A stretch of 64,000 nucleotides of DNA, taken from an uncultured Candidatus Actinomarina sp. GTDB lineage: Bacteria; Actinomycetota; Acidimicrobiia; Actinomarinales; Actinomarinaceae. A model generated the notes under the pieces. That model searched no databases, was not told where the DNA came from, and saw only the letters and a program-made list of their open reading frames with translations. Numbering within the stretch: the first letter of the stretch is position 1; each line of letters starts with the position of its first letter. A program made the translations under genes and the position numbers. This document shows positions 1-64,000 of this stretch, piece after piece. The stretch covers positions 49,457 to 113,456 of the forward strand of contig CABXDL010000001.1 in NCBI GenBank assembly GCA_902510995.1, given 5' to 3'.

Positions 1-511
1 GTATATTGCTATAGCAACAGGCTTTTCAGGTATTGCATATTTATTTATATCAAGAGAAACAGGTTTACTAAATCAAGGAGATATTTTTCTAGGAGGATCC
101 CTAGCTTTCGTTGGAGTTCAAGGTATTGCTTTTGCTACTGTTCTAAATAGAAAATATGCCCCAAAATATAAAGTAACTAGTTGGTTAACATACCAGTACC
201 CCTTAGTACTCGTACTTTCACTGGCTGCATTTTTGATTTCAGGTGTTGGGATAGAACCTCTTGACTTCAGCCAGAAACTAAGATTATTAATTTTAGTTGT
301 TTTTAACTTAGGAGCTTTTATGTCATTTACTTGGTTGATTCAAAGAGTCAGTGCATTGTTGGTAGCAACCGTTGATTATCTAGTACCAATAATAGGAGTT
401 ACAGCAGGAGTAGTTTTTCTTAACGAAGTATTTAATAGAAATATTATTATTTCTGGAATATTTATATTTATATCATTAGTTATAAGTACGAAAGAAGAAT
501 TTACTACTTAA
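1..511 (+). CDS. EamA/DMT-family membrane transporter, C-terminal part (5' end outside window)
   Basis: The frame is open from window position 2 to the stop at 511. The translation is hydrophobic and multi-helical with an EamA-like C-terminus. Confidence 0.45.
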   Translation, partial: YIAIATGFSGIAYLFISRETGLLNQGDIFLGGSLAFVGVQGIAFATVLNRKYAPKYKVTSWLTYQYPLVLVLSLAAFLISGVGIEPLDFSQKLRLLILVVFNLGAFMSFTWLIQRVSALLVATVDYLVPIIGVTAGVVFLNEVFNRNIIISGIFIFISLVISTKEEFTT

Positions 512-1086
512 ATAGAATTTAATTCTTTTTTAACTTTTTGTAAATCCTGCCAAGTTAGCCATTTTGGTTTCCCTTTTTCTTTTGAAGGATTTCTAAGCAA
601 GTAAGAAGGGTGGAAAATAGGCATATATTTTATATTATCTTTCTCAATCCACTGGCCTCTTATTTTTGATATAGGTTCTTTGATTCCAAGAAAAGATTGA
701 ACGGCTGTTGACCCAGCAAGGATAATAATTTTAGGCCTCAATAAATTAATTTGTTCAGTTAACCACGGCATACAAGCCTCAGTTTCATTAGAACTTGGTT
801 TTCGATTATTAGGAGGTCTACATTTTACAATATTTGTTATATAGCAATCTTTCAGAGGGTCTATATCAACAGATGAGAGTACCGTATCTAGCATTTTGCC
901 AGCCCTTCCAACGAAAGGTAGGCCAGTAATATCTTCTTGCTCACCAGGGCCCTCTCCAATTATTACAATATGTGCTGCTTCATTGCCTTTTCCAACAACC
1001 ACATTTTTTCTAGTTTTTGAAAGCCCACAAGAATTACATTTAATACATGCTTTGTTTAAATTTTTTAACGAAGAATAGCTTTTCAT
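508..1086 (-). CDS. Uracil-DNA glycosylase, family 4 (4Fe-4S type)
   Basis: GEGPGxxED...GxPFVGxAG motif with N-terminal Cys ligands. The length (192 aa) is typical. Confidence 0.8.
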   Translation of the reverse strand: MKSYSSLKNLNKACIKCNSCGLSKTRKNVVVGKGNEAAHIVIIGEGPGEQEDITGLPFVGRAGKMLDTVLSSVDIDPLKDCYITNIVKCRPPNNRKPSSNETEACMPWLTEQINLLRPKIIILAGSTAVQSFLGIKEPISKIRGQWIEKDNIKYMPIFHPSYLLRNPSKEKGKPKWLTWQDLQKVKKELNSI

Positions 1087-1270
1087 ATACAGCTAAGTTT
1101 AATACTCCATAAAATGAGAAAACCCTTGAATACTCCGCTTCTTCAGTTTCCTGAATTAACTTGTTTCAAGGGTTATCTCTAACCCTTCTTGTAATGATCA
1201 TCTATAAAGATTTTCTTCACAAAAAGTTAATTTAAAGATATATAAAAATATTTATGAAATCAAAAAAAAA

Positions 1271-2263
1271 TTAATTATTTTTTCCCACTTTTAAATCTTT
1301 TTTTCGGTATTTTAAAACAATATTACTAAAGCCTATGATTACAACTACTCCAAGTACAGCACTGAGTGTTGTTGATAAGAAGTTGTTATTTAAACTTGAT
1401 ATACCGTAATCTTCTAATAATAAAACTATTCCAGTACTCTCAGAAAATCCAAAATCATTAGCAACAGATTCCAATCCATCAGGAGATGAAGAGGCATATG
1501 GGGTTACTAAAGTAAGGCAAAGTAATAAAAATAGAAACAATCCATAAAAAGTAGATTTATTATTTTTTGTATTTTCATCAGTTTTTATATAGACCAAGTC
1601 AGACCTTACTCTTAATAGTAAAGAAACAATTAGTGCTGTTATAACTCCTTCACCTAGTCCAATTAGAAGATGAGATGACAGCATTGCAATTAAGACTTTA
1701 CCTAAAGGAACTGAGACAGTCCCACCAAGAGCATATTCAAATACAAAAGCTATTGAAGAAAATATAACCGACAAAACTCCAGCAACAATTGATCCTGAAA
1801 GTATAGAAACATTGGCTTCTCCAAATAATTTTTTCCATAAAGAAATTGTTAACCAGCCAACTAGAGAAGTGATTATTGCCATATTGAGAACATTTATTCC
1901 TAAAGCACTTAATCCGCCATCAGCAAACAGTAAGGATTGAATAACAACCACAATTGAGATACAAATAATTCCAAGATTAGGACCTAAAACTATTACAGCC
2001 AAAGCACCTCCAAGTAAATGGCCACTAGTGCCAGCCGCTATTGGAAAATTTATCATTTGAAGAACAAAAATTAAAGCAGACATCATACCTGTTAAAGCTA
2101 TTAATTTATCTGCAACCAAACTTTTAGCACTTCTAACATAAGCCCATAAAGTAGCAAAACTAACAATTCCTGATCCAATCGAAACTGGAGCATTGATAAA
2201 TCCATCAGGTACATGCATAACTAAATTATAAAAGCGATGGTTCTTATTGCAACAGATTTGCAA
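1271..2263 (-). CDS. ECF-type metal (Co/Ni) transporter CbiM/NikM fused to a C-terminal PDGLE domain
   Basis: Starts MHVPDGF like CbiM/NikM and is polytopic. The C-terminal extension carries a literal PDGLE motif. Confidence 0.65.
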   Translation of the reverse strand: MQICCNKNHRFYNLVMHVPDGFINAPVSIGSGIVSFATLWAYVRSAKSLVADKLIALTGMMSALIFVLQMINFPIAAGTSGHLLGGALAVIVLGPNLGIICISIVVVIQSLLFADGGLSALGINVLNMAIITSLVGWLTISLWKKLFGEANVSILSGSIVAGVLSVIFSSIAFVFEYALGGTVSVPLGKVLIAMLSSHLLIGLGEGVITALIVSLLLRVRSDLVYIKTDENTKNNKSTFYGLFLFLLLCLTLVTPYASSSPDGLESVANDFGFSESTGIVLLLEDYGISSLNNNFLSTTLSAVLGVVVIIGFSNIVLKYRKKDLKVGKNN

Positions 2264-2271
2264 AAAGCTTA

Positions 2272-3012
2272 CTAAATAATTTTATTTTCTTTTAACCACT
2301 GGTGTATTTCACTTAAGACGAAAGGTCTTGTGTCTTGATTCAAAATTTCGTGTTTTGAGTTTTCAACTTCAATAAAAGTAACATTATTTAATTTAGAGAT
2401 TTTGTTACAACCAGTAATAGGAACTATGGAATCTTCTTTTCCATGAAGAACAATTGTTGGAATGCTCAACTTTTCTATATTGTCATTTACAAAATCCTGA
2501 GCTTGAGTTATTGCATATCCCAATCTAAAGGTAAGGCTTCGGAAAACTAAAGGGTCTTTAAAGTAATCTTCAGCAACACTTTTATCTGTTGAAATATTTT
2601 TTTTTGTTACAGGAGAAGGAGATCTAAATTTTGGTGCGATTTTCGCCATTGGACCAGAAAGATTTCTAATAAATTTAGGATAATTGTCTTGGAAAAGAGG
2701 GGCTGAGAGTATTAAGTAGTCAGGCTTTACTACTTCTTTTAACACAGCATCTGCAGCAACAAGACCACCATAAGAATGACCAAAAAGTATTTTTTTCTCG
2801 ACACTTTGAATATTTTTAAACCCACTAACAACAGCTGAGCTATTTTCTTCCCAGGAACCTATGTCGCCCTTATTGTTTGTCTCGCTACCGTGTCCAGGCA
2901 GGTCGATTAAGTGTGATTGAATATTTAATTTTTCAAACCATTCCGCATTTATTTTTTGTCTACCTTTATGTTCAAATAAGCCGTGTAGTAACAAAACTCC
3001 AGTATTTCCCAA
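2272..3012 (-). CDS. Alpha/beta hydrolase (lysophospholipase/monoacylglycerol-lipase-like)
   Basis: HG oxyanion motif, GHSYGG nucleophile elbow and a C-terminal HG-D/H region. Confidence 0.7.
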   Translation of the reverse strand: MGNTGVLLLHGLFEHKGRQKINAEWFEKLNIQSHLIDLPGHGSETNNKGDIGSWEENSSAVVSGFKNIQSVEKKILFGHSYGGLVAADAVLKEVVKPDYLILSAPLFQDNYPKFIRNLSGPMAKIAPKFRSPSPVTKKNISTDKSVAEDYFKDPLVFRSLTFRLGYAITQAQDFVNDNIEKLSIPTIVLHGKEDSIVPITGCNKISKLNNVTFIEVENSKHEILNQDTRPFVLSEIHQWLKENKII

Positions 3013-3043
3013 TTTTTCTCTTTTCTCTATAAAATTAATATTA

Positions 3044-3766
3044 ATGAATATTGATTATGTTAAAACCCCTTTTACAAATAACCCATCTATGACAAGACTT
3101 GAAGAAGGACCTGCATACAATCAGAATCCTAATGAAAGATATTTGGCAGAAAAATACAAGCAATTAGATTTATATGGTGAAAAATTATATGGTGAAACAA
3201 AAATTTCAAAAGAAGAAAGCTTAAGAGAAAAATTTCTAAAATTTTGTAACTTAGATAACGCCTTATCTTTAATAGAAACAACAACAAGACTTGAAGAAGA
3301 TTTTGCAATTATGTATAAAGGAAAGATGGAGTTAGTTTCAGTTTGTTTTCCAAGTGGTTGGATACCAAAAGATAAACTTGGAAAACACCTTTCAGCTATT
3401 CATGAGCCAATTGCTGATAGCGAGCAGTTGATAAGAGCAAGCGACAAGATTTCAGACTACATGACTAAACAAAGCATAAAGAGGTGGGTTTGGACAATAA
3501 CTACAAGCAAAAACTTAAGCGAGTACCCAGATTTTGAAAAACCAGAAGTCAGTATCTTTGAAAATTTATATTTTAGAGTTGAAACACAGACAACAGCACC
3601 AATAGACAACTTAACAAGTATATTTTTTATTAAAGTTGATGTCTTACCTTTAGCTGAAGCTTGGGATATAAGAATTTTAGAGAGTATCAACTCAATGACA
3701 GAAGAGGTGTTAGATTACAAAAATCTTAGGCAGATTAAAGACCTATTAAATAGAATGGAAGTATGA
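3044..3766 (+). CDS. Hypothetical protein
   Basis: Coding-like ORF with an ATGA overlap onto the next gene. No family recognised. Confidence 0.4.
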   Translation: MNIDYVKTPFTNNPSMTRLEEGPAYNQNPNERYLAEKYKQLDLYGEKLYGETKISKEESLREKFLKFCNLDNALSLIETTTRLEEDFAIMYKGKMELVSVCFPSGWIPKDKLGKHLSAIHEPIADSEQLIRASDKISDYMTKQSIKRWVWTITTSKNLSEYPDFEKPEVSIFENLYFRVETQTTAPIDNLTSIFFIKVDVLPLAEAWDIRILESINSMTEEVLDYKNLRQIKDLLNRMEV

Positions 3767-4176
3767 AAAACGTTTACATAGCCGGACCATTATTTGATGA
3801 TCATGAAAGAAGTTATTTAGAAAAAATAGCTCAGATTCTAGAAAGCTATTCGTACGATGTTTTTTTACCTCATAGAGACGCAGGTCTTATTACAGGTGAA
3901 TTTACTTTAGAAAAAAGAGTGAAAGTATTTGATGTAGATATGGAATATTTAGACTCTGCGGATATAGTTGTAGCTTTATTAACAGGAAGGGACGTAGATT
4001 CTGGAACTGCTGCTGAGGTAGGCTACTCGTATGCAAAAGGTAAAGAACTAATAGGAGTAAACGCAAATAATGTTAAACCAATAAATAACTTTACATGGGG
4101 ATTATTCGAATTTGGTAAAAAAATTGTTGATGATTTAGAAGGACTAAAAGCCTATTTAGAAACAAAAAAAGATTAA
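3763..4176 (+). CDS. Nucleoside 2-deoxyribosyltransferase-family protein (Rcl-like)
   Basis: N-terminal VYIAGPLF motif and a small 137-aa flavodoxin-like pattern. Confidence 0.6.
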   Translation: MKNVYIAGPLFDDHERSYLEKIAQILESYSYDVFLPHRDAGLITGEFTLEKRVKVFDVDMEYLDSADIVVALLTGRDVDSGTAAEVGYSYAKGKELIGVNANNVKPINNFTWGLFEFGKKIVDDLEGLKAYLETKKD

Positions 4177-4183
4177 ATAAAAT

Positions 4184-4438
4184 CTATTTTCTATTCTTTA
4201 AAATAATAAAGACAATGAAGAAGGTAAAACCAGTTGTTAGAGTATTTGTTGCAACTAAGGGCACATCCTTACTGTAAATTCCATAGATGAACCAAAAAAG
4301 AGAGCCAAAGAATAAAAATACATAAGTCATTAAAGAAAGTCCTTCAGTTTTTTTTGTTTGAACTGTTTTTATAGCCTGAGGCAAGAAAGAGATAGCTGTA
4401 CATACTGCTGCTAAGTATCCGAATATAGAAAAATCCAT
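4184..4438 (-). CDS. SemiSWEET / PQ-loop (MtN3-like) small sugar transporter
   Basis: About 84 aa with three TM helices and an LPQ motif. The start is chosen at MDFSIFGYL to remove the overlap with the downstream gene. Confidence 0.55.
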   Translation of the reverse strand: MDFSIFGYLAAVCTAISFLPQAIKTVQTKKTEGLSLMTYVFLFFGSLFWFIYGIYSKDVPLVATNTLTTGFTFFIVFIILKNRK

Positions 4439-4442
4439 AGAG

Positions 4443-4901
4443 TTAAATTTTACTATGGTCCCAAGAGATAAACTTAGAAGGCTTAATAACAACAACTGAT
4501 CTTTTTGGGGCTTGGAGCTTCATACCTTCTAAATATTGTGCACTATCCTCACCTTTAATATACTTGTTGCCAACTATATCCATATATTTAACAACTTCTT
4601 CTGGACTATCTTTACCATTTATAATTTCTGCTTCTCCATAAACAATTATTCCTTGTAAGTCGGAATACTGACTACCAGCTTCTGTTAAAACAGTAATCCT
4701 CGAATCTCTTTGTAAGTTAATAATTTTTTGTGATTTTGTATAAGTATGAAAAATAAAGTTATCACCATCATAGAGATACCACATTGTTGTTAGATGAGGG
4801 CTCCCATCTTTATTTATTGTTCCTATTTGTAAAGAAATTTGATTTTGAAGAAAACTAGTAATTTCCTCTTCAGACATCTTAATTTTATCTCTTAAGCTCA
4901 T
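4443..4901 (-). CDS. Pyridoxamine-5'-phosphate-oxidase-like FMN-binding split-barrel protein
   Basis: PNPOx-like (general stress protein 26-like) sequence pattern, 152 aa. Confidence 0.55.
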   Translation of the reverse strand: MSLRDKIKMSEEEITSFLQNQISLQIGTINKDGSPHLTTMWYLYDGDNFIFHTYTKSQKIINLQRDSRITVLTEAGSQYSDLQGIIVYGEAEIINGKDSPEEVVKYMDIVGNKYIKGEDSAQYLEGMKLQAPKRSVVVIKPSKFISWDHSKI

Positions 4902-4976
4902 AACTTAATCCTACAAAACTTCGGCAAAAAGGGGGACTTATTATTGTTTATGGTTTATAAATTGAAAAAAGTCAGT

Positions 4977-5050
4977 GGGCCTAGTTAGATTTGAACTAAC
5001 GACCTCATCCTTATCAGGGATGCGCTCTAACCAGGCTGAGCTATAGGCCC
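4977..5050 (-). tRNA. tRNA-Ile (anticodon GAT)
   Basis: The reverse complement folds as a cloverleaf with acceptor GGGCCUA/UAGGCCC and anticodon loop CUGAUAA. Confidence 0.85.
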
Positions 5051-5139
5051 TTACGTCATATATACATTAGTAACGAAAATAAAATATTTCTAAAATTTTT
5101 TCATTTACACTGGAATACAAGGCATAATATAAAAAGCAA

Positions 5140-5212
5140 GGGGATGTAGCTCAGTTGGAAGAGCACCTGCTTTGCAAGCAGGGGGTCGTGGGTTCAAGTC
5201 CCATCATCTCCA
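5140..5212 (+). tRNA. tRNA-Ala (anticodon TGC)
   Basis: GGGGAUGUAGCUCAGUUGG start, anticodon loop UUUGCAA, and the G3:U70 Ala identity pair in the acceptor stem. Confidence 0.85.
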
Positions 5213-5427
5213 CGATAAGGTATTCTAAATATATGGAAAATAAAGATTTCGAAAACCTAAATGACGAAGAACTCTCAGAGTTAAAAGACTCACTTGAAGA
5301 GACAATTCAAAATAGAAAAAGGAAGCGTCTAGCAGCTTCTAAAAAAGTAATGGGAACAAAAGGGATTGCAACAGCTTGGATTATTATTGCGATACTTATT
5401 TCTATCTACAGATATATTTCATTTTAA

Positions 5428-5661
5428 ATGGAAATATTAATTGCTTTATTCATTGGGTTCATTATTTTTAGATTCCTTAAGAATTCAATTGGATCTCTAG
5501 CAAATACTCCTCCTGAAATTGACCCAACGGATGTTTTAGAGACATCACAAGAGTTTATATGCAATTCTTGTGGAACAGAGCTTACAGTTAATTTTCAATC
5601 AGTAGTAGTAAATGAACCTCCTAAACACTGTAAAGAAGAGATGGTATTAATAGAGGAATAA
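5428..5661 (+). CDS. Small membrane protein with a C-terminal CxxC...HC zinc-ribbon-like motif
   Basis: N-terminal TM helix, then NSCGTE...KHCKEE. The ORF immediately upstream (5233..5427) may be a second tail-anchored micro-protein. Confidence 0.3.
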   Translation: MEILIALFIGFIIFRFLKNSIGSLANTPPEIDPTDVLETSQEFICNSCGTELTVNFQSVVVNEPPKHCKEEMVLIEE

Positions 5662-6605
5662 TGGAAATATACCTTCAAGCTAGAGGAAGCTATCAAACAT
5701 TGTTAGACCTTTCTAAATGGTCTGAAGAAAATCAGATAGAAAGAATCGGCCTACCTGATCATTATATTGTTGGTAAACAACGCCAGAACAAAGATGAAGC
5801 TGCCCCAGCTCTAGATTTAATGACTGCATGTGCTGGTTTGGTAAGAGAGACTCAAAGAATGGTTTATTCAATACTTGTTTCACCAATAACGTTTAGACAT
5901 CCAAGTGTTCTTGTAAAAATGGCTTCAACAATCAATGAAATGGCAGAAGGTAGATTTAGATTAGGTGTTGGTACTGGTTGGTTGGAAATTGAGCATGAGT
6001 TATATGGAATACCATTTCCTGATCTTAAAATAAGATTTGAAATGCTAGAGGAATCCTTACTTTATATTCGAGAAGCTTTGTCCGGGAATAAAAATGGTTT
6101 TAAAGGAGATTACTTTCATTTGGAACAATTTCCTGTAGAGCCAGCAACACTTAAAGATATACCAATAATAATTGGTGGAGGTGGAAAAGTTAAAACCCCT
6201 ACACTTGCTGGAAGGTATTCTGAAGAATTTAATATATATGCCGGTCCTAAAGAGACTCTAGAAAATAGTATTAATCTGTTTAAAAATGTCGCAGAAGAAA
6301 ATAATAGAGATGTAGCATCTCTTGAAGTAACAACTGCCTGTCCACCTGTTGTAGGCTTAAATAAATCAAGTGTGGATGAGTCATTAATTACAGCTGCTAA
6401 AGCATTAACTCAACCAGAAGATGAAATTGCAAAAAATTGGAAAGATAGAAGCTATTTATATGGAACCCCCGAACAAGCAGCTGAGACTCTAGGAATGTGG
6501 CAAGAAGTTGGTATTAGCGCCGTTTATTTACAGCTACTTTCACTAGAAGAATATAAAAGAAAAGAAACAATAGAAGTTATACGTCAGGCAATAAATTTAC
6601 TATAA
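5661..6605 (+). CDS. Luciferase-like monooxygenase (LLM) family flavin/F420-dependent oxidoreductase
   Basis: TIM-barrel LLM sequence pattern, 314 aa. Confidence 0.6.
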   Translation: MEIYLQARGSYQTLLDLSKWSEENQIERIGLPDHYIVGKQRQNKDEAAPALDLMTACAGLVRETQRMVYSILVSPITFRHPSVLVKMASTINEMAEGRFRLGVGTGWLEIEHELYGIPFPDLKIRFEMLEESLLYIREALSGNKNGFKGDYFHLEQFPVEPATLKDIPIIIGGGGKVKTPTLAGRYSEEFNIYAGPKETLENSINLFKNVAEENNRDVASLEVTTACPPVVGLNKSSVDESLITAAKALTQPEDEIAKNWKDRSYLYGTPEQAAETLGMWQEVGISAVYLQLLSLEEYKRKETIEVIRQAINLL

Positions 6606-6674
6606 ATTAATAAAGCTAAACGCAAAAAATAAATTTGATATATTGATTATAGAAGGATTATTAAAGACTAATAA

Positions 6675-6929
6675 TTAGCGATATTCTGTAGTCATTATGA
6701 ACCCAACCCCAATAAGACCAAGCCCGCTCCATAAATACCATTTCGAGACAGAGCCAGGAAGAACAGTTAGATAATTCAGCACAATCATCAAAACCCCTAG
6801 GACCATTAATAATGTCATAATTACTATATAACTTCTTGAAGAAGGGCCTTTATCTCCAAAAGCTTTTGGAGATAGCTTTTTAGTCTGAGTTGGTTGAGAG
6901 TTTTTAACTCTTTTTTTAGAAACAGGCAT
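6675..6929 (-). CDS. crgA: Cell-division membrane protein CrgA
   Basis: 84 aa with a basic N-terminus and two TM helices. It lies next to the pknB locus, as in other Actinobacteria. Confidence 0.65.
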   Translation of the reverse strand: MPVSKKRVKNSQPTQTKKLSPKAFGDKGPSSRSYIVIMTLLMVLGVLMIVLNYLTVLPGSVSKWYLWSGLGLIGVGFIMTTEYR

Positions 6930-6946
6930 AAGGAGATTGTAAACTA

Positions 6947-7777
6947 TTAACTTTTAATTTCAATATATTTATTTTTCGAAATATTTATAAACCCATCTCT
7001 TTCAAGATCTTTTATTAATTTTTTTACTCTATGTTCTTTAATATTTAATTTTTTTGCTAGTTCACAAGAAGTAACTTTTTTTGCATTAATTAATATTTTT
7101 ATAATTTGCCCTCTTTTCTGTCTGTTTGAATTCTGAAAAGGCTCTTTTTTTTGTGTTTCTTCTTTAATATATTTCATACATTGCTTCTCTAGGGGACAAA
7201 TACTACATTTAGGATTTCTATTAGTACAGATTTTAGAGCCTAGATCCATAAGAGCTTGGTTAAAGTCTCTTGAGTTGGAGTAACTTAATAAATCTTTTTG
7301 ATTTTTCTCAATAAATTTATCAAGATTATTTATTTTAAAATATCTTCTAAGTATTCTTTTTACATTTGTATCAACCGTTATAACTTTTTCACCATAAGCA
7401 AAAGAAAGCAAAGCAGAATTCGTATACTCACCAACTCCTGGAAGTTCCATAAAGTTTGGATAGAGGTCTTCAAATGGTTTAGTGTTTAATATCTTTGAGG
7501 ACTGGTGCATTCTTATTGCTCTATTGTTGTAACCTAGACCTGACCAAAGATTAAGTATTTTCCTTCTTGAAGCTAGTGCCATTTTTTCTGGATTTGGATA
7601 TTCTAGAATAAACTTTTTGTAATACTTGTTAGCTCTCTCTAGCTGTGTTTGCTGAGATAGAACCTCAATTAAATATATTTTCCAGGGGTCATTAGTTTTT
7701 CTCCATGAGAAATTTCTATTATTTTTTTTATACCAAGATCTAATATTTTTTTTAAAAAAGTCGATTTCAGTCTTCAA
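6947..7777 (-). CDS. MutY-like HhH-GPD DNA glycosylase with C-terminal winged-helix domain
   Basis: FSWR...DPWKIYLIEVLSQQT, WSGLGYNNRA, LPGVG...VDTNV and a C-x6-C-x2-C-x5-C Fe-S loop. The C-terminal 50 aa looks like a wHTH rather than a NUDIX-like domain. Confidence 0.75.
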   Translation of the reverse strand: MKTEIDFFKKNIRSWYKKNNRNFSWRKTNDPWKIYLIEVLSQQTQLERANKYYKKFILEYPNPEKMALASRRKILNLWSGLGYNNRAIRMHQSSKILNTKPFEDLYPNFMELPGVGEYTNSALLSFAYGEKVITVDTNVKRILRRYFKINNLDKFIEKNQKDLLSYSNSRDFNQALMDLGSKICTNRNPKCSICPLEKQCMKYIKEETQKKEPFQNSNRQKRGQIIKILINAKKVTSCELAKKLNIKEHRVKKLIKDLERDGFINISKNKYIEIKS

Positions 7778-9536
7778 AAGTTAACTCTATTGGGTCTTCT
7801 GGGTCAGTTAGCTCCCCACCTCTAGGAATTTGCTTAACAATTTTTCCACTAGTATCTCCAGTAACAGTAGCCACAAGTCCAGCTTGTTCTAATATTTCCA
7901 GTGCTTCTTCATAGCTTTTTCCTTCGACCTCAGGTACTTCTATCTTTATTCCCAGTGAGACTATTACTTCTATTATTTGATCAGGTGTTACAATTTCTCC
8001 AGCAGCAGGTAATGTATGTGAAACAAGACCCACTGAAACATCTTCTGAATATTCTTCAACAAACTCATATGCAAGACCGAGAGTTTCAAGTATCTGGATA
8101 GCATCTACAAGTGATTTTCTTGAGAGATCAACAATTTCAATTAAGCTAGGGCCTTTAGACACGACTAAGTCAACACTAGAACCTGGACTCATTTTTGTTC
8201 CGGCAACTGGGTTTTGAGAAAGAATGAATCCTCTCGGAGCAAGGTCATCATTTACTTCGAGTGTTTTGCCTAAAATAAAACCACTTTGCTCAATTATATA
8301 AATCCCCCTAGCAGTTTCAAGGTCAACTACATAAGGAATAGGAAAGGCTTCAGGCCCCACAGAAACAATAATTGTAACTAGTGTATCAGGACTTGTTATT
8401 GTATTTGCTATTGGTTGAGTTCTAACGACGGCACCTGGAGGAACATTTGGATGAGCAGAATTTTCTATGCCAACTTTAAATCCAAGAGCTTGTAGGTCAG
8501 ACAGGGCTTCTGCTTGATCACTTCCAGTAAGGTCTGGTATTTCAATCAAAGTAGGAGCTCCGCCATCCACAGGAAGGCCATCAAATATTTTAGATAAAGT
8601 CCAGAAAGTTCCTAGAACTAAACCAATTGAAATAACTAAAGCAGGAAGAGTAAATTTATATTTAATAGTTGGGTTTGTAAGATCAACAAGACTTTCTTGT
8701 GTTTGAACCACTTCCAACTGGTTTCGTTGCTGAAGAAGAACAGCTCTCAAATCTTCAGCACTTTTAAACCTATCTTTTGGGGTTTTGTGGAGCAACTTCA
8801 ATATTGCATTTTCAATTCCTTTGGGTAAGTCTTTTCTATATTTAGATGGCTTATCTGGTTTTTCAGTAAGATGTTTTGTTGCTGTAGCAATTGGAGATTC
8901 AGCCTCAAAAGGGGGGTTTCCGGTAAGAAGTTCATATAGAACAGTTCCTAATGAATAAAGGTCTGAACCAACAGACACAGCTTTACCCTGGGCTTGTTCA
9001 GGAGATATATAGCTTGCTGTTCCTAATATTGAACCAGTTTTAGTAATATCACTTTCGTCATCCTGTATAGAAACTATCCCAAAATCCGTTACTTTTACTT
9101 TTCCTCCAGGAGTAATCATTATATTGCCAGGTTTTATATCTCTATGGACAAGGCCCTGAGTGTGTGCTGCTTGTAAACCATTAGCAACTTGAGCTCCTAT
9201 AAAAAGAACATCACTTAAACTTATGGTTTTTTTATTTGAAATAATTGAGGTTAATGTATTTCCTTCAATATACTCCATAACAAAATAAGGTTCTTCTTCT
9301 ATCCCCCAGTCAAAAATTTGCACAATATTTGGATGATTTAAGTTAGCTGCAGTTTGAGCTTCTCTTTTAAATCTTTCAACAAATGTCGTTTGCTCTACAT
9401 AATTTGGCTTCAGTGTTTTTATCGCAACCATTCTTTCCAGTTGCATATCTTTTGCTTTATAAACAAAAGCCATACCACCTTCTCCAAGTAGCTCAATAAC
9501 TTTATATCTTTCTTTGATTATTTGACCAATTTTCAT
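7767..9536 (-). CDS. pknB: Ser/Thr protein kinase with extracellular PASTA repeats (PknB-type)
   Basis: Kinase subdomains (GxGxxG...VAIK...HRDIKPGN...DFG), one TM helix and C-terminal PASTA repeats. Confidence 0.9.
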   Translation of the reverse strand: MKIGQIIKERYKVIELLGEGGMAFVYKAKDMQLERMVAIKTLKPNYVEQTTFVERFKREAQTAANLNHPNIVQIFDWGIEEEPYFVMEYIEGNTLTSIISNKKTISLSDVLFIGAQVANGLQAAHTQGLVHRDIKPGNIMITPGGKVKVTDFGIVSIQDDESDITKTGSILGTASYISPEQAQGKAVSVGSDLYSLGTVLYELLTGNPPFEAESPIATATKHLTEKPDKPSKYRKDLPKGIENAILKLLHKTPKDRFKSAEDLRAVLLQQRNQLEVVQTQESLVDLTNPTIKYKFTLPALVISIGLVLGTFWTLSKIFDGLPVDGGAPTLIEIPDLTGSDQAEALSDLQALGFKVGIENSAHPNVPPGAVVRTQPIANTITSPDTLVTIIVSVGPEAFPIPYVVDLETARGIYIIEQSGFILGKTLEVNDDLAPRGFILSQNPVAGTKMSPGSSVDLVVSKGPSLIEIVDLSRKSLVDAIQILETLGLAYEFVEEYSEDVSVGLVSHTLPAAGEIVTPDQIIEVIVSLGIKIEVPEVEGKSYEEALEILEQAGLVATVTGDTSGKIVKQIPRGGELTDPEDPIELTFED

Positions 9537-10192
9537 TTTGACACCATGTTTATAACAATTGCTGATACATTATCTTTTGGTTTTTGTAACAAAGCCTCTC
9601 CAACTAGAGTATCTGCACCTACACCTTCTTGTAACTTTTTCTTTAAATATTCTTCTCCAAACTCATTGTAAAGACCATCTGTGCAAAGAAAAACAACATC
9701 ACCCTCACTTAATTGAAAATCTACTTTTTGAATATCTAATTTATCTTTAGTTCCAAGAGCTTGTTCTAGAACATTTTGATAGCCAGGGACATTTTGGTCT
9801 TCTGTAAGTTTTACCATAATTCTATTTGAAAGAACATAGCACCTACTATCTCCAACATGCCCTACTTGCATCAAGCCGTTAGCATCAATAATTAGAGCTG
9901 TCATTGTAGTCCCCATACCATTAGAATTTGAGTTATCTTTTTGATATTTAGCAATTTCATTGTTGGCATTATTAATTATTTTAAAAACATCATTTTCTTC
10001 TGTATCCATTGAATCTGTAGCAATTTTACTTGCAACCTCTCCTTTTACGTGACCACCTAATCCATCACATATTGCAGCCTTAAATGGCAAATCTTTTCTT
10101 CCAGATTTTTGAGGAAAGATAGAATCTTCATTTCTTTCTCTATTAGGACCACACTCACTCCTAACAGACCATATAATCTTTAAATTATTCAT
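9533..10192 (-). CDS. PP2C-family Ser/Thr phosphatase (PstP-like, soluble)
   Basis: DGxGG and TDG motifs. It overlaps the pknB start. Confidence 0.85.
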   Translation of the reverse strand: MNNLKIIWSVRSECGPNRERNEDSIFPQKSGRKDLPFKAAICDGLGGHVKGEVASKIATDSMDTEENDVFKIINNANNEIAKYQKDNSNSNGMGTTMTALIIDANGLMQVGHVGDSRCYVLSNRIMVKLTEDQNVPGYQNVLEQALGTKDKLDIQKVDFQLSEGDVVFLCTDGLYNEFGEEYLKKKLQEGVGADTLVGEALLQKPKDNVSAIVINMVSK

Positions 10193-10273
10193 TCATTAGT
10201 AATCTTAGTTGTGAAATACATTTGTTTTCTTAGACTATATAAAGTAGAAAAAAATAGAAAATAGTATTAAATT

Positions 10274-11263
10274 ATGAAAAATTTTAATAAATTCTTTAGA
10301 AGGATTACCACGGTTATCCTAAGTGCCTTATTAGGTATTTATGGTATTCAGTTTTATGAAAATTACACTTATTCTTCAAACTTAAATTCTTTTCTCGAAG
10401 ATGCTGCAGTCGTTTCGAACCTTCATAAGCAAGCTTCACAAAACTTTTCTTCAATATTAGATTTCGATGAAATCAATAGAGAGGAATTTGAAAGTACATT
10501 AAATCAAGTTGTCAATAATGCGCAAGAGGCTTACAACCTAGTATCTAATTTGGAAACTTCATTCTCAAGTAAAGAGAGAGACTTATTAGAAATATCAGTT
10601 ACTTCATGGTTAAAAGGTTTGGAAACATTTCAAGTTTCTATGGTTACATTAATTGACAGTAAATACTCGCAAGAGATCGATGAGTCTATAGCAGAGAGCA
10701 TTGTAGATCTTGCTATAGGAGATAAAGCATATAAAGATTTTATTATTCTTATTTCTGAAAAAAGCCAAGAAGACAATATTTTCTTACCAGAATTTTATCC
10801 TATTGAATATACAGAGCTAGAGTCAGGTGCGTATAAGTTTGCTGAGATAATAGTAGAGCGAGCTAGACAAAGCTCAACAGGGTTATTTTTGAGAAAAGAT
10901 CTTGCTATAACAGGAGTGGATTTTCTTCCAAGTCCAATAACTTTAACTGAGGATGATCACAATGTTTTACTTAATGAGCCTACAACCATCCAAGTTGTTA
11001 TTGCAAATGAGGGAAATGTGGAGGAATTTGAGATTGTTATATTAATTTTAGTTTCTGATGAATATGGAGAGTCAATCTATGAGAAAAGAGCTAAAATTAA
11101 CTCAATTAAACCATTAGAAAGCAGAAGTTACTTTACGGACCCAATAGATATTGAACCCGGTGTTTTACACGAATGGTTTATTAAAATTGAAGAGATAGAA
11201 AATGAAGAAGAACTTGATGATAATTTATTCACAGTTACTGGTTTTATTCCGCCAGAGGGTTAG
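10274..11263 (+). CDS. Hypothetical membrane-anchored acidic protein
   Basis: N-terminal TM helix followed by an acidic extracytoplasmic region. No family recognised. Confidence 0.4.
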   Translation: MKNFNKFFRRITTVILSALLGIYGIQFYENYTYSSNLNSFLEDAAVVSNLHKQASQNFSSILDFDEINREEFESTLNQVVNNAQEAYNLVSNLETSFSSKERDLLEISVTSWLKGLETFQVSMVTLIDSKYSQEIDESIAESIVDLAIGDKAYKDFIILISEKSQEDNIFLPEFYPIEYTELESGAYKFAEIIVERARQSSTGLFLRKDLAITGVDFLPSPITLTEDDHNVLLNEPTTIQVVIANEGNVEEFEIVILILVSDEYGESIYEKRAKINSIKPLESRSYFTDPIDIEPGVLHEWFIKIEEIENEEELDDNLFTVTGFIPPEG

Positions 11264-11267
11264 TTAA

Positions 11268-12518
11268 ATGTTAGATTCACAAATATTAAAGAATAATCTT
11301 GAGGAATTTAATGAAAATTTGAAGAAGAGAGATATCTCTATTGATGTGAGTCTCTTAATAGATCTTGATGAAAATAGGAGAAAGGCGAAATTTGAAGCTG
11401 AGCAGATAAGAGCTGAGCAAAATAAATTAGGCAAAGAGATTGCAAAAGCTGACAAAAATGAAAAACAGGAACTTTTAAAAAAAGCATCAGAGTTAAGTAA
11501 TAATTTCAAGAGTTTATCGGAAAAAGCAGAAGAAGAAGAAGAAAAGTTTTTAGACCTATGGATAAAAATACCAAATATTATTGATGCTTCTTCTCCTGTT
11601 GGTTCCACAGATGAAGACAATAAAGAAATTAAAAAAATTGGAGAGGTTAAAGAATTTAAGAATCTAAGGGATCATTTAGAGATCGGAGAGACATTAGGTC
11701 TAATTAACGTTGAAAAAGCTGCAGAAGTTTCTGGTTCACGCTTTTCATACATTTTTGGTGACTTAGTAAAGATTGAATTCAACTTAGTTTCTTATGTTAT
11801 GAATAAGCTTTCTGATAACGGCTTCCTTCCAACAGTTCCCCCAGTTTTAGTTAGAGAAAATGCACTATATGGTACAGGATTTTTTCCTGATGATGCAGAG
11901 CAGGTATATAAAATACAAAATGACGAACTATACCTTGTCGGTACATCAGAGGTATCTTTAGCTGCCTTACACGGTGATGAAATACTAGAATTTGATTCAT
12001 TACCATTAAGGTATGCTGGTTTTTCAACATGTTTTAGAAGAGAAGCAGGAACTTATGGTAAAGACACAACAGGAATATTTCGAGTTCATCAGTTTGATAA
12101 AGTGGAAATGTTTTCTTTTTGTGATCCAGAGAAATCAAAAGAAGAGCACGAATATCTTCTAACTGTTGAAGAAGAGATATTAAACGATTTAGAAATACCA
12201 TACAGGGTTGTAGATGTCTGTTCAGGCGATTTAGGAGCTTCTGCGGCAAAAAAATATGATATAGAAGCTTGGATGCCTAGCCAAAACAACTATAGGGAAG
12301 TAACCTCTTGTTCTAACACAACAGACTATCAAGCTAGAAGGCTAAATATTAGGACAAAAAAAGACAAGGATACATCACTAATTCACACCTTGAATGGAAC
12401 AGCATTGGCAGTTGGAAGAATCTTGATAGCGTTAATTGAAAATAATCAACAAGAAGATGGTTCTGTAGAGTTCTCAGACGAACTTTCTAAGTTAACAGGT
12501 GTAAAAAAACTAAGCTAA
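11268..12518 (+). CDS. serS: Seryl-tRNA synthetase
   Basis: N-terminal coiled-coil arm plus class II aaRS core motifs. 416 aa. Confidence 0.9.
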   Translation: MLDSQILKNNLEEFNENLKKRDISIDVSLLIDLDENRRKAKFEAEQIRAEQNKLGKEIAKADKNEKQELLKKASELSNNFKSLSEKAEEEEEKFLDLWIKIPNIIDASSPVGSTDEDNKEIKKIGEVKEFKNLRDHLEIGETLGLINVEKAAEVSGSRFSYIFGDLVKIEFNLVSYVMNKLSDNGFLPTVPPVLVRENALYGTGFFPDDAEQVYKIQNDELYLVGTSEVSLAALHGDEILEFDSLPLRYAGFSTCFRREAGTYGKDTTGIFRVHQFDKVEMFSFCDPEKSKEEHEYLLTVEEEILNDLEIPYRVVDVCSGDLGASAAKKYDIEAWMPSQNNYREVTSCSNTTDYQARRLNIRTKKDKDTSLIHTLNGTALAVGRILIALIENNQQEDGSVEFSDELSKLTGVKKLS

Positions 12519-13061
12519 CAATAAGCTTGCAATCATACTCATCCCAAGAATGATATAAACGACTCTTTCAATTTTCTTATTTTGCATTAAGAATTTTTGT
12601 AAATTCTCTCCAAGAAATAGCCAAGTGATAACACAAGGCCCCCCAACAATTAAATAAATTAGATTTGCTTGAAGGTGGGATATATCAAAAGCAGTTAGTC
12701 CAGAAACCGCCATAACAACACCCTTTGGATTAACCCATTGAAATAAAGCAGCTTGAAAAAAAGTAAAAGGCTTCTCGTTTTCAGATATCTCTTTATCAGA
12801 TGTTTTTGTTGTTGCTACTTTATAGGCTATAAAAGTTATAACTGCATATCCAATATATTTGAAATTATCAAGTACAACATCTGGAACAAATGTTAATAAA
12901 TTACCACCAAGAAAAAATAAAAAGTTAAACCCAAGCCAAATTCCAAAAAAATGAGGAAGAGATGCTTTTCTTCCAAATCTTATACCAGATGCCATAAGCA
13001 TAGAGTTATTCGGTCCAGGAGTTATAGAAGTAACAAATGCAAAAATACCAAATTCGAGCAT
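12510..13061 (-). CDS. LysE/RhtB-family amino-acid exporter
   Basis: Six TM helices and an N-terminal LysE-type sequence pattern. Confidence 0.65.
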   Translation of the reverse strand: MLEFGIFAFVTSITPGPNNSMLMASGIRFGRKASLPHFFGIWLGFNFLFFLGGNLLTFVPDVVLDNFKYIGYAVITFIAYKVATTKTSDKEISENEKPFTFFQAALFQWVNPKGVVMAVSGLTAFDISHLQANLIYLIVGGPCVITWLFLGENLQKFLMQNKKIERVVYIILGMSMIASLLLA

Positions 13062-13098
13062 TTGGTTATATTAACATCAACATAGGAAAAGTTAAAAA

Positions 13099-13557
13099 AT
13101 GAAATATATATCAGATGAAGACAAGATGAAAGTAGCTCTTGATGAAGCAAGAAAAGCTCTTGATATTGATGAAGTTCCAGTAGGTGCAGCAATATTTGAT
13201 AAAAACGATAATTTAATTTGTGCAAATCACAATAGAAGAGAATTAGACCAAAACCCAATTTCTCATGCGGAGATACTAGTTTTAGAAGAAGCTTCACAAA
13301 TCTTAGGCACTTGGAGACTTGAAGAGACAACAATAGCAGTAACTTTAGAACCAGATGCTATGTGTGCTGGTGCTATTTCCTTATCGAGAGTTAAAAAATT
13401 AATATATGGAGCTCAAAACGAAAAGGCCGGTGCAGCTTTTTCATTATATAACATACCTCAAGACCCAAGATTAAATCATTTTGTTGAGATAAAAGATAAT
13501 ATTCTTACGCATGAATCTGAAGATATATTATCCTCTTTCTTTGACAGTAAGAGATAA
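13099..13557 (+). CDS. tadA: tRNA-specific adenosine deaminase
   Basis: Zinc ligands in HAE and PCxMCAGA motifs. Confidence 0.85.
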   Translation: MKYISDEDKMKVALDEARKALDIDEVPVGAAIFDKNDNLICANHNRRELDQNPISHAEILVLEEASQILGTWRLEETTIAVTLEPDAMCAGAISLSRVKKLIYGAQNEKAGAAFSLYNIPQDPRLNHFVEIKDNILTHESEDILSSFFDSKR

Positions 13558-13584
13558 CTAAAATAGAGTCTAAGATTTTTTTTC

Positions 13585-13673
13585 GGAGGGATCGCATAGT
13601 CTGGCCTAGTGCGCACGCTTGGAAAGCGTGTAAGGGTTTATCCCCTTCGAGGGTTCGAATCCCTCTCCCTCCG
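13585..13673 (+). tRNA. tRNA-Ser (anticodon GGA)
   Basis: Long variable arm. Anticodon loop UUGGAAA. Acceptor GGAGGGA/UCCCUCC. Confidence 0.8.
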
Positions 13674-13692
13674 CAAAAAATAATACCTTTTA

Positions 13693-13778
13693 GGAGGGAT
13701 GGCCGAGCGGACGAAGGCGATAGTCTTGAAAACTATTGTATGTATTCCATACCGTGGGTTCGAATCCCACTCCCTCCG
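13693..13778 (+). tRNA. tRNA-Ser (anticodon TGA)
   Basis: Long variable arm. Anticodon loop CUUGAAA. Confidence 0.8.
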
Positions 13779-13785
13779 CAAACTT

Positions 13786-13877
<92 letters not shown>

Positions 13878-13878
13878 A

Positions 13879-13952
13879 GCGCCTGTAGCTTAACTGGATA
13901 GAGCATCTGATTACGGATCAGAAGGTTGGGGGTTCGACTCCCTCCGGGCGCG
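13879..13952 (+). tRNA. tRNA-Arg (anticodon ACG)
   Basis: UAGCUUAACUGGAUAGAGC D-arm and anticodon loop UUACGGA. This is the TadA substrate. Confidence 0.8.
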
Positions 13953-13961
13953 CTTTTATTA

Positions 13962-14621
13962 CTAGTAGCTCCAAAGAGGTTCTTCAAGATTCCAGTCTGG
14001 TGAATTTCCCCATTTATTCAAATATGTAACTTCATCAACAGGATTTCTTTCAGCTACTCCCCATTTACCTAATGGATATCCTGCAGTTATAACGGCATTA
14101 AGAGTCCAGCCTTTATCTTCTGGAACTTCAAGTATTTCAAAAGCTTCTTTTTGTTTAAAAGACATGACGGTTGTTAAACAAGTACCTATACCATGTGCTC
14201 TCCCAGCTAACATTAAATTCCATATAGCTGGAAATATTGATGAACCAGTTGGATCATTTCTGGAAAAAACAAGAAAATGTGCAGGAACTTTATGAAAATT
14301 TTCTGCTAACCATCCTGCAGACTTACTTATTCGTATAACCTGATTAGCTTTTTTATCATCTCCAACCTCTGAGGCACCAAGATCGGGTTTTCCTCCATAG
14401 AATTCTTTCATATAATATTCCCAGGTTTCCCTATATATATCGCCTAATTGTTTTCTTGTCTCTTGATCAGTGACAACAAGGAATTTCCAACCTTGTCTAT
14501 TAGATCCGCTAGGTGCTCTTATTGCAGCATCGACCATAGTTTTAATTATTTCATCAGGTATAGGGTCTTCTTTAACCCTTCGCATTGCTCTCGTTGTATA
14601 AAGAGCTTCAAAAACATCCAT
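13962..14621 (-). CDS. Nitroreductase-family oxidoreductase
   Basis: The N-terminus has the R-x-x-R...PSGSNRQ nitroreductase signature. Confidence 0.75.
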   Translation of the reverse strand: MDVFEALYTTRAMRRVKEDPIPDEIIKTMVDAAIRAPSGSNRQGWKFLVVTDQETRKQLGDIYRETWEYYMKEFYGGKPDLGASEVGDDKKANQVIRISKSAGWLAENFHKVPAHFLVFSRNDPTGSSIFPAIWNLMLAGRAHGIGTCLTTVMSFKQKEAFEILEVPEDKGWTLNAVITAGYPLGKWGVAERNPVDEVTYLNKWGNSPDWNLEEPLWSY

Positions 14622-14655
14622 TTTGTTATTTTAGTAAGATAGAATTTAGGTAATC

Positions 14656-15471
14656 ATGAATAAAAAAATATTTTCAGAAGTAAAAGACAATATAGGAATA
14701 ATTTGGCTAAATCGTCCAGAGAAAAAAAATGCTTTAAATGATGAATTATGGTTTGGTTTACCAAAGCTAGTTAAAGAATTAGATGACAACGAGGATGTGA
14801 GGGTAATTATTTTGGCAGCCAAAGGAGATACATTCTCTGCTGGTATAGATATAAATTTACTTGTAGAAGCCTTTGATTTAAATGAAGACTTAAGAACTAA
14901 CGCAGAAGAAAGATTAGAGATAATGGAAATAACAAAAAAATTCCAAGATGCGTTTACTACTGTTGCAAAAACGAAAAAGCCAACAATTGCTGCTATCCAA
15001 GGTTATAGCATTGGAGGTGCAACGAATTTAGTTGCATCGTGTGATATTAGACTTTCAGCAAAAGATGCTGAATTTTCAATTGGTGAATCGAAACTAGGCT
15101 TAGTCGCAGACGTAGGAGCCTTACAGAGGATGCCAAAAATTATATCTAAAGGTTTGCTGAGGGAGCTTGCTTATACTGGAAGAACTTTTGATGCAGAATA
15201 TGCAAAGGAAATTGGATTTGTAAATCATATTTATGACACACATGAAGAGTTAATAAAAGGAGCAATGGACCTTGCTAAAGAGATAGCTTCGAATTCGCCA
15301 TTAGTTGTTAATGGAGTAAAAATGATTCTTGATAAAGGAGAAGAACTAACTGCAGATCAATCTTTAGACTTAGTAAGAATGTGGAGCACTTCTTTCCTAG
15401 TTTCTGAAGACTTAAAAGAGGGTATTTTTGCCTTGATGGAAAAGAGAGAACCTAAGTTTAAGGGTAAGTAA
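14656..15471 (+). CDS. Enoyl-CoA hydratase/isomerase (crotonase) family protein
   Basis: Crotonase-fold motifs (AAxxGxxxSAGxDI...GGA). Confidence 0.8.
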   Translation: MNKKIFSEVKDNIGIIWLNRPEKKNALNDELWFGLPKLVKELDDNEDVRVIILAAKGDTFSAGIDINLLVEAFDLNEDLRTNAEERLEIMEITKKFQDAFTTVAKTKKPTIAAIQGYSIGGATNLVASCDIRLSAKDAEFSIGESKLGLVADVGALQRMPKIISKGLLRELAYTGRTFDAEYAKEIGFVNHIYDTHEELIKGAMDLAKEIASNSPLVVNGVKMILDKGEELTADQSLDLVRMWSTSFLVSEDLKEGIFALMEKREPKFKGK

Positions 15472-16449
15472 TTATAATTTGCTAAACTCTTTTAAAGCAA
15501 ACCTGTCGGTCATACCTGCTACATAGTCAACGGCATTTTGCAAGTCTGTTTGGTCAGTTCTGTATTGTTCAGGTAGTAAATCTGGATTTTTCTCAAAACT
15601 TGAAACAAGTTTCTCAACGACTTCTTTAGCTTCACCCCTTTCTTTAATTGTTTCTTCTCTCAAATAAACTTTTTCAAACATGAAATCTCTTAATTCATTC
15701 ATGCATTCTAAAATTTCACTATCCATATCTATTCCTGTATTAGTAGAAGCTTTAAAAACTCCCGAAATTAAATTATTTATCCACTGTTTTCCTGGAGAAC
15801 CCAATATCTTAGTTATTTTTTTAGGTATATCATTTTTATTTAAAATACCTGCTCTAATTGCATCCTCTACATCATGTGTTAAATAGGCAATCCTGTCAGA
15901 GAACCTGCAGACCATACCCTCAGGTGTTTCCGGCGATTCTTCATATTTCCAAGGGTGGAATTTTATTCCATTTAAAGTTTCATAAGAAAGATTTAAAGGC
16001 TCTATTTGTTTAAATATTTTTACAGAGTTTTCAGAGTGACTCCATCCATCTTCGAGTATCTCCGCTAGTGCATCTTCTCCTGTATGACCAAAAGGAGAGT
16101 GTCCTACGTCATGACCTAAACATATTGCTTCCGTAAGGTCAGGATTAAGTCCAAGAGTTCTTGCTATAGATCTTCCAATTTGAGTTACCTGTAGTGTGTG
16201 TGACATTCTTGTAATAAAATGATCACCATCAGGATTGATAAAAACTTGAGTTTTGTGTTTTAATCTACGAAATGCTTTTGAATGAATAATTCTATCCCTA
16301 TCTCTTTCGAAGACAGTTCTAAATAAATCAGGTTCTTCATTTATTTCTCTTCCTTTCGAGTTATTAGCAAAAGTTGCATTAGAAGATAAAGTAACTCTTT
16401 CATTAGCTTCTCTCCAGTTACGGTCTCTTAATATAAATGAATCATTCAC
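15472..16449 (-). CDS. dgt: dGTP triphosphohydrolase-like HD-domain protein
   Basis: HD motif (GHDVGHSPFGH) and a dGTPase-family N-terminal region. Confidence 0.8.
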   Translation of the reverse strand: MNDSFILRDRNWREANERVTLSSNATFANNSKGREINEEPDLFRTVFERDRDRIIHSKAFRRLKHKTQVFINPDGDHFITRMSHTLQVTQIGRSIARTLGLNPDLTEAICLGHDVGHSPFGHTGEDALAEILEDGWSHSENSVKIFKQIEPLNLSYETLNGIKFHPWKYEESPETPEGMVCRFSDRIAYLTHDVEDAIRAGILNKNDIPKKITKILGSPGKQWINNLISGVFKASTNTGIDMDSEILECMNELRDFMFEKVYLREETIKERGEAKEVVEKLVSSFEKNPDLLPEQYRTDQTDLQNAVDYVAGMTDRFALKEFSKL

Positions 16450-16465
16450 ATTTTTACCTTAAACA

Positions 16466-17011
16466 CTAAAAGCTATTTAATAAAGGGATTAATTCACTCC
16501 AATGATGGATATCAAAAACACCATCAAGTGGCTTATTGTAACTCCTAACGTATCTAATTATTTTTTTCTCAGGAGCTTTTTCTTTGAAATTTTCTAACTG
16601 ATAAGGCGCATCATCTATATATACTTCACAATCAACAGTCCACTTATCTTCAATAAAGTGTATTTCTTTAGTTGGAATTTTATTTTCTCCTAGCCAGATT
16701 AAAGTATCATGAATTGACCACCAGGGTTTAGAGGAAAGGATAACAATTTCGTGTCCGGATTTAGAAAGCTCATTTAATGTTTCAACAGAATCTTTATAAA
16801 CTTCTAAGTTTCTAAAGATGGATGAACCATTAATATCTTTTGCCCATTCCCAAAAATCTAAATCTTCCTTAAAGTGGGTTAAGGGTGTTGATAAACCCCA
16901 GCCTGTAATATCCTCTTCTAAGATTTTTTTGCCGAACTCTTCTTCGTAATATTTTGTCCAGCCTTTAGTGAAGTTTGCAACGACCCCATCTAAATCTACT
17001 CCTATTCTCAT
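16466..17011 (-). CDS. 5'(3')-deoxyribonucleotidase (NT5C-like HAD hydrolase)
   Basis: The DLDGV HAD motif I sits directly after Met18 (MRIGVDLDGVVANF), so the start was moved there. Confidence 0.55.
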   Translation of the reverse strand: MRIGVDLDGVVANFTKGWTKYYEEEFGKKILEEDITGWGLSTPLTHFKEDLDFWEWAKDINGSSIFRNLEVYKDSVETLNELSKSGHEIVILSSKPWWSIHDTLIWLGENKIPTKEIHFIEDKWTVDCEVYIDDAPYQLENFKEKAPEKKIIRYVRSYNKPLDGVFDIHHWSELIPLLNSF

Positions 17012-17070
17012 TTGACTAAGTTTAATTCTTAGGTGCACTATAGAGAAGGAACCTATTACCATTTAATAAT

Positions 17071-18591
17071 ATGAAACAAGCATTTTATAGAAAATATAGA
17101 CCAATAAAGCTATCAGAACTAGTTGGTCAAGAAGAAGCAGTTTCTTTAATTAGCAATCAAATTGAGAAGGAAAACCTAGGTCATGCGTATCTCTTTTCAG
17201 GGCCTAGAGGAGTAGGTAAAACATCTTTAGCAAGAATTATTGCATTGCAGTTAGGTTGCGATCCAATATTTGACATATCAGAGATAGATGCAGCATCACA
17301 TAATAAAGTCGATGACATAAGAGAGATGAATGAGAGTGTAAATTTTATTGCTAGTAGCCCCGGAAAGAAAAGAGTATTTATTTTAGACGAAGTTCATATG
17401 CTCTCGAATGCAGCATCTAATGCTTTTCTTAAAACGTTAGAAGAACCACCAGAACATATAATCTTTATACTCGCTACCACTGAACCAGAAAGAGTTTTGG
17501 AAACAATAAAAAGCAGAACTACGCAGATAGTCTTTAAAAAAATCACAGAAGATGAAATTATTAAAACCCTAAAACAAATAGGAAAAAAAGAAAAAATAAC
17601 TCTAGATGGTGAAATAATAAAAATGATTGCAAATTCATCAGATGGTTCCCTCAGGGATGCAATAAACCTCTTCGAACAAGCATATAATACATTTGGTGAA
17701 AAAGCATCTACAGACGAACTGTTTAGCTTACTCGGTCAGTTAAGTAGTAAAGATTTTGCAACAATAATCAACGCTGTAGAAACACAAGATACTGGAGCTG
17801 TCCTTAGTGTAATAAGAGAAGCATATTCAAAAGGCTTACAACCAAATGATATTGTTGACTCTGTATCAGCATTTTTTAGAAACCTATTTTATCTTAAATA
17901 CTTACCTGATGACAATAAATTAAGTTCACTTACACCAAATTTAAAAAAGCTTCTTGAGGAAGCTAATAAGAAAATATCTGCAAAACAGTTAGTTAGAATT
18001 CTCGATTTGATAGATGAAATAAATAGTGTTATTTCAATAACATCTTCTGCCCACCTAAAGTTGGAATTATTTATGATGAAAATAATAAAACCAGAGCTAG
18101 GTTCGGATGTTAAATCAATAGGATATAGAGTTGATTTATTGGAAGGTAAATTAACTGGAGCTGTACAGCCAAAAAAAGAAGAAAACCCTGTATTGGAAGT
18201 CAAAGAAGAAAAAGTAAAAGTAGAAAAGCCAAAAAAAAATATAAAAAAAACAAATACAGAGTCACTTGAAAATTTCGATGTATATTGGCCAAAGATTTTA
18301 GAAGAATTAAGAGAGAAGCTATCTTCAAGAAAATTTTCGTATCTAACTGCTGTAAAACCAGAAGTAGAGAGCAATGACACTATCAACTTATTTGTTGATA
18401 AAGACAATGAGTTTCTTTTAAAGGAGCTTCAGAAGTCACAAGAAGTACTTGATTTAGTAATTTCTGAAGTTGAAAAAAGAATGGGAATAGAAGTAAGTAT
18501 TAAAATATTATTAAGTGAAAAATCTAAAGTAGGAGAATCTAAAGGCTTGGATGCTGCCCAAGAAGTATTCGAAGTAGAAGATCTAAATTAG
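17071..18591 (+). CDS. dnaX: DNA polymerase III subunit tau/gamma
   Basis: AAA+ clamp-loader motifs (GPRGVGKTS, SRT box) and a Lys/Glu-rich linker. Confidence 0.9.
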   Translation: MKQAFYRKYRPIKLSELVGQEEAVSLISNQIEKENLGHAYLFSGPRGVGKTSLARIIALQLGCDPIFDISEIDAASHNKVDDIREMNESVNFIASSPGKKRVFILDEVHMLSNAASNAFLKTLEEPPEHIIFILATTEPERVLETIKSRTTQIVFKKITEDEIIKTLKQIGKKEKITLDGEIIKMIANSSDGSLRDAINLFEQAYNTFGEKASTDELFSLLGQLSSKDFATIINAVETQDTGAVLSVIREAYSKGLQPNDIVDSVSAFFRNLFYLKYLPDDNKLSSLTPNLKKLLEEANKKISAKQLVRILDLIDEINSVISITSSAHLKLELFMMKIIKPELGSDVKSIGYRVDLLEGKLTGAVQPKKEENPVLEVKEEKVKVEKPKKNIKKTNTESLENFDVYWPKILEELREKLSSRKFSYLTAVKPEVESNDTINLFVDKDNEFLLKELQKSQEVLDLVISEVEKRMGIEVSIKILLSEKSKVGESKGLDAAQEVFEVEDLN

Positions 18592-18929
18592 CTATCCTTT
18601 AGGTTTAATTCGCTTAAAGCTATAGTGATTCTTCTGGAACCTTGGTTTTGTGCGCTTTTACATAATTCTATAAAACTTCTTAGTTCTCCAGTTCTAAATT
18701 TTTTTAGTTCATCACCAGTTTGAATAGAGCCGCTCCTCTCTCTTTCAAGCAGTTTAATTTCTATTTCTTTAGCTCTAGCTAAGTAAGTACTACTAACTTC
18801 AAACAATGTATCAACTCCATCAGAAATAGGTGGATTAATATGTCCCATAAGAACATCTATATATTCATCTATTTCCTCATGGAGATCTTTAGCGTCAGAT
18901 AACCCTTTTTTAAGTGGAAATTTCTGCAC
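18588..18929 (-). CDS. Hypothetical protein
   Basis: Coding-like ORF, translationally coupled downstream of murJ. No family recognised. Confidence 0.4.
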   Translation of the reverse strand: MQKFPLKKGLSDAKDLHEEIDEYIDVLMGHINPPISDGVDTLFEVSSTYLARAKEIEIKLLERERSGSIQTGDELKKFRTGELRSFIELCKSAQNQGSRRITIALSELNLKDS

Positions 18930-20425
18930 TATCTTCTCCTTTTAAATTCAACATAGTTCATTCTAATGATACTGATAGACACTAAAAATGAAATAATAAC
19001 AATAATTGAAGTTACAACTAAGTTATAAATAATATTTCCAAAATCTAGGTTTAGGTTAATTAAGGCTGTATAAATAATCCCTGATAACAGTAAACATAAA
19101 AATATATCATAAATTAGAGCTGTATCTAGTATCGACTCTCCTTCTATCTTGAGTGAAAATAACATAAAAGCTGCATAAGCCCACAAAAAAGAAATAATAA
19201 TTATTGAATAGTTAATTTCACTAGCATTACTACTTAGCAGTAGTGTAATAGTTGTTCCCAGAGTTCCTATAGTTCCAACTCCCACTGGGAACCAGTAACG
19301 CTTTTGGACGTAATAAGATCTATTTACAATTTGATTAATAGACCAAGGGACTACTCCTAAGGCCACAATCTTCATTATTGATGAAACCCTTACTACATCA
19401 GCACTAGAAAATTTTCCTCTTTCGTAAACAATACTTATGATTTCTTCTGAATTTATTACAAGAATTAATACCATAACAACATTAAATAGAAACAATGAAG
19501 AGAGCTGTGTTCTGATTATATTTTTAAGTTCATCAAACTTTTTCTCTACAAACATTTTTGATAAGGTTGGGTAGCTAGCAACACCTACGGCCTGAGCAAC
19601 TATACCTACTGGAAGTAGTGCAATTCTTCTTGCATACCTAAAAGAAGCAACAGACCCAGCACCTAAAAATGAACCAAAAATCCTAAATAGCTGCTCATCC
19701 ATTACGGCAATTGATTGTCCCACGATTAAAGGTAGAGAAACAGTTAGATATTCCTTAATATATTTGATCTTTGGTGTAACAGGTTTAAAAGTTAAACCAC
19801 TTTTTTTAACTCCTATTAGTTGAATAAAAAAATGTCCAACAACTGACCCTATAAACCCCCCTACTGCAAAGCCATATACTGTTGATTCTGGAGTTGAGGA
19901 GTTCAACCAACCGAAAAGTATTATTGAAAAATTGTAAATTACAGGAGCTAAAGCGGGGTATTTAAAGTCATTATGAAAATATTGATATGACATAAGTATT
20001 GCCCCAATAAAAAAGAAAGCCTGGCTAAAGACTATTGGGGCAAATAGTTTTAAAAAAAGGTTCAAGTTTTGTACTTCTAGAATTAAACCTATCTCATTTT
20101 TAAGCAGGAAAAAGATAGCTGATATAGAAATAAAAATAATAGAGAGACCATAGAGAAGAGATAAGAAGTAATCATTCAAACCTCTACTATTCTTTTGTTT
20201 TAAGTCTGAAAGGATTGGGATTAGAGTTATTGCTAAATAACCACCTGCAGATAGGTAAAATAAAAAATCTGGAATTATGAAGGCTAAGTCAAGAGTGTCT
20301 GAAGCAGAAGATACACCAGTCCACTTTGCAAGAAGAATTTCTCTCAGGAATCCCAACAGCCTGCTGCTTAAGTAAGCTATAGAAATTATAGAAATCGGTC
20401 CTATGAGTTTTTTATATTCCTGCAT
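18929..20425 (-). CDS. murJ: Lipid II flippase MurJ/MviN
   Basis: About 14 TM helices with a MurJ-type N-terminal region. 498 aa. Confidence 0.85.
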   Translation of the reverse strand: MQEYKKLIGPISIISIAYLSSRLLGFLREILLAKWTGVSSASDTLDLAFIIPDFLFYLSAGGYLAITLIPILSDLKQKNSRGLNDYFLSLLYGLSIIFISISAIFFLLKNEIGLILEVQNLNLFLKLFAPIVFSQAFFFIGAILMSYQYFHNDFKYPALAPVIYNFSIILFGWLNSSTPESTVYGFAVGGFIGSVVGHFFIQLIGVKKSGLTFKPVTPKIKYIKEYLTVSLPLIVGQSIAVMDEQLFRIFGSFLGAGSVASFRYARRIALLPVGIVAQAVGVASYPTLSKMFVEKKFDELKNIIRTQLSSLFLFNVVMVLILVINSEEIISIVYERGKFSSADVVRVSSIMKIVALGVVPWSINQIVNRSYYVQKRYWFPVGVGTIGTLGTTITLLLSSNASEINYSIIIISFLWAYAAFMLFSLKIEGESILDTALIYDIFLCLLLSGIIYTALINLNLDFGNIIYNLVVTSIIVIISFLVSISIIRMNYVEFKRRR

Positions 20426-21290
20426 GTTTTTCTTTCATTTTAAATAAAAATTCATAAGGGGTTTTTAATGGTTTATTTTCATAACCAAATCCGATATTAA
20501 TATTTGGTCTATTTTCACCATGATAATCAGTACCACCAGACTCTAGAAGATTGAAGTTTTTTGCAACAGTAGATAAGCTTGATGTAATTTCTGAATTGTA
20601 GCTAGAATAATTTGTTTCCAATCCATCAATACCTAATTCAGCAAGCTTATTTATATAGGTAATAAAATCATTGTTTATCCATTTTTGATTATTTGAATAA
20701 TTTTTATTACTCATCAAAGTATGAGGGTGTGCTAAAAATATTAAACATTTTGATTCTCTTGATAATTCAATCAATTTCTCTATAGATTCTTGGTGAATTC
20801 TGGAATCACCTACTTTTCCATTTCCTAAGTATTTTACAAAAGCTTCGTTTATAGAATTAACATATCCTTTTTCGTACATTATTTTTGCAATGTGGGGTCT
20901 ACCTGGTACTTTTGTATCGAACTTATTGAGTTCCGATGGATCTATTTCTATATTTTCTTGATTTAGTTTTTTTAATATATCTTCATTTCTTTCAATCTTA
21001 AGATTTCTAATTTTCTCCAAGTGTTTTGTTATAGAACTCTCTTCCTCTAAAAAATAAATTAGCAAATGTACTCCTGCAAATACATTAAAACTTTCAAGAT
21101 CATCCCAGCTAGCACTAACTTCAATTCCTTGGATTATTTCAATATCATCTCTTTTTTTAGGAATTGTAAGATATTCATGATCTGTAATTGAAATAGCTTC
21201 TAGTTGCATTTCTAAAGCTTTATCTACTAGTTCTTCAACCGAATCGGTTCCATCAGAGTTTATTGAATGTATGTGTAAATCAATAGCCAT
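20412..21290 (-). CDS. PHP-domain metal-dependent phosphoesterase
   Basis: N-terminal DLHIHS...SDG PHP signature. Confidence 0.7.
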   Translation of the reverse strand: MAIDLHIHSINSDGTDSVEELVDKALEMQLEAISITDHEYLTIPKKRDDIEIIQGIEVSASWDDLESFNVFAGVHLLIYFLEEESSITKHLEKIRNLKIERNEDILKKLNQENIEIDPSELNKFDTKVPGRPHIAKIMYEKGYVNSINEAFVKYLGNGKVGDSRIHQESIEKLIELSRESKCLIFLAHPHTLMSNKNYSNNQKWINNDFITYINKLAELGIDGLETNYSSYNSEITSSLSTVAKNFNLLESGGTDYHGENRPNINIGFGYENKPLKTPYEFLFKMKEKHAGI

Positions 21291-21338
21291 TACAAACTAG
21301 AGTACTAGGTCTGTTAAATCTTTAATAAGTTCATTAGA

Positions 21339-22556
21339 ATGTTTCAGGTGAGTTTAATAGTACAAAAATTTGGTGGCACAAGTGTTTCAAACCCTGAATC
21401 ACTCAAAACTGTCGCGAATAAAATTATAGAATGCAAAGAAGGCGGGAACGAAGTAGTAGTCGTTGTTTCAGCAATGGGTTCAAGTACAGATGAATTAATT
21501 GATTTAGCAGAGGAACTCTCCGAAACACCTTCACCAAGAGAGATGGATATGCTTTTATCAGCTGGAGAAAGAATTACAATGTCTCTTCTTGCAATTCACT
21601 TAAATAATTTAGGGTACGAATCTTTTTCACTAACTGGTTCTCAAGCTGGTATTACAACTACGTCCAGACATGGAATGGCAGAAATTGAAAATATAAGTGG
21701 AGAGAGAGTCAAAGAAGGAATAGAAAATGGAAATATTGTTATTGTCGCAGGATTTCAAGGAGTTAATAAAGAGACTCGAGAAATAACGACTCTAGGTAGA
21801 GGAGGGTCAGACGCAACAGCAGTTGCTTTAGCAGCCTCATTAGATGCTGAAAGGTGTGAGATTTATACTGATGTTGAAGGAGTCTTCACAGCTGATCCAA
21901 GAATAATTAAAGAAGCAAAGCTCATAGAAGAAATAACTTATGATGAGATGTTAGAAATGGCTTCATCAGGAGCGAGAGTATTGATGGCTAGGTCTGTAGA
22001 ATTTGGTAGAAGGTATAATGTACCAATAATTGTTAAATCAACATTTAACAACGGCGAGGGAACAATAGTAAAGGAAAAAATAATGGAAGAAGCCATAGTC
22101 AGGGGAGTTACTCATAATGATAAAGAAATGAAGTTCACTCTTTTTGGAGTTCCTGATCAACCTGGTATTGCCGGGAAGGTTTTTGGACCCCTATCTGAAG
22201 GTGGAATAATTGTAGACATGATTGTTCAAAATGTTTCTAAGGATTCAAAGACAGATATAAGTTTTACTGCCCCTACAGATCAAAGTGAAGAGGTAATGGA
22301 GGTTCTCTCCAATCTCTCAAACGATTTAAATGCTGAAGGGACTGATTCAGATGAAAATATTGCAAGAGTTTCAATTATTGGTGCTGGAATGAAGGCAGAA
22401 TCTGGTGTAGCTTCAAAGATGTTTTCAATATTAGGTAAAAATAAGATAAACATAGGAATGATTTCAACATCTCCTATAAGGATTTCCTGCGTGATCCCAA
22501 AAAATGACATGAATAAAGCTATAGAGGCACTTCATGAAGAATTTATTTCTGAGTAA
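21339..22556 (+). CDS. ask: Aspartate kinase (with tandem ACT domains)
   Basis: IVQKFGGTSV N-terminus and a C-terminal ACT pair. Confidence 0.9.
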   Translation: MFQVSLIVQKFGGTSVSNPESLKTVANKIIECKEGGNEVVVVVSAMGSSTDELIDLAEELSETPSPREMDMLLSAGERITMSLLAIHLNNLGYESFSLTGSQAGITTTSRHGMAEIENISGERVKEGIENGNIVIVAGFQGVNKETREITTLGRGGSDATAVALAASLDAERCEIYTDVEGVFTADPRIIKEAKLIEEITYDEMLEMASSGARVLMARSVEFGRRYNVPIIVKSTFNNGEGTIVKEKIMEEAIVRGVTHNDKEMKFTLFGVPDQPGIAGKVFGPLSEGGIIVDMIVQNVSKDSKTDISFTAPTDQSEEVMEVLSNLSNDLNAEGTDSDENIARVSIIGAGMKAESGVASKMFSILGKNKINIGMISTSPIRISCVIPKNDMNKAIEALHEEFISE

Positions 22557-23546
22557 ATGAATATAGCAATAGTTGGGGCAACAGGTTTAGTTGGAAGGCA
22601 GATTATCAACCTTTGTGAAGAATTTCTTCCAAAAGATGCAAGTTATACTTTGTTCGCATCTAGCAAATCAGCAGGAAAAAAGCTAGAGGTTAATGGTAAT
22701 GAATATGAAGTCAGAGAGCTTAATGAAAATAATATAGAATCTTATGATATATCTTTATTTTCAGCAGGCGGTGAAAGGTCCAAAAGCTATGCTGAGATAT
22801 TTACCTCTAAAGGTTCATATGTTATTGATAATTCTTCCGCTTTTAGAATGGAGAAAGAAGTTCCACTAGTTGTTTTTGGAATAAATGAAAATACAATCTC
22901 TAAAGAAACAAAATTAATATCAAACCCTAACTGCACAACTATGGGTTTGGTAATGGCTTTGAAACCGTTGCATGATAAATATAATTTATTGAATATTGTG
23001 CCTGTTGCATACCAAGCTGTGTCCGGATCAGGCAGTGAAGCTGTAAACTCGCTAGAGAAAGAAGAACATTTAGGGGAAAAACTTAATTCAAATTATGATG
23101 AAGGATTTTATCAAAGACCTATAGCAAGAAATGTAATACCTTTAGCTGGTAGCTTAACTGAAAATGGATATTCAGATGAAGAGATGAAATTTGTAAATGA
23201 ATCGAGAAAAATTTTAAATATACCAGAACTGACTGTAGAGCCTTCAAATGCAAGAGTTGGTGTAAAAACTGGTCATGGAATATTTTGTTCCGCAACTTTT
23301 GAAAAAGAAGTAGAAGTTAAAGAGGCAAGCACTTTAATAGACAGCTTCAATGGAGTTCAATACTGGGAAGATGTATTACCAACACCATTAGATGCTGAAG
23401 GAAAAAAAGATGTGTTAGTTGGACGTATGAGAAAAGGCTTATCTGATAATAGGATTTTAAATTTCTGGGTGGTTTCTGACAATCTATTAAAAGGAGCTGC
23501 ATTAAATGCTGTTCAGATTGCTAGTTATGTAGTTGAAAATGATTGA
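22557..23546 (+). CDS. asd: Aspartate-semialdehyde dehydrogenase
   Basis: IVGATGLVG Rossmann start, NCTT catalytic Cys region, and the ask-asd arrangement. Confidence 0.85.
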   Translation: MNIAIVGATGLVGRQIINLCEEFLPKDASYTLFASSKSAGKKLEVNGNEYEVRELNENNIESYDISLFSAGGERSKSYAEIFTSKGSYVIDNSSAFRMEKEVPLVVFGINENTISKETKLISNPNCTTMGLVMALKPLHDKYNLLNIVPVAYQAVSGSGSEAVNSLEKEEHLGEKLNSNYDEGFYQRPIARNVIPLAGSLTENGYSDEEMKFVNESRKILNIPELTVEPSNARVGVKTGHGIFCSATFEKEVEVKEASTLIDSFNGVQYWEDVLPTPLDAEGKKDVLVGRMRKGLSDNRILNFWVVSDNLLKGAALNAVQIASYVVEND

Positions 23547-24192
23547 AGTTCCAGAGAATATCCCTAAGAGAAAACGAATAATTTTAGGCCCTTTAGGTAG
23601 ATTCCTTTTAAAACTATTTAAATGGGACATAACGGGAACTATTCCTAATTTAAAAAAAATGATTTTAATTGGGGCACCACATTCAGCGATGAGAGATGCT
23701 TGGTATGGCTTGTTGGCTGTTCTTGCTTTAGATTTAAAAGTTACTTTTTTTGGTGCACGCTGGATATTTACTAGGTTGCCAAGTCTTGTGACTTTTTCAA
23801 AGAACTTAGATAAACTAGGTATTCCCTGGCCTCTAGGTTGGTTGCAAAAAATAATACTGATGAGGCTTGGTGGAGTACCAGTTTATAGAGTTAACTCAAG
23901 AGGCACTATTAAAGGCGCTATTGAGGAGTTTTCTAAAATTGATAACTATCTTCTATTGATTGCGCCAGAAGCAGGAACAGAAGTTGCTTATAAATTTAGA
24001 AGCGGTTTTTATTACTTAGCAAAAGAATTAGACATACCCTATGTTCCTGTTGAGATAGATTTTAAAAATAGAGCATTCAACATAAGAAACCCAGAAAAGG
24101 TTAGCTCTAATTTCGAGGAAGAATCTCAAAAAGTAATTGAAATTTTTGATGGAGTAGAGGGAGCAACAAGAGTTTTTACAATGTCAAAATAA
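23533..24192 (+). CDS. Lysophospholipid acyltransferase (PlsC-like)
   Basis: HX4D motif (HSAMRD) and a PEAGTE-like block. Confidence 0.5.
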   Translation: MKMIEVPENIPKRKRIILGPLGRFLLKLFKWDITGTIPNLKKMILIGAPHSAMRDAWYGLLAVLALDLKVTFFGARWIFTRLPSLVTFSKNLDKLGIPWPLGWLQKIILMRLGGVPVYRVNSRGTIKGAIEEFSKIDNYLLLIAPEAGTEVAYKFRSGFYYLAKELDIPYVPVEIDFKNRAFNIRNPEKVSSNFEEESQKVIEIFDGVEGATRVFTMSK

Positions 24193-24892
24193 AAGGAACA
24201 AAAAGACTAAGAATATAATTCCCAACTGGGATTTTTTTTATTCCTAAAAGATTTATTCCAACGCCAATTAATAAAATCCCACCAATTCCTGCTATTGATT
24301 CAGAAATTAATGGATCAATTCTTGAATTTATTAATAAAGCGCATAGTGTAAAAAAGCCTTGATAAATTAATATTGAAACTCCTGAATATACAGCTCCTTT
24401 ACCACCACTAGCTGTAATAAATATAACCAAAAAACAATCAAGTGCAGTTTTGATTAGAAGCAACTCTAAATTTGATTCAACAACATCAAAAAAAGGACCA
24501 ATAATTGCTAAGGGACCTGTTATAACTATCAAGGTTGTAGTTAAGTAGCTTTCAATAAACTTACTTTGATCAGGGTCAGATTTTTCAAATTTTCTGTATA
24601 GGTAATCACCAAATTTTTTAATTCTCTCCTCAATTTTTAACAGGTTTCCAATTACAGCGCCTACGATTACTGCGAAAATAGTAAATATAAAACCTGACAC
24701 CTCAAAGCTCATGAACCTAACATAATCGGGATTTTTTAATGATTCTCTCAAACCTAGAGCTAAAACTAATAAACCTAAAGGAAGTAAATTGTCTTCAAAA
24801 TTTTTCAGCTCTTTTTTGAATACTATGCGAGATAAAATGCCAACAAATAATACACTTACTCCATTAACAATTGTTCCAATTCCAGGAATCAT
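24176..24892 (-). CDS. Polytopic membrane protein (possibly DUF554-like)
   Basis: Six to seven predicted TM helices. The family assignment is tentative. Confidence 0.45.
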   Translation of the reverse strand: MIPGIGTIVNGVSVLFVGILSRIVFKKELKNFEDNLLPLGLLVLALGLRESLKNPDYVRFMSFEVSGFIFTIFAVIVGAVIGNLLKIEERIKKFGDYLYRKFEKSDPDQSKFIESYLTTTLIVITGPLAIIGPFFDVVESNLELLLIKTALDCFLVIFITASGGKGAVYSGVSILIYQGFFTLCALLINSRIDPLISESIAGIGGILLIGVGINLLGIKKIPVGNYILSLFVPFILTL

Positions 24893-25455
24893 TTCTTATT
24901 AAAATCTGAGTGGCTTTTACTTGGAGTTGGTCCTTCTTGCCCTTGATATTTACTTCCGTAGGTTTCAGAACCATATTCAGATTCTGATGGAGAGTTCAAA
25001 TAATAGAAAGAAATCTGGCCTATTTTCATTTCTGGGTAAATCATTATTGGTAGATTCGCAACATTAGAAAGTTCCAAAGTTAAATACCCAGCAAAACCAG
25101 GATCAACAAACCCAGCAGTAGAATGTATTAATAACCCAATTCTCCCTAAAGAAGATTTTCCCTCAAGCCTTGCAACAACTTTATTTGATAAAGTTACTCT
25201 TTCAAAAGTTGTACCAAGAACAAATTCACCAGGATGTAGAACAAAAGGCTCCTCTATTGATGCTGTAACCAGAGTGGTTAGATCATCTTGTTCAGCTTTA
25301 GGGTCTATATGGCTATATTTATGATTTTCAAAAACTCTAAACTCAGAACCAACTCTTAAGTCAATACTTGACGGCTGGATGTAGCTTTCATCTAAAGGGT
25401 TAACCTCAATTGACTTTTCTTCAAGAGCTTTTTTTATATCTACATCTGAAAGCAT
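24889..25455 (-). CDS. dcd: dCTP deaminase
   Basis: 188 aa with a dUTPase-like fold pattern. The start overlaps the downstream membrane gene. Confidence 0.85.
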   Translation of the reverse strand: MLSDVDIKKALEEKSIEVNPLDESYIQPSSIDLRVGSEFRVFENHKYSHIDPKAEQDDLTTLVTASIEEPFVLHPGEFVLGTTFERVTLSNKVVARLEGKSSLGRIGLLIHSTAGFVDPGFAGYLTLELSNVANLPIMIYPEMKIGQISFYYLNSPSESEYGSETYGSKYQGQEGPTPSKSHSDFNKK

Positions 25456-25500
25456 AATTCCTTCTGTCCTTTGAATATAATAGTCATCATTCTCATTTTT

Positions 25501-25701
25501 TTATCCATTTAAAATAGATGCAACAGACCATAAAGCTATAAAGAAACCTATAGTTCCAAGAAAAATAGTTCTTGATAAATAGATTTCTTTTCCTTCTTTG
25601 TTTTTATTTATATAAGCAAATAGATTTCCAAAAAACATTGCAGCGCCAACTCCAAGTAAGAGTAGATTTATTGTTAAATTTAATGCAAATGGGTCATTCA
25701 T
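25501..25701 (-). CDS. Small two-TM membrane protein
   Basis: 66-aa hydrophobic ORF upstream of dcd. Confidence 0.3.
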   Translation of the reverse strand: MNDPFALNLTINLLLLGVGAAMFFGNLFAYINKNKEGKEIYLSRTIFLGTIGFFIALWSVASILNG

Positions 25702-25725
25702 AGCTTCATGTGTTATGTTAATAAG

Positions 25726-26613
25726 ATGACAAACACAAAAGAAATAGTAGATATATTTTTAAGTTCCGAAATAACTAATATTTCTAATCCTGAGATGTAT
25801 TCGATATCAAAGTTAGGAGGAATAACAAACGATAGTTTTAAAGTAGGCGTCTCTGATAGGTATTTTGTACTGAGACTTCCTGGTAAAAACCCGGATTTAA
25901 TTAATAGAAAAGCAGAAAAGATAAACCAAACCTTAGCTGCAGAAGCAGGGCTAACATTACCTTTTTTATATTTTGATGAAAATACTGGAATAAAGATTTC
26001 AGATTTTGAAAGTAATTTAGTTGCTCTTGAACCTGACCAATTAAAAAGTAAAGAGTATATTAATACAGCTTTAATTACGCTAAATGAACTACACCAAAGC
26101 AATATTAGTTTCGAGCAGTGTTTTGATCACTACGCATTCTTTAACGAGATTCAGAAAGAAAAAGAATATAAAGAGATGGCAAAAATAGGAAATTATTTAC
26201 TTGAAAAAATAAAATCAATTAATCAAAAATTAGTTCCATGCCATAAAGATATATATGGTCCAAACTTTGTTCTTTTAGGTGGTGACATGTATTTAATTGA
26301 TTGGGAATATTCAGGAATGGAAAGCAAATTTTTTGATTATGGAGATTTATGTTTGCAACAAAACATTGAAGAAGATCAAAGAAAACAGTTATTTCTAGAA
26401 CTAGAACTTGAAGAAGGGGGAGATGACCAAGTTTTATGGAATTTATATAGATATCTTAGTTCTCTGACCTGGGGCTTATGGGCTACAAGAAAAGGAGTTT
26501 TAGATGAGGAAACTGATAAAGATTATCTGAATCTTGGAAAAAATAAGATTAAGTCTGTATTTGAGGCTGTAAGTACTGAAAATTTTGAAAAACATCTTTC
26601 ACGTAAATATTAA
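25726..26613 (+). CDS. Phosphotransferase (APH/choline-ethanolamine kinase-like) family protein
   Basis: HKDIYGPNF Brenner motif and a DWEYSG motif. Confidence 0.65.
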   Translation: MTNTKEIVDIFLSSEITNISNPEMYSISKLGGITNDSFKVGVSDRYFVLRLPGKNPDLINRKAEKINQTLAAEAGLTLPFLYFDENTGIKISDFESNLVALEPDQLKSKEYINTALITLNELHQSNISFEQCFDHYAFFNEIQKEKEYKEMAKIGNYLLEKIKSINQKLVPCHKDIYGPNFVLLGGDMYLIDWEYSGMESKFFDYGDLCLQQNIEEDQRKQLFLELELEEGGDDQVLWNLYRYLSSLTWGLWATRKGVLDEETDKDYLNLGKNKIKSVFEAVSTENFEKHLSRKY

Positions 26614-26662
26614 AAATCGACTACACTTCTTCAGTCCGGAAAAAAAGGAATAAATACGATTT

Positions 26663-26758
26663 ATGGGATCTTTGATAAAGAAACGACGTAAAAAAATGTC
26701 GAAACATAAGTACAGAAAACGTCGTAAATCAAATAGACATAAGAAGAAGAGCGTCTAG
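26663..26758 (+). CDS. Ribosomal protein bS22 (Actinobacteria-specific 31-aa micro-protein)
   Basis: The translation MGSLIKKRRKKMSKHKYRKRRKSNRHKKKSV closely matches mycobacterial bS22 (MGSVIKKRRKRM...). It is not in the ORF track. Confidence 0.65.
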   Translation: MGSLIKKRRKKMSKHKYRKRRKSNRHKKKSV

Positions 26759-27612
26759 CTTTCTCTTCCTTCGTTATTTAAAAAATCTTCAATCTGTTGA
26801 ACTAGGTTCTCTTCTGAGAAATTATCTTCAATATTTACTTCTGCTTCTTCTAATTTAGAGACATATTCTGCAAGATCTTTAGAATTTTCCATTGCTTTGT
26901 TAATTCGTACTTCAAACTGCTGACCTTCGGTTTGTATTCCGGTGTCATCAACTTCTATATCTAATATTTCGGCTGTTTTATTTAATAAAGCACTTATTCC
27001 TTTTGGATACCCTCCTGAGCTTAAGTAGTGAGGAACAGCAGCCCACAAACCAGAAGTTTCAATACCATTTTTTCTTAAATCATGGCCAACTACGCTTGTT
27101 ATCCCAGTTGGTCCAGAGTAGTTTGTAGATAATACATTAAATCTTGCATGAAAAGTAGGATCATCACTTACTCCAAATATTGGAACAGGAAGAGTATGAG
27201 CAACTTGACCAAAAAAGGCACCTAGTGTTACTGCTCTCTTCACTCCCAGGTCTAATAAAGTATTTGAAATATTTTCAGAGTAGTTTTTCCATTTCATTGA
27301 AGGCTCTTCTCCAAAAACCAAAATTAAATCATTTTTTAATTTGTAATCTTCTATTGAATAAAATGATGTTTGTGGCCAGTGAAATTCTCTTTGACCAATA
27401 TCTTTTACTTCTACTATTGGTCTTCTCATTTGGTAGTTGTAGAATCCTTCTGAATTTAATTCAGCAAATGGTTCAATATCAAAAGTTCCAGATAAATTTT
27501 CCACACAGCCACTAGCTGTATTACCTGCATCACTCCATCCTTCAAAAGCTAGAACAGCAACAGGCTCTGATAGTAATGGTTTTCTATACCAAATTACGTC
27601 ATCCATATCCAA
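26755..27612 (-). CDS. PAC2-family protein
   Basis: N-terminal PVAVLAFEGWSDAGN signature typical of actinobacterial PAC2 proteins. Confidence 0.6.
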   Translation of the reverse strand: MDMDDVIWYRKPLLSEPVAVLAFEGWSDAGNTASGCVENLSGTFDIEPFAELNSEGFYNYQMRRPIVEVKDIGQREFHWPQTSFYSIEDYKLKNDLILVFGEEPSMKWKNYSENISNTLLDLGVKRAVTLGAFFGQVAHTLPVPIFGVSDDPTFHARFNVLSTNYSGPTGITSVVGHDLRKNGIETSGLWAAVPHYLSSGGYPKGISALLNKTAEILDIEVDDTGIQTEGQQFEVRINKAMENSKDLAEYVSKLEEAEVNIEDNFSEENLVQQIEDFLNNEGRES

Positions 27613-27649
27613 AGATTAACCTTTGTCAGGTTTTAATAAGAAAATATTT

Positions 27650-29716
27650 TTACAGATTTCTTGAGGAGTTAAACACAACTGAAATACTAGAAGCAGCCAT
27701 TGCTAACGCAGCCATATTTGGCGATATATTTCCCGTTATAGCAATTGGTATCATTGCTGTGTTATAAATAAAAGCTAAGAATAGATTCTGATTTATTCTT
27801 TTTTGAGATTTTTTTGCTAGATCAATTATGTCAATAATTTTAGATATATCGCCTTTATGAATAATTATGTCTCCAGCACTCTGTGCTATTTGGGTACTAT
27901 GTGAACTTGCTATCCCTACATCAGCTTGTTTCAAAGCAGGCGAATCATTAATTCCATCTCCCACAAATGCAACCGTATTGTTTATTTGTTTTTCTTTTAC
28001 ATATTGAACTTTATCTTCAGGCATCTGACTTCCAATAGATTCCGAAACTCCTAAAGATTTTCCAAAATCCTGAACTTTTTTACTACTATCTCCTGATAAG
28101 ATTGAAACTTCGTAACTATCTGAAAGAGTATTTATAAATTGAGAATTAATCCTGACTTCTTCTTCTAGTTCTATAGAAAACATATTTTCATTTATCTTTA
28201 CATCCAAGATAGTTAAAGTACCCTCATTTACGGAAGCTTTTTTTATAGATACTTTTTTCTCATTTACTTTTCCTTCAACACCAACTCCTTCTTTTTCGAT
28301 GAAATTCTCTACTTCAAATAGGGGTATATTTTTATTTTCTGCTTCAAGCAATATACTTTTTGCAATTGGGTGGTTGGACTTTTGTTCTAGGCTTGCTATA
28401 TATTGCAATACTAAATCTGTGCTTCCTCCGTTTTTAGGGATAATTGCTTTAATCTTAAAAACACCAGTTGTTATTGTTCCAGTTTTATCAAATATAATGG
28501 TTGTCACTTTTGTAAGCTTTTGTAAGTAATCAAAATTTTTAAATATAAAACCTTTTTTATTGGATATAGAAGCTGACCTAAAAAGGACTATTGGAATTGC
28601 TAAACCTAAAGCGCAAGGGCATGCAATAACAAGAATAGATATAGTTATCTTTAATGCTACAAAAGTTTCTTGCTCAAAATAAATTAACCTCATGAAAAAA
28701 GTGAACAAACTAATAATAAGTACAGTAGGTACAAAAATTTGAGTCACTTTATCTATATTTTTTTGAACGGAGGGCTTTGTTGTTTGAGCTTTAAATATCA
28801 TATCTTCAATTAAATTAAAAGTCGTTTCACCACTTATTTTTGATACTTTTATTTTTATTTCGCCAGTAAGATTTATTGTCCCCGCTATAACTAAGCTATC
28901 TTTATTTTTTTCAACAGGAACTGATTCACCTGTAATAATACTTTCGTCAATAGTTGATGCTCCTGTTTGTATATGGCCGTCTAAAGGTATAACTTCTCCT
29001 GGAAGAACAACTATTTCTTCATCTTTTGATATTTCATCTATATTTTTCATTACGTATTCCCCGTTATAAACTCTTACATCTTTAGGGATTAGCTCTAAAA
29101 GGGCTTCAGATATTTCTACCGAAGATTTAATTGATACTTCTTCAATAGTTTTTCCAATTAATATAAATGAAACAATATACGCACCTGTTTCAAGAAACAT
29201 TAAGGGTTGTTTTGTTGATAATATGGCAAAAATGAAAGAAGAAAGACTACCAATTGAAATCAAGGTATCCATATTAAAGCTAAGTCTCATTAGATTCTTT
29301 ATTGCAGATATGTGAAATTTATAGCCAAACACAAAAATTACAACTATAGCGATACTGATTGCTTGAATTGTAAAACCATTCTCAATAAAAAGTGGTTTTA
29401 GAAGTATTGTTAGTATTAAAGATAGAACAGGTTTAATAAATTTTGTTACTTTCTTTTCGTCAACAATGTTTTCTTCGAATACAACTGCTGAATAGCCAAT
29501 TGATTTAATTTTTTTAATAACCTTATTCGTATCAATAGATTCATGAAACTCTACAATAGCTTTTTTCAATGGGAAATTAACTACCGCAGTTTTTATTGAA
29601 GCTTCTTTATCTAAGACTCTCTCAATTCTTGATGCACAGGCAGCACAGGTCATTCCCTCAATTGAGAGAGTTAGAGGCTTCCCTTCATTCGACAACTGTG
29701 TAACCATGATCGTCAA
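27650..29716 (-). CDS. copA: Cu+-translocating P1B-type ATPase
   Basis: N-terminal HMA domain (GMTCAACASRIE), CPC in TM6, DKTGT phosphorylation site, GDGINDSPAL hinge. Confidence 0.9.
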   Translation of the reverse strand: MTIMVTQLSNEGKPLTLSIEGMTCAACASRIERVLDKEASIKTAVVNFPLKKAIVEFHESIDTNKVIKKIKSIGYSAVVFEENIVDEKKVTKFIKPVLSLILTILLKPLFIENGFTIQAISIAIVVIFVFGYKFHISAIKNLMRLSFNMDTLISIGSLSSFIFAILSTKQPLMFLETGAYIVSFILIGKTIEEVSIKSSVEISEALLELIPKDVRVYNGEYVMKNIDEISKDEEIVVLPGEVIPLDGHIQTGASTIDESIITGESVPVEKNKDSLVIAGTINLTGEIKIKVSKISGETTFNLIEDMIFKAQTTKPSVQKNIDKVTQIFVPTVLIISLFTFFMRLIYFEQETFVALKITISILVIACPCALGLAIPIVLFRSASISNKKGFIFKNFDYLQKLTKVTTIIFDKTGTITTGVFKIKAIIPKNGGSTDLVLQYIASLEQKSNHPIAKSILLEAENKNIPLFEVENFIEKEGVGVEGKVNEKKVSIKKASVNEGTLTILDVKINENMFSIELEEEVRINSQFINTLSDSYEVSILSGDSSKKVQDFGKSLGVSESIGSQMPEDKVQYVKEKQINNTVAFVGDGINDSPALKQADVGIASSHSTQIAQSAGDIIIHKGDISKIIDIIDLAKKSQKRINQNLFLAFIYNTAMIPIAITGNISPNMAALAMAASSISVVFNSSRNL

Positions 29717-29888
29717 GCAATGTTCCTATTGCACTGATTGAGACTTCGGTATCTGAATTTATTAATACTTCTTTTTTTTCAATATCTACAAAAGCAGAAA
29801 TTATATTATTTTCATTATTAAGAATTGTTTCAATTGTATTTTTACAATGTTCACAACTTATTTCAGGTACTTTAAATTTTAATTCCAT
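29685..29888 (-). CDS. copZ: Copper chaperone (HMA domain)
   Basis: 67-aa ferredoxin-like fold with a CEHC metal-binding loop. It overlaps the copA start. Confidence 0.7.
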   Translation of the reverse strand: MELKFKVPEISCEHCKNTIETILNNENNIISAFVDIEKKEVLINSDTEVSISAIGTLLDDHGYTVVE

Positions 29889-29953
29889 ATAGTAATGATA
29901 ATAATTAAAGACTTATATTGAGAATTCTTATTTTTTTAGTCGAGTTGAGATAC

Positions 29954-30148
29954 TTAAGCTGTTTCTTGAAGTATTCTTCCTCTAACTCTTGGATACTTAA
30001 CTGGAGCATGATTAAAACAATTATTTCTCTTGTTATAAATACTCAATTTTGTATCGCAAGACTCATCGTTACAAGTACGACCCTGTTCAAAACTTTTTGA
30101 TGGCCTAATGCCACCTTTTATTTGACTAGCTTTTAGTCCGTCAGTCAT
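29954..30148 (-). CDS. Small zinc-ribbon protein resembling Z-type ribosomal protein bS14; paralog of 51948..52139
   Basis: C-x4-C-x12-C-x2-H. The SIYNKxxxCFxH and YPRVRG blocks resemble the S14-Z SVYRxFxLCRIC and PGVxK blocks. Confidence 0.5.
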   Translation of the reverse strand: MTDGLKASQIKGGIRPSKSFEQGRTCNDESCDTKLSIYNKRNNCFNHAPVKYPRVRGRILQETA

Positions 30149-30163
30149 TTCTTCCCTTTACTT

Positions 30164-30179
30164 TGTGAATATATTCACA
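30164..30179. promoter_or_regulatory. Perfect CRP/FNR-type palindrome TGTGA-N6-TCACA in a divergent promoter region
   Basis: TTGTGAATATATTCACAA lies between the minus-strand small gene and the plus-strand selW-like gene. Confidence 0.35.
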
Positions 30180-30255
30180 AGATTAACAACTTTACTTGTA
30201 GCATGCAAGCTTTTACAAAACTTTATATTTACTCTTCTTGTGATAGTATTTCATT

Positions 30256-30492
30256 ATGGAAATCAAACTAGAATTCTGTGTAGTCTGAAACTACACACCC
30301 CGTGCAGTTAGTACGGTTGAAGACATTTTAGAAAAATATGGTCAAGAAGTGAAATCTATCGACTTAATACCTACTACAGGTGGCAAATTTGAATTTTATT
30401 TAAATGGTGATTTGCTCTATTCAAAAATAGAAACAGATAGACACACTGAAGACGGAGAGATACTAGGTTTAATCGAAAAAGCGCTTAGTTGA
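30256..30492 (+). CDS. SelW/Rdx-family selenoprotein with in-frame UGA (Sec) at 30286..30288
   Basis: The translation MEIKLEFCVVUNYTPRA...TGGKFEFYLNGDLLYSKIETDRHTEDGEILGLIEKALS has a CxxU motif followed by NYxPRA. A SECIS-like hairpin at 30300..30316 sits 11 nt after the UGA. Confidence 0.6.
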
Positions 30493-31223
30493 ACATTCCA
30501 TTCGACTTAACAATATTTGAACTAGTCTTTATTGCATCTTTGTTATTTATTGCATCATCCATACAAGGACTTTTAGGCTATGGTTTTGCTGTAATATCTT
30601 CTCCAATTCTTGTCCAAATAGATCCTGTACTTGTCCCAGCTTTACTTAGCTTATTAGCTTTTCCCTTAACGATAAAAATATTTAGAAGAGAACGATCACA
30701 GGTTATATGGTCTCCAATGAAGTATTTATTAATTGGAAGGCTCGTTGGAGGTCCTTTAGGACTACTTTGTTTAATCTATTTAGATCAAAGAATCTTATCA
30801 ATAACTGTTGGTGCGATAGTTTTATTTGCTGGTCTTGCTTCTTATTTTGGCTGGACTTTAGAAAGGAATTTTAGGAATTCATTTAATGCAGGAATGTTTT
30901 CAGGCATTTTTGCAATGATTGCAGGTGTTGGAGGACCTCCTGTAGCAATATTATATAGAGATACAAAAGGGAAAGAATTTAGACCATCTTTGAATGCAGT
31001 TTTTACATTCGGGATACTTATTACATTAACTCTTTTACTAATAGATGGTCGAATATATCAAGATCACTTTTTTTTGTTTTTATATATGATTATTCCAACA
31101 TTTCTTGGAATAAGCCTCTCGTCTAAATTATTCATGAAGGTTTCAGACAAAGTAATTTCTAATGGAGTTATTTGGTTTTCAATCATTTCAGGATTAGTTG
31201 TTATATCTAGAAATATTTTTTAA
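30489..31223 (+). CDS. TauE/SafE (DUF81) family anion exporter/permease
   Basis: Polytopic protein with a glycine-rich TauE-like N-terminal helix. It overlaps the selW-like stop by 4 nt. Confidence 0.7.
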   Translation: MNIPFDLTIFELVFIASLLFIASSIQGLLGYGFAVISSPILVQIDPVLVPALLSLLAFPLTIKIFRRERSQVIWSPMKYLLIGRLVGGPLGLLCLIYLDQRILSITVGAIVLFAGLASYFGWTLERNFRNSFNAGMFSGIFAMIAGVGGPPVAILYRDTKGKEFRPSLNAVFTFGILITLTLLLIDGRIYQDHFFLFLYMIIPTFLGISLSSKLFMKVSDKVISNGVIWFSIISGLVVISRNIF

Positions 31224-31260
31224 TTTATTTCGTTATCTGTAATTACTAAGATATGAGCAT

Positions 31261-32841
31261 ATGTTAATTTCATCATTACTTTCTGGAGTCTTGTACTTTT
31301 TGAGCTTTCCTCCTTTTGGTTATTCGTATTTGATATTTCCTGCTTTATCGATTTTCTTCGGAGCAGCTCTAAGAAGCAAAAAGTCTTTTTTATCAGGGTT
31401 TATATTTGGCTCTGTTTCGTATGGAGTTATTTTGTTTGGTATTCAATCAATAGGTTACGAAGCCTGGATCCCGTTAACGATATTAATGGGATTAATGTAT
31501 GGAGTTTTTGGAAAAACACTTTCCTATTTTGGATTTAAAACAGATAATAATTTTTTCATTTTGGTAGCGGTGATTAGTGCATTTGATTTAATAAGAGCTT
31601 ATTTTCCATTTGGAGGCTTTCCTTGGGGGTATCCCTCAACTGTTTTAATAGATTTTATTCAACAACCATTTAAAATATTTGGACCAATAGGATTTTCGCT
31701 CGTTATTCAATCTATAGTTTTATCTTTGGTTTTAAACTTTATAACTTCTTTCAAAAATAAAAAATATGAATATGACAGACAATCATTTTTAAGGGGTAGA
31801 AATATTTTAGTTTTTCTATTAATTATGTCTTTTGTTTATGAGATCGGATTTGCTGCAGAAGGAGAAGTAAGAAAAGGAGATGTAGAGCAAGGGGATATTG
31901 AGATTTCAATAATTCAAGGAAACAGCCCATGTCCTGGAGCAAAGAATAGATGTGAAAATGAGAGACAAAGGATTTATGAAAGTCATTTGAATTTAACTAA
32001 GTCATTAAGCAAAGAACAGTTATTTACTTATGAAGCACTAGAAGAGGAATTAATAAAACCTCGATTAATTGTTTGGCCAGAGAGTTCAAGCGGTTTTGGA
32101 AATGATCCAGGAATTAGTGCAAAAACATTAGATGAGATATCTCAGGAAGTAAAAAGACTTAATGCTTCTTTTTTGATTGGAGGAGACAGGCCTGTCGACT
32201 CAAGTTATTTTGAAAATTATGGAATTTATATTGATGAAAAAGGAAAAATAGCAGGTGAGTATTTAAAACAACACCCAGTACCATTTGGAGAATATATTCC
32301 TTTTAGGAAGTATTTAGACTGGATACCTCCTCTTTCTTTAGTTCCAAGAGATATGATTCGTGGGAATGGTCAGGAGATATTTTCTATTGGTAAAAATAAT
32401 ATAAAAATTTCATCTGTAATTTCTTTTGAAGGTTCGTTTGAAAGATATATAAGGAGAAGTGTCCAAGAAGGAGCAGAGGTTATTGTTATTTTGACAAATC
32501 AAGCAAGCTATGGAGAAAGCGGGATGTCTGATCAGTTCATTCTTATGTCTAGAGCTAATGCTGTTTCGAATCATCGTGATATTGTTCATGCTGCAATAAC
32601 AGGTAAGTCAGCTTTTATTAGTGGGTTTGATGGCAAAGTTTATTCTTCAACTGAATTATTCACAAATGCTGTTTCTACTAGAAGACTTATTGCATATACT
32701 AACTCCACCCCTTATTCACTTTGGGGAAATTATTTAAATTATATAATGATTGCAATAGGTTTTATTATTTACTCTTTTCCAAAGAAAAAGACTTCAACCT
32801 GGAATAATCACCATATTCAGAATCATATCTCTTGGAACTAA
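31261..32841 (+). CDS. lnt: Apolipoprotein N-acyltransferase
   Basis: N-terminal polytopic domain plus a CN-hydrolase domain (VWPES...). Confidence 0.8.
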   Translation: MLISSLLSGVLYFLSFPPFGYSYLIFPALSIFFGAALRSKKSFLSGFIFGSVSYGVILFGIQSIGYEAWIPLTILMGLMYGVFGKTLSYFGFKTDNNFFILVAVISAFDLIRAYFPFGGFPWGYPSTVLIDFIQQPFKIFGPIGFSLVIQSIVLSLVLNFITSFKNKKYEYDRQSFLRGRNILVFLLIMSFVYEIGFAAEGEVRKGDVEQGDIEISIIQGNSPCPGAKNRCENERQRIYESHLNLTKSLSKEQLFTYEALEEELIKPRLIVWPESSSGFGNDPGISAKTLDEISQEVKRLNASFLIGGDRPVDSSYFENYGIYIDEKGKIAGEYLKQHPVPFGEYIPFRKYLDWIPPLSLVPRDMIRGNGQEIFSIGKNNIKISSVISFEGSFERYIRRSVQEGAEVIVILTNQASYGESGMSDQFILMSRANAVSNHRDIVHAAITGKSAFISGFDGKVYSSTELFTNAVSTRRLIAYTNSTPYSLWGNYLNYIMIAIGFIIYSFPKKKTSTWNNHHIQNHISWN

Positions 32842-32859
32842 AGAAAGAGCAAAATAAGT

Positions 32860-34053
32860 CTATATTTCAGGTTCGTTAATAGAAAGGCCTCTTGAAGCAG
32901 CAGCTTCTACTGTACCACCTTGGAAAGCTCTTAATCCAAATTTAGGCAAAACAGCAAAAATATGGTCAAAAATATCAGATTGAATACCTTCATACTCAAC
33001 CCAATCAATTGTATTTGTAAATGTATAGATCTCTAAAGGAACACCTTCAGAAGTTGGGGAGAGCTGCCTAACTATTAAAGTCATGCTTTCAGTATTAAGA
33101 TCATTATGATTTTTTAGATAGCTTACAAGATACGCTCTCAAGGTTCCTAGATTAGTAAGTCTTCTTTTTTCTTTTTCTTCATCTACTGAATTATTGTAAT
33201 TTTCAATGTCATTTATTTTTTCAGACAAGTATTTATTTATTGATGGAAGTTGTTTCAATTTATCAATATCTTTTTCTTCCATAAACCTAACACTAGATAT
33301 ATCAATCAAGATAGATCTTTTTATTCTTCTCCCTCCATAATCTGACATACCTCGCCAGTTTTTTACTGAACTAGTAACTATTTTTGAAGTTGGAATAGTT
33401 GTTATTGTTTTATCCCAATTTTGAACCTTTACAGTATGGAGTGAGATATCTATTACATCTCCATCAGCTCCATACTCAGGAACTTCAATCCAATCATCTA
33501 AATTTATAATGTCATTTTGCCCAATTTGAACTGAAGCAACAAATGAAAGTATTGTGTCTTGAAAAACTAATAGAAGTATTGCAGTAATAGCACCAAGTCC
33601 ACTTATGTAATAAGCTACTGACTGGCCTGTTCCAATAGCAAATATTATTATCACGATAAAAGCATTGAGTACAATTTTTACTATTTGTATGTAGCCCTTA
33701 ATTGGCTTGTCTTTCAATGCTTCGTAATGTGTAGAAATTTTATTTATTAAAGTTAAAAACTCTGAGATACTTAGACCTATAAAAATAGCTAAAAGAATAT
33801 TAATTATTCTATCTGAAAAACTATCGAAATATGGCAAACCAACACTTGTCTCCATATACACTTTTAATGAAGAAAATACTATTACAAGAGAAAATCTATT
33901 CAAAAACTTTTTGTCTAATAGAATATCATCGAGAATAGTGGTTGTTTTTTTTGCTAAAAACTTTATTCCTGGGAAGAATGCATATCTGCAGAGAGCGTAT
34001 ACTGCGAAACCTATCCCAAAAAAATATAATATTGTTAATAGTTCTTCATTCAT
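32860..34053 (-). CDS. Mechanosensitive ion channel (MscS family)
   Basis: TM helices followed by an MscS beta-domain pattern. Confidence 0.8.
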   Translation of the reverse strand: MNEELLTILYFFGIGFAVYALCRYAFFPGIKFLAKKTTTILDDILLDKKFLNRFSLVIVFSSLKVYMETSVGLPYFDSFSDRIINILLAIFIGLSISEFLTLINKISTHYEALKDKPIKGYIQIVKIVLNAFIVIIIFAIGTGQSVAYYISGLGAITAILLLVFQDTILSFVASVQIGQNDIINLDDWIEVPEYGADGDVIDISLHTVKVQNWDKTITTIPTSKIVTSSVKNWRGMSDYGGRRIKRSILIDISSVRFMEEKDIDKLKQLPSINKYLSEKINDIENYNNSVDEEKEKRRLTNLGTLRAYLVSYLKNHNDLNTESMTLIVRQLSPTSEGVPLEIYTFTNTIDWVEYEGIQSDIFDHIFAVLPKFGLRAFQGGTVEAAASRGLSINEPEI

Positions 34054-34072
34054 AATTTTAATTTTACTACTT

Positions 34073-34783
34073 TTAGAATCCTGATTGTTGGCTTGACCAA
34101 GGAGGAGGTGTTTTATTTAAGAACTCATCTACGCTAGGACCACCAAGTTTTAATAACCTCCTCTGTCCATATATATATGTCACAACAAGAAGAAATATAG
34201 TTGTTTGATTAGATGTTGCTAATTTAATAACTGCAAGTATTTCAGGCGAATTAAAGAAATATAGCTGCATTAAACCCTTAATACCTAGAAAAACAACCCA
34301 TATAATGGCAACTTCTCTATACGCTGGCTTTACATTTTTGTGTAAAAACCAATCTAAAGGCCAACCTCTTATTGATTTTGATGTGTATATTGTAAAAGGC
34401 CTTCCAAACAAAATAGAGAAAAAACCAATTGCTGCAACGCTTAAGTCTCTAATTATTCCTGGAAGAAAAAATCCAGATGCAGAACCTTGAATTTGAGCAA
34501 TCAAAAGTGCAATCGATGTACCAGCAAGACCAATCAAAGAGTTCTTTAATGATTCTTTTCTAAAGATTCTATATGAGAATGTAATCACTATAAGTGCTAC
34601 AGTTAACAAAATTGAAGTTTGTAATTCTTGAAATCTTGAAATTGTTACAAAAAAAACAGGTGCAAGAATAGCATCAATAAAATTTTCATTTGCTATGGGC
34701 AAGTCTCGATAGTCTTTTTTTATAGCTTCAAATTTTTTTTTGAAAGAGTTAAACAATTTAAAGTTCTTTAAGCTTCTTTTCAA
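34073..34783 (-). CDS. Integral membrane protein (DUF3159-like)
   Basis: Six TM helices and an actinobacterial-type pattern. The family assignment is tentative. Confidence 0.45.
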   Translation of the reverse strand: MKRSLKNFKLFNSFKKKFEAIKKDYRDLPIANENFIDAILAPVFFVTISRFQELQTSILLTVALIVITFSYRIFRKESLKNSLIGLAGTSIALLIAQIQGSASGFFLPGIIRDLSVAAIGFFSILFGRPFTIYTSKSIRGWPLDWFLHKNVKPAYREVAIIWVVFLGIKGLMQLYFFNSPEILAVIKLATSNQTTIFLLVVTYIYGQRRLLKLGGPSVDEFLNKTPPPWSSQQSGF

Positions 34784-36035
34784 TTATTTTAGAATCTATA
34801 TTTGTTGTTAAGTTAAAACAGTTTTCAATTTCATCTTTTGATATATCATCAAATTCTGACAAAGTAGATTCAATAATTGCATCTATAGAAAAATTATTTT
34901 GTGTAATATTTTGAACAAACTTATAACCTTGATCACGTGAATTACCTTTACTCACAATTAATGAAAGAAGTTTTTGAGATCCAAGTTTTGTTTTTGCAGA
35001 ATTTAAGTTTGATTCAATATTCTTATGATTAATAACAAGGTCATTAATAATATTAATCAAGTCTCTTGTCATAAAATCAATCAATTTAAATGTATCCGGA
35101 AGAATAATTCTTTCAACCGAAGAATTTGATATATCTCTTTCATGCCAAAGTGCCATAGTCTCGTAACTTGCTTGTGTATTTCCTCTAACCACTCTTGCTA
35201 GTCCACAGATTCTTTCAGAACCAATTGGGTTTTTTTTATGTGGCATTGCTGAAGAGCCTTTTTGTCCTTCCTGGAATGATTCAAACATTTCATTAACTTC
35301 AGATCTTTGATAGTGTCTAATATTTGTTGCAATTCTTTCATATGTACCAGCAATTATTGAAAAACTCGAAAATAAATCTGCATACCTGTCCCTACTAACT
35401 ACCTGTGAAGCAAGGGGCTCTGATTTTAGAGACAGATTTTCAAGAATTTTACTTTCTAGTTCTTCAGAAATTAGAGAATGATTACCGACAGCCCCACTAA
35501 TTTTTCCATAACTAATTATTTCTAAACTTGAATTTAATCTACTCAAACCTCTTGAAACTTCAAGACACCAATTTCCAAATATACTACCTAAAGTTGTAGG
35601 TTCAGCATAAACACCGTGGGTTCTGCCAATAATAATTGTTTCAGATTCACTTATTGCTTTATTTTTTAATGAATTTACTAGTTCACTTATTTTTTCAGAG
35701 AGAACCTTAATTGAGTCTCTAATTAATAAAGCATTTGCAGTATCAACAATATCTGAACTAGTTAATCCATAATGTATCCAATTAGAGTCATTTTTTACCT
35801 TACTTTGTAATACATCTACAAAAGCAGCCAAATCATGGTTTGTAACAGCCTCTCTTTCTAAGACTTCATTATGAGATACAGAAACTTCCTTTAGTTGTTT
35901 AGACAGTCCCTTTGGAGTAATTTCTTCTTTTTCAAGTACTTCAATTACTGCTTTTTCAACATCTACCCATTTCGCTACTTTATTGTCCTCACTCCAAATC
36001 GAGGACATTTCTTCGGAAGAATATCTTTCTATCAT
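34758..36035 (-). CDS. purB: Adenylosuccinate lyase
   Basis: Fumarase/ASL family signature (GSSAMPHKKNP). Confidence 0.9.
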   Translation of the reverse strand: MIERYSSEEMSSIWSEDNKVAKWVDVEKAVIEVLEKEEITPKGLSKQLKEVSVSHNEVLEREAVTNHDLAAFVDVLQSKVKNDSNWIHYGLTSSDIVDTANALLIRDSIKVLSEKISELVNSLKNKAISESETIIIGRTHGVYAEPTTLGSIFGNWCLEVSRGLSRLNSSLEIISYGKISGAVGNHSLISEELESKILENLSLKSEPLASQVVSRDRYADLFSSFSIIAGTYERIATNIRHYQRSEVNEMFESFQEGQKGSSAMPHKKNPIGSERICGLARVVRGNTQASYETMALWHERDISNSSVERIILPDTFKLIDFMTRDLINIINDLVINHKNIESNLNSAKTKLGSQKLLSLIVSKGNSRDQGYKFVQNITQNNFSIDAIIESTLSEFDDISKDEIENCFNLTTNIDSKIIEKKLKEL

Positions 36036-37309
36036 TGCTCTCTTATTATATTTTGATTTCTTTCAGGTCCAACAGAAATAAAAGTAATAGGTACTTTTAT
36101 AAAATCTTCAATAAACTTTATATAATCTTTAGCTTCTTCAGGAAGGTCTTCAAAAGACGTTATATTTGTTATATCTTCATCCCAACCTTTTAAAGTTTTA
36201 TAAATTGGTTTACCATCATGCAGCACTCTTTGTTGTCTTGGAAAATCTTTTACTTCTGAGCCATTTATATCGTAAGCAACGTTTACTTTTAATTCATTCA
36301 AGCCTGAAAGTACATCAAGTTTTGTAATAAATAATTCAGTTAATGAGTTAACTCTTACAGAATACTTTAGTGAGACAAGGTCTAACCATCCGCATCTTCT
36401 TTTTCTCCCAGTTACTACTCCATATTCAGCGCCTTTATCAATTAAGTAATCACCAATTTCGTTTTCTTGTTCGGTCAAGAAAGGACCTGTCCCTACTCTT
36501 GATATGTATGCTTTAGTAACTCCTACAATTCTTTCAATATCACGAGGTCCAATCCCAGAGCCTATTGCAGCATTTCCAGATGTGGTATTTGAACTTGTTA
36601 CAAAAGGGTAAGTTCCGTGATCAATGTCCAACAATGTTCCCTGAGCTCCTTCAAAAAGTATATTTTTTTCTTCATTGACTGCATTTGAAATTAATAAAGA
36701 GGTATCTATCATGATTTTTTTAACAGTATCTCTATAGCTGTTAAATTCTTCTAAAATCTCTTCAAGAGTGAAGGGTGTAGAATTATATATTTTTGTAATA
36801 ATTTCATTTTTCTCTTCTAAAATTGCTGAAACCTTTTCTTCAAAAATTTTCTCATCGAACAAGTCTTGTACTCTGATTCCTAATCTTTGGATTTTATCTC
36901 CATAGCATGGACCTATTCCTCTTTTTGTTGTTCCAATCATGTTTTTACCTAGTTTGTTTTCTATTAACTCATCTAAGAGTTTGTGGTAAGGCATAATAAG
37001 ATGTGCATTTGATGAAAGCTTTAATTTTGAAGTATCAACATTTTTCTCTTTGAGCATCTTTAGTTCGTCCATAAGGAAACCAAGGTCTACAACACAGCCA
37101 GAAGCGATAACAGGTATACAGTCTGGATACAAAACACCAGAGGGAGTTAATGAAAGCTTTATTGTTTCATCTTTTACGACAATAGTGTGACCAGCATTAT
37201 TACCACCTTGAAATCGGACCACCATATCGGCATTTGAAGCGAAAAAATCTGTGACTTTACCTTTGCCCTCATCACCCCACTGGGCTCCTAAAACAACGGT
37301 AGTAGACAC
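36032..37309 (-). CDS. purA: Adenylosuccinate synthetase
   Basis: GAQWGDEGKGK P-loop and a GTGPF motif. Confidence 0.9.
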   Translation of the reverse strand: MSTTVVLGAQWGDEGKGKVTDFFASNADMVVRFQGGNNAGHTIVVKDETIKLSLTPSGVLYPDCIPVIASGCVVDLGFLMDELKMLKEKNVDTSKLKLSSNAHLIMPYHKLLDELIENKLGKNMIGTTKRGIGPCYGDKIQRLGIRVQDLFDEKIFEEKVSAILEEKNEIITKIYNSTPFTLEEILEEFNSYRDTVKKIMIDTSLLISNAVNEEKNILFEGAQGTLLDIDHGTYPFVTSSNTTSGNAAIGSGIGPRDIERIVGVTKAYISRVGTGPFLTEQENEIGDYLIDKGAEYGVVTGRKRRCGWLDLVSLKYSVRVNSLTELFITKLDVLSGLNELKVNVAYDINGSEVKDFPRQQRVLHDGKPIYKTLKGWDEDITNITSFEDLPEEAKDYIKFIEDFIKVPITFISVGPERNQNIIREQ

Positions 37310-37497
37310 GTTTCTCCTTAGATTACAACATTCGATAATACATGGTTTTATAGGATATTTGCAACAAATTTCAAAAGATTAGTTGATTTAGTGTTGAACT
37401 ATGCTGAAATATCATTAAATTAAACATATGACGGTTCAACCGACTTTAACAGGGCGGTTCGATGGACTTGTCAACTTTTATATAAAAGGAGAAAACA

Positions 37498-38562
37498 TTG
37501 AGTAAAAAAGCAATCGTTTCTTTGCTAGTTCTTTCAATGATAGCTGTCGCTTGTGGAGGCACAGATGACGCTGTTGAAGAAGTAGTTGAAGAAGTCGCTA
37601 TGACTACACTCGAAGAGGTCCAAGCTAGAGGATTTCTTAAGTGTGGTGTTAGCACCGGTGCAACTGGATTTACAGAAGTAGCTGACGACGGATCTTATTC
37701 AGGATTCGACGTTGACTATTGCTATGCAGTTGCTGCTGCTGTTTTCGGTGATTACAGTAAAGTTGAATTTAAGCAACTTACTGCTGCTGAAAGATTTACA
37801 GCACTTAGCGCTGGTGAAATAGACGTATTGATTAGAAATACAACTTGGACTCAAAGCCGTGATACCGAATTGGGTAACGACTTTGGTCCGACCACTTACT
37901 ATGATGGTCAACAATTGATGGGTAGAAAGTCTGACGGATTGTCAGATAGCTCAACTCTTGCTGACGTTGATGGATTAAGAGTATGTACAAACGCTGGTAC
38001 CACAACTGAAAAGAATATTACAGAAGGTGCTGGACTTGTAGGAGCAACAATTGAACTAGTAACAGTTGAAGCTTTCTCAGAAGCTATTGACAAGTTCATC
38101 GCAGGTGAGTGCGACATAGTAACAACTGACGGTTCAGGATTAGTTGGTAGAAGAGCAGTTAATGACGCTCTTAATGACTGGGCAATTTTCCCAGCATCAC
38201 CAATTTCTAAAGAGCCATTAGGTCCAACATATAGATCAAATGATAGCCAATGGGCTGACATTGTTAACTGGACTGTTTACGCTACAATCATCGCTGATGA
38301 GTATGGTGTAACTAGAGCTAACATTGATTCATTTGATTATGATGCTGCCCCAGAAATGGGTAGATTGTTCGGTAAGAACGATGGAGAGCTTCAAACAAAG
38401 ATGGGTCTAAGTGCAGATGCTTACTACAACGTTGTAAAGCAAATAGGAAACTATGACGAAATCTTTTCAAGAAACCTAAATCCATTAGGTCTCTACAGAG
38501 AAGGTAGTTATAACGACTATTGGAACAACGGAGGATTGGTTTACGCACCTCCAGCAAGGTAA
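37498..38562 (+). CDS. Amino-acid ABC transporter substrate-binding lipoprotein (general L-amino-acid, AapJ-like)
   Basis: TTG start with an AAGGAG RBS and a lipobox-like LSMIAVAC G. The gene is conspicuously GC-richer and codon-biased. Confidence 0.85.
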   Translation: MSKKAIVSLLVLSMIAVACGGTDDAVEEVVEEVAMTTLEEVQARGFLKCGVSTGATGFTEVADDGSYSGFDVDYCYAVAAAVFGDYSKVEFKQLTAAERFTALSAGEIDVLIRNTTWTQSRDTELGNDFGPTTYYDGQQLMGRKSDGLSDSSTLADVDGLRVCTNAGTTTEKNITEGAGLVGATIELVTVEAFSEAIDKFIAGECDIVTTDGSGLVGRRAVNDALNDWAIFPASPISKEPLGPTYRSNDSQWADIVNWTVYATIIADEYGVTRANIDSFDYDAAPEMGRLFGKNDGELQTKMGLSADAYYNVVKQIGNYDEIFSRNLNPLGLYREGSYNDYWNNGGLVYAPPAR

Positions 38563-38584
38563 TTAATTACCTTACTAATTTTGT

Positions 38585-38608
38585 AAAAGGGGCTGAAAAG
38601 CCCCTTTT
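38585..38608 (+). terminator. Rho-independent terminator after the SBP gene
   Basis: AAAAGGGGC-UGAAAA-GCCCCUUUU, a perfect 9-bp stem followed by a U-tract. Confidence 0.65.
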
Positions 38609-38678
38609 ACTTTATATACTTCGACATATATAGTCCTTCTTCTAGGCATAAAGCAGATAATTCTGATAAAATTCATTT

Positions 38679-40478
38679 ATGAAAAACGCAATGAAATATC
38701 TTCTTTTCTTCAGAAATGTAGTTTTTCTAAAATGGGCTTTTCAAGTTATTTTCCTTTTTGGAATATTGTCAATAATTTGGAATTATATTCAAAATGCAAT
38801 TGTTAATTTAGCAGATACAAATATTGCATTTTCTTGGGGATGGTTAGGAGAAACCCCTGGGGTTTCTGTAGCAGAAGGAATGTATACGTTACCAAATTCA
38901 GGGTTGCAAATGATTCAAACTGGGATGATCAATATGTTTAGAATCACATTAACAGGGATATTGGCAGCAACCTTATTAGGTACTTTTTTAGGGATTGCTA
39001 GGCTTTCAAGTAATTATATAGTTGAAAAAAGCTCAACCGGTCTATTAGAAGTAGTTAGAAATGTTCCACTTTTAGTTCAAATATATTTCTTTCAAGCTTT
39101 TGTTCTGTCATTTCCTAGGCTTGAAGTTTTTGAAGTTGGGGAATATTTTATTCACATAAGTGCAAAAGGACTTGCTTTTCCATGGTTCAACAGAGGCCCA
39201 AATGCATACTTGCTTATGGTGTATACATTAATTGTCATATATATTGCTAATAAAATCTATAAATGGCGAGTTGAATTATTAGAAAAAGAAGGAAGAGATA
39301 CAAAGCCATTTTTATGGTCACTAGGTATTTTAGGATCACTATTAGTTATAGGTTGGTATGGAGGTTTCAGAGCTGCAGGGGTGTTTGGCTTTTTAGCAGG
39401 CTACATTTCTCTTGGCCTAGAAAGTGTTCCAGCAATCGTTTATCAGGGCCTGGTTTCAGGTGTTGCTATTTATATTGGCTTTAAAGTAACTAAGGCATTT
39501 ATAGATAGTAAAAAATCAGAAGAAGCTCAAGGGATATACAGTGATGATGATTATTTTAAGATCATATTAAACGTTGTAGTAGTTCTGTTAATAGTACTTC
39601 TTATGTTTTCATCTATTGGTGCTGGTTTTGCGGGTTTTTTAGTTGGTGATGAAATAACATTTAAAGCAGACTGGGGATTGCCTCAATTATTTCACGGTAT
39701 TGAAAATAAATTAGATTGGTATCCACATATAGATCTTGAAATATATGAAGTAATTGAAGGAATGAAAAAAGCTGAAATTACAAATTGGTTAATTAAGCCA
39801 GGAGACAACATTACAGAAGGACAAGTTGTTGCTACAGCCTACGCAACTGGAAATAAAATTGACACGCAAGAAGTAGAACTGAAAGCAGAGTATACAGGCA
39901 AAGTGGAATCTTTGATTGTTGAAGAAGGTAAAGCAATAAAAATAGGAATTCCTTTTTATGAGTTGGAAGTTACCGACGCAGCACCGTTTGTTTTTTCTAG
40001 GCCTAAAGTTGAAAAGGTTAATGAAACATCAAAGTTTAAGAGATATGCAAAAGGACATGGAAAAAGTCTTTCAGTTGGATATTTTGCTATATGGCTAGGA
40101 GTTGTCTTATACACTGCAATATTTATTTCAGAAGTAGTTAGAGCAGGAATAATGGCTGTTTCTAAAGGTCAATCAGAAGCTGGGATGTCTCTCGGATTAA
40201 GGAGAGGCGCATTATTGAGATTAGTAGTACTTCCTCAAGCGATTAGAGTTATGTTGCCCCCAATGGGTAATCAGTATTTAAATTTAGCCAAGAATACATC
40301 ATTAGGTATTGCCGTTGCGTATCCAGAAATAGTTGCTGTTGGTCAAACCTTATATAACCAGGAAGGCCAGACATTACCAGTTTTCTTGATATGGATGGCA
40401 TTTTATAGTTCTGTAAGTTTGACAATTTCATCAATAATTAATTATTACAACAGAAAAATGAAAATAGTGGAGAGATAA
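38679..40478 (+). CDS. Amino-acid ABC transporter permease (AapQ-like) with an inserted lipoyl/biotinyl-like domain
   Basis: A C-terminal EAA-loop permease core, plus a roughly 75-aa barrel-sandwich-like insert (IKPGDNITEGQVV...VESLIVEEGKAIKIG). Confidence 0.8.
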   Translation: MKNAMKYLLFFRNVVFLKWAFQVIFLFGILSIIWNYIQNAIVNLADTNIAFSWGWLGETPGVSVAEGMYTLPNSGLQMIQTGMINMFRITLTGILAATLLGTFLGIARLSSNYIVEKSSTGLLEVVRNVPLLVQIYFFQAFVLSFPRLEVFEVGEYFIHISAKGLAFPWFNRGPNAYLLMVYTLIVIYIANKIYKWRVELLEKEGRDTKPFLWSLGILGSLLVIGWYGGFRAAGVFGFLAGYISLGLESVPAIVYQGLVSGVAIYIGFKVTKAFIDSKKSEEAQGIYSDDDYFKIILNVVVVLLIVLLMFSSIGAGFAGFLVGDEITFKADWGLPQLFHGIENKLDWYPHIDLEIYEVIEGMKKAEITNWLIKPGDNITEGQVVATAYATGNKIDTQEVELKAEYTGKVESLIVEEGKAIKIGIPFYELEVTDAAPFVFSRPKVEKVNETSKFKRYAKGHGKSLSVGYFAIWLGVVLYTAIFISEVVRAGIMAVSKGQSEAGMSLGLRRGALLRLVVLPQAIRVMLPPMGNQYLNLAKNTSLGIAVAYPEIVAVGQTLYNQEGQTLPVFLIWMAFYSSVSLTISSIINYYNRKMKIVER

Positions 40479-42280
40479 TGGTTGATGTAATTAAAAAGAA
40501 AGCCAAAGAAGTACAAGAAAGTTTATTTTCATCAGTAGGTTCTTCTGTGCTAACAATTGGAACAAGTTACTTAGTACTCAATTTCTTTAGAGGCATGTTC
40601 GGTTTTGTTATGTCTTCTGATAAAGATTGGTTAGCAGTATTAAATAATATGCAATTATATATGGTTCAAGCCTATCCAGAAAGTGACTTTATACGAGTTT
40701 GGATCTCAGTAGGACTTACTTTTGTATTTTCAGGAGTTTCTATTGGGTTGTGGAGAAGTGATGATCGCTCAAATATAAGTGTTATGTTTGATAGATTTTA
40801 TAAATTGGGGCTAGGTGTTTTATTCTTTACAATTGTTGCACCAACTTTTACAAGTTATATGGGAAATGATGGATATGTAATAACGGAAGAAGTATTTTCT
40901 AGAAGTTCAAGAATAGGAATGTTAATCCCAGTTCTTCTTATAACAGTAGGGTTTTTTCTATTAAAAAATAGAAAAATTAATTTTTCATTTAATAATTCTG
41001 ATGCTGTTTTTCTTTATTTGTCTATTCCAATTGCTTTGATCTGGATTATTGAGTTACCAACAATACAGCTTGATCAAAACAAAGATAGGATAATCCCCGA
41101 TCCATTAATGCCTATTGCTAATACAACTAAAGTTCCTTGGACTGTAATTTTTGTTTTATTTCTTTTGTCATATTTTATTGGAATTTACTTTAAAGAAGTG
41201 AAGAGGTTAAAGAATATTATGTCAATTTCTTGGTTTTTACTACCTTTGCTTATTTTCTCGTGGATATTTAAAAAGCCGCAGATTGAAATGGCCGAAGTCT
41301 TAACAGGTGATATACCTATATTTCTTATATTTTTTGCAGTAGGTTTAGGAACGGTTTTATTAATAAATAACCCAATTGTGAAAAAATACTACTCAATTTA
41401 TATAGGGGTTGTAATAGTTGCAACAATAGCTGGAGTATTTATAAGTATTCCGATGCTAGCAAAGGCTTGCTTATTATTACTTGGATTGTTTGTAACGGTT
41501 GTACCTGCTGTTTCAACTTCACAACAAGGGAAGAAAAGTTTGATAATTATATGGGCTGTAGCTCTAGTAACTTTAACATTCCTATTAAGAGGTGGAGCAT
41601 CAGAAACAGGAATTGTTGTACCAGGATCAAGTATTTTTGGAGGCTTCTCTTTGACATGGTTGCTTGCAATTTTTGGTACCTATGTTTCTTTTCCTTTAGG
41701 TGTACTACTTGCTTTAGGCAGAAACTCAAAACTTCCTATTGTTAGGATAATTTGTACTGGGATTATTGAATTAGTAAGGTCAGTTCCATATATAACATGG
41801 TTATTTTTCGCAAGCGTAACCTTAGCTGTCTTCTTGCCAGCAGGGGTAGAGTTTAACTTAATAGTAAGAGTCTTGATGGTTACAGCTTTCTTTAGTGGAG
41901 CATATTTTGCAGAGAACATAAGAGGAGGTCTGCAATCAATTCCAAAAGGACAGTACGAAGCCGCAGATGCAATTGGAATGAGCCCATTTCAAAAAATAGG
42001 TTTAATAGTCTTACCGCAAGCACTTAGAGCCGTTATACCAACTCTTGTTAGCAGCGCAATCACGGCGTTTAAAGATTCAAGCCTTGTTACTATCATCGGA
42101 TTATTTGACTTCCTTACAATAGGTAAAACTGTTATTGATAATCAATCTGTACCAGTAAATTTTGTAGGACACCAAAGAGAAAATTTAATATTCGTTGCTG
42201 TTGTCTATTGGATATTTACATTTACACTATCTAGACGAAGCATGAAAATAGAAAAAAGATTAGGATTAGGAGAAAGGTAA
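40478..42280 (+). CDS. Amino-acid ABC transporter permease (AapM-like) with a long N-terminal membrane extension
   Basis: The EAA loop (AADAIGMSPFQKIGLIVLPQA) lies in the C-terminal third. About 380 extra N-terminal residues carry many TM helices. Confidence 0.8.
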   Translation: MVDVIKKKAKEVQESLFSSVGSSVLTIGTSYLVLNFFRGMFGFVMSSDKDWLAVLNNMQLYMVQAYPESDFIRVWISVGLTFVFSGVSIGLWRSDDRSNISVMFDRFYKLGLGVLFFTIVAPTFTSYMGNDGYVITEEVFSRSSRIGMLIPVLLITVGFFLLKNRKINFSFNNSDAVFLYLSIPIALIWIIELPTIQLDQNKDRIIPDPLMPIANTTKVPWTVIFVLFLLSYFIGIYFKEVKRLKNIMSISWFLLPLLIFSWIFKKPQIEMAEVLTGDIPIFLIFFAVGLGTVLLINNPIVKKYYSIYIGVVIVATIAGVFISIPMLAKACLLLLGLFVTVVPAVSTSQQGKKSLIIIWAVALVTLTFLLRGGASETGIVVPGSSIFGGFSLTWLLAIFGTYVSFPLGVLLALGRNSKLPIVRIICTGIIELVRSVPYITWLFFASVTLAVFLPAGVEFNLIVRVLMVTAFFSGAYFAENIRGGLQSIPKGQYEAADAIGMSPFQKIGLIVLPQALRAVIPTLVSSAITAFKDSSLVTIIGLFDFLTIGKTVIDNQSVPVNFVGHQRENLIFVAVVYWIFTFTLSRRSMKIEKRLGLGER

Positions 42281-42287
42281 TTAAATT

Positions 42288-43016
42288 ATGAGCATAATTC
42301 AAGCTAAAGGCGTGAAGAAATGGTTTGGTGATTTCCAAGCCCTTAAGGGTATATCAATGGAAATTGCTGAAGGTGAAGTATTGGTTATTTGTGGTCCTTC
42401 TGGCTCAGGCAAGTCAACCTTCATTAGGTGTATAAACAGACTTGAACAACACCAAGAGGGTGAAATAGTTGTTGATGGCACAGAGCTAACCAATGATTTA
42501 AAAAATATTGAAACAATTAGAGCTGAAGTTGGAATGGTATTTCAGAGCTTTAATCTTTTTCCTCACTTAACAGTTATGCAAAATATTACTCTTGCACCAA
42601 TTTGGGTAAGAAAGAAAAGCAGAAGTGACTCGGAAGAAAAGGCCATGGAGTTACTAAATAGAGTAGGTATACCTGAACAGGCTGATAAATTTCCAGGACA
42701 ATTATCTGGTGGTCAGCAACAAAGAGTTGCTATAGCAAGGGCTTTGGCAATGGATCCAAAAATAATGCTTTTTGATGAGCCTACATCAGCATTAGATCCA
42801 GAAATGATTAAAGAAGTACTTGACGCAATGAAAGAACTAGCAAAATCTGGAATGACTATGATTGTTGTTACTCATGAAATGGGTTTTGCTAAAGAGGTTG
42901 CAGATAGAGTAATGTTGTTTGACGAAGGAATGATGGTTGAGGAAAATACTCCTGTTGAGTTCTTTGACAACCCAAAGAATGATAGAACTAAACTTTTCTT
43001 AAGCCAGATACTTTAA
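42288..43016 (+). CDS. Amino-acid ABC transporter ATP-binding protein
   Basis: Walker A (GPSGSGKST), LSGGQQQRV signature, Walker B ([11 protein letters not shown]). Confidence 0.9.
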
Positions 43017-44152
43017 AGTTGATCCCAAAGGTTTTTTTCAGCTAAATCAATAATGGTTGCCCCCATTCCATAAGCTCCATCAAAAATAGCTTTATGACCC
43101 CCAGGCTTTATAGTGGCTGCAGCGTATTCTGGCTGGTGGTTTACAGCATCTCCCGCATCTATATCTAACATAGGATGGATTGAAGGCATAGCAAGGGAGA
43201 TATTTCCCATATCTGTTGAACCTAAACCGGGCCTAAGGGGATCTTCAAGAGGCATTTCTCTACCAATACTTTCAGAGTTTTCCATGAATAACTGATACAT
43301 AGTTTTATTATTTAATATTTCACGATATTTATAGTCAGGAGAGTTTACCTTTACCTCACATTTTGTTGCTAAAGCAGCAGCATTTACACAATTCAAAAAA
43401 TCTTTTTCAAGAATATTAAGGCCGTCTTCATTTAGAGATCTTAAATACCATTCTGAGCTTGTATAAGATGGAATGATATTTGGTTTAAAACCACCATCTT
43501 TTATGACTCCATGCATCCTATTTGATTGAACCATTTGTTGTCTGTATGTTGATGCATTTACAAATAGCTGTATTTGAGCATCTAAGGCATTACGCCCTTT
43601 CTCTGGTGCACCAGCAGCATGAGCGTCTTTACCAAAAAATTCCACTTTATATTGTTGAATAGTAGTAAATGTAGGATTCGCAACATTTAAAGGTCCAGGA
43701 TGAATCATCATTGAACATTTAGCATCTTCGAAAGCTCCTCTATCTAGCAATATAATTTTTCCACCACCACCCTCTTCAGCAGGAGTACCAAGTAGCTTTA
43801 CTCTTATACCAAGATCATCAGCTAAACTCCTTAATGCTAAACCAGCGCCTATTGAAGCAGTAGCAATTACATTATGTCCACAAGCATGTCCAATTTCAGG
43901 AAGAGCATCATACTCAACACAGAGGACAACAAGAGGGCCTTCCTTACCAAAAGTTATTTCAAATGCCGTTTCTAATTCATTTGTAGGAAAGACAACGTTA
44001 TCTTCAAAAGAATTTATAAACTTAACTAAATATTCTGAGGTTTTATATTCTTCAAAACCAAGTTCAGGGTTTTCATACATCCAGTCACTAACTTTAATTA
44101 AGTCTTTATGAATAGATTCAAGCTCTTTTTTAAATGTATCTTTAATACTCAT
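43013..44152 (-). CDS. M20D-family amidohydrolase (hippurate hydrolase / aminoacylase-like)
   Basis: HACGHN metal-binding motif and the M20D architecture. Confidence 0.8.
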
Positions 44153-45429
44153 GATTCGAGTTTAGTAAAATAATCTAATTCATACGTGCTTAAAATGTTC
44201 CATATTATCCAATCCAGATTTTTGCTTTCAGCTGCTTTTATGTTTTCTTGAACATCTGTGATTGAATGCCAAAACCCTTGCAAGAAGGGCCTTAGTTGTA
44301 TTTCTGGAACACCTCTTTCAAGGCCGTCAGCTAATGCTGCAGAAACGACTTCATATGGATGGTTATTAGGATACTCATAGCCAAATGAGCCCTTAGAGTA
44401 ATGAGATGGGTAAACCATTGGGGAAATAAAATCTACGTTCTTTATTATTGTTTCAAGGTTTTGGCCTATTCCGCCATCTTCAGTATTAGTTAAAATATAT
44501 CCAAAAATATCTGCTGATACTAAACACCCTTCGATATGCAATTTCGTCTTTGCTTCCCCCAAGAAACTATTTATGTTGTTAACTCTATTTTCATAATCAT
44601 TTTTTTCTTGAAAGACCATATATTGATAGTTGGAATCAGGATATCTAATATAATCAAATTGAATTTCATTAAAACCTAATTTACAAGATTCAATTGCAAG
44701 GTTAATTATGTATTCTTTTGCTAGTTCGCTGCTAGGGTCCAAAAAATATTGCCCATCTTGGGAATAAATTTTATTATTTTTTGAATCAAAAATAGCTTCT
44801 TCCTTAAAGGTTACTGCAAATAAAGGATCTTGGAATACAACAATCCGTGCAATTAAATGTATATCTTTTACTTCTCTTAACTCAGCTAATGTTTGAGCAT
44901 CATATTTTATTCTTTCATTTTTTAATAAATCTGTCTGAGGAGAGTTGCTATCAAACATGATGTGACCGTTATCTGTTTTTGCGTCAATTACTAAAGTGTT
45001 AACGTTTGTTTTAGTAAGTATTTCTTTTATATGATTAATTTTTGCTTCTTGATTCATGTAATATCCATTTAGGTATATACCCTTAACTCCGTTATTTGAT
45101 TCTCTAAAGTTATTAAAATTATGAAAAAGAAGATCAACGTTTATTTCATTCACAATTGAATCAATAGATTTTATATAGTCTCTTATAAAATTTTCTTCAT
45201 TTAGTGTGATAGTTTCATCTAAAGATTCAAAATTTATTTCTTCAAGTTGTTTTACTACTTTATAGTAATGTTGAATACTTTCTTTACTTACTGTTGTGTT
45301 AGTTACTGAAATTTCACTTGGTGATTCATAAAAACCGACTTCATCAACAATGTTTCCTTCGTATAGTAATAAAAACTCCAATACATATGTACTAATAAGT
45401 AAAATTGTAAGTCCAATAACCCTCTTCAC
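44149..45429 (-). CDS. Secreted glycoside-hydrolase-like TIM-barrel protein (DUF4015/GHL-like)
   Basis: N-terminal signal/TM segment and an EIQFDYIRYP block. Confidence 0.45.
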   Translation of the reverse strand: MKRVIGLTILLISTYVLEFLLLYEGNIVDEVGFYESPSEISVTNTTVSKESIQHYYKVVKQLEEINFESLDETITLNEENFIRDYIKSIDSIVNEINVDLLFHNFNNFRESNNGVKGIYLNGYYMNQEAKINHIKEILTKTNVNTLVIDAKTDNGHIMFDSNSPQTDLLKNERIKYDAQTLAELREVKDIHLIARIVVFQDPLFAVTFKEEAIFDSKNNKIYSQDGQYFLDPSSELAKEYIINLAIESCKLGFNEIQFDYIRYPDSNYQYMVFQEKNDYENRVNNINSFLGEAKTKLHIEGCLVSADIFGYILTNTEDGGIGQNLETIIKNVDFISPMVYPSHYSKGSFGYEYPNNHPYEVVSAALADGLERGVPEIQLRPFLQGFWHSITDVQENIKAAESKNLDWIIWNILSTYELDYFTKLES

Positions 45430-45492
45430 ATTCTTAATTTAAATAGAATTTTTTTGGAATTAAAGTCTTAAATATTTATTTATAATACTTCT

Positions 45493-46239
45493 ATGTCTAA
45501 TTCAAGATATCTAAAAGTTGAAAAATTCTACGAAATACCAGTACTTATTGCTGTAATATTATTAATTCCAGTAATTGTTATTGAGTATTCAGATTCAGCG
45601 TATAAAGAAATTGCTAATTATATAAATTGGGGCATTTGGATTATATTTCTACTTGAATATGCTCATCTGTTTTTTCTTTCAGAAAACAAAAAAGAGTATG
45701 TTTTGAGCCACAAACTAGAACTCTTTATTGTTGTTGTATCAATTCCTTTCGTACCAAAGGGATTTGAATCATCAAGATTCTTAAGATTCGCCAGGCTTCC
45801 AAGGTTATTACGATTTTTTCAATTGTTTAGATTAGCTGCAGTTCTTGTTCGTTTTGGCACTGCAATAAAAACTATTTTCAACAGCCGCGGACTTAGATTT
45901 ATTGTTTATGCAACAGTATTTTTGATTATATTTTTTGGTTTTTTGTTTTATATCGCGGAGCCAGATGTTGAATCTTTTGGAGATGGAATTTGGTGGGCAC
46001 TGGTGACAATAACGACTGTAGGTTATGGTGATATAACTCCATTGACAACACTAGGTAGGATAGTTGCGAGCACATTGATGATTCTTGGAATTGGCTTCAT
46101 AGCTACATTAACTGCTGCAGTTTCTGCTTATTTTCTGTCTAATTTTGGAGATAAACAAACTACACTAGAAGATGTTCTAATAAAACTTGAAGAAATAGAT
46201 AAAGAATTAGATGAGCTTAGGGAGGAAAAAAATGAGTAA
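45493..46239 (+). CDS. Voltage-sensor-containing K+ channel
   Basis: The S4-like segment has Arg at every third position (RFLRFARLPRLLRFFQLFR). The selectivity filter is TTVGYGD. Confidence 0.8.
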   Translation: MSNSRYLKVEKFYEIPVLIAVILLIPVIVIEYSDSAYKEIANYINWGIWIIFLLEYAHLFFLSENKKEYVLSHKLELFIVVVSIPFVPKGFESSRFLRFARLPRLLRFFQLFRLAAVLVRFGTAIKTIFNSRGLRFIVYATVFLIIFFGFLFYIAEPDVESFGDGIWWALVTITTVGYGDITPLTTLGRIVASTLMILGIGFIATLTAAVSAYFLSNFGDKQTTLEDVLIKLEEIDKELDELREEKNE

Positions 46240-47923
46240 TAAGGCTTTAGACCAATTGGCAGAAGATTTCTTCCAAGAGTCTCTTGAATCATCACCAACA
46301 TCTGCAATTATGCGTGGCCATAAAAAATATTTTGATCAAATTGAAGAATTAACTGAAGAAAAATTTGAAAATGAGAATGAAAAAGTAAAAAGTTTTAAAC
46401 ATAGATTAAATGAGTTAGATTTTGATTCATTAACTAGTAAAGAAAGAGTTACTTATGGGATGCTTGAATTCGCTTTAGAATCAAATAGTGACTCACTGAT
46501 TGATAAAAGTTGGGAATTTTCTGCAGGTGTTGCTGGCTTTGAGGGGTTTTTGATTGACTACAATCAGCAAATGTTTGTGCCTGATAATGAGTCTGCAGAC
46601 ATGCTTTTAAGAAGATTAGAGCTCTATCAAAGATTTTATAGTCAGATTTCAAATGTTCAAAAAAAAGGGCTTGAGAACAATAGAGTTGCTACACAAAGAA
46701 ACCTGAACAGAAGCATTGATCAACTTGAAAGCTACTTAGAGACATCTTTAGATAATGATCCGTTACTTCTTGTTAATTTTGCTCCAACAGTATCTGAAAA
46801 AGAAATTTCAGAATGGAAAGAAAAAGCAAAGGGAGTAATAGAAAAATACGTTCGTCCAAGTGTAATGAGTTATTTAGACCAATTACGAACTGAACACTTA
46901 CCAAAGGGAAGAACTGATGAAAATCCTGGAATTATGTGGATTGATGGTGGAGAAGAGGTTTACTTAAGAAGTCTTAGGAAATATACCGGACATAGAGAAA
47001 CGACAGTAAAAGAAGTTCATGAGATTGGCTTATCAGAAGTTGAGAGACTAAAAAAAGAATTCCTTCAAATAGGAAAAGATGTTTTCGATGGTGTTAAAAG
47101 CCCTGAAGATGTAATTCATAAGATGCAAACCGAACCTTCTATGAGGTATGAGAGCAAGGAACAAATGCTTCAATTAGCAGAAGATACTATTGAGAGAGCA
47201 TATAAACCTCTTGAAGAATGGTTTACTGTATTCCCTAAAGCTCCCTGTAAGGTGTTACCAGTACCTACGCAATCAGAAAAACATGCACCCCCAGCTTATT
47301 ATTTTCCGCCATTGCCAGACGGGTCCAGAGATGGTACCTATTTTCTCAATACTTATAAAGCGGAAACAAAAAGTATATTCGAAGCTGAGAGTGTAGCTTT
47401 TCATGAAGCAATACCTGGCCATCATCTCGACAGAACAATTGCCGTTGAATTACAAGGTGTTCCCAACTTTCAAAGATATGTTGCTTCAACAGCATTTGTT
47501 GAAGGCTGGGGTCTTTACTCTGAACAATTAGCAAATGAGATGGGGCTCTATTCAAATGATGTTCAGCAGTTAGGGCGTCTTGGAAATGATGCATGGAGAG
47601 CGTGTCGTTTAGTACTTGATACAGGCATGCATGGCATGGGTTGGTCAAGAAATGAAGCTATTGATTTTTTTAGATCAAATTCTCCTATTGAAGAAATTAA
47701 TGCAAACATTGAGACTGATAGGTATATTGCATGGCCTGGTCAAGCTTGTGCTTATAAAATGGGACAATTAAAAATTGAAGAACTAAGAAGACAAGCTGAA
47801 AATGAGCTTGGTGATAAGTTTGATATCCGATATTTTCATGATGAAGTGTTATGTGATGGCGGAATAACCCTGTCTATTTTAGAAAACAAAATTAAAGCTT
47901 TTATTGAGAAACATAAAAGCTAA
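46232..47923 (+). CDS. DUF885-family putative metallopeptidase-like protein
   Basis: HEAIPGHH motif. The start was placed at ATG 46232, which has a GGGAGG RBS and an ATGA overlap with the channel stop. Confidence 0.7.
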   Translation: MSNKALDQLAEDFFQESLESSPTSAIMRGHKKYFDQIEELTEEKFENENEKVKSFKHRLNELDFDSLTSKERVTYGMLEFALESNSDSLIDKSWEFSAGVAGFEGFLIDYNQQMFVPDNESADMLLRRLELYQRFYSQISNVQKKGLENNRVATQRNLNRSIDQLESYLETSLDNDPLLLVNFAPTVSEKEISEWKEKAKGVIEKYVRPSVMSYLDQLRTEHLPKGRTDENPGIMWIDGGEEVYLRSLRKYTGHRETTVKEVHEIGLSEVERLKKEFLQIGKDVFDGVKSPEDVIHKMQTEPSMRYESKEQMLQLAEDTIERAYKPLEEWFTVFPKAPCKVLPVPTQSEKHAPPAYYFPPLPDGSRDGTYFLNTYKAETKSIFEAESVAFHEAIPGHHLDRTIAVELQGVPNFQRYVASTAFVEGWGLYSEQLANEMGLYSNDVQQLGRLGNDAWRACRLVLDTGMHGMGWSRNEAIDFFRSNSPIEEINANIETDRYIAWPGQACAYKMGQLKIEELRRQAENELGDKFDIRYFHDEVLCDGGITLSILENKIKAFIEKHKS

Positions 47924-48161
47924 GTATTAATTTTAGTAAAATTAAGTTCATGGACAGTGGAAATAGTATCGCATTCTTTAAAAAGTTTAGTATATGGAGA
48001 TTAATTTGGTCTGGGATATGGTTAAGAGTATTTGCTGCCATACTTGATGTAATATTTAGCTTAGGAATTAGAGAAATACCTAGTTTTAATTATTATATTT
48101 TTGCGTTAGCTTTAACGTACACTATTATCCGGATGTTTAATAAAAGCTACGAAGAAGAATA

Positions 48162-48551
48162 TTAAAGCTTTTTACGTAAATCCTTATTTGATTTTTTAAC
48201 AATTTCATTTTTGTAACTTTTATGAATTTCATTTTCCTTTTTAGCTCTAGCTGACTTTTCGCTACTAATTTCTTCTTGTAGGAAATCTATTTTCTCTTGC
48301 ATTTCTTCTATTTTGTCTCTCATCTCATAAATAATTTTTATTCCCTCTAATTTAATCCCCCTTTGTGAAAGACTTGCAATTTGTATTAATTTATCAACAT
48401 CTTCCTGAGAATATCTTCTGGTTCCACCTTTTGTTCTATAAGGCTTAATTAAGCCCTTTTCTTCATATGTTCTGATTGTTTGGGGGTGTATCCCAGATAA
48501 AGTAGATGCTACTGAAATGAAGTATAAAGAAATGGTTTTTTTATCATTCAT
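48162..48551 (-). CDS. hspR: MerR-family heat-shock repressor HspR
   Basis: MerR HTH sequence pattern, and the last gene of the dnaK-grpE-dnaJ operon. The start was trimmed to MNDKK. Confidence 0.8.
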   Translation of the reverse strand: MNDKKTISLYFISVASTLSGIHPQTIRTYEEKGLIKPYRTKGGTRRYSQEDVDKLIQIASLSQRGIKLEGIKIIYEMRDKIEEMQEKIDFLQEEISSEKSARAKKENEIHKSYKNEIVKKSNKDLRKKL

Positions 48552-49623
48552 ATAAGTATCCTCGATACTCTTCAGGGGTCCCTTCATATCCTTCATCTCT
48601 AAATTCTTCTAGCTTCTTCTTTCCAGTTCTTGATAGTTTTGACGGAGGCTTTATAGCTACTCTTATATACAAGTCTCCAGACCTTCTACCTTGAGGAGAG
48701 ATACCTTCTCCTTTTATTTTGAAGGATTTACCACTTGATGTACCTTGAGGTATTTTTAGACTAACTGTTTTTTTAAGTGTTGGAATTTTTATTGTAGCTC
48801 CGAGTGCAGCTTCAGAGAAAAGCAAAGGAACTTCTAATATTAAATCGCTACCATTTCGTTTAAAAAATTTATGTGGCTCTACTCCTACTTGAACTAATAA
48901 GTCACCATCTGGAGCGCCGGCATCTCCTGGACCTCCATAGCCTCTTAATCTAATTACAGTTCCATTATCAACACCAGCAGGTACCTTCACTTTTATAGTT
49001 TCGTTTTTTATTACAGACCCTTGTGCTCTACACGCTTTACATTCCTTATCTATTACATTCCCCTGACCCTTACAGGCTGAACAAGGTTGCGCAAAAGAAA
49101 AGAAACCTTGGTTAGATGCTGTTTGTCCGCTTCCGCTACAAATATTACATGTATGAAAGGCGTTACCATTTTCTGATCCATTACCTTTACAGTCTTCACA
49201 AACAACTTCTTTTCTAAGGGGGACATTAGTTTCTATCCCTGATGCAGCATCAGTAAATGAGATTGTAAGATTTGTTTGATATGTTTGACCCTTTCTTCTG
49301 CCAGCTCCTCCAAATCCGAATATATCACCAAAAATATCTCCAATATCTACATTGAAGCCTTGACCACCTGAAAATCCAGAGAATCCGGAAGCACCCATTG
49401 TTCTAACTTGATCATACTCTTGACGCTTTCCCTCATCAGACAAGATAGCACTAGCTTCTGATATTTCTTTGAATTTTTTCTCTGCCTCTGTATCTCCAGG
49501 GTTTAGATCAGGATGATTTTCTCTTGCTAATTTTTTGTAAGCTTTCTTAATGTCATCAGTACTTGCATCTATTGAAACACCAAGAATGGCATAAAAATCT
49601 TTTTCTAGCCAGTCTCTATTCAC
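48544..49623 (-). CDS. dnaJ: Chaperone DnaJ
   Basis: J-domain with HPD, a Gly/Phe-rich linker, and four CxxCxGxG zinc-finger repeats. Confidence 0.9.
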   Translation of the reverse strand: MNRDWLEKDFYAILGVSIDASTDDIKKAYKKLARENHPDLNPGDTEAEKKFKEISEASAILSDEGKRQEYDQVRTMGASGFSGFSGGQGFNVDIGDIFGDIFGFGGAGRRKGQTYQTNLTISFTDAASGIETNVPLRKEVVCEDCKGNGSENGNAFHTCNICSGSGQTASNQGFFSFAQPCSACKGQGNVIDKECKACRAQGSVIKNETIKVKVPAGVDNGTVIRLRGYGGPGDAGAPDGDLLVQVGVEPHKFFKRNGSDLILEVPLLFSEAALGATIKIPTLKKTVSLKIPQGTSSGKSFKIKGEGISPQGRRSGDLYIRVAIKPPSKLSRTGKKKLEEFRDEGYEGTPEEYRGYLYE

Positions 49624-50107
49624 TTTGAACTTTAACCATTGCTGGCCTTATCAATCTATCTTCTAATTTGTAACCTTTTCGCAAAACCTCTTCAACTATT
49701 TGGTCGTCACCTTCACCCGAGTGTTCTATTGCTTCATGGTATGAGGGGTCAAATTCTTCCCCTACTCCTGGTACTTCAGTAATATTTAAATTTTCAAGAA
49801 AAGTTAGCACTAATTTATATAGTGCCTCAAGTTCTTTAGGAACTTCTTCTTGGCCCATTGCTATTTCAAAGTTATCTATAAGAGGGAAAAGTCCAGCCAA
49901 TATAATTGATAGTGACCCTACTAATTGATTTTCTTTATCTTTTTCGGTTCTTTTTTTAAAATTGTCAAAATCTGCAGCAAGTCTTAAGTAGTCATCTTTT
50001 ATTTTTTCATAATCTTCTAAAGGGATAGAGGGCGATTCTTCTTCTGTAGAATTATCTACATTTTTTTCATCATCTTTTTTCTTAGATGATGACTTTTTTT
50101 TACTCAT
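49616..50107 (-). CDS. grpE: Nucleotide-exchange factor GrpE
   Basis: GrpE coiled-coil and beta-domain pattern. Confidence 0.9.
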
Positions 50108-51914
50108 CTTCTTCTACGACTTCACCATCAACAACATCATCATTAGTTTCTTCATTTTCAGAAACTTCATTACTTTGTTGAGCTTCAGCATAAAGTTTTT
50201 CTGCAAATGATTGACTAGCTTTTGTTAACTCCTCAATTGAATTCTTCATTTCATCAAGACTTGCTTCTTGACTCTCAAGTACTTTTGATAAGTTATCTTT
50301 ACTTTCATTGATAGCTTTAATTTCCTCATCAGTAGCTTTATCTTTATTCTCTTCAAGCATTTTTTCTGTAGATGTAACCATGCTTTCAGCTAAGTTTCTT
50401 GTCTCAACAAGCTCTTTCTTTTTAGCATCTTCATTTGCATGCTCCTCAGCATCCTTAACCATTCTCTCTATTTCATCTTCTTCGAGAGCAGTACCACCAG
50501 TTATTGTTATAGCTTGTTCCTTACCAGTACCAAGATCTTTTGCATTAACATTAACTATTCCGTTAGCATCAATATCAAAAGTAACTTCAATCTGGGGTGT
50601 TCCAGCTTTTGCTGAAGGGATATCAGTTAAATTAAATTTACCTAATGACTTATTACCAGAAGCCATTTCTCTTTCGCCTTGAAGTACATGAATTTCTACT
50701 TGAGTCTGTCCGTCGTCAGCCGTTGAAAACGTTTCAGATCTTTTTGTTGGTATTGTTGTATTTCTTTCAATCATTTTTGTCATAATTCCACCCTTTGTTT
50801 CAACACCAAGAGTTAAGGGAGTAACATCAAGAAGCAAGACATCTTTAACATCACCTTTTAGTACACCTGCTTGAATAGCAGCACCTGAAGCTACTACTTC
50901 GTCCGGATTAACACCTTTCGAGGGGTCTTTTCCAGTTATAGATTTTACCAGTGTTTGAACAGCAGGAATTCTAGTTGAACCACCAACTAAGACTATGTGT
51001 TCAATATCTGAAAAAGATAATCCAGCGTCTTTTACAGCTTTATTTACAGGGTCTTTTGTTCTATCTACAAGATCTGATGTAATTTTTTCAAATTCACTTC
51101 TTGATAACTTTTCTAACAAGTGCTGCGGTCCTGAATCGTTAGCTGTAATAAAAGGTAAGTTAATTTCAGTCTCAGTTGTTGAAGAAAGTTCTATTTTTGC
51201 TTTTTCAGCACCTTCTTTTATTCTCTGCATTGCCATTTTATCTTTTGAAATATCAATTCCTGTTGAAGACTTAAATTTTTCAACTAACCAGTCCATTACT
51301 CTTTCATCCCAGTCATCTCCACCTAGTTTTGAATCACCTGATGTTGACTTAACTTCAAAAACTCCTTCTGAAATCTCTAATACAGAAACATCAAACGTTC
51401 CTCCGCCTAAGTCATAGACCAAAATTTTTTGATCTTCATTATTTTCTAATCCATAGGCTAAAGCCGCCGCAGTAGGTTCATTAATAATTCTTAATACATT
51501 TAATCCTGCGATTTGCCCAGCTTCTTTAGTAGCTTGTCTTTCCGCATCGTTGAAATATGCTGGAACTGTTATTACAGCATCTGTAACATCTTCACCTATA
51601 TAGCTTTCAGCATCTCTTTTTAATTTTTGAAGAATCCTTGCAGAAACTTCTTGAGGTGTATATTCTTTATTTTCAAACTTTTCTTTCCAACTTGAGCCAA
51701 TTTTTCTTTTTATTGACCTTACAGTATTATCTGGATTTGTAATTGCTTGTCTTTTAGCTAATTCACCGACCAATACTTCTTCGCCTTTAAAAGCAACAAT
51801 AGAAGGAGTTGTTCTATTACCTTCTGCGTTAGCTATTACAGTCGGCTCTCCGCCTTCTAAAACAGCAACTACGCTATTCGTAGTGCCTAAATCAATACCT
51901 ACTGCTTTTCCCAT
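50100..51914 (-). CDS. dnaK: Chaperone DnaK (Hsp70)
   Basis: [17 protein letters not shown] and other Hsp70 signatures, with an EEVD-like acidic tail. Confidence 0.95.
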
Positions 51915-51947
51915 TGATGATTTCCTTTCCTAATAAAGTTTTTGAGA

Positions 51948-52139
51948 TTATTGTTCTCTTGGTAAATGCCCTCTAACCCTTGGATAAGAGACTGGAGAGT
52001 GAAGAAAACATAATTTCTTTTTGTTGTAAATGCTAATTACAGTCGCGCATCCGGAAAAATCACAGATACGACCTGATGTGTAGCTCTTAGATCTTCTGAC
52101 ACCAGGCTTCACTGAAGAAGCTGTTAATGTAGAACTCAT
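51948..52139 (-). CDS. Small zinc-ribbon bS14-like protein; paralog of 29954..30148; first gene of the dnaK operon
   Basis: 63 aa with C-x4-C-x12-C-x2-H and shared RxSKSY..GR.C...SIYNK...CF.H.PV.YPRVRG blocks. It lies 33 nt upstream of dnaK. Confidence 0.5.
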   Translation of the reverse strand: MSSTLTASSVKPGVRRSKSYTSGRICDFSGCATVISIYNKKKLCFLHSPVSYPRVRGHLPREQ

Positions 52140-52175
52140 AATAATTCCTTTCTTATCTAACTTTATTTAGTAATA

Positions 52176-52201
52176 AAATCTAAGTAAATATACTTAGATT
52201 T
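52176..52201. promoter_or_regulatory. HAIR-like inverted repeat (candidate HspR operator)
   Basis: AAATCTAAGT-AAATAT-ACTTAGATTT has perfect 10-bp arms. Its architecture resembles HAIR (CTTGAGT-N7-ACTCAAG). Confidence 0.4.
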
Positions 52202-52301
52202 AATATAAATATACTATATTTCTGTTTTAATACAAACTTTTTTTATTTTTTACTAAAAAAAGCTATTCTTTCATTACTTTTAATGCTGATATTATTGAAT
52301 A

Positions 52302-53093
52302 ATGAATAATTTGGATATACACATAGTAGGTCTAGGAAACCTTGGTTCTGCACTTTTGCAGGGTTTAATTAATCTAGATAAAAACTTAACATTTCATCTT
52401 TATGAAAAAGAAACAAAAATTATTGATTTTATTAAAAAACAATTTGAGCTTGACCCAAAAACAGAGATTGATGTTATTGAAAATGGAGTTCTTGTTCTCT
52501 GTATTAAACCAAAGGATTTAAATCTTTTTATAAAGACAAATAAAGAAAAGATTTCAGAAGATGTATTAATTTGTACAGTATTAGCTGGTGTGAACACATC
52601 GTATATATCAAAATTTATTAATAATAAAATCATTCGTCTTATGCCGAATTTATCTATAAAAGATAACAATGGTTTTATTCCATATACAAAAAATTATGAG
52701 AAAGATTATTTATCATTTCTTGAAGTACTCAACGGTCTAGGATCTATATCTGAATACGACGAAGAATTATTTCATATAATTACATCAATATATGGAAGTG
52801 GCCCAGCTTGGTATCTAGAACTTTCTTCAAAGATTGTGGAGGCTGCTTTAGAATTAGGACTTTCTAAATCAGAATCAAACAAAATCGTAAAGGAACTTAT
52901 AAAATCTCTACCAGCATTAGTCAATGAAGAGGAGTTTAGTGATACTGTGGAGAAAATAAAATCACCCAAGGGTACAACAGAGGCAGGTATCAATTCGCTT
53001 AAGCATGATTCTTTTGATAAGATTATTTTCAACGCAATCAATTCTGCAACAGAAAGATCAATGGAGATATCAAAAGAAATTAACAATGAATAG
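52302..53093 (+). CDS. proC: Pyrroline-5-carboxylate reductase
   Basis: N-terminal GLGNLG Rossmann motif and C-terminal SPKGTTEAG. Confidence 0.75.
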   Translation: MNNLDIHIVGLGNLGSALLQGLINLDKNLTFHLYEKETKIIDFIKKQFELDPKTEIDVIENGVLVLCIKPKDLNLFIKTNKEKISEDVLICTVLAGVNTSYISKFINNKIIRLMPNLSIKDNNGFIPYTKNYEKDYLSFLEVLNGLGSISEYDEELFHIITSIYGSGPAWYLELSSKIVEAALELGLSKSESNKIVKELIKSLPALVNEEEFSDTVEKIKSPKGTTEAGINSLKHDSFDKIIFNAINSATERSMEISKEINNE

Positions 53094-55245
53094 CCAGAAA
53101 AAAGATAGACAAGTAAATGATTATGTTTTGTTATTTTCAGCAGGGGCAGCACTTGGAACATTATTCTTATGGGGAGCAAGCTATATTTTCCCAGAAGGAG
53201 AAATAGTAGAAGGTAGAAGAGTATTTGAAAATATACCAAAGTATCTCCAATATTTGTTCTATTTACTTAGTGCTTCTTCAGTTTTCATCTGTGGTTATTT
53301 ATTCTCTTTAAGAGCTAAGAACTGGTCAAGAGGTACTGAAGAAAAGAGAAAAGTAAAGCTAAGTCAAAGAATTATAAATTTATTTGACGGACTTCTAATG
53401 AAGACATTACTTAGATTTAAAGCTGCTGGATTAATGCATTCAATGATTTATATTGGCTTTTTAGGATTGTTTGCTGGGACAATAACTCTCGAAATACATC
53501 ATTTAATGCCACCATCATTAAAATTCTTACAGGGCACTACTTATCTAGTTTATTCATTTGCATTAGAGCTCGCTTCCTTGGTCTACTTAGGAGGTATAGC
53601 TTGGGCTTTATACAGAAGAATTTTTGGTACAGAAGATAGGCTAAAAACTAAAACTAAGATGGATGATTATTTGACTCTCCTTCTTCTAGGATTTATGGGT
53701 CTGTCTGGTCTAACTACTGAAGCTGGAAGAATCATAGTGGAAGGCTTTCCTAATTATGAAAAATGGAGCTTTGTAGGTTATTTCATTGCAGAGTTATTAC
53801 CTATAGAAAGTGGTGTTATATTTCATAGAGTTTCTTGGATACTGCATGTAGCTTCATTCTTTGTGTTTTTAATTGTTCTTCCTCAGTCCAAGCTACGTCA
53901 TATTGTGACTTCACCTGTAAATATGTACCTGAGTCCAAATGAAAGACCAAAAGGAGCTATGAAAGATATAGGCAACCTTATGGAGCTAGAAGATATAGAC
54001 ACTGTAGGAGTTGAACTTATTGAAAATTTCACTTGGAAACAACTTGTAGATTTAGATGCTTGTACAGCTTGTGGTAGATGTACATCGGTTTGCCCTGCAA
54101 ATTTAACAGGTAAGCCATTAGATCCAAGAGAAATAATTCTTAAAGTAGGACAAGTAATGTCAGACACTGGCGATCCACCTGTACCTTCTACAGTAACTAC
54201 ACCGATTGATCTTAAAGTAAAAGCTTCGAGTGTATTTGAAAGAGTAACGCCAGAAGAGTTATGGGCTTGTACTTCATGTAAAGCTTGTGATGAAATTTGT
54301 CCTGTAAATATTGAAATATTGGACAAAATATTAGACATGAGAAGACACCTCGCATTAATGGCTTCGGATTTTCCAACTGAGCTAGGGAAGGCTTATGTTG
54401 CAATGGAGAATTCATCAAATCCTTGGGGTGCTTCACAGAATGACAGAATGAAATGGTCAGAAGATTTAGATTTCGATGTCGCCCTATTAGAAGAAAATAA
54501 CAAAGAAGAAGTAGAGTATCTTTACTGGATTGGATGTGCAGGAGCATTTGATGATAGAAATATTCCCGTTACTAAAGCAGTAGCAACTTTACTTAAAAGA
54601 GCAAATGTATCATATGCAGTTTTAGGTCCAAAGGAAATATGTACAGGTGATTCAGCAAGAAGAACAGGAAATGAGTTTGTATTTCAACAACTTGCAATTC
54701 AAAATATTGAAAACATGAACAATCTGAATGTTAAAAAAGTCATAACTCAGTGTCCTCATTGTTTCAATACTATTGCTAATGAATATCCTCAATTAGGTGG
54801 AAATTTTGAGGTAATTCACCATAGCCAATTATTAACGGAACTTGTGCAGTCTGGGAAAATAGAAGTTGGAAACGCTGAAAAGCCTTACTCAATTACATAT
54901 CATGATTCTTGCTATCTGGGTAGGCATAATGACATTTACACAGCACCAAGAGAAATAGTAGGATCTATCGGAGGCATAGAGATTAGAGAAATGAAACGCC
55001 AAGGAACCAAAAGCTTTTGTTGCGGTGCTGGTGGCGGAAGAATGTGGATGGAAGAGAATACGGGTAAGAAAGTTAATATAGAAAGATCTCAAGAAGCAAT
55101 AGACACAGGAGCAGATGAAGTTGCTGTAGCCTGTCCTTTTTGTTACATTATGATGGACGACGGAGTTAAAGAACTCGGTGAAGGAGATAACGTTAGAGTT
55201 CGTGACGTATCCTTAATTTTGTTAGACAACTTAAAGAAAGATTAA
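53086..55245 (+). CDS. Membrane-anchored Fe-S oxidoreductase (heterodisulfide-reductase/GlpC-like; Rv0338c-like)
   Basis: N-terminal TM domain, two CxxCxxCxxxCP ferredoxin motifs and C-terminal Cys-rich CCG repeats. The start was set at ATG 53086, overlapping the proC stop. Confidence 0.75.
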   Translation: MNSQKKDRQVNDYVLLFSAGAALGTLFLWGASYIFPEGEIVEGRRVFENIPKYLQYLFYLLSASSVFICGYLFSLRAKNWSRGTEEKRKVKLSQRIINLFDGLLMKTLLRFKAAGLMHSMIYIGFLGLFAGTITLEIHHLMPPSLKFLQGTTYLVYSFALELASLVYLGGIAWALYRRIFGTEDRLKTKTKMDDYLTLLLLGFMGLSGLTTEAGRIIVEGFPNYEKWSFVGYFIAELLPIESGVIFHRVSWILHVASFFVFLIVLPQSKLRHIVTSPVNMYLSPNERPKGAMKDIGNLMELEDIDTVGVELIENFTWKQLVDLDACTACGRCTSVCPANLTGKPLDPREIILKVGQVMSDTGDPPVPSTVTTPIDLKVKASSVFERVTPEELWACTSCKACDEICPVNIEILDKILDMRRHLALMASDFPTELGKAYVAMENSSNPWGASQNDRMKWSEDLDFDVALLEENNKEEVEYLYWIGCAGAFDDRNIPVTKAVATLLKRANVSYAVLGPKEICTGDSARRTGNEFVFQQLAIQNIENMNNLNVKKVITQCPHCFNTIANEYPQLGGNFEVIHHSQLLTELVQSGKIEVGNAEKPYSITYHDSCYLGRHNDIYTAPREIVGSIGGIEIREMKRQGTKSFCCGAGGGRMWMEENTGKKVNIERSQEAIDTGADEVAVACPFCYIMMDDGVKELGEGDNVRVRDVSLILLDNLKKD

Positions 55246-55559
55246 ATATTTTTACCTAAGAAGAATTTTTTTACATCGTTATTGGAAGTATTTATACAAT
55301 AGATTACATAAATTGCAGTCGTTAGGTTACCTAAAGTCATAAGAAAGAAGACCCAAAGTATTGAAGAATAGTTCCCTTCTCTATAGATCATCCAAATCGC
55401 AATTAGTATAAAACCGGAATATAAATCAACTAATGAAACTATACCCCAAGGCAATGAAGGTATTAGAGAATCAAATAAACTTGTTTGATTTTGCGCCCAC
55501 AGAATAACGCTCACCATTGCGAAAGAAATAAAATAAGATATTACTTTTGTTATAGTCAT
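55242..55559 (-). CDS. Small three-TM membrane protein
   Basis: 105-aa hydrophobic ORF. Confidence 0.35.
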   Translation of the reverse strand: MTITKVISYFISFAMVSVILWAQNQTSLFDSLIPSLPWGIVSLVDLYSGFILIAIWMIYREGNYSSILWVFFLMTLGNLTTAIYVIYCINTSNNDVKKFFLGKNI

Positions 55560-55589
55560 ACAGTAGATTTTAAAGTAGAGAGTAGTTAT

Positions 55590-56207
55590 ATGCGAAACAA
55601 TAATATATTTTATAGAATTTTAAAACTGGACAAAAGCATTTACAATGAGCTCATTACCGATAGTTCATCTGTTCAGAGAGCAGTTGCAATATGGGCTGTA
55701 AGTTATTTAACAAGTGTTCTGGTCATATTTACATTGTTTAGGGATTTTGCTAATTTTTTAAAGAATAATCTATCTTTTTTAGCACCCCAACTTCCAGAGA
55801 ATTCATTACTTGAATTAAGAAATGTTATTTCTGCATTAGAGGTAACATTTAGTTCTGAAACTACTTTCACTGGACTGCTTACAACTTTAGGAACAGGTTT
55901 AGTTTCTTCACTTATTGGTATAAGTTTTATTTTTGTCCTCATTAAATATTTATTTAGAAAAGATCCAAATTTTATTCACATAGTTGTCATTTTTGGCTTC
56001 TCATCTGTAGTAGGTCTTTTAAACATTCCAATACTATTTATTAATTCATTTGGACTTAAGTTAACGATAGTCTTTTTTACAGGTATATATTCTTTAGTTT
56101 GCTTAGGGTCTGGGTTGAAACAGGTTTACTATTTAAGAAATTTTGAAATCATATTACTGGTTCTTGGGTCAAGTATTGCAAGCTCTTTTTTGTTAGAAGG
56201 TTTTTAA
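55590..56207 (+). CDS. Yip1-domain-like membrane protein
   Basis: Soluble N-terminus followed by five TM helices. The start was set at MRNNN. Confidence 0.45.
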   Translation: MRNNNIFYRILKLDKSIYNELITDSSSVQRAVAIWAVSYLTSVLVIFTLFRDFANFLKNNLSFLAPQLPENSLLELRNVISALEVTFSSETTFTGLLTTLGTGLVSSLIGISFIFVLIKYLFRKDPNFIHIVVIFGFSSVVGLLNIPILFINSFGLKLTIVFFTGIYSLVCLGSGLKQVYYLRNFEIILLVLGSSIASSFLLEGF

Positions 56208-56804
56208 ATGATAGCTGGCGTAATTCTTGCTGCGGGAGATTCTTCAAGGATGGGTTTTCCAAAACAATTAGCAGAATATAAAGGAAAAACAATCCTTGAG
56301 ACAGTTGTCGATACTGTAACTTCTAAATTTGAAGAAGCAGTAGTAGTCCTAGGTCATGAGAATGACACAATTACAGAAAAACTAGATTTTAAAGACAGCA
56401 CAATCTTAATAAATGAAAATTGGGAGGAAGGAATAGTTTCATCTATTAGAACAGCATTATTTTATTTAAGTGAAAATAAAGAAATTGAAAGTGCAATGAT
56501 TTTTATGGCTGATCAACCATCTGTTAATAATAAAATTATTGATAAATTAATAAAAACGAAAAAAAAAGAAGACGAAGTAGTGATTTCAAAATACCGTTAT
56601 AAGATGAATTATCCAATTATTGTTCCAAGATTCTTCTGGAACAAGCTTGAGCTTCTTACTTATGATAATCTTCTTGGTGAAGACGACTCTTTATTCAAAA
56701 ATTTTGACTTGGTAGACTTTTTTGGTTCATCAGAGTATAAATCTAAGGTTGTAAATTTTAATTTTCTAGAACCAACAGATTATGACGAGCAGAAAGATTT
56801 TTGA
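56208..56804 (+). CDS. MobA-like NTP-transferase domain protein (MocA-like nucleotidyltransferase)
   Basis: N-terminal GVILAAGDSSRMG motif. Confidence 0.65.
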   Translation: MIAGVILAAGDSSRMGFPKQLAEYKGKTILETVVDTVTSKFEEAVVVLGHENDTITEKLDFKDSTILINENWEEGIVSSIRTALFYLSENKEIESAMIFMADQPSVNNKIIDKLIKTKKKEDEVVISKYRYKMNYPIIVPRFFWNKLELLTYDNLLGEDDSLFKNFDLVDFFGSSEYKSKVVNFNFLEPTDYDEQKDF

Positions 56805-56851
56805 GAGTGGGAAAATCTCATTAAAAAACTTTTTCACTTATAAATAATATT

Positions 56852-57271
56852 TTGTACAATTTAATAATGACTTCAATAGATTCGATAAACGGTATGACTC
56901 ACATAGAGGCTACAAAATTAAGAAGAGCAAGAGTTCGAACAACCGTAACATTTTTACAGATAGCATCATCAAGATCAGGAAGAGCATTATTAACAAAAGA
57001 AACAGGAATTAGTTCTCCAAAACTTCTTCATTGGGCAAAAAGAGCTGAATTAATGAAAATAAGAGACCTTGGAAGGGATTATTCTGACTTACTTGAGGCT
57101 GTAGGTGTAGAAAGTGTTTCAGAGCTTAAAAGAAGAAATCCAGAATCACTTCATGAGTCAATGTCGGCAATGAATAGTAAGCAAGAAATCGTTGACAGGA
57201 TGCCTTCACTCAAAAGAGTTGCTAAATGGATAGACGAATCAAAAGATATCGATATTAAGGTCTCTTCTTAG
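56852..57271 (+). CDS. DUF4332 (HhH) domain protein
   Basis: Helix-hairpin-helix-like blocks (LLEAVGVESVSEL). Confidence 0.5.
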   Translation: MYNLIMTSIDSINGMTHIEATKLRRARVRTTVTFLQIASSRSGRALLTKETGISSPKLLHWAKRAELMKIRDLGRDYSDLLEAVGVESVSELKRRNPESLHESMSAMNSKQEIVDRMPSLKRVAKWIDESKDIDIKVSS

Positions 57272-57296
57272 TTAACCAACTATCTATCATTAAATT

Positions 57297-59003
57297 GTGG
57301 GTACAAAAAAAATACGAATAACTGGTGCACAATTATCTTTTTCAGTTGGGGCAATTCAAGAAAATAAGTCAAAAATTTTAAACACCTTAGAACAAGCAGA
57401 AAAAATTAATTCAGATATAGTTGTTTTTCCAGAACTCTGCATTACAGGTTATCCTCCTGAAGATTTACTTTTAAGAGAAAGCTTTGTAGGAAAAAATTTC
57501 GCAGTTTTAGAAGAGATTGCAGAGTTTTCTGGTAGAACAAGCGGGATAATTGGTTTTGTAGATAGAAGCCTAGAAGAGCAAACAACAGATAATGTTGATA
57601 GAAAAATTACTAATGCAGCAGCAATAGTTCAGAATGGTGATGTTAAAGGAATTTATCATAAATGTTATCTACCAAATTATTCAGTATTTGATGAAGCCAG
57701 ATATTTTGCAAAAGGAACAAAACCAGAAGAAATATTTTGGTATGAGGATGTAGGCGTAGGAATAAATGTATGTGAAGATATCTGGATTGATGAAGGTCCA
57801 GCAGAAGAACAAGTTAAAAGAGGAGCCTCTTTAATAATAAATATAAATGCTTCCCCATTTGATATAGATAAAACTAAATCAAGAAAAGAAAAAGTAATTC
57901 ATAAAGCTAAGAAACTAAATGTTCCGATAATTTATTTGAATATGGTTGGGGGGCAGGACGAGTTAGTTTTTGACGGAGGCTCTTTTGTTGTTGATTCTGA
58001 TGGAAATATAATTCATGAAGCATCTCAATTTGTTGAAGAAGTATTTAGTTTTGACATTGACCTAGAGATCAAAGATATAAATACAGAAAATAAACTTATA
58101 ATAAATGAAAAAAATTCCGATATACCTTCAATCGAAAGTACAAAACCCTTAGAAGAACTTGAATCAATGTATTCTGCCTTAAAACTTGGGTTATCTGATT
58201 ATGTTAGAAAAAATAAGTTTAAAAAAGTTCTAGTAGGTATTTCTGGAGGAATAGATTCTGCCTTGACAGCTACGATTGCAGTTGACTCCTTATCTTCAGA
58301 GAATGTTATTGGAGTTGCCATGCCATCAAGATTTAACCCAGAGTCCTCTCTAAAAGACGCAGAAGCTTTGGCAAAAAATTTAAATATAGAGCTAAAGACT
58401 ATAAATATTGAAGAAACTGCTGAAAAATTTAGAGAACTTATAGGATCAAATATTGATGAGAGCTTAGAAAGTGTTGTGAAAGAAAACATACAGGCCAGGA
58501 TAAGAGGCAATATATTGATGGCTTTGTCAAACCAGTTAGGAGCAATGGTTGTTTCAACAGGGAATAAATCAGAAATGGCTGTTGGTTACTCAACTTTATA
58601 TGGTGATTTAGTTGGGGGTTTCGCCTTATTGAAGGATGTATATAAAACAGAGGTTTATAAACTTTCTAATTATAGAAATTCAATCTCAAAGGTAATACCA
58701 AAAAATATTATTAGTAAAAAACCAAGTGCCGAGCTTAGTGAAGATCAATATGACTCTGACACACTTCCAGAGTATGACTTACTAGACAAAATATTGAAGA
58801 TGTATATAGAGCTTGATTACTCATCTGAAAAAATAATAAAGTCGGGAATTGAAAAAGATGTTGTATTTGATATTCTTGAAAAAATAGATAGAAATGAATA
58901 TAAGCGTAAGCAAGTTGCTCCAGGTGTAAAATTAACGAGTAGGGCTTTTGGAAAAGACAGAAGAATGCCTATAACAAATACCTACATAAGAGATCGGTAC
59001 TAG
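57297..59003 (+). CDS. nadE: Glutamine-dependent NAD+ synthetase
   Basis: N-terminal CN-hydrolase domain plus C-terminal NAD synthetase (SGGIDS P-loop). Confidence 0.9.
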   Translation: MGTKKIRITGAQLSFSVGAIQENKSKILNTLEQAEKINSDIVVFPELCITGYPPEDLLLRESFVGKNFAVLEEIAEFSGRTSGIIGFVDRSLEEQTTDNVDRKITNAAAIVQNGDVKGIYHKCYLPNYSVFDEARYFAKGTKPEEIFWYEDVGVGINVCEDIWIDEGPAEEQVKRGASLIININASPFDIDKTKSRKEKVIHKAKKLNVPIIYLNMVGGQDELVFDGGSFVVDSDGNIIHEASQFVEEVFSFDIDLEIKDINTENKLIINEKNSDIPSIESTKPLEELESMYSALKLGLSDYVRKNKFKKVLVGISGGIDSALTATIAVDSLSSENVIGVAMPSRFNPESSLKDAEALAKNLNIELKTINIEETAEKFRELIGSNIDESLESVVKENIQARIRGNILMALSNQLGAMVVSTGNKSEMAVGYSTLYGDLVGGFALLKDVYKTEVYKLSNYRNSISKVIPKNIISKKPSAELSEDQYDSDTLPEYDLLDKILKMYIELDYSSEKIIKSGIEKDVVFDILEKIDRNEYKRKQVAPGVKLTSRAFGKDRRMPITNTYIRDRY

Positions 59004-59006
59004 AAA

Positions 59007-59834
59007 ATGTATTTAATTAATGGAAAAGAAGTTAAAAAAGAGGACTTCAGTATTCCTGTTCAAGACTTAGTAGTCTGGCGAGGCGATGGAATTTTTGAAG
59101 CTATAAGAATTCACGGAGGCTTTTTATTTGCACTAGAAAAGCATATGGATAGATTTAAGAACTCTGCAAAAAAAATGTATTTTGAAAATATTGATTTTAA
59201 TAAAATACAGCAAGATTTAATTAAATTAGCTTCAAATTTTGATACCGGTTATGTCAGAGTAATAATTGGTCGTGGTGTTTCTGTAGATGAATTTAATGTA
59301 TATATTTTTCATCAAGAAACAGTTTCTTTTCCTGAATCTTATTCCTTACAATCACAGAAAGCACACTGGATGGCAGGTGGGGATTTTGGAATAAACGAAA
59401 TCCATAACATAGCAGCAAAAACAACTTCTTATGCAATGAATATGAACGAAACAAGACTTGCTGAGAAAAAGGGATTTACAGATGCTTTATTAGTAAACAG
59501 AGAAGGAGTAGTGCTTGAAGGTCCATCATTCTCAATAGGCTGGGTAAAAGAAGGTAAAGTTTTTGTTCCTGATTTAGATCTTGGAATATTAGATTCTGTA
59601 ACTAGAAGGTGTTTAATTGAAATTGGAGAAAGCGGGGCATTTGACATAGAGGTAGGGAGAATATCAATTGATGAACTTTACAAAGTTGATACAGTTTTTG
59701 TTTTATCTACTGCAAAGCATGCAATCTTTGTTAAAAGAATTGATGAAGCAGAGTATTCAGAAGACCCTCTTGTCGGCGTGATTAAAGATTCTTTTAAAAT
59801 AGAAATCGAAAAAGAAAAGAGTGGAAAACTTTAA
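59007..59834 (+). CDS. Class IV aminotransferase (BCAT / aminodeoxychorismate-lyase-like)
   Basis: Class IV PLP-dependent fold pattern, 275 aa. Confidence 0.7.
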   Translation: MYLINGKEVKKEDFSIPVQDLVVWRGDGIFEAIRIHGGFLFALEKHMDRFKNSAKKMYFENIDFNKIQQDLIKLASNFDTGYVRVIIGRGVSVDEFNVYIFHQETVSFPESYSLQSQKAHWMAGGDFGINEIHNIAAKTTSYAMNMNETRLAEKKGFTDALLVNREGVVLEGPSFSIGWVKEGKVFVPDLDLGILDSVTRRCLIEIGESGAFDIEVGRISIDELYKVDTVFVLSTAKHAIFVKRIDEAEYSEDPLVGVIKDSFKIEIEKEKSGKL

Positions 59835-59848
59835 GACTAGGAGGTGCA

Positions 59849-60874
59849 ATGAGGCTAACTCAATACTCTCACGGCTCTGGCTGAGCTTGTAAACTCGCAC
59901 CAAGCGAGCTTGCTCAAGTTTTGAAGCAATTTGAACAACATAAAGCACTAAAATCTGAAAACTTAATTGTTGGTTTAGAAAACCCAGATGATGGTGGAGT
60001 GATCAACATTGGTGAAACAAAAATTATACAAACTGTAGATTTCTTTACACCAATTCTCGACAATCCTTATGACTGGGGAAGAGTTGCAGCTGCTAATGCC
60101 TTGTCTGATATTTATGCAATGGGAGGAGATCCTATATCTGCACTTCAACTAGTTTGTTGGCCCAGAGAAGATATAAGTTTTGATATCTTGGCTGAAGTGA
60201 TTAATGGAGGCCTTGACGTTATGGGTGAAGCAGGTTGTACCGTTATTGGTGGTCATAGTATTGACGACAAAGAACCGAAGTATGGTTTTTCCGTAACAGG
60301 AGTAATAAAAGACAATCCATTACTTAACAACAGCATTTCAGATAAAGACAAACTATATATTACAAAACCACTAGGCACAGGAATCATTGCAACAGCAATA
60401 AAAAAAGACATGGCTTCAGAGGAAGAAATCCTAGAAGCTACAAATAACATGGTTGCATTAAATAAAAATGCACTTAAGTTTGCAAAAGATAATAATGCAA
60501 ACGCACTCACAGACATAACTGGTTTCGGATTACTTGGTCATTTAACAGAAATGATAAACGGGACAAAGCTATCAGCAGTTATAAATTCAGACAATATTCC
60601 AGTAATTAAGGGAGTACATGATCTTCTTAATAAAGACATTTACCCTTCAGGGAGCGAAAGAAACCTAGCCTCTATAAAAGATAAATTAATATATGAAGTT
60701 GAGGAAGAGAAAATTAAAATATTTTGTGATGCCCAAACAAGCGGAGGTTTGCTAATTTCACTACCCGATAAAGGAAATATCAACCTTAAAGAAGCAAGAG
60801 ATAATTACGGAATTGATATCTGGGAAATAGGCGAAATAACTACACAATATAATGAAAAGATAAATATTATTTAA
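59849..60874 (+). CDS. selD: Selenide, water dikinase (selenophosphate synthetase), Sec-containing (UGA at 59882..59884)
   Basis: AGGAGG RBS, then ATG 59849 and the translation MRLTQYSHGSG-U-ACKLAPSELAQVL. This matches the SelD active-site motif, in which E. coli has Cys. The ORF track starts only at 59921. Confidence 0.85.
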
Positions 60875-60877
60875 TTA

Positions 60878-61792
60878 ATGATTAAAACACTCACCAAAAT
60901 ATTTGCTTTTACTACGATTATAAAAAATTTAGTTGGGACAAAAAAAAGCAAGACAGAAGGAGTAACACAACTTCATCCTTCAAAAATTTCTGGAAGAACA
61001 ATTTTTATTCGCGAAAAAGAATATTTTATTAGAGAAGCCTTTGTTGATGGCACAACCCCAATAGTTTTTTTACATAGCTGGGGATCCGACTCATTAGGCA
61101 GTTGGTTTAAAGTTTTACCAAAATATGAAACAAAAAACTCCTTTGTTGCTATTGACCTAAAGAATCATGGCAAATCAGATGCAAGCTGGGAGAGATGGGA
61201 CATTGATGAAAATGCAGATATTGTAATCAGTGTTTTGAAAGATTTGAATATATCAGAATGCTATTTAGTTGGCTGGTCTATGGGGAGTGCAGTTGCTCTA
61301 AGCGTGACAAGAAAAAATCGAGATCTTGTAAAAAAATTAGTTTTAATAACTCCTTTCAGCTGGCAAGGTTTTAGCACGGAGTCACCTTTATTTAAAATAT
61401 TTGTAGCAGGAGTAAGAGCAAGAGAAAGACTTTTTCCTAATTCAAATCCACAATCAAAGTATTCATTTCTAAGGAAATCAAAAGCTGTAAAGAACGAATA
61501 TTCTGATTGGGCTTGGAATAATCTACATAAATCAAAAGATAATTTTATTTATGCTGACGGAGGTAGGTTTGTAGTCCCTTTTGATGCAAGGCCATGGTTA
61601 GGTGAAATTAATACTGAAACACTTGTACTAACTGGTGGCAAAGATAGCTTAGTCCCAGAACAGGTTTCTACTGAAATAATAGATGGCTTGCCGAATGTTG
61701 AGTCTAAGATCTTTATCGATGCGACACACGGGATTCCATGGACTCATGACCAAGAGCTTTCTGATGAGCTAGATAGATTTTTTGAGATATGA
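60878..61792 (+). CDS. Alpha/beta hydrolase
   Basis: HSWGSD oxyanion region and GWSMGS nucleophile elbow. It sits 4 nt after selD. Confidence 0.65.
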   Translation: MIKTLTKIFAFTTIIKNLVGTKKSKTEGVTQLHPSKISGRTIFIREKEYFIREAFVDGTTPIVFLHSWGSDSLGSWFKVLPKYETKNSFVAIDLKNHGKSDASWERWDIDENADIVISVLKDLNISECYLVGWSMGSAVALSVTRKNRDLVKKLVLITPFSWQGFSTESPLFKIFVAGVRARERLFPNSNPQSKYSFLRKSKAVKNEYSDWAWNNLHKSKDNFIYADGGRFVVPFDARPWLGEINTETLVLTGGKDSLVPEQVSTEIIDGLPNVESKIFIDATHGIPWTHDQELSDELDRFFEI

Positions 61793-62919
61793 AAAATGTA
61801 CTTTTTGTTGCTCCAACTACATATCAAATACCTTTAACTGAAAATATAGAAAAAAAATTTAAATACTTGAGTGAAATTTGTAACTTACATATTTTTGCTT
61901 TTTCCAATGAAAAAAATCATCTTAAAATTGGAGATACAAAACTCTATCTTTATAAGAAAGTTAAAAATAGAATATTAAATTATTTAAAAATATTTTTTTT
62001 GTCAGTTTTTATGCTCCCATCAGTTATTAAAGAAAACAATATAGAGATAATCTCATACCAGGATCCAGTATCTAGTTTTTTTTCTATTTTTGTTTTAAGA
62101 CTAAGGAATATAAAAACAAAAATAATTATTGAAACTCATGGGGATTTTATTGAAACATTAAGCCTTGAGAAGAATTTATTATTTCCAAGTATTTATAAGA
62201 AAGTGTTTATAAGCATGGCTAAATACACACTAGACAAAGCGGACAAACTTAGAACCGTTTCCTCATCTACAGAAGCCCAGGTAAGGGAAATAAATCAAAA
62301 TAAGGAAATAACTAGGTTTCCAGCTTGGGTAGATTTTGATAATTATAAAGATATTGAACCAGTTCGAGAGAACAATAAAGATTTTAAAATTTTATTCATA
62401 GGTAGTGTAACTGATAGAAAAAAACCCCACTTGATTGTCGAAGCATTAAATAATATTAAAAGCAAAGAGATAAAGTTATTTATTGTTGGGCCAATGCCTA
62501 ATGAAAGTTATTTAACTAAATTAAAAGAGCTTGTTAAGAGATATAGCCTAGAAGAGCAGGTAATATTTACTGGTTCTGTAGATAGAAAATCAGTCATGGA
62601 ACATTATGCAGAGACAAATTTGATGATTTTACCATCAGTTTCTGAAGGCTTAGCAAGAGTAATATTCGAGTCACAGGTAGCTGCTTGTCCTGTGCTCGTA
62701 ACAGATGCTCCAGGGATGGGTGATATTGTCATTGATGGACAGACTGGGTATATATTTGAAAGTAATAATCTTGAAAGCCTCACCAATAAAATACAAGAAA
62801 TTAAAAACAACTATGAAGAAGCAATACATGTTGGTAACAATGCAAAAGATTTTATATTAAGCAATTATTCAGCAGATAATTTTAAGTTTAGTTTTCAAAA
62901 GCTCTTCGATACTGCATGA
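61789..62919 (+). CDS. GT-B glycosyltransferase (GT4 family)
   Basis: C-terminal EGLARVIFESQVAACPVLVTD block (E-x7-E-like GT4 motif). Confidence 0.8.
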   Translation: MKNVLFVAPTTYQIPLTENIEKKFKYLSEICNLHIFAFSNEKNHLKIGDTKLYLYKKVKNRILNYLKIFFLSVFMLPSVIKENNIEIISYQDPVSSFFSIFVLRLRNIKTKIIIETHGDFIETLSLEKNLLFPSIYKKVFISMAKYTLDKADKLRTVSSSTEAQVREINQNKEITRFPAWVDFDNYKDIEPVRENNKDFKILFIGSVTDRKKPHLIVEALNNIKSKEIKLFIVGPMPNESYLTKLKELVKRYSLEEQVIFTGSVDRKSVMEHYAETNLMILPSVSEGLARVIFESQVAACPVLVTDAPGMGDIVIDGQTGYIFESNNLESLTNKIQEIKNNYEEAIHVGNNAKDFILSNYSADNFKFSFQKLFDTA

Positions 62920-62948
62920 GATAGGCTTCGATACTGTATGAGTTTGTA

Positions 62949-63464
62949 ATGTTAAGAACATTAGTATCTATAATTTTACCAATAATTTTTATTGGAGGAA
63001 TTATATGGCTTATTAAAAGCTCTAATAGAAAGATTAATGAAGCATTAATTAAAGCATCAGAGAAGTTAAATTTTCTTTACAGCCCTTCAGACAGGCTTTT
63101 CAAGAAAAAAATTACGTCTGGGACAATAGATGGTTATAAGTGTGAAATAATTGTATACACACAAAGCCACGGTGAATCATCATCAACTTATATTTCTTTC
63201 TTTACTTACTTTCCAGATAGTTTAAATATGGGAATAAAGATTAATTGGAGGGGACAGTTTGAAGGAGACGATGACCATGTAGCAAATCTTTTCATAGAGC
63301 GAAATTTAGATCTTGTTGAAAGCCATAAGAAGAAACTTAGACGATTAAAAATAACTGACACGTATGTAAATTCTAGAAAAATTTTATTTAAAAAATATTT
63401 TAATCCTGAAGAGATTGTAAAAACTATGCATGACGTTGTTAATCTTGCAAAAAAAATAAAATAA
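62949..63464 (+). CDS. Hypothetical membrane-anchored protein
   Basis: N-terminal TM helix. No family recognised. Confidence 0.35.
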   Translation: MLRTLVSIILPIIFIGGIIWLIKSSNRKINEALIKASEKLNFLYSPSDRLFKKKITSGTIDGYKCEIIVYTQSHGESSSTYISFFTYFPDSLNMGIKINWRGQFEGDDDHVANLFIERNLDLVESHKKKLRRLKITDTYVNSRKILFKKYFNPEEIVKTMHDVVNLAKKIK

Positions 63465-63466
63465 AA

Positions 63467-63494
63467 AAGAGTCCAGTTTCCTGAACTCTTTTTT
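63467..63494 (+). terminator. Rho-independent terminator
   Basis: AAGAGTCCAG-TTTC-CTGAACTCTT hairpin followed by TTTT. Confidence 0.55.
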
Positions 63495-63624
63495 GAGGTA
63501 ACAGGCTTATTACCTAATTTTTATAATAATATAAGTTATTTTTAAATTAAAATATATTTAATTTTCATAAATTTATCTTCTGAAGAACATTTGAATCACA
63601 AATTAAGATATTCTAAAGTGGGGA

Positions 63625-64000
63625 AATGAGCATAAAAAATAAAGCATTCAGTTATGAACCTAACTACAGTATTAATTCAGCTTCACAAGTTGAAACAGCT
63701 GAAGAATTGAAAGTTTTTGAAGGTAAAATGGGAAAGGGAGTAGTCAATAGATGGACTTATAAACCTTTTCGCCTATTAGGCCGTTTTTTAACTCCGAAAC
63801 CTGATATCACTGGAGTAACCATAATAGATGAAAAAGATGTTGGAAGAGGAATGTTAATTGTTCAACCAAAAAAACAAGAGATAGGTGGTGCATTATTTAT
63901 TATCCATGGTGGAGGTTATGTTGTTGGTAATTATAAAGATGTATTAGTGTATGCTTGCGAAACAGCAAGAGAGCTTGGTGTTCCAGTAGTCAGCCCTGGA
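63625..64000 (+). CDS. Alpha/beta-hydrolase-fold esterase/lipase (3' end outside window)
   Basis: HGGG oxyanion motif. The ORF runs off the window end. Confidence 0.55.

Follow-up and report, generated by a model that had tools for sequence, protein, structure and literature searches.

Background

The WhiB-like (Wbl) proteins of Actinomycetota and their phages are small, basic and metal-centred, carry a [4Fe-4S] cluster bound by four cysteines, bind region 4 of sigma-A, and occur as several paralogs that are each linked to a different stress or regulatory circuit. Another small metal-binding protein is ribosomal protein bS14 in its Z-type form, which has a zinc ribbon with the ligands C-x2-C-x12-C-x2-C and a C-terminal PGVxKASW sequence, and which is encoded in the spc operon. 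The SBP DNA-binding domain of plants is eukaryotic and contains two zinc sites, Zn1 with a Cys3-His ligand set (C-x4-C-x16-C-x2-H) and Zn2 with the spacing C-x2-C-x3-H-x11-C. Finally, DafA is a small protein of the Thermus dnaK operon, which assembles DnaK-DnaJ and also binds ribosomes.

The Actinomarinales have almost no recognisable regulators, two sigma factors and no two-component systems (PMC7771536). In a 64,000-nt stretch of DNA from an uncultured Candidatus Actinomarina sp. (hereafter the window), a preliminary description had noted two small paralogous proteins, one encoded before copper-export genes and the other in a heat-shock operon, and had proposed that they could be stress-linked derivatives of bS14 or a new small regulator family. 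We report here that the two are paralogs within an undescribed family of Acidimicrobiia and other Actinomycetota, each with one putative Cys3-His zinc knuckle, and compare this family and its gene contexts with the systems described above.

Results and discussion

Two paralogous genes under strong purifying selection

Both ORFs were confirmed on the minus strand of the window (32.9% GC), and are named here copy a and copy b (Table 1). BLASTP aligned the two proteins without gaps at 32/62 identities (52%, E 2e-24), in agreement with the earlier observation that about half of their residues are common to both, and a tblastn search combined with a Cys/His motif scan found no third copy in the 64-kb window. 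The close homologs carry the names 'Candidatus Actinomarina' or 'Acidimicrobiia bacterium', and at the genome level the strongest matches were to SAGs and MAGs of Actinomarina, which places the window in a genome of the Candidatus Actinomarinales type. Outside these two loci, the window also contains four tandem tRNA genes (13585-13952, plus strand) and a divergent pair of tRNA genes (4976-5050, minus strand, and 5140-5212, plus strand).

Table 1. Positions of copies a and b, their neighbours and their candidate control elements in the window
Feature	Position	Strand	Description and basis
Copy a	29954..30148	-	ORF; 64-aa protein with putative CCCH zinc knuckle, pI 9.7
Copy a residues			Putative zinc ligands C26, C31, C44 and H47; PRVRG at residues 53-57
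copZ, copA	27650..29888	-	ORFs lying next to copy a on its downstream side; copZ 29685-29888, copA (P-type ATPase) 27650-29716
Shine-Dalgarno-like sequence of copy a	30151..30158	-	AAGGGAAG; from the sequence, purine-rich block in all aligned loci
Putative sigma-70-type promoter of copy a	30180..30208	-	TTGCAT (30203-30208), 17 nt, TAATCT (30180-30185)
Palindrome upstream of copy a	30163..30180	.	Perfect 18-bp palindrome TTGTGAATATATTCACAA (TGTGA-N6-TCACA); candidate repressor operator
Copy b	51948..52139	-	ORF at the head of the dnaK operon; 63-aa paralog with pI 10.2
dnaK, grpE, dnaJ, hspR	48162..51914	-	ORFs; dnaK 50100-51914, grpE 49616-50107, dnaJ 48544-49623, hspR 48162-48596
Putative promoter of copy b-dnaK	52208..52235	-	TTGTAT (52230-52235), 16 nt, TATATT (52208-52213); sequence and conservation
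Inverted repeat upstream of copy b	52176..52201	.	AAATCTAAGTA-TATT-TACTTAGATTT; HAIR-like candidate HspR operator just downstream of the -10

Copies a and b are true genes under strong purifying selection, which includes the N-terminal tail; pN/pS was 0.058 for copy a and 0.17 for copy b, as calculated from 17 orthologs per copy (with one frameshifted contig in the copy b set) and with a synonymous divergence of about 0.67 that is near saturation. Conservation of both copies together with their contexts was found in related genomes, at 57 Actinomarinales loci for copy a and on about 50 contigs for copy b. Over the 57 loci copy a remains 88-100% identical, with the neighbouring CopA at only ~47%, and between orders the respective values are 61% and 33%. 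Among the subgroups compared, copy b is nearest to copy a (51%), which suggests that the pair arose by duplication within or near the Actinomarinales lineage.

An undescribed family of small Cys3-His proteins

With a profile built from 16 sequences, an exhaustive HMMER search retrieved 1,216 cluster representatives at E<=1e-3, of which 152 also passed E<=1e-10. Nearly all are 60-110 aa in length, with the typical member being a basic protein of ~65 aa. The family signature R-x-C-x4-C-x12-C-x2-H...P-R-x-R-G is part of a longer consensus, ...R-x2-K-x-[YF]-x2-G-R-V-C-x4-C-x-T-x-L-S-x-Y-N-x4-C-x2-H-x-P-x3-P-R-V-R-G. In an alignment of 104 members R24, C31, C44 and H47 are invariant and C26, S36, Y38, N39, R54, R56 and G57 are at least 90% conserved, and the shared pattern and C-x4-C...C-x2-H ligand set first noted by comparing only the two copies are thus genuine.

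Copies a and b had no match in Pfam or NCBIfam at E<=10, there was no precomputed Pfam domain on any named family member, and all named members are annotated as 'hypothetical protein' in metagenome-assembled genomes (MAGs) of Acidimicrobiia or other Actinomycetota. A Pfam scan of 45 diverse relatives returned only very weak matches to CxC6, EsV_1_7_cys and Zf_WRKY19, which are cysteine motifs of the C-x4-C...C-x2-H type. No description of the family was found in Pfam, NCBIfam or the literature searched, and a literature search on small zinc-finger proteins in dnaK or litR operons gave nothing relevant. Members come from Acidimicrobiia of marine and soil habitats and from some phages of these bacteria. 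A tblastn search gave no match in GenBank phages or PLSDB plasmids. A few odd taxon labels among the members look like binning errors. Three typical Actinomarina/Acidimicrobiia loci (L035, L055 and P0318) are on contigs that bear the names Marinoscillum sp., Methanobacteriota archaeon and Halobacteriales archaeon; these labels probably reflect MAG binning contamination.

The AlphaFold2 (AF2) model is confident (pLDDT 81, pTM 0.41) but almost without secondary structure and essentially loop-only. A Foldseek search with this model found nothing in the PDB, and its sole BFVD matches were two phage proteins, both uncharacterised, at E 0.3-1.

No detectable relationship with ribosomal protein S14

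The likeness to Z-type bS14 that was noted in the preliminary description can be seen by eye, as both are basic proteins of ~61-64 aa, including a basic N-terminus, with one zinc site, little secondary structure and a local S-x-Y-x-K-x3-C sequence, but statistically it is no better than chance. Pfam Ribosomal_S14 gave no match to copies a and b at E<=10, nor to any of the 45 relatives at E<=1, and Pfam scans likewise gave no match to other ribosomal protein families or to WhiB. When the 104-sequence family profile was compared with Z-type S14 sequences verified against the PDB, hhalign gave a probability of 0.2% with a best alignment of 17 columns, and in a local rerun the score of 8.65 was below the median of 8.9 obtained with 100 column-shuffled S14 alignments. 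A PDB profile search with the family recovered no ribosomal protein, but instead the SBP and TAZ zinc fingers. The putative ligands also differ, with C-x4-C-x12-C-x2-H in the family and C-x2-C-x12-C-x2-C in the bS14 ribbon, the C-terminal PGVxKASW is absent and P-R-x-R-G is found in the family, and the genes of copies a and b lie outside the spc operon, with no ribosomal protein genes near either copy.

Since the profile tests failed, the ligands are wrong and PGVxKASW is missing, descent from S14 is unsupported, and S14 homology was rejected by hmmscan, by the PDB profile search and by hhalign with its shuffle controls. We therefore consider it highly improbable that the two proteins are alternative ribosomal proteins derived from Z-type bS14 and linked to stress, in the manner of zinc-independent ribosomal protein paralogs. 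What speaks for such an origin is the similar length, the basic N-terminus and the S.Y.K...C spacing, which is also where the best 17-column hhalign alignment is found, together with the precedent of the Streptomyces SigR regulon, which contains an L31 paralog and so indicates that zinc-ribbon ribosomal protein paralogs occur in stress regulons. Set against this are the lack of a profile match for the two proteins and 45 relatives, the score below the shuffled median, the different ligands, and the many paralogs and phage copies of the family, which are unlike S14. A canonical rpsZ was not found in the 64-kb window or in any of the loci examined. An rpsZ- or rpsN-like label is a tempting but wrong annotation for these genes, and should not be used.

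Comparison with SBP, Wbl and DafA proteins

The nearest known pattern is Zn1 of the plant SBP domain, with a weak match (E 0.34) in the PDB profile search. The hhalign probability against SBP Zn1 was 21% with default settings and 76% with -M first, the latter with a score of 24.6, the highest score among 100 column shuffles being 14.0; two of the three SBP sequences were entered by hand, and the likeness partly rests on these. The ligand order C-x4-C...C-x2-H is the same in both, as are the L-S after the second Cys, the basic Y-[NH]-[KR]-[KR] stretch before the third Cys and the H-[AS] after the third Cys. However, the ligand spacer is 12 residues in the family and 16 in SBP Zn1, Zn2 is wholly absent with no second Cys/His cluster present, and no family member scanned matched Pfam SBP. 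The SBP domain is eukaryotic, and we treat the weak SBP likeness as a lead and not as proof of membership.

The comparison with Wbl proteins serves as a working analogy only, based on the small, basic and metal-centred nature of the proteins, their restriction to Actinomycetota and the phages of these, and the several paralogs each linked to a different stress or regulatory circuit. In contrast to the four cysteines of Wbl proteins the family has three Cys and one His, with zinc as the presumed metal, and neither a Whib Pfam match (copies a, b and 45 relatives) nor any sequence similarity was detected. The DafA protein of Thermus thermophilus, compared here by description, resembles copy b in being a small protein co-transcribed with dnaK, grpE and dnaJ, but its gene follows dnaJ whereas copy b comes first, and DafA is not known as a zinc protein.

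Gene context of copy a

As described previously for the window, copy a precedes copZ-copA, with its end 65 nt upstream of copZ. The copZ-copA genes follow directly downstream in 57/57 Actinomarinales loci, and HMA and E1-E2_ATPase domains were identified in the orthologous cop loci. In other Acidimicrobiia, 18/23 loci have copy a followed by a gap of ~200 nt and csoR-copZ-copA; the remaining five comprise one locus where copy a is divergent from csoR (L085), one with only copA, located on the other side (L089), two truncated loci, and one without cop genes (L078). No csoR gene is present in the Actinomarinales cop locus. The whole lnt...PAC2 region around copy a is syntenic, and the adjacency to cop may be inherited synteny. 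The exceptions L078, L085 and L089 show that the association is conserved but not obligatory.

In seven Actinomarinales lineages a strong intrinsic terminator, AAGCCCCTA-N4-TAGGGGCTT followed by Ts, separates copy a from copZ, and copy a is thus best seen as its own transcription unit, as it appears to be from sequence; the lineage of the window itself has a 65-nt AT-rich spacer without terminator. Two consecutive conserved hairpins are located between the copy a stop codon and copZ in L016, L020, L022, L049, L053, L054 and L067, the first being GAAATCTC-CCCCAAG-AGATTTC and the second the GC-rich terminator, with neither present in the lineage of the window. A CsoR operator and a CopY box were also considered for the spacer, but the GC-rich hairpin with its T-run is better read as an intrinsic terminator.

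Upstream of copy a, every Actinomarinales locus contains CTTGCAT (-35) and TAAnCT (-10) at a distance of 17 nt, visible in the alignment as CTTGCAT...TGTTAAnC. The first base of the palindrome is also the last of the putative -10, so that the palindrome would cover the predicted start site. It is essentially invariant in 57/57 Actinomarinales loci (two single-base variants) with diverging flanks, and neither the window nor ~906 kb of related DNA contains a second TGTGA-N6-TCACA site. The palindrome agrees exactly with the textbook CRP/GlxR (CRP/FNR-type) consensus; no CRP-family gene was found among the ~20 window proteins scanned. The NrdR box, the LexA/Cheo box and the ArsR/SmtB 12-2-12 site were rejected for this palindrome on wrong orientation or spacing, as judged by eye. 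Rfam detected nothing upstream of copies a and b.

Outside the Actinomarinales, copy a orthologs are preceded by GGGAA[CG]-N17-nGTTG at a fixed position (-56 to -65) in 17/23 loci using a strict pattern with a background of 0.05 per 200 nt, and L071, one of the other six, has TGTTG at its -10 by eye. This resembles the GGAAT/GTTG promoters of SigR (PMC5005934), and on this sequence pattern we assign these orthologs an ECF (SigR/SigH/SigE-type) promoter. The ECF-type promoter is absent in the window, with the sigma-70-like promoter in its place, and the presence of only two sigma factors in Actinomarinales (PMC7771536) is consistent with promoter replacement at copy a.

High-GC Acidimicrobiia (L069-L091) also have a 5′ UTR hairpin ~45 nt upstream of the copy a orthologs, between the ECF-type -10 and the ATG, in which a pyrimidine anti-Shine-Dalgarno sequence (GGCUUCU, GGCCCC or GGCUCC) pairs with the Shine-Dalgarno sequence (AGGGGCC or GGAGGCC). 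The arms vary by lineage yet stay complementary, with energies no better than those of shuffled sequences, and the hairpin could be an element for translational control, or thermometer-like. In about half of the Actinomarinales loci (the L015-L068 subset), ~2 kb of extra DNA is located between copy a and the divergent Rdx gene, and the sequence upstream of copy a is protein-coding-like, as compared with the start of the Rdx gene in the window, suggesting that DNA was inserted or deleted here in particular lineages.

In the window, copy a is divergent from a gene (30256-30492, plus strand) for a SelW-like Rdx protein, whose reading frame contains a TGA (30286-30288) at the C-x-x-U position. The protein starts as MEIKLEFCVV*NYTPR..., and after replacement of Sec by Cys it matches Pfam Rdx (2-73/74, E 9e-17). 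This TGA falls within a hairpin loop, and the hairpin, TGTGTAGT-CTGAA-ACTACACA (30277-30297), is conserved with compensatory changes in other Actinomarina loci, making this gene a candidate selenoprotein gene or recoding site in a 1.1-Mb genome.

Copy b is the first gene of a heat-shock operon

As stated in the earlier description, copy b opens the dnaK-grpE-dnaJ-hspR operon. It lies 33 nt upstream of dnaK on the same strand, with no terminator between the two in the window, and the MerR-family gene hspR is found at the operon end (MerR_1 match, E 6e-16). HSP70 and GrpE domains were detected in orthologous loci, and the order proC (divergent)-copy b-dnaK-grpE is found on ~50 marine metagenome contigs, with copy b being 75-100% identical. 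The upstream region of copy b is 160 nt, which is long for a lineage with a median intergenic spacer of 2-3 bp (PMC7771536).

In this upstream region TTTGCAT (-35) ... TATATTT is conserved across the copy b loci, and six bases after the -10 follows the inverted repeat ATCTAAGTA-N4-TACTTAGAT, which is kept in 33 distinct copy b upstream regions. The most divergent loci, L145 and L147, have TCTTAGT-N7-ACTAAGA with both arms changed together. The repeat is similar, although not identical, to the HAIR consensus CTTGAGT-N7-ACTCAAG (PMC6102357), and is a HAIR-like candidate operator for HspR; there were no further HAIR-like sites in the window. As copy b is predicted to be co-transcribed with dnaK-grpE-dnaJ-hspR behind this repeat, it should be heat-inducible, and we infer that copy b is the first cistron of an HspR-repressed operon.

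Other subgroups and phage members

One subgroup of the family, in UBA5794 actinobacteria, is encoded directly after genes for an ECF sigma factor and a zf-HC2 anti-sigma factor and before cydABCD. Another is found 12-30 nt upstream of a regulator with HTH_17 and B12-binding domains (LitR/CarH-like, MerR-type) in three lineages, two of which have GGGAAT-N18-GTT promoters. Many other members stand alone in unrelated contexts. A low-GC branch of the family is represented on a 65-kb IMG/VR viral contig, inside a replication/recombination module with genes for a replication initiator, an Erf-like annealing protein and an HNH/EndoVII endonuclease. The profile of copies a and b matched nothing in an IMG/VR scan, where the low-GC phage-type member was the only one found. 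In the PHROGs collection, phrog_10853, which carries no annotation, was matched by 28/45 family members with a best E of 2.5e-5 (copies a and b were under the threshold), and with this many matches probably represents the branch of the family found in phages.

Possible functions of copies a and b

The reading we favour, tentatively and at somewhat less than an even chance, is that copies a and b are stress-induced mini-regulators that bind nucleic acid or the transcription machinery. Different paralogs are wired into different stress circuits, with copy b predicted to be co-transcribed with dnaK-grpE-dnaJ-hspR from behind a HAIR-like operator and hence expected to be heat-inducible. Copy a is a separate unit beside copper-export genes, where the Actinomarinales have a candidate palindromic operator and the other Acidimicrobiia an ECF-sigma-type promoter. 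The zinc knuckle and the basic tails would contact nucleic acid or the transcription machinery, making the family a functional analogue of Wbl proteins: small, metal-centred, with many paralogs, placed in stress or developmental circuits, and phage-borne. We favour this reading because of the SBP-like knuckle, the basic tails (pI ~10), the many differently wired paralogs, the sigma/anti-sigma and MerR-type regulator neighbours and the copy in a phage replication module. The retention of two paralogs in the reduced Actinomarina genome, which has 1.1 Mb and 29-48 paralogs in total (PMC7771536), was also counted in its favour. Against it stand the loop-only AF2 model for which Foldseek found no PDB match, and the weak SBP likeness, which covers one of the two SBP zinc sites only. 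Furthermore, many members have unrelated contexts, and the cop adjacency may be synteny, with L078 lacking cop. The operators of copies a and b are better explained by a CRP-type regulator and HspR, and so provide no evidence of DNA binding by the two proteins. The preliminary suggestion of a new small regulator family holds as far as it concerns a family without annotation whose paralogs are placed within stress regulons or next to them, and we infer the rest, namely the activity of the two proteins as regulators, their zinc binding and their heat and ECF inducibility.

A chain that is extended and conserved throughout would also be expected of a protein with the ribosome, RNA or a chaperone as its partner, and the main rival explanation is that the proteins are stress factors, unrelated to S14, which dock as an extended zinc-knuckle peptide on one of these; we regard this as improbable on balance. 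The conservation over the whole length, resembling that of ribosomal proteins (61% for copy a between orders versus 33% for CopA), would agree with it, as would a basic protein with an all-loop AF2 model, typical of folding on a partner, and the co-transcription of copy b with dnaK/grpE/dnaJ, for which DafA is a precedent. However, Pfam, NCBIfam and PDB profile searches found no similarity to known ribosomal or ribosome-associated families, and the differently wired paralogs and the copy in a phage replication module fit a regulator better. We consider it unlikely that the Cys3-His site is a metal or redox element, that is a thiol switch or a Cu(I)/Zn sensor or buffer in copper, thiol-oxidative, heat or light stress. 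Cysteine-rich zinc sites do act as redox switches in RsrA and Hsp33, the ECF promoters are SigR/SigH-like, one subgroup follows a gene for a zinc-binding zf-HC2 anti-sigma factor, and the cop genes adjoin copy a with the regularity described above (csoR-copZ-copA in 18/23 Acidimicrobiia loci, copZ-copA in 57/57 Actinomarinales loci, and L085 divergent). One metal site per 64 aa would nevertheless give poor buffering, the gene persists without cop in L078, terminators precede copZ in several lineages, and metal handling alone would leave the invariant basic tails and R-x-R-G unexplained. Slightly less likely again is autoregulation, with copy a acting as repressor on the 18-bp palindrome and copy b on its inverted repeat, in replacement of a lost CsoR or ECF sigma factor. 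A different and nearly invariant palindrome does lie over the predicted start site of each copy, and for copy a it is unique in the window and in ~906 kb, with CsoR missing and no CRP gene among the window proteins scanned; yet TGTGA-N6-TCACA is the textbook CRP/GlxR site. The copy b repeat, moreover, is HAIR-like with hspR in the same operon (PMC6102357), the high-GC orthologs lack a comparable palindrome, and neither protein has an evident dimerisation element.

An extended version of the favoured mini-regulator reading sees the family as the Acidimicrobiia counterpart of WhiB, consisting of SBP-like mini-factors binding DNA or sigma/RNA polymerase, with one paralog per stress circuit (heat via HspR, thiol or envelope stress via ECF, light via LitR, and the copper neighbourhood), where the two Actinomarina copies would replace lost regulators and copy a would repress itself through the 18-bp palindrome. 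In this complete form the proposal is an unlikely one; if true, it would give the plant SBP zinc finger a first relative in bacteria.

Conclusions

Few marine Actinomycetota are as abundant or as streamlined as the Candidatus Actinomarinales, and the retention of two copies with a conservation like that of core machinery, placed with heat-shock and copper-export genes, argues for an important role in the handling of stress. With more than 1,200 clusters that lack a description in Pfam, NCBIfam or the literature found, the family offers a testable target for small-protein biology in uncultured Acidimicrobiia.

Follow-up and report, generated by a model that had tools for sequence, protein, structure and literature searches.

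Results

A reading frame broken by a single in-frame TGA

The analyzed DNA, called the window below, is a stretch of 64,000 nucleotides of Candidatus Actinomarina DNA. It has a GC content of 32% and uses the standard genetic code, and its coding density is 90% under translation table 11. The 58 long ORFs in it end in TAA (34), TAG (13) or TGA (11), so UGA is otherwise an ordinary stop codon. One frame on the forward strand runs from ATG 30256 to TGA 30490-30492 and is broken solely by an in-frame TGA at 30286-30288. Its translation starts with MEIKLEFCVV, continues after the in-frame TGA with NYTPRAV and ends with EKALS. The original prediction had proposed a 78-codon gene with this start, this end and this lone internal TGA, and all of its coordinates agree with the sequence. 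The features of the frame are as follows.

30256..30492, + strand: coding sequence of a very probable SelW-like (Rdx) selenoprotein of 78 residues (77 standard residues and Sec11), terminal TGA included; identified by PF10262, TIGR02174 and conservation of the TGA
30277..30288, + strand: CVVU redox motif, Cys8-x-x-Sec11; aligned with the CxxC of Rdx structures and of 34 representative clusters
30286..30288, + strand: UGA at codon 11, predicted to encode selenocysteine; TGA in 62/62 genomic homologues
30349..30492, + strand: shortened ORF of 47 residues with a GTG start, as called by stop-to-stop gene callers

Stop-to-stop ORF finders were expected to miss the gene, and the mechanical ORF list indeed gives only the 47-residue piece. 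The description of the gene as unannotated holds for metagenome-assembled genomes in GenBank, which carry a truncated hypothetical protein. It does not hold for JGI/IMG, where members of the cluster are named ‘predicted Rdx family selenoprotein’. Public databases list the exact 47-residue sequence as ‘hypothetical protein’, and JGI lists it under the Rdx name. Public collections also hold versions of 84-92 residues with W at both UGA positions, and a second, word-indexed protein search returned the same Actinomarinales code-4 forms. Public protein collections thus distort the locus, either as 47-residue truncations or as code-4 translations that place Trp in the catalytic site.

The ORF upstream on the opposite strand (29954-30148, - strand) had been called bS14-like. 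This assignment is not supported: the ORF has no match in Pfam (E up to 0.1), NCBIfam or a PDB sequence search (E up to 10).

The protein belongs to the Rdx family

For profile scoring, U was replaced by C. The protein matches Pfam Rdx (PF10262) with 61.5 bits against a cut-off of 22.6, and residues 3-74 align with positions 2-73 of the 74 in the model. It matches NCBIfam TIGR02174 (CXXU_selWTH) with 53.5 bits against a cut-off of 34.2. The proposed SelW/Rdx-like identity is therefore backed by two models above their curated cut-offs. The best-scoring NCBIfam model is NF041051 (SelTWH_Campy), which describes the Campylobacter-type SelT/SelW/SelH (seleno)protein and aligns from end to end. Its score of 72.1 bits is below the cut-off of 88, which places the gene outside that equivalog, so that it is filed solely under the broader TIGR02174 subfamily. 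The profile-search entries P0135, P0237 and P0243 are unrelated repeat proteins with many weak matches summed, and were discarded as spurious.

Solved Rdx proteins with Cys in place of Sec are homologues at the sequence level (E 2e-7 to 1e-4). They include 2FA8 (Agrobacterium Atu0228), 2P0G (Vibrio cholerae), 2OJL (Bordetella) and 3DEX (Streptomyces SAV_2001). The alignment runs unbroken across the motif, with CVVU (C8-V-V-U11) opposite CTQC or CRQC. The redox motif directly follows the first strand, with U at its second redox position. These homologues differ from the Actinomarina protein in having CxxC instead of CxxU, in being about 20-25 residues longer and in reading CTQCNW where it reads CVVUNY. 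Cys at the UGA codon in relatives had been suggested as a check, and CxxC occurs in 34 of the 147 nearest representative clusters as well as in the solved structures. Another 41 of these clusters represent Sec forms whose motif was misread to give CxxW, and a further 66 are truncated immediately past the U position.

The Rdx fold is a thioredoxin-like β-α-β-β-β-α arrangement. An AlphaFold2 model of moderate confidence (pLDDT 69.6, below 50 for residues 1-12, which comprise the N-terminal strand and the motif) shows a helix at 15-28, three strands and a helix at 68-76. In a Foldseek search against the PDB the best 20 matches are all Rdx structures, with 2FA8, 2P0G, 2OJL and 3DEX the best among them, yet the TM scores are only about 0.5 and the E values 0.04 or weaker. 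On balance the model leans towards the Rdx fold. The mammalian proteins SelW, SelT, SelH and Rdx12, reportedly described together as one family, have a thioredoxin-like fold in which CxxU sits where the first strand meets the first helix. They fall in the same Pfam and TIGRFAM families as the Actinomarina protein.

The TGA is conserved and flanked by coding sequence

TGA is found at the CxxU codon in 62/62 species-level genomic homologues, which span protein identities of 56-99% and GC contents of 32-66%. Conservation across the TGA had been put forward as a check on the gene, and coding-type variation is present on both sides of it. In codons 1-10, the variable sites at codon positions 1, 2 and 3 number 4, 1 and 8, and the ATG is invariant. 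Downstream of the TGA the corresponding numbers are 39, 20 and 60. Conservation of the protein is highest over codons 12-31 (NYTPRAVST.EDILE.YG). Within this region codons 16-18 and 20, which lie inside the hairpin described below, are invariant even synonymously; the adjoining four-fold codons vary freely.

A covarying hairpin follows the UGA

Two RNA elements are located around the UGA.

30300..30316, + strand: bacterial SECIS hairpin with a 6-bp stem (30300-30305 with 30311-30316) and loop AGUUA (30306-30310); identified by covariation, RNAalifold and minimum free energy
30278..30296, + strand: candidate second hairpin (30278-30284 with 30290-30296) with the UGA in its loop; RNAfold prediction, weakly supported

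The first hairpin, CCGTGC/GTACGG with loop AGTTA, starts exactly 11 nt (30289-30299) after the UGA, as had been predicted. It is paired in 100% of 40 distinct sequences, and the loop G and U are invariant. The stem overlies conserved codons (PRAVST) and part of its conservation is owed to the protein, so the argument for a SECIS rests on synonymous and compensatory sites. The closing pair (30300/30316) is U-A in 22 sequences, C-G in 17 and G-C in one. It underwent at least three independent double changes on the gene tree and is the only pair with double changes. The stem also shows at least five switches between G.U and G-C. None of 500 shuffles reached the observed score, and slid controls pair at only 13-46%. 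RNAalifold recovers exactly the helix 30300-30316. The isolated hairpin has a minimum free energy of -8.2 kcal/mol (z = -3.8), 0/200 shuffles are as stable, and variants range from -8.5 to -9.4 kcal/mol. Together with the conserved TGA, the pairing and stability of the hairpin go far beyond chance expectation.

The SECIS of E. coli fdhF, characterized by the Bock laboratory, likewise starts 11 nt after the UGA and exposes G-U in its apical loop. The Actinomarina stem, at 6 bp, is the shorter of the two; we identified no bulged U in it, and its UGA does not form part of an extended lower stem. In eukaryotic members of the SelW family the SECIS is instead in the 3’-UTR and acts with SBP2 and eEFSec, whereas the Actinomarina hairpin is in frame, directly after the UGA.

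[quoted passage not shown] 2). The Actinomarina hairpin falls within all of these ranges, in line with the bacterial SECIS features claimed for it: it has a 5-nt loop, a 6-bp stem, 17 nt from UGA to loop and -8.2 kcal/mol, with G and U at loop positions 2 and 3. A search of 30150-30600 against Rfam (E up to 10) gave no SECIS model and two chance matches, to an miRNA and a snoRNA. Rfam SECIS models are mainly eukaryotic and perform poorly for bacterial SECIS (bioRxiv 10.64898/2026.04.03.716425), so this negative result says little.

The candidate second hairpin is 93% paired. One pair covaries (G-C 29, A-U 8), through a single compensatory event. This hairpin is disrupted in three loci (L023, L061 and L062), and RNAalifold does not find it.

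The same genome carries a selenocysteine-form selD

Extension past the window edges yielded only short contigs, one of which exposed selD, near the end of the window.

59849..60874, + strand: selD (selenophosphate synthetase), Sec form, 341 residues, starting MRLTQYSHGSG-U-ACK; identified by TIGR00476 and NF002098
59882..59884, + strand: Sec-UGA of selD, codon 12, at the active-site position; TGA in 76/76 metagenomic relatives
59912..59927, + strand: selD SECIS, upper stem 59914-59917 with 59921-59924, loop GUU 59918-59920; identified by covariation

The gene is preceded by AGGAGG and scores 378.9 bits with TIGR00476 (cut-off 125) and 350.4 bits with NF002098 (cut-off 299). Only 59921..60874 appears in the ORF list, and a scan for TGA-interrupted genes with [CST]xxU or UxxC motifs does not catch it (GSGUACK). 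The 76 relatives with TGA at this codon have identities of 44-100% and GC contents of 31-65%, and the TGA is also present in an independent contig (L064). In the SECIS the lower pairs are 59912-13 with 59926-27, and nucleotide 59925 is bulged. The loop has the form GUN and starts 33 nt after the UGA. The four upper pairs form in each of 41 distinct sequences; slid controls reach just 29-49%. Pair 33-43 occurs with four pair types, and pair 36-40 alternates between G-C and A-U. A hairpin closer to the UGA, CUCGC/GCGAG, predicted by RNAfold, has three of its five pairs paired in just 19-32 of 41 sequences, and the distal hairpin with the GUN loop is preferred. The selD gene, with its own Sec-UGA and covarying SECIS, is a new finding here and shows directly that this genome carries a gene of the selenium pathway.

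The original prediction had suggested a search for selA, selB and the gene for tRNA-Sec (selC). Neither selA nor selB was found by motif and Pfam scans of the 64-kb window or in the fetched flanks. ARAGORN found no tRNA-Sec in the window, in 36 Rdx loci or in 44 selD loci. A preprint that is not peer-reviewed found selA, selB, selC and selD in 84/84 complete Actinomarina genomes, with a divergent selB below the KofamScan threshold (bioRxiv 10.64898/2026.04.03.716425). It is on this preprint that the presence of selA, selB and selC in the source genome rests.

The stop codon overlaps the start of a permease gene

Three further features flank or overlap the ends of the Rdx gene.

30241..30249, + strand: candidate promoter element resembling an extended -10, TGaTAGTAT, with its end 6 nt upstream of the ATG; identified by its sequence and its spacing in relatives
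30489..30492, + strand: TTGA overlap, the permease TTG start over the TGA stop of the Rdx gene; 61/61 sequences
30489..31223, + strand: TSUP/TauE-SafE permease, 244 residues; identified by PF01925

In Actinomarinales loci TGATAGTAT, TGATACTAT or TATAGT is found at a near-fixed distance from the ATG, and a relative with 66% GC (L061) has TAGTCT at the same 6-nt spacing. There is no Shine-Dalgarno sequence between the -10-like element and ATG 30256, which suggests that the mRNA may be leaderless.

The permease matches PF01925 with 84 bits (cut-off 32.6; residues 17-236 aligned with positions 3-235 of the 237 in the model) and has no NCBIfam match. The 4-nt overlap between the two genes had been noted, and its TTGA, with the TTG at 30489, is invariant in 60/60 Actinomarinales loci, with the permease at offset +233 in each. 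The last codon of the Rdx gene is always NNT even though the amino acid varies (AGT 36, GAT 10, GGT 14, GTT 1). From this arrangement the permease is probably a downstream, co-translated partner of the Rdx gene, and translational coupling of the two is plausible. We dropped the missing Shine-Dalgarno sequence as evidence for coupling; such motifs are found at just about 17 of the 59 starts in the window.

We also considered whether TauE is itself a selenoprotein, as the K07090 group of the preprint would have it. In every locus inspected its frame is closed by TAA or TAG directly upstream, so TauE has no interrupting UGA and is not a selenoprotein in its own right. We infer that maximum-overlap mapping in the preprint placed some Rdx ORFs on the TauE gene through the 4-nt overlap.

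Discussion

UGA 30286-30288 very probably encodes selenocysteine

Our analysis indicates that 30256-30492 is, with high probability, a genuine Candidatus Actinomarina gene for a 78-residue, SelW-like and probably thioredoxin-like selenoprotein of the Rdx family, in which a SECIS hairpin directs the reading of UGA as selenocysteine. A ribosome would meet the UGA at codon 11. The hairpin 11 nt downstream would act as a bacterial SECIS, recruiting SelB-GTP with Sec-tRNA(Sec). Selenocysteine would be inserted instead of termination, and translation would run to the stop at 30490-30492. Both the dependence on SelB and the incorporation of selenium itself are predicted here from sequence evidence. 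The stop overlaps the TTG of the TSUP/TauE anion permease, so that both genes are probably on one mRNA and the permease would be translated by ribosomes finishing the selenoprotein. In the SelW/Rdx family the Cys-x-x-Sec motif forms a reversible selenenylsulfide. Given its Cys8-x-x-Sec11 motif, the product is most likely a thiol/selenol oxidoreductase.

A very unlikely alternative is that the UGA is decoded without SelB and Sec. It could be read through by a near-cognate tRNA as Trp or Cys, or read as Cys by the Sec machinery, with the hairpin slowing the ribosome or hindering the release factor. The missing selA, selB and selC in the window and fetched flanks fit this view, as does the preprint's divergent selB below the KofamScan threshold (bioRxiv 10.64898/2026.04.03.716425), and the possible extra hairpin around the UGA could affect termination. 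Nevertheless, the downstream hairpin fits the specific geometry of bacterial SECIS elements with an invariant loop G-U, and selD, a second gene with an internal UGA, also has a covarying hairpin with an apical G-U. The UGA falls exactly on the redox Cys position in a family known for Sec/Cys pairs, and a Sec-form selD would be pointless without Sec decoding.

We give even less credence to a model in which codons 1-10 encode an independent regulatory leader peptide terminated by the UGA, with the rest translated by re-initiation. In its favor are the shortness of the upstream segment and the possible lack of a leader on the mRNA. However, no start codon occurs after the UGA and before codon 32, the very stretch in which the most conserved codons (12-31) are found, and the family models and solved homologues align unbroken across the UGA.

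A reassigned code, with UGA as Trp (code 4) or Gly (code 25), would turn the product into an unremarkable 84-residue protein with CxxW or CxxG. Most database entries translate the gene in this way, including the 84-92-residue versions with W at both UGAs, and the low GC content of 32% resembles that of many code-4 organisms. This explanation is scarcely credible against the 90% coding density under table 11, the 11/58 long ORFs ended by TGA and the frequency of TGG in these ORFs (1.05% of codons). A sense UGA would only add a non-conserved tail (WTFHST, WTHHST, WVYLLT and others) extending into the permease gene, and would place W where the catalytic Cys belongs. Relatives with 66% GC also have this TGA and hairpin.

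A pseudogene or sequencing error, with the 47-residue ORF from GTG 30349 or nothing as the true product, would fit the output of standard gene callers, which give just that ORF, but is effectively refuted by the identical TGA in 62 independent genomes, by in-frame purifying selection in codons 1-10 and 12-31, and by the loss from the 47-residue piece of the first strand and redox motif, both covered by the Pfam model (residues 3-74).

Relation to known selenoproteins

SelW-like proteins are the most abundant family of marine prokaryotic selenoproteins (PMC1088965, 2005; PMC2398784, 2008). In GOS data they are the most abundant selenoprotein family, with 427 Sec forms against 56 Cys forms (Zhang & Gladyshev 2008, PMC2398784). 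These metagenomic sequences share the family, the CxxU motif and the habitat of the Actinomarina gene, and likewise carry, within the coding sequence, a bacterial SECIS whose small apical loop contains a G (Zhang, Fomenko & Gladyshev 2005, PMC1088965; Zhang & Gladyshev 2008, PMC2398784). The GOS sequences are unassigned reads, likened to the gene here by description; the Actinomarina gene is placed in an organism and in an operon context, with a TSUP permease and a copZ-copA neighborhood.

Among the deep-Sep selenoproteins of Actinomarina, the preprint ranks an uncharacterized 78-residue family as the most abundant (bioRxiv 10.64898/2026.04.03.716425). The organism group, the length, the single U and the behavior of gene callers, which stop at the UGA, are the same as here, and by this description it is very probably the same gene. 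The preprint placed it in no known family, with no match in UniRef90 or KofamScan, and its Rfam models detected no SECIS (bioRxiv 10.64898/2026.04.03.716425). The present analysis instead identifies the gene as Rdx/SelW-like and delimits a SECIS with covariation.

Implications

Actinomarina are among the most abundant bacteria of the surface ocean, and their genomes are only about 1.1 Mb. With a genome of this size every retained gene is informative. The Actinomarina gene probably contributes heavily to the SelW-like signal, which has been dominant in marine selenoproteome surveys since 2005 without an organism attached to it. The gene is real but ordinary, since both the protein family and the use of selenium by this lineage have already been described. 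Our findings provide a useful correction of annotation, in which the ‘uncharacterized 78-aa’ family is named Rdx/SelW-like and given an explicit SECIS backed by covariation. They leave existing knowledge of selenoproteins unchanged.

The invariant overlap with the TSUP gene is the only element with wider potential, as synthesis of the permease could depend on selenium supply. On an mRNA that may lack a leader, the sole start of the TSUP/TauE gene is the TTG inside the TTGA overlap. This raises a conceivable but doubtful role for the Rdx gene as a gate for selenium status, in which the permease is made solely by ribosomes that finish the selenoprotein, that is, after Sec insertion at codon 11. 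If this were true, a shortage of selenium or Sec-tRNA would halt ribosomes at codon 11, and no permease would be made. Transport of sulfur or selenium oxyanions would then be tied to the selenium supply.

An in-frame UGA in a SelW-like gene

The Rdx gene, a 78-codon selenoprotein W (SelW)-like gene, is genuine, and the original prediction interpreted it correctly. The predicted frame is read directly in the sequence and translates as MEIKLEFCVV*NYTPRAVSTVEDILEKYGQEVKSIDLIPTTGGKFEFYLNGDLLYSKIETDRHTEDGEILGLIEKALS*. As claimed, stop-to-stop ORF finders miss it. The mechanical ORF list holds just a 47-aa piece at this locus (30349..30492).

Features of the Rdx locus
29954-30148, minus strand: 64-aa ORF MTDGLKASQIKGGIRPSKSFEQGRTCNDESCDTKLSIYNKRNNCFNHAPVKYPRVRGRILQETA, with a C-x4-C...C-x2-H pattern
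30256, plus strand: Rdx start ATG, from the window sequence
30286-30288, plus strand: the single in-frame TGA (codon 11), from the window sequence
30300-30305/30311-30316, plus strand: inverted repeat CCGTGC/GTACGG, loop AGTTA, beginning 11 nt past the TGA
30489, plus strand: TTG start of a 244-aa TSUP/TauE permease ORF (PF01925, 84 bits)
30490-30492, plus strand: terminal TGA of the Rdx gene, from the window sequence

The predicted family was recovered by profile searches, for which U was replaced by C before scoring. The protein matches Pfam Rdx end to end (61.5 bits vs a cut-off of 22.6) and NCBIfam TIGR02174 'CXXU_selWTH' (53.5 vs 34.2). The cut-off of the Campylobacter equivalog NF041051 was not reached (72.1 vs 88). 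In PDB sequences, phmmer matched 2fa8, 2p0g, 2ojl and 3dex (E 2e-7 to 1e-4), structural-genomics 'selenoprotein W-related' proteins whose CxxC falls exactly on CVVU. An AlphaFold2 model, for which the database sequence carrying W in place of U was used, has moderate confidence (pLDDT 69.6; residues 1-12 below 50). All of the top 20 matches of this model in PDB are nonetheless Rdx structures (probability 0.63-0.98, TM ~0.5).

Conservation across the UGA codon

General reassignment of UGA is not supported. The window (GC 30-36%) has a coding density of 90% under table 11. Its 58 long ORFs end in TAA (34), TAG (13) or TGA (11), and TGG makes up 1.05% of their codons. UGA thus serves as an ordinary stop in this window, including at the end of the Rdx gene.

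A scan of one genome per species yielded 62 Rdx loci, nearly all labelled Candidatus Actinomarina, Actinomarinales or OCS155. The closest is L001 from SAG AG-313-C18 (99% identity), and two, L061 and L062, are distant relatives of ~66% GC. The codon-11 TGA is kept at the DNA level in 62/62. All 53 distinct Actinomarinales sequences share the ATG, and variable sites at codon positions 1/2/3 number 4/1/8 in codons 1-10 and 39/20/60 downstream of the TGA. This bias indicates protein-coding constraint on both sides, in one frame. Codons 12-31 are the most conserved stretch, despite the absence of any start codon between the TGA and codon 32.

Cys occurs at the UGA position in relatives. A profile search of 1.84 billion representative proteins gave 657 clusters, the nearest 147 of which were classified. 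CxxC was found in 34, 'CxxW', the Sec form read with code 4, in 41, and sequences starting just past the U position in 66, as expected if gene callers clip Sec forms. Three Rdx representatives (P0212, P0236, P0144) differ. Two distant ones carry W in both positions of the motif ('YWGMWNY') and may represent UxxU double-Sec forms translated wrongly under code 4. The third reads CxxG (CSVGNY) and could reflect a code-25 style call of UGA.

A covarying SECIS hairpin

The hairpin was found as predicted, 11 nt after the TGA. It agrees on every point with a published bSECIS model (PMC13188914).

Published bSECIS criteria (PMC13188914) and the Rdx hairpin
Apical loop: 3-9 nt required; 5 nt
Upper stem: 4-16 bp required; 6 bp
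Loop: G within the first two positions, then G or U; G then U at positions 2-3
UGA-to-loop distance: 16-37 nt required; 17 nt
MFE: at most -7.5 kcal/mol required; -8.2, variants -8.5 to -9.4

The 62 sequences, 40 of them distinct, align without gaps, and 100% of the hairpin's cells are paired. At the closing pair 30300/30316, U-A occurs in 22, C-G in 17 and G-C in 1, and no sequence breaks it. Pair 30304/30312 switches between G.U and G-C. The covariation score was matched by 0/500 shuffles, and slid controls paired in 13-46%. RNAalifold, run independently, recovered exactly this helix and no other. On a neighbour-joining gene tree there were at least 3 independent double changes at the closing pair and at least 5 changes at the G.U/G-C pair. 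Amino-acid conservation does not account for the covariation at the closing pair, where a synonymous Pro third position pairs with the first base of a Val/Ile/Leu codon. Codons 16-18 and 20 show no variation, synonymous sites included. The predicted G-U exposed in the loop is invariant (variants AGUUA, AGUUG and CGUGA). No Rfam model matched the hairpin.

A second predicted hairpin, carrying the UGA in its loop, is weaker than the SECIS hairpin: it is 93% paired, three lineages break it, and its support comes from a single compensatory event.

A second UGA gene, selD

A look-up past the window edge showed AIRS domains on ORF 59921..60874, all that the ORF list gives of a longer selD.

Features of selD
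59849-60874, plus strand: selD, Sec form, MRLTQYSHGSG-U-ACKLAPSEL..., ATG 59849 behind AGGAGG
59882-84, plus strand: in-frame TGA, the Sec-UGA
59912-59927, plus strand: hairpin with GUN loop, 33 nt past the UGA

With U as C, it scores 378.9 bits against TIGR00476 (cut-off 125) and 350.4 against NF002098 (299). The TGA is kept in all 76 metagenomic relatives readable at that codon (44-100% identity, 31-65% GC). The four upper pairs of the hairpin are intact in 41/41 distinct sequences, with four pair types at one pair and a G-C/A-U switch at another. Its MFE in the window, -4.5 kcal/mol, is weaker than the bSECIS criterion of -7.5. In both UGA genes of the window, a covarying hairpin exposes G-U at its apex. 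The genome therefore contains a Sec-pathway gene that itself needs Sec decoding.

Three tRNA-Ser genes and one tRNA-Arg are tightly clustered (13585-13953) ~1 kb from a seryl-tRNA synthetase gene (11268-12518). SerS also charges tRNA-Sec. No Sec-specific features were found near this cluster (11268-13953).

Neither tRNA-Sec, selA nor selB was found in the 64-kb window or any fetched flank. For these genes we rely on the preprint 'Actinomarina, resolved' (bioRxiv 10.64898/2026.04.03.716425), which reports selC, selA, selD and a divergent selB in 84/84 complete Actinomarina genomes. It also describes ~5 selenoproteins per genome, including Sec-form selD (prefix MRLT) and, as the most abundant family, an 'uncharacterized' one of 78 aa.

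Permease overlap and promoter

The claimed 4-nt overlap of the Rdx stop with the permease start is present as TTGA. The offset of the permease start is +233 in 60/60 Actinomarinales loci. The final Rdx codon is always NNT (AGT, GAT, GGT, GTT), whatever its amino acid, and all four bases occur in the third position of a nearby Ala codon. The overlap itself is therefore under selection. TSUP transporters, which carry sulfur-based anions, are poorly characterised (PMC5840216).

The same preprint lists a third selenoprotein grouping 'matching K07090' (TSUP transporter). We rejected a separate K07090 selenoprotein: the permease frame lacks an in-frame UGA and cannot be extended upstream, where stops directly close it, so the permease is not a selenoprotein. 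In our reading the grouping is probably the same Rdx ORF, likely placed on the neighbouring TauE gene by maximum-overlap mapping through the 4-nt overlap.

The Rdx ATG lacks an SD and lies 6 nt past the end of an extended -10-like element. This arrangement suggests that the Rdx mRNA may be leaderless. SD-like tetramers precede only ~17/59 mechanically called starts in the window, so the missing SD does not establish translational coupling. TAnnnT-like hexamers occur shortly upstream of many starts. Together, these features suggest that SD-less or leaderless initiation is frequent in this genome.

Gene neighbourhood

Downstream lies lnt, and upstream on the opposite strand are the 64-aa Cys/His ORF, copZ and a copper P-type ATPase gene (copA). 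These are syntenic even in L061 and L062. The 64-aa ORF had been called bS14-like; it has no match in Pfam, NCBIfam or PDB. It is near copZ-copA at every locus, and its conservation exceeds that of the genes around it (88-97% identity in Actinomarinales, ~60% in the 66%-GC relatives).

L061 (9965-10195) and L062 carry the same selenoprotein gene, with the TGA and a CCGUGC-CGUGA-GCACGG hairpin. In both, TAGTCT lies 6 nt ahead of the ATG, the spacing of the -10-like element in the window. The TSUP permease is lacking, and a convergent amidohydrolase-like gene comes next instead. The Rdx gene therefore predates its pairing with the permease.

About half of Actinomarinales species (L014-L018, L021, L022, L027, L029, L033-L060) have a ~1.9-kb insertion that separates the 64-aa ORF from the Rdx gene. 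On it lies a divergent gene, whose AAGGAG and start are only ~40 nt away from the Rdx ATG. Even so, these species retain the -10-like element at the ATG.

Elsewhere in the window, divergent tRNA-Ile(GAU) (minus) and tRNA-Ala(UGC) (plus) genes lie 90 nt apart (4975-5213). In most bacteria this pair occupies the 16S-23S spacer. The window contains no rRNA genes.

Database records and prior knowledge

In the 'full-length' database homologues (84-92 aa), both the U position and the terminal stop are read as W (...ALSWTHHST), which marks these entries as code-4 translations of the Rdx gene. Entries P0001-P0134 are mostly such translations, the remainder being 47-aa truncations. The code-4 form P0016, on 892 contigs, is named 'selenoprotein W-related protein'. 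In the chimeric entry P0105 (NCBI), an HMA-like N-terminus is joined to the Rdx C-terminus. The description of the gene as unannotated holds in part: the identical 47-aa product is a 'hypothetical protein' in NCBI, JGI and Tara collections (e.g. MBO71407.1), but JGI also names it 'predicted Rdx family selenoprotein'.

In 2005, 48 Sargasso Sea sequences of SelW-like CxxU proteins with an in-frame bacterial SECIS were reported (PMC1088965). The Rdx gene is thus a known kind of gene, in a lineage already recognised as having such genes. Our analysis gives the preprint's 78-aa family a name, Rdx/SelW-like, defines SECIS elements explicitly in both UGA genes and adds the invariant Rdx/permease overlap. 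It also corrects the label of the upstream ORF, which is not bS14.

Follow-up and report, generated by a model that had tools for sequence, protein, structure and literature searches.

Where does selD begin in the 64,000-nt stretch of 'Candidatus Actinomarina' DNA analyzed here (hereafter, the window; G+C 32.9%), and how is the TGA codon that interrupts its frame decoded? The open reading frame (ORF) track starts the gene at a TTG downstream of this TGA, and the N-terminus obtained by reading through the TGA resembles a part of the enzyme in which other organisms carry the catalytic cysteine or selenocysteine (Sec). We examined the start site, the family membership of the extended protein, the conservation of the TGA among relatives, and the RNA structures that follow it.

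Start site and reading frame of selD

The preliminary description had placed the true N-terminus of SelD upstream of the tracked TTG, behind a Shine-Dalgarno (SD) sequence and across an in-frame TGA, and its coordinates for the SD sequence, the ATG, the TGA, and the TTG were all correct when we rechecked the sequence (Table 1). A spacer of 4 nt separates the AGGAGG from the ATG, the TGA is codon 12 counted from that ATG, and the frame is closed by a TAA at 60872–60874. When the UGA is read through, the peptide MRLTQYSHGSG*ACKLAPSELAQVL joins the tracked 317-residue ORF to give 341 codons in total, and the start moves 72 bases upstream of the tracked ORF start.

Table 1 Features of the selD and SelW-like genes in the window
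Feature	Position	Strand	Remark
Full selD coding sequence (predicted)	59849..60874	+	341 residues including Sec12, plus TAA stop
Predicted true selD start codon, ATG	59849..59851	+	Coding signature begins exactly at the ATG
Shine-Dalgarno sequence, AGGAGG	59839..59844	+	116 Actinomarinales-type sequences keep a GGAGG core with equal spacing
Predicted Sec-UGA of selD	59882..59884	+	Aligned to E. coli Cys17; conserved TGA
TTG of the ORF track	59921..59923	+	Encodes Leu of the AQVL motif; part of the H2 3' arm
Hairpin H1, CUCGC-ACCAA-GCGAG	59894..59908	+	Columns 13–27; 9 nt after the UGA
Hairpin H2, UUGCUCAA-GUU-UUGA(A)GCAA	59910..59929	+	Columns 29–48; proposed SelB-binding SECIS core
SelW-like/Rdx gene, CVVU motif	30256..30492	+	78 aa; predicted Sec-UGA 30286–30288; own stop also TGA
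Hairpin after the SelW-like UGA, CCGUGC-AGUUA-GUACGG	30300..30316	+	Loop starts 17 nt after the UGA

The TTG at 59921 is merely the first start-type codon past the TGA. The upstream neighbor, a class IV aminotransferase gene, ends at 59834, leaving an intergenic gap of 14 nt with the extended start versus 86 nt with the TTG start. Related sequences have ATG (61), GTG (36), or TTG (18) at the start position behind a conserved GGAGG. Across 36 distinct Actinomarinales sequences, codons 2–11 differed from those of the window by 187 synonymous versus 44 non-synonymous codon differences, and all ten of their third positions were variable; in the 27 nt 5' of the start, taken in the same frame, the differences were 14 synonymous versus 333 non-synonymous. 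Such a pattern of codon differences is the signature of a region that we predict to be translated, running from 59849 on across the UGA.

The TGA might alternatively be a genuine stop, in which case selD would be a pseudogene or would encode only a truncated SelD from the TTG at 59921, and the shorter form does recur: besides the ORF track, 75 of the best 120 database clusters hold the 317-residue version (one of them with 316 aa). We consider this reading very improbable, however, because the TGA and the ten codons preceding it are under purifying selection across the entire order and beyond, because a conserved SD sequence and start codon lie 33 nt upstream of the TGA while no SD sequence precedes the TTG, and because a truncated SelD would lack the Sec/Cys-Lys loop, which we take from SelD biochemistry (the E. 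coli Cys17 and Lys20 mutants) to be essential. The tracked 317-residue ORF is an artefact of taking the UGA as a stop.

SelD identity and conservation of the UGA

With the UGA read as Cys, the extended protein scored 378.9 bits on the NCBIfam profile TIGR00476 (selD; cut-off 125), with residues 2–307 aligned to profile positions 1–308 of 311, and 350.4 on PRK00943 (cut-off 299); the domains PF00586 and PF02769 are recorded on homologues. Because the TIGR00476 match begins at profile position 1, the 5' extension belongs to the SelD family profile. The protein also aligned to E. coli SelD (3u0o) with an E-value of 3.4e-81, query residues 1–331 falling on chain residues 6–335, so that MRLTQYSHGSG-C-ACK lies on IRLTQYSHGAG-C-GCK and, counted along the alignment, the UGA falls on Cys17 and the Lys on Lys20, two residues that we take, from mutants, to be catalytically essential. 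The segments PDDGGV, TVDFF, NALSD, and DITGFGLLGH, which represent the conserved acidic and ATP-site motifs of the PurM-like domains, align with their E. coli counterparts as well; the roles of their residues are those given in the literature. The SelD match is far beyond chance, and the gene is predicted to encode SelD, a selenophosphate synthetase of the PurM-like AIRS fold that would carry out the ATP-dependent synthesis of selenophosphate from selenide.

The HGSG-U-ACK loop is present only if translation begins at 59849 and reads the UGA. The preliminary description had recognized the added peptide as the N-terminal active-site loop of SelD and had proposed aligning 59849..60874, with the UGA read as U, to SelD families; the residue-for-residue correspondence with E. 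coli SelD residues 6–20, which starts at the first residue of the extended protein, bears this identification out, and the family profile and the coding signature agree on an N-terminus upstream of the tracked TTG. It had also named, as evidence that would speak against the extension, homologs with no conserved upstream region or no Cys/Sec loop, and we found both the upstream region and the loop to be conserved.

The nearest relatives, with 57–86% protein identity, fall within 'Candidatus Actinomarina', the OCS155 cluster, and other Acidimicrobiia. In a protein-based genome scan that used one genome per species and translated the region upstream of each match, an in-frame TGA within HG(A/S)G*ACK was found at the same position in all 23 Actinomarinales species representatives and in six other Acidimicrobiia. 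Many selD genes of Marinimicrobia/Fidelibacterota, Clostridia, Nitrospirota, Dehalococcoidia, and other groups also have the TGA, and Cys occupies the position in Pseudomonas, Nocardioides, Nocardioidaceae, Brachybacterium, and Microbulbifer. When metagenomes were scanned with a pattern allowing TGA, TGC, or TGT, every match (96/96) had TGA, although a match also had to contain the hairpin sequence downstream, and a Cys variant without that sequence would have gone unnoticed. The protein-based genome scan, which is free of this bias, found no Cys-variant selD in Actinomarinales either.

A second gene of the window, encoding a SelW-like/Rdx protein, likewise has an early in-frame UGA. Its N-terminus reads MEIKLEFCVV-U-NYTPRA, the protein scored 58.9 bits on Pfam PF10262 (Rdx), and homologues with 65–96% identity keep the TGA, one name given to them by JGI being 'selenoprotein W-related protein'. 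The homologues in databases read CVVW...ALSW, that is, with both TGAs translated under genetic code 4. A scan of every window TGA that joins two open segments yielded no further convincing selenoprotein beyond selD and the SelW-like gene. The N-terminus of a P-type ATPase was considered against a model for a 'UxxU metal-binding (seleno)protein' and rejected, having an ordinary CAAC motif and no UGA.

These database entries bear on the possibility that the UGA encodes Trp in an organism with genetic code 4 or 25. Such a reading has precedent in the collections, where 45 of the best 120 database clusters for selD have a length of 341 aa, with W at position 12 in each of the 13 retrieved (GSGWACK). 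In every SelD examined, however, the residue at the UGA position was Cys or Sec, never Trp. Moreover, TGA terminates 10 of the 47 window reading frames of at least 200 codons, and the organism is therefore not on code 4 but on the standard bacterial code. The W-type SelW-like entries continue past the gene's true TGA stop and so gain five spurious residues (ALSW-TFHST), indicating that the code-4 entries are gene-caller artefacts on short low-GC contigs. A Trp codon at this position is thus exceedingly improbable. The practical consequence is for annotation: public collections hold selD in two faulty versions, one truncated to 317 aa and lacking the active-site loop, the other 341 aa long and mistranslated with a catalytic-position Trp, and the SelW-like gene is mistranslated likewise.

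We conclude that the selD of the window is almost certainly, as judged from its sequence, the gene for a Sec-form selenophosphate synthetase that starts at the ATG at 59849 and has its UGA at 59882 recoded as Sec.

Hairpins downstream of the UGA

Two hairpins, H1 and H2, follow the UGA (column 1 is position 59882, the U of this codon). We compared them with the criteria for bacterial SECIS elements given in the legend of Fig. 2 of PMC13188914, namely a loop of 3–9 nt, an upper stem of 4–16 bp, 16–37 nt between the UGA and the loop, a minimum free energy of −7.5 kcal/mol or lower, and a G at loop position 1 or 2, mostly with G or U as the next base. The preliminary description had pointed to H1, and a 5-bp hairpin does exist at that place and distance from the UGA, but it departs from the published criteria in two respects: its loop, ACCAA, contains no G and starts as close as 14 nt after the UGA.

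In H2 the loop is GUU (59918–59920, a Val codon), which widens to AGUUU when the closing A-U pair opens, and thus has the G; the stem has 4 bp above a bulged A at 59925 (column 44) and 8 bp in total, and the spacing is 33 nt (59885–59917). Set beside the bSECISearch consensus, as far as the same legend (PMC13188914) describes it, H2 shares an apical loop of 3–5 nt beginning (A)GU, the spacing, and a stem with one bulge; it differs in lying near the far end of the spacing range, in having H1 between it and the UGA, and in its energy, which at −4.5 kcal/mol for H2 alone (z = −0.5) is weaker than the cut-off. The energy reached −6.2 kcal/mol in relatives with CAG/CUG and −10 to −14 kcal/mol in high-GC Acidimicrobiia.

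The pairing of H2 is conserved and covaries. In 16 distinct Actinomarinales sequences H2 was 100% paired, and double-sided changes occurred at two of its pairs. CAA/UUG alternates with CAG/CUG, in eight sequences each and with no mixed combination, and one sequence (L010) has a U-A to A-U swap at pair 33–43. The A/U versus G/C choices could track lineage. Among 67 distinct Sec-type sequences from several phyla, 93.3% of the cells of the 4-bp core were paired versus 76.9% in shuffles, double-sided cells numbered 43 versus 11.8 ± 2.5 in shuffles, and the covariation score was 0.485 versus at most 0.165 for slid partners. Three of the four core pairs follow partly from the Gln-Val-Leu codons. Protein constraint cannot explain pair 33–43 (UA 33, AU 9, CG 8, and GC 8 across phyla), because there the silent third base of an Ala codon pairs with the first base of a variable codon. 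In the loop, G37 and U38 were nearly invariant in the 67 sequences. Codon choice is constrained as well: column 42 was G in every Actinomarinales sequence retrieved by protein similarity, yet Leu codons ending in G account for just 14.9% of the Leu codons in window genes, and CTG for just 2.9%. H2 is absent from Cys-type selD genes, whose corresponding columns were paired in 38.9% of cells, in a control set that is mostly Pseudomonas and hence not independent.

H1, by comparison, had 85% of its cells paired in the same 16 Actinomarinales sequences, with a single double-sided change and a mismatch at pair 16–24 in 7 of the 16. Its loop varies (ACCAA, ACCUG, CACAAAA, and CAA) and is often without G or U. 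It could nonetheless be argued that the SelB-binding SECIS is H1, either by itself or at the end of a long stem containing the UGA, and that H2 merely reflects the AQVL codons. No local structure in the window is more stable than H1 (−7.2 kcal/mol when folded alone, z = −5.8 versus shuffles), and folding the 50 nt that follow the UGA to minimum energy (−13.4 kcal/mol) gives not H2 but H1 on a long lower stem. Its loop lies 18–22 nt from the U of the UGA, close to the 21–25 nt of the SelW-like hairpin loop, which on position alone makes H1 a live alternative, and other phyla have a hairpin at about the same place (GGUCC...GGACC). Against this stand the unconserved loop sequence, the missing loop G, the short spacing, and the weaker pairing. 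The long lower stem of the minimum-energy fold was rejected in its own right, since it shows no covariation and its pair 6–36 is broken in 10 of the 16 sequences. A basal helix that includes the UGA (UGAGCA:UGCUCA) was likewise discarded; it never covaries, and in L010 it is interrupted by a change whose compensation is found in H2. We regard SelB binding by H1 as rather unlikely, and H1 is probably a spacer or auxiliary helix.

We prefer H2 as the SECIS because its loop and stem, its loop G, and its spacing agree with the published description and its pairs covary, while H1 lacks the loop G and the spacing; H2 is thus a good candidate for the SelB-binding element and probably serves as such. 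The SelW-like hairpin, at −8.2 kcal/mol, has GUU within its loop, as H2 does. An Rfam search of 59700–60100 at a permissive E-value returned chance-level snoRNA and lncRNA matches alone, as expected given that bacterial SECIS elements are not modelled in Rfam.

A more general proposal, to which we give about even chances, is that Sec SelD is fixed across the whole order Actinomarinales, with no coexisting Cys form of the kind presumed in a preprint (10.64898/2026.04.03.716425), and that its SelB element is a distal GUN-triloop hairpin lying over Ala-Gln-Val-Leu codons 33 nt past the UGA. Sec-type selD genes in several phyla would share this element, and a spacer hairpin specific to the lineage would lie before it. 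If this proposal is true, the conserved LAQVL peptide of Sec-type SelD would in part reflect an RNA constraint.

Decoding machinery and comparison with known systems

We propose that translation would start at the ATG behind the AGGAGG and that SelB·GTP·Sec-tRNA(Sec), held by an mRNA hairpin just downstream, would insert Sec at the UGA without termination. The product would be a 341-residue enzyme with the glycine-rich N-terminal loop HGSG-U-ACK, in which Sec would replace Cys17 of the E. coli enzyme and the Lys would match Lys20. We infer that H2 would be the hairpin bound by SelB, with H1 as the spacer or auxiliary helix.

This decoding would require selA, selB, and selC. ARAGORN and Rfam found six ordinary tRNAs and no tRNA-Sec in the window, and NCBIfam and Pfam scans detected no selA or selB among 30 window ORFs; of the 20 ORFs with 350 aa or more, these comprised 19, all except the 568-aa ORF directly upstream (57297–59003). 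Nor did ARAGORN and tblastn, the latter with E. coli SelA and SelB as queries, find tRNA-Sec, selA, or selB in the 10 kb to either side of selD at any of the Actinomarinales loci among the 176 loci searched. The search method itself works, because it recovered these genes elsewhere: tRNA-Sec, selA, and selB all adjoin selD in Clostridia loci, and in Actinomycetes loci selA and selB lie beside selD, with tRNA-Sec in two of three. According to a bioRxiv preprint on the genus (Nielsen & Lui, 10.64898/2026.04.03.716425), each of the 84 complete Actinomarina genomes carries selC, selA, and selD along with a divergent selB. The preprint reports no selenouridine synthase and some five selenoproteins in each genome, one of them a Sec form of SelD whose prefix is MRLT. 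By analogy with these genomes, and given the SelW-like selenoprotein gene in the window, selA, selB, and selC presumably lie elsewhere in the source genome.

The reported machinery also bears on whether the UGA might be read through independently of Sec, by a near-cognate Cys or Trp tRNA, with the hairpins acting as stimulators. Stem-loops beside the UGA in eukaryotic SPS genes do promote non-Sec read-through (Mariotti et al. 2015, PMC4561486). We nevertheless hold this to be a very slim prospect here, because selA, selB, and selC are reported as universal in the genus (10.64898/2026.04.03.716425), because a second window gene has its UGA in a canonical CxxU redox motif with a GU-loop hairpin of its own, and because a Sec-type SelD is the established reading of such a configuration in bacteria.

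The Sec form of selD in Actinomarina is a correct assignment that was already known from the same preprint, of April 2026 (Nielsen & Lui, 10.64898/2026.04.03.716425), which describes the same gene in the same genus-level lineage, with the MRLT N-terminus and one U, and likewise points out its truncation by gene callers. The lengths differ slightly, at 342–346 aa in the preprint versus 341 aa here. The preprint finds the Sec form in about half of the genomes and presumes Cys in the rest, whereas we found TGA in 23 of 23 species representatives and in all 96 metagenome matches; about half of the starts here are GTG or TTG, which a grouping by N-terminal prefix may have missed. A search based on Rfam gave no SECIS in that study, in contrast to the two conserved hairpins after the UGA described here. 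Its most abundant family, an 'uncharacterised 78-aa' protein, matches the SelW-like/Rdx protein of the window in length. The biological point that the present gene confirms, and that the preprint has already made for the genus, is that a very abundant ocean bacterium with a streamlined genome of ~1 Mb needs selenium to make the very enzyme with which its selenium pathway begins. Our additions are small: a likely SECIS hairpin, the lack of any Cys variant among the sequences seen in the order, and a probable SelW-like identity for the 78-aa family.

Sec-type SelD proteins have been known since the 1990s and were catalogued in ocean metagenomes between 2005 and 2008. E. coli SelD (3U0O) can be aligned with the window protein end to end, and the motif RLTQYSHG(A/S)G-C/U-(G/A)CK is nearly identical in the two; the E. 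coli protein differs in having Cys in place of the UGA-encoded residue, five extra N-terminal residues, and VLETIL in place of LAQVL, with no hairpin constraint on those codons. Aquifex aeolicus SelD (2ZOD/2YYE; E = 7.5e-67) has ...SSG-C-AAK at the same place, the crystallised protein being, we take it, a Sec-to-Cys variant. Haemophilus influenzae SelD is described as naturally Sec-containing (Guimaraes et al. 1996, as cited in 10.64898/2026.04.03.716425). In both A. aeolicus and H. influenzae, as here, the Sec is in the glycine-rich N-terminal loop and the UGA is early in the gene, but these organisms belong to other phyla and the sequence identity is at most about 40%.

The two selenoprotein genes of the window are exactly the pair that headed an earlier survey of the surface ocean: in the GOS metagenomes, no other selenoproteins were as widespread as the SelW-like proteins (427 sequences) and SelD (357 sequences) (Zhang & Gladyshev 2008, PMC2398784). 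The GOS sequences were without organism assignment, whereas here both genes are located on one Actinomarina-related contig.

Sec codon and start codons of Actinomarinales selD

TGA occupies the Sec position in selD of all 23 Actinomarinales species representatives and in 96/96 metagenome matches retrieved with a pattern allowing TGA, TGC or TGT at this codon, and no Cys-codon variant of Actinomarinales selD was seen among them. This uniformity conflicts with a 2026 preprint (10.64898/2026.04.03.716425), which presumes a Cys-type selD in roughly half of the Actinomarina genomes. At the 5' ends of the fetched loci (L001-L025 and L081-L176), the start codon was ATG in 53%, GTG in 31% and TTG in 16%.

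SelW-like gene and database versions of both proteins

The SelW-like gene of the window ends at a TGA stop codon and also contains a Sec-UGA, so that TGA is read as Sec and as stop within one gene. Its product equals in length the "uncharacterised 78-aa" family reported as the most abundant Actinomarina selenoprotein (10.64898/2026.04.03.716425). In public protein collections both selD (P0001-P0072) and the SelW-like gene (P0121-P0224) are mistranslated with code 4. SelD appears there either as a 341-aa protein with Trp at the catalytic position or as a truncated form of 317 aa, and the SelW-like protein as an 84-aa form reading CVVW...ALSW followed by five junk residues.

Features of the window discussed in this section
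Feature	Position	Strand	Remarks
serS	11268-12518		~1 kb upstream of tRNA cluster
tRNA cluster	13585-13953		tightly packed; three tRNA-Ser (GGA, UGA, GCU anticodons), one tRNA-Arg
Heavy-metal P-type ATPase	27650-29716	-	
SelW-like/Rdx selenoprotein gene	30256-30492	+	78 aa; CVVU motif; Sec-UGA at 30286
Hairpin CCGUGC-AGUUA-GUACGG	30300-30316		in SelW-like gene
proC-like ORF	52302-53093	+	
HdrD/GlpC-like iron-sulfur protein ORF	53005-55245	+	746 aa

Hairpins in selD genes of other lineages

The AQVL/GUN hairpin, the proposed SECIS over the Ala-Gln-Val-Leu codons, is absent from the Sec-type selD of Nitrospirota (L064, L077, L078 and L080), which carry instead a different stem, e.g. GGUCCAAAGGUUUUGGACC, ~17-35 nt past the UGA; the selD gene family thus has more than one hairpin solution. 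In Cys-type selD of Pseudomonas (L052-L079), a small CCAG-GUN-CUGG hairpin spans a Gln-Val-Leu tripeptide, three codons 5' of its place in Sec-type genes, and could reflect either chance CAG/CUG complementarity or a relic of an earlier SECIS.

Other features of the window

None of the four tRNAs clustered downstream of serS is a tRNA-Sec. The N-terminal domain of the P-type ATPase weakly matched a "UxxU metal-binding (seleno)protein" model; we rejected it as a UxxU selenoprotein, because the motif is GMTCAAC, an ordinary CxxC, and lacks an in-frame TGA. The HdrD/GlpC-like ORF, a weak match to a "dicluster-binding protein near Sec" model, overlaps the 3' end of the proC-like ORF by 89 nt, and its true start therefore probably lies further downstream.
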